Positions 1 through 11,782 of a DNA stretch of 11,782 nucleotides are shown here, piece by piece. The notes below the pieces were generated by a model. That model saw only the letters and a program-made list of their open reading frames with translations. It ran no database searches and was not told the origin of the DNA. The position numbers and the translations under genes are program-made. Source of the stretch: Chthonomonadales bacterium (GTDB lineage: Bacteria; Armatimonadota; Chthonomonadetes; Chthonomonadales; Chthonomonadaceae); contig JBBQPO010000197.1 in NCBI GenBank assembly GCA_038217285.1, forward strand, positions 1-11,782, in the 5' to 3' direction. Each line of letters begins with the position of its first letter. Position 1 is the first letter of the stretch.

Positions 1-675
1 GATCTCTTCCTGGGTCCACTGTTCGTAGTGGAAGAGGATAAAAACGACCCGCTGGTCCTGTGTCAAGAGCTGCAGGGCCTCCCGGACCAGAAGACGCTGG
101 TCGGTCGTCAGACGATTCGGTGCGGCGAGACTGCCGATGTAGTCGACCGTATGACCTTCGTCGTTCTCGGCGCTGTTCGGCACAAACTCGTTCTGAGCGA
201 CGGTATGGTACTTCTGCGCGACGTTGGAGAGTTTCCAGTCCAGGCAGTGCCAGAAGCGTATCTCCCAGAACTCGTCTTTCGTCTCCAGACTGATGAGGGC
301 CAGGAACATGGTTCCGATGACATCGTGATAACAGTCCTCGCGCTGCGTCTCATTCAGTTGGGTCCATCCGGCCAGGGTGCGGGCCACGCGCTTGCGGCAG
401 CGCTCTTCCAGCAGCGCGATCAGATCCCCCGCCTCCGCGGACTGGCCAGCCAGATGCCGTTCCCGCACGAAATAGACGAGAGCCTCTTCGCTGACGAATC
501 CCGGCTGCGTGTGCTCGCGGACTTCGACGCGCTGCCGAAACTCGCTGCGACTGCATCGCCGCAGCGCTTCGATCTGCCGCAGCACGTCCGGTTCACGATA
601 CCGCTTCCCCGAAGCCAGAGGACGAATGCCGTCCGGGCTTCCGGTCACGCAAGGGTTCGGTTGAGTCTGTGGCAT
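1..675 (-). CDS. Divergent ECF-type/sigma70-family sigma factor, 3'-truncated by the window edge
   Basis: Manual translation, absent from the ORF track: ATG at 675 preceded by AGAGGCG, open for 225 codons to base 1. Reads MPQTQPNP...EEALVYFVRER...QREDCYHDVIGTMFLAL...FWEIRFWHCLDWKLSNV...LVREALQLLTQDQRVVFILFHYEQWTQEEI. The final segment is a typical sigma region 4 (AL..L...QR.VF.L......T..EI); the middle resembles a diverged region 2. Confidence 0.8.
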   Translation of the reverse strand, partial: MPQTQPNPCVTGSPDGIRPLASGKRYREPDVLRQIEALRRCSRSEFRQRVEVREHTQPGFVSEEALVYFVRERHLAGQSAEAGDLIALLEERCRKRVARTLAGWTQLNETQREDCYHDVIGTMFLALISLETKDEFWEIRFWHCLDWKLSNVAQKYHTVAQNEFVPNSAENDEGHTVDYIGSLAAPNRLTTDQRLLVREALQLLTQDQRVVFILFHYEQWTQEEI

Positions 676-869
676 CGCCTCTAATCCGTGGCTCATCTCT
701 TTCCTGCACCCTTTCTGTTTCCCTACTCTGCACCTGCCCCTGCAAACCGGAAAGAGGCGGAAAATATTTATTTGCACCTCCTCCTGGCGTTTCCGGTCTG
801 GAGCCTTTGCCCGGAGTGGATGAGCGAGGGCGACAGGCAAGACCGCTTTCATGACAGGAGAGTAGTGCG

Positions 870-1172
870 ATGCAAACTGAATCGACATTGAGTGACATTT
901 ACGAAGAGATCGCGGACAAATTGGCTCTGGCGCGCACGAAAGCCCTGATGGGCGAACCGTGCGAGGCGCTGGGTATCTTTCAGGCCGCTTCCCTGGAATA
1001 TACCCGATTCCGTGAGGTGCTGTCGGCCTATCCCGGTTTTTACGCACTGGAACATGCCTTTACCGTGACCATGACCGCTTTGCGGGCGGAACACGACCAA
1101 GCCGTTCTCACCACGAACGCTGCCGCCGTTCCTGCCACGGCCTCCCGCAGGCGCAACCGAAAGGCCGCCTGA
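870..1172 (+). CDS. Hypothetical 100-aa protein, predicted helical, with basic tail ending RRRNRKAA
   Basis: CAGGAG Shine-Dalgarno about 9 nt before ATG 870; fills the gap between the sigma gene and the lexA promoter; no family recognised. Confidence 0.7.
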   Translation: MQTESTLSDIYEEIADKLALARTKALMGEPCEALGIFQAASLEYTRFREVLSAYPGFYALEHAFTVTMTALRAEHDQAVLTTNAAAVPATASRRRNRKAA

Positions 1173-1279
1173 TTCAACGAGTCAGCGGTATTTTACCCGC
1201 AGAAGCAGGCAGTACGACAGATTTACAGGCAATTTCCTTCCGGTGAGACAGAATTGCGCGGTTTTGCGGTTCCGTGCCC

Positions 1280-1309
1280 TTGACACATACGAAAGTAGTG
1301 GAGTATAGT
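1280..1309 (+). promoter_or_regulatory. sigma70/sigmaA promoter of lexA
   Basis: TTGACA (1280-1285), 18 bp spacer, TATAGT (1304-1309), ending 48 nt upstream of the lexA ATG. Confidence 0.8.
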
Positions 1310-1357
1310 AGACGAGAGTGCGTGAACTATTATACGTACAGGGGAGGGATCGGAACT

Positions 1358-1996
1358 ATGACCAGAGGGCTAACCGACAAGCAGGAAAAAATCCTGGCTT
1401 TTGTTCTCGACTATGTCAATGACAAGGGCTATCCGCCGAGTATCCGCGAAATCGGCAATCACTTCGAAATATCCAGCCTGCGAGGCGTCACGGTGCACCT
1501 GGATGCACTGGAGCGCAAGGGCTATATCAAGCGTGCCAATACGGCCCGCGCTATCACTGTTATCGGCAAGACCGGCTCGACTGCGCCCAACCGCAACGTT
1601 ACGCTCGTGCCATTGATCGGCACCATCGCGGCCGGTGTACCGATCACCGCGACCCAGAACATCGAGGGCCATATCCCCGTGCCGCAGGAGATGGTCGGCA
1701 CGATGAACAATGTCTTCGCCCTGCAAGTCAAAGGCGACTCGATGATCGGCGCGCACATCATGCCGCGTGACCTTGTCATCATCAAAGAGCAGCGCACGGC
1801 CGACAACGGCGATCTCGTCGCCTTCCTGCTCGGGGACGAAGCCACCGTCAAACATATTCAGTTCACCGGGGAAGGCGTCCGTCTGCTGGCTTCCAATCCC
1901 GCCTACGAACCGATCGAAGTGCGCCGCGAAGACAGCCATATCATCGGCAAAGTCATCGGCCTCATCCGCAACTACGACGGCCCCCACTCGTTCTAA
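1358..1996 (+). CDS. lexA: LexA SOS repressor (212 aa)
   Basis: N-terminal winged HTH (LTDKQEKIL...GYPPSIREIG...HLDALERKGYI), Ala-Gly cleavage site (IAAGVP), catalytic Ser (GDSM) and Lys (EATVK). Start moved from 1274 to ATG 1358 because GGGAGGG precedes it and the promoter lies inside the longer ORF. Confidence 0.97.
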   Translation: MTRGLTDKQEKILAFVLDYVNDKGYPPSIREIGNHFEISSLRGVTVHLDALERKGYIKRANTARAITVIGKTGSTAPNRNVTLVPLIGTIAAGVPITATQNIEGHIPVPQEMVGTMNNVFALQVKGDSMIGAHIMPRDLVIIKEQRTADNGDLVAFLLGDEATVKHIQFTGEGVRLLASNPAYEPIEVRREDSHIIGKVIGLIRNYDGPHSF

Positions 1997-2015
1997 CCCG
2001 TTCACTTCGCGCACA

Positions 2016-2077
2016 AAGCGAGAGGAGCCTGAGCCGTCCCACAATTGGGATAGACTCAGGCTCCTCTCGTTTCATTT
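2016..2077 (+). terminator. Intrinsic terminator-like hairpin after lexA
   Basis: Perfect 15-bp arms CGAGAGGAGCCTGAG (2019-2033) / CTCAGGCTCCTCTCG (2055-2069), inner TCCCA/TGGGA stem, followed by TTTCATTT. Confidence 0.75.
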
Positions 2078-2081
2078 GCCC

Positions 2082-2123
2082 AAACAGAAAAAAGCGCAGG
2101 TAACGTCGTTGTTACCTGCGCTT
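2082..2123 (-). terminator. Intrinsic terminator of rplJ-rplL, possibly bidirectional
   Basis: 13-bp arms AAGCGCAGGTAAC (2092-2104) / GTTACCTGCGCTT (2111-2123); minus-strand tail TTTTTTCTGTTT; plus-strand tail is also T-rich. Confidence 0.85.
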
Positions 2124-2182
2124 GTTGTTGTTCCGGGAGAACGGTGTCGCCACCGACCCGGCCAACATCGGGAAGTCCGAAC

Positions 2183-2581
2183 CTAACCGGCGGGCTTAAT
2201 GTCCGCCGAAGCGCCTTCGCCTTCGAGTTTCTCTTTGAGCGCCTTGGCTTCGTCGGCGTTAAGGCCCTCTTTGATCTTGGAAGGAACGGCTTCGACCATA
2301 TCCTTGGCCTCTTTGAGGCCGAGGCCGGTGATTTCGCGCACGACCTTGATGACGTTGATCTTCTTCTCACCAAAGGAGGTCATGATGACATCGAAGCTCG
2401 TGGGGGCTTCCTCGGCCGCAGCGGCAGGAGCGCCGCTGGTGCCGGACGGAGCGGCCACGGCGACAGCCGCGGACGGGGTGACGCCGAAGACTTCCTGGAG
2501 TTCCTTGGAGAGTTCGGACAGTTCGAGAACGGACATGGATTTGATCGCTTCGACGATCTCGTCTTTGCTAAGGGGCGGCAT
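2183..2581 (-). CDS. rplL: 50S ribosomal protein bL12 (L7/L12)
   Basis: SVLELSEL N-domain, Ala-rich hinge, [25 protein letters not shown] signature; GAAGGAG SD. Confidence 0.98.
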
Positions 2582-2633
2582 GGGTTGGTTTCTCCTTCAT
2601 GCGAACAAGGTTGATAATCAGTGAAAAACAGAA

Positions 2634-3191
2634 CTACGCGGCGGCTTCGGCGCTCCCGCCCTTCTGTTCGGCGATCGCGTCGATCGTCAGGACGAAGTCG
2701 CTGATGATGCTGTTAAGCGTACCGATGAAGTTGCTGATGGGGCCGTCGAGTGTGCTGACGAACTGCGAAAGGATAACTTCGCGGGACGGCAGCTTGGAAA
2801 GCGCGGTGACCTCGGCGAGGTTGTAGACTTTACCGTCGATATAGCCGCCCTTGACGCGGACATCCGGCTTGTTCTTCGTAGCGGTCACGAAGTCCAGAAT
2901 GGATTTGGCGGGCGCGATGACATCGCTCTTGGCGAACACGATCGCCGTAGGGCCGGTGAGCAGTTTGTCCAGCTCGGGGCTGATCTTTCCACCCATCGCG
3001 ACCTTGAGCAGAGTGTTCTTGACGATGTGGTACTCGGCATTGTCTTCGCGCAGTTTGCGGCGCAGTTTACTGACCTCCGCGACGGTGAGGCCGCGATAGT
3101 CGGTCAGGATCGCCCCTTTGCTGGTCGCGAGGATCGCGCGCAGGTCGGAGACGAGCAGTTCTTTTCTTGGACTTGGCTTGGCGATAGGCAT
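2634..3191 (-). CDS. rplJ: 50S ribosomal protein uL10
   Basis: DYRGLTV...LRRKLR...VKNTL...LTGPTAIVF...LSKLPSRE motifs; directly upstream of rplL. Confidence 0.97.
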   Translation of the reverse strand: MPIAKPSPRKELLVSDLRAILATSKGAILTDYRGLTVAEVSKLRRKLREDNAEYHIVKNTLLKVAMGGKISPELDKLLTGPTAIVFAKSDVIAPAKSILDFVTATKNKPDVRVKGGYIDGKVYNLAEVTALSKLPSREVILSQFVSTLDGPISNFIGTLNSIISDFVLTIDAIAEQKGGSAEAAA

Positions 3192-3256
3192 AGGGTTTCT
3201 CTCGTTTCCCTGAGTTTACCGTAAAGAGCACGGTGTGAAGAGGCGGCAGCGGCGGC

Positions 3257-3445
3257 AAACAAAAACCGGGCCTTCACCCCTTCGCGCTAAAAGCGCAGAC
3301 GGCGGCGAATCCCGGCGGCAGGAGAACTCCTGACACACTTAGTGATACTGGGATCTCGACCTCGGCAGGTTCCCTCTCAGGAATTAAGTCCGACCCGAAG
3401 GTCGGACACCGGCTGTCTGCGGTGAGCGAAACGTTCGCTATGTGA
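3257..3445 (-). promoter_or_regulatory. L10 leader RNA (autogenous control) with attenuator-like hairpin
   Basis: Minus strand ACCGCAGACAGCCGGTG...TTAAT...CCTGCCGAGGT (3423 to 3359) matches the remembered L10-leader core and includes an 8-bp C(UUCG)G hairpin (3388-3407). Downstream CCGGG...CCCGG stem (3266-3315) is followed by TTTTTGTTT (3265-3257). Confidence 0.9.
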
Positions 3446-3457
3446 TTTACGAAGAGT

Positions 3458-3486
3458 AGTATGCCACGGGTGACCCATTCTGTCAA
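3458..3486 (-). promoter_or_regulatory. sigma70/sigmaA promoter of rplJ-rplL
   Basis: Minus strand TTGACA (3486-3481), 17 bp spacer, CATACT (3463-3458) with extended -10 TG; immediately upstream of the L10 leader. Confidence 0.8.
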
Positions 3487-3494
3487 GGGTAGAT

Positions 3495-5027
3495 TCACAC
3501 CTTTATCTTCTTCCATGTGCCGGACCGGAAGAGGCCGTAGGTCATGAAGCCGCCGATTATGGTGGTCAGACAGAAGGCTACCCAGGCCCCATGGGTGTTC
3601 TGATGCAGCGTAAACATGAGGAAATAGGCGAATGGCAGACGGAACACCCACATCGTGATAAAGGTGATCCAGGTCGGGCGGATGGTGTCGCCCGCGCCCT
3701 GCAGCGCCCCGATCAGCACCATCGAAACTCCCAGAAACGGCTCACTGGCGGCGTTGATGCGCAGGTAGTCGGTGCCCAGCCGCAGCACGGTCAGGTCGTG
3801 GGTGAAGAGTCGGACCAGCGGAGCGGCAAAACTAAAGAAAACGACGGCCATGAACGTCATGACGGCCACGCTCTGCACGACCGCCGCCCAGGCATAGCGC
3901 TCGGCCCGTACCGTATCTTTCGCGCCCAGGCTCTGCCCGACCAGGGCGGATGTCGCCACACTGTAACCGAAACCGGGCATGAACGCGATCCCTTCCGCCC
4001 GTAGCCCGATCTGCATCGCCGCCACTCCCGCCGCTCCCTCGACCGTTCGCGCCAACAGCCCTGTAAACGACATCATGCCGAGCGTCCGAATCAGGGCCTG
4101 AAGCGCTGCCGGAATACCGATTTTCAGGATGCGCCAGGCCCACTCCGTCGAGAGGCGGAGATGCCGACGTTGGAGTCTGCCGCGCAAGGGGGAGTGACGC
4201 AGCAGCGCATAGATATAGAGAGCGCATCCGACCCAGACCGAGGATGCCAGCGCAATGCCTGCGCCGCGCACTCCCAGCATGGGAAAGCCGAGCCTGCCAT
4301 AGATCAAAACGGCATTGCCGGAGATGTGAACTGCGATGGTGACACAGGTGATCAGCAGGGGGGTACGGGTATCTCCCAGCCCACGGAATGCGCCCATCAA
4401 GGCGTTCATGAGGAAGAGCGGTAAGGCGCAGAAGAGGGCCGCCCCGAGAAACTGACTGCACAGAATGGCCGGTTCCGGACTGCGATGCGCGTCGAGCATC
4501 AGCGCCACCATCGGTCCCCGGCCAATATAGGTAATCGTTCCGAACACCAGACCCATGAGGAAGCTCAACGTTATCGACTGCCCTGTGGCAAACGCCGCCT
4601 GTTCCGGCTCCTTTGCACCGGTAAAGCGGGCGACCAGAGCGGTGGTTCCGACGGAGACTCCCATGGCGAGCGAGATGAGCAGGAAGATGATGCTGCCGCC
4701 GACTCCGGTGGCCGCCAGCGCTGCCGAGGCGTTCGGCAGATGCCCGACGAAGAACATATCCATCAGGCTGTTGAAGGTCTGCAGCAGCATCGTCATCACG
4801 GACGGCCAGGCGAGGTTCCAGACCTGTCGGTGAATATCGCGCTGAGAAGTCGGCGGAGGGCCTACAAGAGGGCCACCAGGCAGAGGGACCGGATTCTCGA
4901 CCAGAGAGATCTCCTGGCCGGTATCGCCCTCGACAGCCCGCAACGATTCGGCGGGGAACGCTCCAAGACTCGATCTTCCCATCGCAGGTTCGTTTTCGAC
5001 TTCGAGGATTTCCGGGGGTGTAGACAT
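3495..5027 (-). CDS. MATE family efflux transporter
   Basis: LAWP...DMFFVG TM1, ALVARFTGA, RGLGDTRTP and QGAGDTIRP repeats, LGVRGAGIA, about 12 hydrophobic segments, ends WKKIKV. Start ATG 5027 chosen for its AAGGAG SD; in-frame ATG 5087 is an alternative. Confidence 0.93.
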   Translation of the reverse strand: MSTPPEILEVENEPAMGRSSLGAFPAESLRAVEGDTGQEISLVENPVPLPGGPLVGPPPTSQRDIHRQVWNLAWPSVMTMLLQTFNSLMDMFFVGHLPNASAALAATGVGGSIIFLLISLAMGVSVGTTALVARFTGAKEPEQAAFATGQSITLSFLMGLVFGTITYIGRGPMVALMLDAHRSPEPAILCSQFLGAALFCALPLFLMNALMGAFRGLGDTRTPLLITCVTIAVHISGNAVLIYGRLGFPMLGVRGAGIALASSVWVGCALYIYALLRHSPLRGRLQRRHLRLSTEWAWRILKIGIPAALQALIRTLGMMSFTGLLARTVEGAAGVAAMQIGLRAEGIAFMPGFGYSVATSALVGQSLGAKDTVRAERYAWAAVVQSVAVMTFMAVVFFSFAAPLVRLFTHDLTVLRLGTDYLRINAASEPFLGVSMVLIGALQGAGDTIRPTWITFITMWVFRLPFAYFLMFTLHQNTHGAWVAFCLTTIIGGFMTYGLFRSGTWKKIKV

Positions 5028-5194
5028 CCCACTCCTTGCTCTGCCCAACATCGGGCCGGGGCGATATCCAACCACACCCCAAACCATTCGTCCTTCGTTT
5101 ACGAATGACCGGGCCTACTGGTTCTAGTCCCGGTATCCTCATTGACCGGAGGCGCACCGCCAAAGTTGCACAGAGCAGACGTTCACAGCAGACA

Positions 5195-6508
5195 TCAGGT
5201 GGAGGCGCCGTCACGCCGTGACATCAGGACGAGCGGCAGAAACGGCACGACGACTAGCACGAGGATCGTCGTTCCGGCGTTCACCCAGACGAGGTCGCGG
5301 AACGTCAGATGAAAACGACTGTAGAGCGTCGAGCCGATCCAGTCGGACATGGCGTTGGTGAAGTTCCAGACGCTCATCATGACCGCGTAACCGATCGCCT
5401 CGCTTCCCTTGGGAGTGCCTCGCGCCGCCAGATCGTAGACCGGCAGCATAGCCAGCGTCCCCGTAATCCCACTGATCGCCGTGATAACGATGGCCGATGT
5501 CTGATTATGGTAGTAGAGATAGGTGAGCGTTCCGAGCGCGTGTACGATGATACTACCGGTCAGGAGTATGCGGAGGTTCATTTTTCGACACGCGGTAAAG
5601 TAGACGAAGGTTGTCAGCAGGCCGCTTGCCGCCGCCACCAGCACCAGCATGCCGACGAGTCGCTTGTCAAAATGAAGTACGTCGGTCTGATGGAACAGCA
5701 GAGGGGTTCCAAAGCCGGGGGAGGCCGCGATAAGACAGATCATTAAGGCGGCGCTCAAGAGCGTGGTGCTGCGCAACAAGATCTTAAACTGCCTTAACGC
5801 CTCGACCAGGACCGACCGATCCAGGCGGGCGGTCGGCGGTTCCGGTAGACCGAAATAGTAGAGGGGGACCAGGATAAGATGCAGGAAGGACGCAATGCCC
5901 ATGGTGACCAGGAAGTAGACCGGCCCCATCGCCGCTATGAACCGCGCGCTGGAGAGATAACCTCCAATGGGGCCGCCCAGCAGACTGCCCAGACGAAAAG
6001 CTCCGATGCGCTGCGCTGTCAGCCGACCGGCCGCGTTGAACCGCTGTCCGACCTCCACCATGACTCCGCCGAGAGAAGTGCTCGTAAAAACGATGGTGAC
6101 GTACAGAATGGCGTAGGTTACAAGCAGAATATTGTAGGTGCGCGGTACGAGGGCCAGCAAAATCCAGAACACGCCGGAGCCCAGCAAGCTGAGGATGAGG
6201 TACCATCGCCGCCGCGTCCCGAACAGCGGCACACTATCGACCAGCACGCCGGCCAGAGGTTTGATGTAGTTGGTGAACGCCCCAAGCGCGAAGAATGCCG
6301 ACACTGCCGCCGCAGTACAGTGCAGGTTGTCTTTCAGCAGGAACTTTAGCGGCAGGTCGGCGACCGCGATTCCCAGATTCGTGCCGAGCCAGCCTAAGCC
6401 CATCAACAGCGCGAGGGTCGACAGGCCGCGCGCATCGACACCACTGGCGGTAACGACCGCCTCGCCCGTTTGCGGTTCCACACTTAGCACTTCCGGCGCT
6501 TCCAGCAC
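5195..6508 (-). CDS. MFS transporter, BT1/folate-biopterin transporter-like
   Basis: About 12 hydrophobic segments; IKPLAGVLVDSVPLFGTRRRWYL resembles the BT1-family motif; GTG start with AAAGGAG SD. Confidence 0.85.
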   Translation of the reverse strand: MLEAPEVLSVEPQTGEAVVTASGVDARGLSTLALLMGLGWLGTNLGIAVADLPLKFLLKDNLHCTAAAVSAFFALGAFTNYIKPLAGVLVDSVPLFGTRRRWYLILSLLGSGVFWILLALVPRTYNILLVTYAILYVTIVFTSTSLGGVMVEVGQRFNAAGRLTAQRIGAFRLGSLLGGPIGGYLSSARFIAAMGPVYFLVTMGIASFLHLILVPLYYFGLPEPPTARLDRSVLVEALRQFKILLRSTTLLSAALMICLIAASPGFGTPLLFHQTDVLHFDKRLVGMLVLVAAASGLLTTFVYFTACRKMNLRILLTGSIIVHALGTLTYLYYHNQTSAIVITAISGITGTLAMLPVYDLAARGTPKGSEAIGYAVMMSVWNFTNAMSDWIGSTLYSRFHLTFRDLVWVNAGTTILVLVVVPFLPLVLMSRRDGAST

Positions 6509-6609
6509 GATCGTCTCCTTTGACTCCCTTGTTCAGTGCCGAAGGGCGGCGGTTTTCGTTCCTCACACGGACATACAACCACCTCTATAGCAGTTCCAGT
6601 CCAAATTCC

Positions 6610-9126
6610 TCAGTTCGCGGCGGGCGCTTTGGCGTCGGCGCGGGGTTCGACTCCGAGCAGGTTGCGCACGAAGAAGTCCTGTAATCGCCGTTTCCCGTAA
6701 GGCGTCCCGGCGACTCCGTGGCCGCTGCCCGGAGAGACCAGCAGGTCGAAATCCTTATCGGCCTTGATCAGCGCATTGACGACCTGCATCGTCGTCGCGG
6801 GATCGACATTGTTGTCCATTTCGCCAACCATGAGAAGCAGTTTGCTGTGCAGTTTCGGCGCGAGAGTCACGTTCGACTGTTCGGCGTAGTGCGGGCCGAC
6901 GGGCCAGCCCATCCACTGTTCGTTCCACCATATTTTGTCCATCCGGTTGTCGTGGCACCCGCAGTCGGCCACACCCGCCCGGTAGAAGTCGCCATGCTGC
7001 AGCAGCCCACCGAGCGCATTTTGCCCTCCGGCCGACGTGCCGTAGATGCCGACACGGGTCAGGTCGAAGGCAGGATATTTCGCCGCCGCCGCCTGAATCC
7101 AGAGGATACGATCCGGGAATCCGGCGTCGCCCAGGTTCTTCCAACAGACGTCATGAAAGGCTTTCGAGCGGTTGTTAGTCCCCATGCCGTCGATCTGCAC
7201 GACGATGAAACCGAGCTCGGCCATCTGCTGAAGGCCCGAGGCCGGAGAGAACGCTTTCGGAACGAACGAGCCCTGCGGTCCGGCATAGATGTTTTCGATA
7301 ACAGGGTACTTACGCCGCGGATTGAAGTTCGAGGGGCGCACGATCACCCCATAGATGTCCGTCTTACCGTCCCGGCCTTTGGCCACAAATCGCTCGGGAA
7401 ATCGCCAGCCTGTCGCGGTAAGGGCCGTGGCGTCGGCGCGCTCCAGATCCAGTACCTTCTTGCCATCTTCGGCACGACGAAGTTCCGTCACGGGCGGCAG
7501 ATCGACCCGCGAGCAGGTGTCTATAAAATATCTGCCGTCCGGCGAGGGCGTAATCGCATGCGTCCCATCTCCTTCCGTCAGGACGGTCAGGCCGGTACCG
7601 TCGAAATTCACGCGGCAGAAGTGGATATAGTACGGATCCTGCCGCATTCGGATGCCGCCTGCTCGAAACCAGACCTGTCGCTTTACCTCATCGACGCGAT
7701 CCACACCCCGAACCACCCATTCGCCCTTCGTGATCTGATTCTTCACCCTGCCCGTGGCCGTATCGTAGAGGTAGAGGTGATTCCAGCCGTCGCGCTCCGA
7801 CATCCAGATCGCTTCGTGCGTCGCATTCAGGGAGTGCAGGGAGACTTTGTTCGTCCAGTCGATAAACGTTTTTGCCTGCTCATCGATGATCGCCGTCGTG
7901 TCGCCCGTCACCGCATCGACAGCGATCAACCGCATCACCTGATGCCCGCGCTGATTGTAGAGAAACGTGAAACGTCGCCCATCCGGCTGCCATTCGACCC
8001 GAGAAATCTCCCATGGATTGGGAAACAGATCGTCCTTGATGGGAATGTCACGCTTTGTGGCGGCATCGAACAGATGCGGTCGTTGATGCGCGATCCGGTC
8101 GCCCGGCTTGAGGTAGTCGATCGTGTGCAGCTTCGGCTGAACCTGGTCCGCCGGAGACGACTCGACGAGATAGACCTTGTGCTCCTGCGCCGGAACGGTT
8201 TTGAACAGGACGAACCTGGAGCCATCCGGCGACCAGATCGGTTCTCCTTCATAGGCATCGGCAGCGGCGCCATCGTGCGTGATCTGGGTCTCCTCATTAC
8301 TGCTGGTATCCTGTAGAACGACATTGTGGTCCTTCACGAACGCGCGCCATTTCTGGTTTGGAGCGAGAGCGGGATCGCGCTCCCGAGCGCGGTGGGGGGC
8401 GGCGACAAGACCGTCCACGACCGCCAAAAGCGGCATGTCCGTTCCGACAAAGGCTACGAGCGGCTTGCCCGTCTTTTCGGTCAGCAGCCAGAGATGCCCC
8501 ACATAGGTATGCACTTCCCGAGTCTCCCCGGAGCGCAACACGCCGTAATCGTGTCGCTGGCCCTCGCTGTCTATCCAGAGCAGCGCGACATCGGCAGGGG
8601 TTTTGTTTCGAAAGCTAAGGTGCGTCTCTTCCGCCCCGCCCGTCGAACCGTGCGGCATGGCGGCAGGCGACAGAGGCGTGGCATGGCCCAGAGCCTCCGT
8701 CGCCGGTTTGACTTCGTAGGTGTTCAGGTCGCAGGCGAAGCTCTTTTCCTGCACCTGTAGCAACAACACAGGCCTGTCGGTGACGAACATGATCCGCTCG
8801 ATGGGCAGATGCTCGGCAGTGACCTCCCGGCCCAGTGCCTTCGTGAGCCCGGTGGCGATGCGGGCATGGTCGAACGCCGGCATTTTCGTCGCGTGGGCCG
8901 GGTCGACCAGCACGAACTCTCGCTGCCCGTCCGCGAGGTCGTTGCGATACCAGAACCGATCACCGCCGGAGATCCAGTTCGGTTTGACAGCGGAGCGGAA
9001 CACTTTGCCCGCGACGAACTGCCCCAGGCTGTTCGCTCGTTCGTAGTCACTGCGAGCGCCTTGCGCGTGAGCGGGAGAAAGAAGCACCATAAAAAGCATC
9101 ACCATGAACGGACATAAGCATCGCAT
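6610..9126 (-). CDS. Secreted S9B (dipeptidyl peptidase IV-like) serine peptidase with an inserted VHL-beta-like domain
   Basis: Signal peptide MRCLCPFMVMLFMVLLSPAHA|Q after a GAAGG SD (start 9126 rather than 9210); propeller motifs WSPDG, SERDGWNHLY, ITKGEWVV; YAGP; nucleophile GTSAGG; Asp in GEMDNNV; His in GSGHG. Confidence 0.93.
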   Translation of the reverse strand: MRCLCPFMVMLFMVLLSPAHAQGARSDYERANSLGQFVAGKVFRSAVKPNWISGGDRFWYRNDLADGQREFVLVDPAHATKMPAFDHARIATGLTKALGREVTAEHLPIERIMFVTDRPVLLLQVQEKSFACDLNTYEVKPATEALGHATPLSPAAMPHGSTGGAEETHLSFRNKTPADVALLWIDSEGQRHDYGVLRSGETREVHTYVGHLWLLTEKTGKPLVAFVGTDMPLLAVVDGLVAAPHRARERDPALAPNQKWRAFVKDHNVVLQDTSSNEETQITHDGAAADAYEGEPIWSPDGSRFVLFKTVPAQEHKVYLVESSPADQVQPKLHTIDYLKPGDRIAHQRPHLFDAATKRDIPIKDDLFPNPWEISRVEWQPDGRRFTFLYNQRGHQVMRLIAVDAVTGDTTAIIDEQAKTFIDWTNKVSLHSLNATHEAIWMSERDGWNHLYLYDTATGRVKNQITKGEWVVRGVDRVDEVKRQVWFRAGGIRMRQDPYYIHFCRVNFDGTGLTVLTEGDGTHAITPSPDGRYFIDTCSRVDLPPVTELRRAEDGKKVLDLERADATALTATGWRFPERFVAKGRDGKTDIYGVIVRPSNFNPRRKYPVIENIYAGPQGSFVPKAFSPASGLQQMAELGFIVVQIDGMGTNNRSKAFHDVCWKNLGDAGFPDRILWIQAAAAKYPAFDLTRVGIYGTSAGGQNALGGLLQHGDFYRAGVADCGCHDNRMDKIWWNEQWMGWPVGPHYAEQSNVTLAPKLHSKLLLMVGEMDNNVDPATTMQVVNALIKADKDFDLLVSPGSGHGVAGTPYGKRRLQDFFVRNLLGVEPRADAKAPAAN

Positions 9127-9370
9127 TGTCGCACCTTCTGTCGTTGCAGATCTGCAGAGAGGCGAACAGGTCGCGCGGCGGCCCGCTCTGCCACGGTAGT
9201 TTCGGGACAAGGTCGTCGGAAACCTCCGTCAAATGACTCTGTTGCCCCGTAGTAACGGCAGGAATCCGCTTCCGCGAAGTCGAACCGAACCGCAAGCACG
9301 GATCAGAATCGCGGCGTCTCCTCTGGAATGCCGCCCCGCTCGATCCCGTCAAAACTTTAGGAGTTCCGCC

Positions 9371-11176
9371 ATGCGTCTCATCCGCCCCTTCCTGGCAATC
9401 CCGCTGTTTTGCCTGCTCGGCATCTCCCCTGCAATCGCCCAGAACGTCATCATGTATCAAGTGGAAGCGCGCACGGCGGAAAAGTCCTTCCAGGTGCGGA
9501 TAGATATTCCACATGTCCGGGAGTTGACGGTACGGGTGCAGATCCCTGTCTGGTCGCCTGGGGCCTATATGTCCGGCAACTACGCGGCGAATATCGCCAA
9601 TCTCTCCGCCGAAGATGGGCTTCATAAGCCGCTCAAGATCTACCACCCGGACCAGAACACCTGGGAGATCGCCGCCAACGGTGCGGACCTTCTCCATGTT
9701 CAATATTCGGTGAACAAGGTCGATGCGGTGGAGACGAACGGCGTACCGCAGCGCGCCCATATCAACGGCCCCCGCACCTACCTCTATGTGGTGGGACGCA
9801 AGAGCGAGCCAGTCGCCCTGTCGCTGGCGACTCCTGTGGGAGCGAAAGTGTGGAAGATCGCGACCAGCCTGGACCCGACCGAGAGCGCCGAGCGGACATC
9901 GGAGCCAGCGCTGCATGGGTTCACCGCACCCTCTTACGACGTGCTCGCCGATGCACCGGTGGAGATGGGAGACTTTGTGGAGAAGCAGTTCGAGGCCGGC
10001 GGCAAACCGCACAGTGTGGTGATTTACGGTGACGCCACTGGCCTAGACCGGGCGAAGCTGGTGAGCTACTGTAAACGGGTCGCAGAGACCGAGACCGCGT
10101 TCTTCGGCGACGCGCCCTATCACCGGTATATCTTTCAGTTCCGCACGAACGCCAGCCGAAGCGGGGGAGGAGGAGGACTGGAGCACCTGGGATCGACCGA
10201 GATCAGCATGAGCAGTCTGGTCGATGATCGGGTCCGCTCCGTCATCGCCCACGAATACTTCCACCTCTGGAACGTCAAGCGAATCCGGCCGTTCGTCCTC
10301 GGCCCCTTCGACTACGTCGATCCGCCGCGTACAGCCAACCTCTGGTGGTCCGAGGGGGTCACCAGCTACTACGGCGATCTGCTCTCGCGGCGTGGCGGCC
10401 TCAACACCGATGCGGAGTATCTCAAACATCTCTCCGACACGATCACCGCGCTTCAGAACAACCCTGCGCGGCTCAAGGTTTCCGCCGATCAGTCCAGCCT
10501 GCATGTCTTCGACGCCAACAACAGCCAGGGCTTCGGGGGCCTCTCCTACTACACCAAAGGAGAGATGATCGGGCTCTGCCTGGATCTGAAGATCCGCGAA
10601 GTCACCAGAGGCGTCCACAGTCTGGACGATGTGATCCGCGCGCTCTACGTGCAGTGCGGCCGGGGCGACGGCCCCGGCTTCGGAGAGGACGACATCAAAA
10701 AGACCGTCAACCGCATCAGCGGCCAGGATCTCTCCGACTTCTACGACCTGGCCGCGCGCAGTACAGAGGAGCTTCCCTTCGCGGAGTGCCTCCGAGTCGT
10801 CGGCCTGAACCTCGCCCGCGCCGAGACCCCCGTCGCCATCCCGGATTCCGGCATGACACTCCAGCCGGACCGCCAGTTCCAGTCGCTGAGCGTAGGGGAG
10901 ATCAACGCCGAGGGCGCCGCCGCAAAGGCCGGGCTCAAGGCTGGTGACAGAATCGCCTCTGTCAGCGGGCAGACCGAAATGCGCGGCATGGCCCAACTCC
11001 TGCGCACCACTGCGCCGGGCAAGCCGCTGACCATCACCGTCGGTCGTGGCGGCGCGCGCATCGACATTGCCTTCACGATGGGGTCCGCCAACCGCTACCC
11101 GTGGCAGATCACGCCCGATCACTCCGTAACCCTGGACAAACTGCGCCTGCGCCGCCAGTGGCTTACCGGGAAATAA
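9371..11176 (+). CDS. Secreted M61 (glycyl aminopeptidase family) metallopeptidase with C-terminal PDZ domain
   Basis: AGGAG SD before ATG 9371; signal peptide ending PAIA|Q; PVWSPGAY, GGLEH, HEYFHLWNVKRIRP, WWSEGVTSYY, SYYTKG; PDZ motif AAKAGLKAGDRIASV. Confidence 0.95.
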   Translation: MRLIRPFLAIPLFCLLGISPAIAQNVIMYQVEARTAEKSFQVRIDIPHVRELTVRVQIPVWSPGAYMSGNYAANIANLSAEDGLHKPLKIYHPDQNTWEIAANGADLLHVQYSVNKVDAVETNGVPQRAHINGPRTYLYVVGRKSEPVALSLATPVGAKVWKIATSLDPTESAERTSEPALHGFTAPSYDVLADAPVEMGDFVEKQFEAGGKPHSVVIYGDATGLDRAKLVSYCKRVAETETAFFGDAPYHRYIFQFRTNASRSGGGGGLEHLGSTEISMSSLVDDRVRSVIAHEYFHLWNVKRIRPFVLGPFDYVDPPRTANLWWSEGVTSYYGDLLSRRGGLNTDAEYLKHLSDTITALQNNPARLKVSADQSSLHVFDANNSQGFGGLSYYTKGEMIGLCLDLKIREVTRGVHSLDDVIRALYVQCGRGDGPGFGEDDIKKTVNRISGQDLSDFYDLAARSTEELPFAECLRVVGLNLARAETPVAIPDSGMTLQPDRQFQSLSVGEINAEGAAAKAGLKAGDRIASVSGQTEMRGMAQLLRTTAPGKPLTITVGRGGARIDIAFTMGSANRYPWQITPDHSVTLDKLRLRRQWLTGK

Positions 11177-11228
11177 CGTCCGGTCGGTACGTAAGAGACG
11201 CGGAGGGGCGAAAAGCCCTGTTCGGATG

Positions 11229-11782
11229 CTACCAGCGGGTCAGCGCGATAAGGAGGAGGGCCAGGAGGGTCGCCAGGAAGAGATACGGCAGGGTAGATTT
11301 CAGGATGTCGTTGACGTCCGTTCTCGTGAAACCTGCCGCCCAGACATTCATGGTGTTGGTAGGGTCGCACACTCCCTGCACCATGCCGGTACACATCAGC
11401 GCGCCCATGACCAGCGACGGCGCAAGTAGCGTTGTCATAATGACGCCGATGCCCGCGCCGAGCCCATAAAGATTGAGCGGGCCGCGATAGAGCGCGAGCG
11501 GGCTGAGCAGGCCGAAGAACAGCACATACGTCCAGGGTGAGTGCGGTACGACACTCTCCAGCAGGGGGCGCATGACAGCTTTCACGGGATCGGACAGCAG
11601 CGCGGTCACGACCATGCCGATCCCGATCATCAGACCGAGCACCGGCGCGACAGACTTGATCCCTTCGGTGATCGCGCCAGCCAGGGTCTGCACGATCTCG
11701 CGTGGACGGGTCGTCAGGATACCGTAGAGGCAGCCGATCATCAGGGCCGCATTGATGTCGAACTCGACCGCCCGCAGATGTC
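11229..11782 (-). CDS. Polytopic membrane transporter (ion-transporter-superfamily-like), 5'-truncated by the window edge
   Basis: Frame stays open to the window end (HLRAVEFDINAALMIG...); several hydrophobic helices and Gly/Pro re-entrant-loop-like motifs PLALYRGPLNLYGLGAG and QGVCDPTNT; substrate not assignable. Confidence 0.7.
   Translation of the reverse strand, partial: HLRAVEFDINAALMIGCLYGILTTRPREIVQTLAGAITEGIKSVAPVLGLMIGIGMVVTALLSDPVKAVMRPLLESVVPHSPWTYVLFFGLLSPLALYRGPLNLYGLGAGIGVIMTTLLAPSLVMGALMCTGMVQGVCDPTNTMNVWAAGFTRTDVNDILKSTLPYLFLATLLALLLIALTRW

Follow-up and report, generated by a model that had tools for sequence, protein, structure and literature searches.

The locus and its genes

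The window, that is, the whole stretch of 11,782 nucleotides analysed, carries a gene for an S9B-type serine peptidase interrupted by a VHL beta domain, with a BT1-family transporter gene downstream on the same strand and a divergent M61 aminopeptidase gene on the other side (Table 1). The open frame of the peptidase covers 866 aa (6610-9210, minus strand), and residue numbers given here refer to it; the database form has 838 aa because translation likely starts at M29 (ATG 9124-9126), with a GAAGG-like site upstream.

Table 1. Position of the peptidase gene, its parts and its neighbours in the window
Feature	Position	Strand	Basis or remark
MFS transporter (BT1 family), downstream, same strand	5195..6508	-	Not conserved in the best 80 of at least 593 related loci
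S9B-type serine peptidase gene with VHL insert, 838 aa	6610..9126	-	ORF, stop included; database form 838 aa
Alpha/beta-hydrolase catalytic domain, Peptidase_S9	6664..7233	-	Pfam E 1.5e-43
Catalytic His831	6718-6720	-	Alignment to 5yp1
Catalytic Asp799	6814-6816	-	Alignment to 5yp1
Catalytic Ser726	7033-7035	-	Alignment to 5yp1; altered S1 stretch after Ser
Remaining propeller, DPPIV_N, residues 275-573	7492..8388	-	Pfam E 1.1e-46
Arg/Pro-rich linker after insert	8353..8412	-	Poorly conserved in alignments; pLDDT < 50
VHL beta domain insert	8413..8646	-	Strands about 8416-8628; Pfam PF01847, pVHL alignment, model and Foldseek
Five putative Hyp-pocket equivalents	8488..8577	-	pVHL alignment; conservation in 46 family copies
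W241	8488-8490	-	pVHL W117 equivalent
H239	8494-8496	-	pVHL H115 equivalent
T235	8506-8508	-	pVHL S111 equivalent, Ser to Thr
Y222	8545-8547	-	pVHL Y98 equivalent
W212	8575-8577	-	pVHL W88 equivalent
N-terminal propeller part before insert	8677..9057	-	Conserved in relatives with and without VHL; probably blades 1-2
Predicted Sec signal peptide	9067..9126	-	About 20 residues, hydrophobic core, Ala-His-Ala before Gln-Gly; by eye from translation
M61 glycyl aminopeptidase with PDZ domain, divergent	9233..11176	+	Not conserved in the best 80 of at least 593 related loci

The host peptidase and its solved relatives

The gene product is an S9B peptidase with a predicted signal peptide, a beta-propeller and an alpha/beta-hydrolase domain bearing a Ser/Asp/His triad, and is predicted to be exported, either to the periplasm or out of the cell. 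Across the peptidase family, the protein likewise begins with a hydrophobic stretch that precedes an AQG motif. The triad (Ser726/Asp799/His831) corresponds to Ser613/Asp689/His721 of PmDAP IV, described as the triad of that enzyme (PMC5807507), and is invariant in a 14-sequence alignment. The propeller blades were assigned by alignment to 5yp1 and from the blade map in the same paper (PMC5807507). The full-length model from a 14-sequence alignment was poor (pLDDT 55.9, pTM 0.38, catalytic domain below 50), with strands visible over the N-terminal propeller part.

By sequence comparison, the host peptidase is closest to the P. gingivalis enzyme of the 2d5l type and to bacterial DAP IV. The best solved relative is the P. 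gingivalis S9B peptidase (2d5l/2eep/2z3w/2dcm; E 4.3e-49 over residues 322-836), which we take to be the prolyl tripeptidyl peptidase PTP-A. The depositors of 2d5l named it "dipeptidyl aminopeptidase IV, putative". Both enzymes have the same propeller and hydrolase layout and share a motif around RDGWNHLYLYD, whereas the P. gingivalis enzyme has no VHL insert, bears a Glu-containing loop of 11 residues ahead of the WSP strand, and has Tyr after the catalytic Ser where the host peptidase has Ala. The S9B fold and the triad are also common to PmDAP IV (5yp1) and S. maltophilia DAP IV (2ecf), but the double-Glu motif of bacterial DAP IV is missing from the host. In 81 family sequences, the window's included, the double-Glu anchor for the substrate N-terminus is not conserved, the acidic positions before the WSP strand being variable, and the profile of 22 insert-less family members has an 11-residue gap at the anchor loop of the P. 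gingivalis enzyme. Going by the title of a 2008 paper by Nakajima, S. maltophilia DAP IV reportedly acts on a 4-Hyp substrate. The residue following the catalytic Ser may control the acceptance of Hyp in such enzymes, a point given here as background and not used as evidence.

The hydrophobic S1 pocket of PmDAP IV is made up of Asn614, Val639, Trp642, Tyr645, Tyr649 and Val692, as listed in PMC5807507; according to the alignment, four to five of these six residues are changed in the host peptidase (Asn614 to Ala, Val639 to Cys, Trp642 to Asn, Tyr645 to Asp and Tyr649 to Trp) and only Val692 is kept. With its anchor loop missing and its S1 pocket remodelled, the host is not a classical DPP IV. 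As to the secreted DPP IV-like peptidase proposed in the initial annotation, an S9B peptidase with a signal peptide is supported. Cleavage after proline, which had been put forward as a frequent family trait, is not established for this host, in which the double-Glu loop is deleted and S1 residues are changed; since the S1 pocket is remodelled, a Pro or Hyp specificity of the peptidase is unproven.

Identity of the inserted domain

To our knowledge, a single role has been established for the VHL beta domain, an intracellular one: in animals it reads Hyp on HIF. The 78 residues earlier described as VHL-beta-like are the translation of 8413-8646 (minus strand) and correspond to residues 189-266. 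That description is borne out by Pfam, PF01847 (VHL) matching the whole protein at residues 194-245 with 41.5 bits (E 1.4e-10) and the insert alone with 46.7 bits (E 3.3e-12), against a Pfam cut-off of 21. Moreover, a phmmer search of PDB sequences returned 24 pVHL sequences (E 1e-7 to 1.3e-6) and a single match of another kind, to a Rep protein (E 0.94); the phmmer alignment with human pVHL runs over 54 residues without gaps, as had been stated. The structure model of the domain (pLDDT 83.1) has seven strands and no helix, and Foldseek gave 75 matches to it at E <= 0.001, with pVHL chains at every rank among the matches listed and TM values of 0.54-0.71 for them, normalised to the query.

By sequence and fold, the insert is a genuine VHL beta domain. 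The opposite reading, in which the match would have arisen by chance or through faulty annotation with no real VHL domain behind it, has a negligible probability and was discarded: the Pfam score is twice the cut-off, the ungapped pVHL alignment reaches E 1e-7 where the best unrelated PDB match stays at E 0.94, pVHL fills all the Foldseek ranks listed, and the domain is conserved in 45 species; nothing was found in its favour.

The seven-stranded beta sandwich is common to the insert and human pVHL (PF01847; 1lm8, 4ajy, 6i7q). Human pVHL, however, also has an alpha domain with the Elongin C box and works in a ubiquitin ligase, and the insert has neither that part nor that role; its place is in the propeller of an exported peptidase, behind a signal peptide, unlike that of the human beta domain. 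No alpha domain was found after the insert, there being no other VHL-related family among the 10 Pfam hits on the protein, no helix in the domain model, and a linker followed by propeller downstream, so the absence of an Elongin-binding domain noted at the outset is confirmed. These differences also bear on the idea that the protein is an effector-like mimic of host pVHL, binding hydroxylated host proteins such as HIF, which we regard as highly improbable: in pVHL this pocket takes up Hyp564 of HIF, but the domain lies inside a peptidase predicted to be Sec-exported, it comes with neither alpha domain nor BC box, and its carriers belong to free-living lineages of soil, water and sediment (Planctomycetota, Verrucomicrobiota and Armatimonadota).

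The putative hydroxyproline pocket

In pVHL, the pocket in which 4-hydroxyproline (Hyp) is buried is formed by W88, Y98, S111, H115 and W117. Counting along the 1lm8_V chain in the ungapped alignment, these residues correspond to W212, Y222, T235, H239 and W241, on the assumption that the chain starts at residue 54. W88, Y98, H115 and W117 are identical in the insert, S111 is replaced by Thr, and the neighbouring H110 and Y112 are kept as H234 and Y236. This agrees with the five-residue mapping of the initial annotation, whose codon coordinates are correct.

The pocket is almost invariant in the family. Among 46 peptidase-family copies, the first W is found in 45, Y in 44 (F in one more), T in 45 (S in the other), and H and the second W in all 46. 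Furthermore, when 45 sequences of the domain, 20-46% identical to the query, are aligned, conservation reaches 90% or more in just seven columns: the five pocket positions and the equivalents of N78 and G114. The full W/[YF]/[ST]/H/W set occurs in 222 of 364 VHL-like copies from the best 150 representatives plus the query; the pocket is thus better preserved in the VHL-bearing S9B family than among VHL-like domains at large. An aromatic tetrahedron has been described in the core of pVHL (PMC3688787), and pocket conservation may be partly structural, since the conserved aromatics double as fold-core residues.

The same figures can be read in another way, with the domain as a peptide-binding exosite that captures substrate without reading Hyp, candidate ligands being extended peptides, unmodified Pro-rich ones among them, or some residue other than Hyp that is hydroxylated or modified. 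The incomplete retention of the pocket among VHL-like copies in general fits such a reading, as does the presence of VHL-like domains in many unrelated architectures, where they are arrayed in tandem or fused to Ricin-type lectin, lipase, TIR-SAM or TPR domains; a 2020 survey, in its remarks on prokaryotic VHL beta domains, states that their function is unknown (PMC7736814). Moreover, a genome-wide link between the VHL form and Hyp catabolism was not seen in the first 40 of the 80 genomes, strong Pro_racemase matches being present in 13 of the 30 genomes with the VHL form and in 6 of the 10 without it, with no enrichment. We nevertheless consider this other ligand unlikely, as the hydrogen-bonding equivalents of S111 (Thr, once Ser) and His115 are retained by all 46 family copies and linkage to Hyp-catabolic genes is seen repeatedly, in distinct parts of the tree.

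Insertion site and distribution of the domain

Relatives were drawn from at least 593 sampled genome stretches, of which the best 80 were analysed. The VHL domain is present in 45 of these 80, and in the other 35 this loop holds only a short linker rich in Arg, Gly and Pro, in agreement with the earlier view that the domain interrupts the propeller. Along the tree of the best 80, presence and absence change at least 11 times, four of the changes being forced by well-supported branches, and for this reason the domain is considered an optional add-on. Its presence or absence among relatives further implies that the peptidase works without VHL, as expected of an accessory binding module. A large and widespread bacterial peptidase family thus bears, as an optional module, a VHL domain with intact pocket residues.

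This distribution weighs on a structural or regulatory reading, in which the domain would bind no ligand and act as a lid or gate over the propeller opening or as an oligomerisation surface. Its insertion in an inter-blade loop and the double duty of its aromatics in the fold core are compatible with that, and in PmDAP IV a different inter-blade loop, the one joining blade 1 to blade 2, folds over the substrate (PMC5807507). On the other hand, the 35 close relatives with only a short linker and the repeated loss or gain argue against an essential gate, because the domain is dispensable in them, and packing alone does not explain the invariant polar residues of the pocket, so that we hold a purely structural role to be decidedly unlikely.

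Accessory substrate-binding modules are well known on degradative enzymes, examples being carbohydrate-binding modules and the collagen-binding domains of clostridial collagenases. Like the VHL insert in its proposed role, these are optional, non-catalytic, polymer-targeting and present or absent among close homologues; they differ in having another fold and being appended at the ends of the enzymes, whereas the insert is borne by a loop and its ligand is putative.

Gene neighbourhood and hydroxyproline catabolism

The M61, BT1/MFS and MatE genes and the two small ORFs of the window have a homologue (E 1e-10) in none of the 80 related loci, so the local gene context says little. The BT1-family MFS gene may be co-transcribed with the peptidase gene, and peptide uptake by its product is only a guess.

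Among the best 80 of at least 593 loci, five have a 4-Hyp epimerase-like gene no more than 6 kb away from that of the peptidase; it scores 384-420 bits with NCBIfam models of the epimerase and about 195 with that of proline racemase. One of these five loci (L052) is without the VHL domain. In locus L074, the peptidase gene shares a 4-nt overlap with an aldehyde dehydrogenase gene, in a cluster that also includes DAO, epimerase and DHDPS-like genes. Further, a POT di/tripeptide transporter gene adjoins the peptidase gene in six of the 80 and a DUF885 gene in five, all of them of the VHL form. The peptidase family is therefore gene-linked, in some lineages, to Hyp catabolism and to peptide transporters, which is circumstantial support for a link to Hyp.

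The genome to which the window belongs encodes a Hyp epimerase on another contig (468.6 bits, cut-off 442), flanked by DapA-like and D-amino-acid dehydrogenase-like genes, which adds to this circumstantial support. A search for an own prolyl 4-hydroxylase with PF13640 gave one borderline match (27.3 bits against a cut-off of 27), to which a cytidylyltransferase-like domain is fused; as judged by PF13640 alone there is no clear own enzyme, which fits an outside source of Hyp.

Proposed role in hydroxyproline-peptide capture

The reading that we prefer, with about even confidence, is that the VHL insert is an optional capture module for Hyp peptides. The VHL beta domain, placed in the loop between two propeller blades, would bind Hyp-containing peptides derived from collagen-like proteins or from plant or algal Hyp-rich glycoproteins, thereby enriching them locally at the entrance to the propeller; the peptidase would then cut the captured substrates to short peptides, which would be imported and their Hyp burned via the epimerase pathway. 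The VHL module would be to this peptidase what a carbohydrate-binding module is to a glycosidase. Hyp binding, the capture role and the cleavage specificity of the peptidase are all points that we infer, and the predicted Hyp-reading enzyme probably helps soil and water bacteria to use collagen-like proteins or those of plant cell walls as food. Against the capture reading, Hyp in plants mostly carries O-linked glycans, which would block a pocket of the pVHL type. Also to be set against it are the remodelled S1, the Hyp-linked locus that lacks VHL, the missing genome-wide association in the 40 genomes covered, the unconserved neighbours of the window's own gene and the location of its genome's Hyp cluster on another contig.

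A broader proposal is that the PVC group and its neighbours possess a dedicated extracytoplasmic system for Hyp peptides, in which the VHL domain would be a true Hyp reader and the S1 pocket of the peptidase would have been remodelled to a more polar one that accepts Hyp; we think this possible, if rather doubtful. It would mean that the fold used in animal oxygen sensing (HIF) is widely employed in bacteria for nutrient capture, and that the VHL fold perhaps arose first in bacteria. Should Hyp binding be true, it would be the first function for bacterial VHL domains and would point to a way in which abundant bacteria of soils and waters exploit collagen and the Hyp-rich wall proteins of plants or algae. 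Moreover, it would provide biotechnology with small, stable and naturally diverse Hyp-binding domains, and with enzymes possibly useful in the processing of collagen peptides.

A literature search for the architecture of a VHL domain within an S9B peptidase found no paper describing it, returning only a retron survey and an in-silico note (PMC9002001) whose subject is an unrelated Litorilituus protein with a VHL domain, and the term VHL is absent from a 2025 review of microbial S9B peptidases. The architecture is already catalogued in databases by way of precomputed Pfam labels.

Identification of the VHL-type domain

The S9B serine peptidase encoded in the window carries, inside its propeller, a domain whose profile score, fold and pocket all place it in the VHL beta family. 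Translation of the insert reproduces exactly the 78 residues quoted in the initial annotation, and Pfam recognizes three domains in the protein, the positions of which are collected in the table. When the insert alone was compared with the VHL profile, the score was 46.7 bits (cut-off 21). Translation is likely to start at M29 of the 866-codon frame, whose numbering is followed here, and in line with this the database copy of the peptidase has 838 residues. By eye, the N-terminus shows a hydrophobic core with an Ala-His-Ala end before Gln-Gly, a layout common to the family, and reads as a Sec signal peptide.

Features of the window and domains of the peptidase encoded in it
Feature	Position	Strand	Remarks
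LexA repressor	1274-1996	+	unrelated to the VHL finding
Ribosomal protein L10	2634-3191	-	unrelated to the VHL finding
MatE pump			window neighbour
BT1/MFS transporter		same as peptidase	directly downstream of peptidase
Peptidase frame	6610-9210	-	866 codons, ORF reading
Likely ATG start (M29)	9124-9126	-	GAAGG-like site upstream
VHL insert	8413-8646	-	residues 189-266
VHL	residues 194-245		Pfam, 41.5 bits, cut-off 21
DPPIV_N	residues 275-573		Pfam, E 1.1e-46
Peptidase_S9	residues 660-849		Pfam, E 1.5e-43
M61 glycyl aminopeptidase with PDZ	9233-11176	+	divergent, adjoins peptidase gene

In a phmmer comparison with all PDB sequences, the domain matched 24 sequences of pVHL (E 1e-7 to 1.3e-6), the sole match other than pVHL having an E value of 0.94. 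The alignment to pVHL is gapless, as had been claimed, and covers 54 residues. Counting along chain 1lm8_V, which we take to start at residue 54 and on whose start the mapping depends, places W212, Y222, T235, H239 and W241 opposite W88, Y98, S111, H115 and W117, the residues of the pVHL hydroxyproline (Hyp) pocket in the customary numbering; the codons previously assigned to these five residues were also correct. The counterparts of pVHL H110 and Y112 are H234 and Y236. Modelled from an alignment of 45 family sequences, the domain is predicted to contain seven strands and no helix (mean pLDDT 83.1), and Foldseek returned 75 PDB matches at E <= 0.001, every rank listed being a pVHL chain, with TM scores of 0.54-0.71 normalised to the query. 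The VHL observation is confirmed far beyond chance, and a fortuitous resemblance is excluded. Moreover, the Elongin-binding alpha domain is absent, as first noted, so that the domain is not a ligase receptor of the pVHL type.

The pocket was also followed through 46 copies of the domain in the peptidase family. The positions of pVHL H115 and W117 hold H and W in all 46, those of N78 and G114 hold N and G in 45 each, and W88 is matched by W in 45 (one gap), Y98 by Y in 44 (one F, one gap), S111 by T in 45 and S in one, H110 by H in 37, and Y112 by F in 28 and Y in 18. Only seven columns are conserved at 90% or more in a MAFFT alignment of 45 domains with 20-46% identity to the query, and five of them are pocket positions. 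Among the best 150 of 1066 cluster representatives plus the query, the full pocket set was found in 222 of 364 domain copies; 24 of these 222 sit in the representative P0021, assigned to fibronectin type III by Pfam, and are probably false matches. The conservation of the pocket residues suggests that the domain may bind Hyp.

An optional module in a family of S9B peptidases

Database domain labels already record the combination of VHL and S9B and, as the initial annotation anticipated, it is the function rather than the existence that would be new. A word-indexed search gave 14 clusters (776-842 aa), each with precomputed VHL, DPPIV_N and S9 labels, one of them named 'dap4 [Chthonomonadales bacterium]'. 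No description of a VHL insert in an S9B peptidase was found in the literature searched, and the S9B peptidases of microbes were reviewed in 2025 with no mention of VHL. The searches gave only a statement in PMC7736814 that no function is known for the VHL domains of prokaryotes, and a short in-silico account, in PMC9002001, of an unrelated protein with such a domain.

When species-representative genomes were scanned, at least 593 stretches encoding relatives appeared among the 600 matches listed, and the best 80 were analysed. They come from MAGs of Planctomycetota, Verrucomicrobiota, Armatimonadota, Acidobacteriota, Gemmatimonadota, Aminicenantes, Poribacteria and Lentisphaerota. The VHL domain is present in 44 (phmmer) or 45 (HMM) of the 80, and in the 35 VHL-less relatives its place is taken by a short Arg/Gly/Pro-rich linker, between the conserved W-C-D-L...Y strand region and the SPDGKW strand opening the next blade. 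The latter strand aligns with residue ~156 of the bacterial PmDAP IV (PDB 5yp1) and residue ~121 of the P. gingivalis enzyme (PDB 2d5l-type). In PmDAP IV, according to PMC5807507, the loop joining blades 1 and 2 spans residues 90-109, and blade 4 bears the double-Glu helix at 208-209; the insert therefore most likely lies between propeller blades 2 and 3.

On a FastTree phylogeny of 81 sequences, built without bootstraps and with the insert columns left out, the presence of the domain changes state at least 11 times, and thus it is an optional module, repeatedly lost or gained. Well-supported branches force at least four of the changes, and a count as low as the observed one did not arise in any of 500 label shuffles. 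The window's peptidase groups with two Armatimonadota sequences (L004 and L014). Its own genome holds a single VHL match, so that three more S9B paralogues encoded there (31-37% identity) are all without one. The best-supported reading, held with middling confidence, is that an exported S9B peptidase carries an optional substrate-capture module, which would bind Hyp-containing peptides via a pocket of the pVHL type. A structural or gating role for such a propeller insert appears improbable.

Five loci (L018, L047, L062, L066 and L068) come from MAG records bearing the names Chitinophaga pinensis, Bifidobacteriaceae, Heliomicrobium or Eubacteriales. On the same tree, however, their peptidases fall among those of Planctomycetota, Verrucomicrobiota and Acidobacteriota, a mismatch that may reflect wrong labels or gene transfer.

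The host enzyme and DPP IV

Judged from its sequence, the enzyme, described earlier as DPP IV-like, belongs to the S9B fold family; it departs from DPP IV proper in two defining respects, its S1 residues and the double-Glu motif, and so is no classical DPP IV. Its triad, Ser726/Asp799/His831, aligns with Ser613/Asp689/His721 of PmDAP IV. The residue after the catalytic Ser is Ala (motif G-T-S-A-G-G), whereas PmDAP IV has Asn and the other aligned enzymes Tyr. Six S1 residues of PmDAP IV are listed in PMC5807507, and Val692 alone is kept here, the others being Ala, Cys, Asn, Asp and Trp. The double-Glu motif, which fixes the substrate N-terminus in DPP IV, shows no conservation in 81 family sequences, and the Glu-bearing loop of the P. 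gingivalis enzyme falls on an 11-residue gap in the profile of 22 insert-less members.

One clade (L035, L041, L044, L046, L047, L050 and L052) has an insertion of ~22 residues with an acidic D-E-E motif before the WSPDS strand, at the position of the DPP IV double-Glu helix. It takes in three of the five Hyp-linked loci described below; the window's protein is without this insertion.

Linkage to hydroxyproline catabolism

The genome from which the window comes contains a Hyp cluster on another contig (C121, L003:222-3364), away from the peptidase gene, in which a 4-hydroxyproline epimerase (468.6 bits, NCBIfam cut-off 442) is flanked by a DapA-like and a D-amino-acid dehydrogenase-like gene. 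With the three proteins as queries, five of the 80 loci were found to have an epimerase homologue no more than 6 kb from the peptidase gene, four of the VHL form (L046, L047, L074, L076) and one without VHL (L052). These homologues score best with NCBIfam models for 4-hydroxyproline epimerases (384-420 bits, just below the strict cut-offs of 442 and 450), the proline racemase model reaching only ~195 bits. In L074, one strand carries DAO, the epimerase, a DHDPS-like gene and, between these two, a 288-aa protein; on the other strand are an aldehyde dehydrogenase, the peptidase overlapping it by 4 nt and a subtilase. In L047, an AraC regulator, the peptidase, DUF885 and a POT di/tripeptide transporter lie divergently to DAO and epimerase, and in L046 the peptidase, overlapped by a POT transporter, lies divergently to the epimerase. 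The order is epimerase, DUF885, DAO and peptidase in L052, and peptidase, epimerase homologue (tblastn) and DAO in L076.

Because a single-copy gene is expected by chance in a 12-kb window of a 6-Mb genome at ~0.2%, five in 80 is a strong enrichment, the five loci not being all independent (three fall in one FastTree clade). The linkage in some lineages suggests that the enzyme may feed a Hyp pathway. Among 40 genomes examined, strong Pro_racemase matches occur in 13 of 30 with the VHL form versus 6 of 10 VHL-less; given also that L052 is VHL-less and the window's gene unlinked, the linkage is evidence about the whole peptidase family. For the VHL domain it gives support only indirectly. A peptide-binding exosite with another ligand is a less probable alternative to Hyp capture.

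POT adjoins the peptidase in six of the 80 loci and DUF885 in five, always on the same strand and with the VHL form. A same-strand cassette of VHL peptidase, DUF885, which may be a partner peptidase, and POT recurs in L005, L008, L035, L041 and L047. The 288-aa protein (L074:2476-3342, -) has weak, sub-threshold similarity to HExxH-type metallopeptidases (Peptidase_M90, 19.6 bits) and adjoins the peptidase gene in ten loci, mostly VHL-less (L006, L009, L010, L027, L036, L041, L055, L067, L074, L078); in L006 and L009 it may be fused to the peptidase, since both share a stop-free frame. The neighbours in the window do not recur in the 80 loci. The Gly-removing M61 enzyme next to a possible collagen-peptide peptidase is suggestive, this pairing likewise being absent from the 80.

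Wider occurrence of the domain

A full HMMER search of 1.84 billion cluster representatives matched the domain in 1066 proteins at E <= 0.001 and in 148 at E <= 1e-10. The flanks of the peptidase are also matched by 55 of the best 150, many being N-terminal fragments. Pfam scanning of 36 representatives, mostly longer ones, found DPPIV_N in 15, among them P0032 (686 aa), a relative of the peptidase in which the VHL domain occurs twice. Those without DPPIV_N are arrays of tandem VHL domains, or have the domain fused to Ricin-type lectin, lipase, SAM-TIR, DM9-ankyrin or TPR. Finally, the representatives P0017-P0031, proteins of ~2000 aa, carry 5-12 tandem VHL-like domains each.
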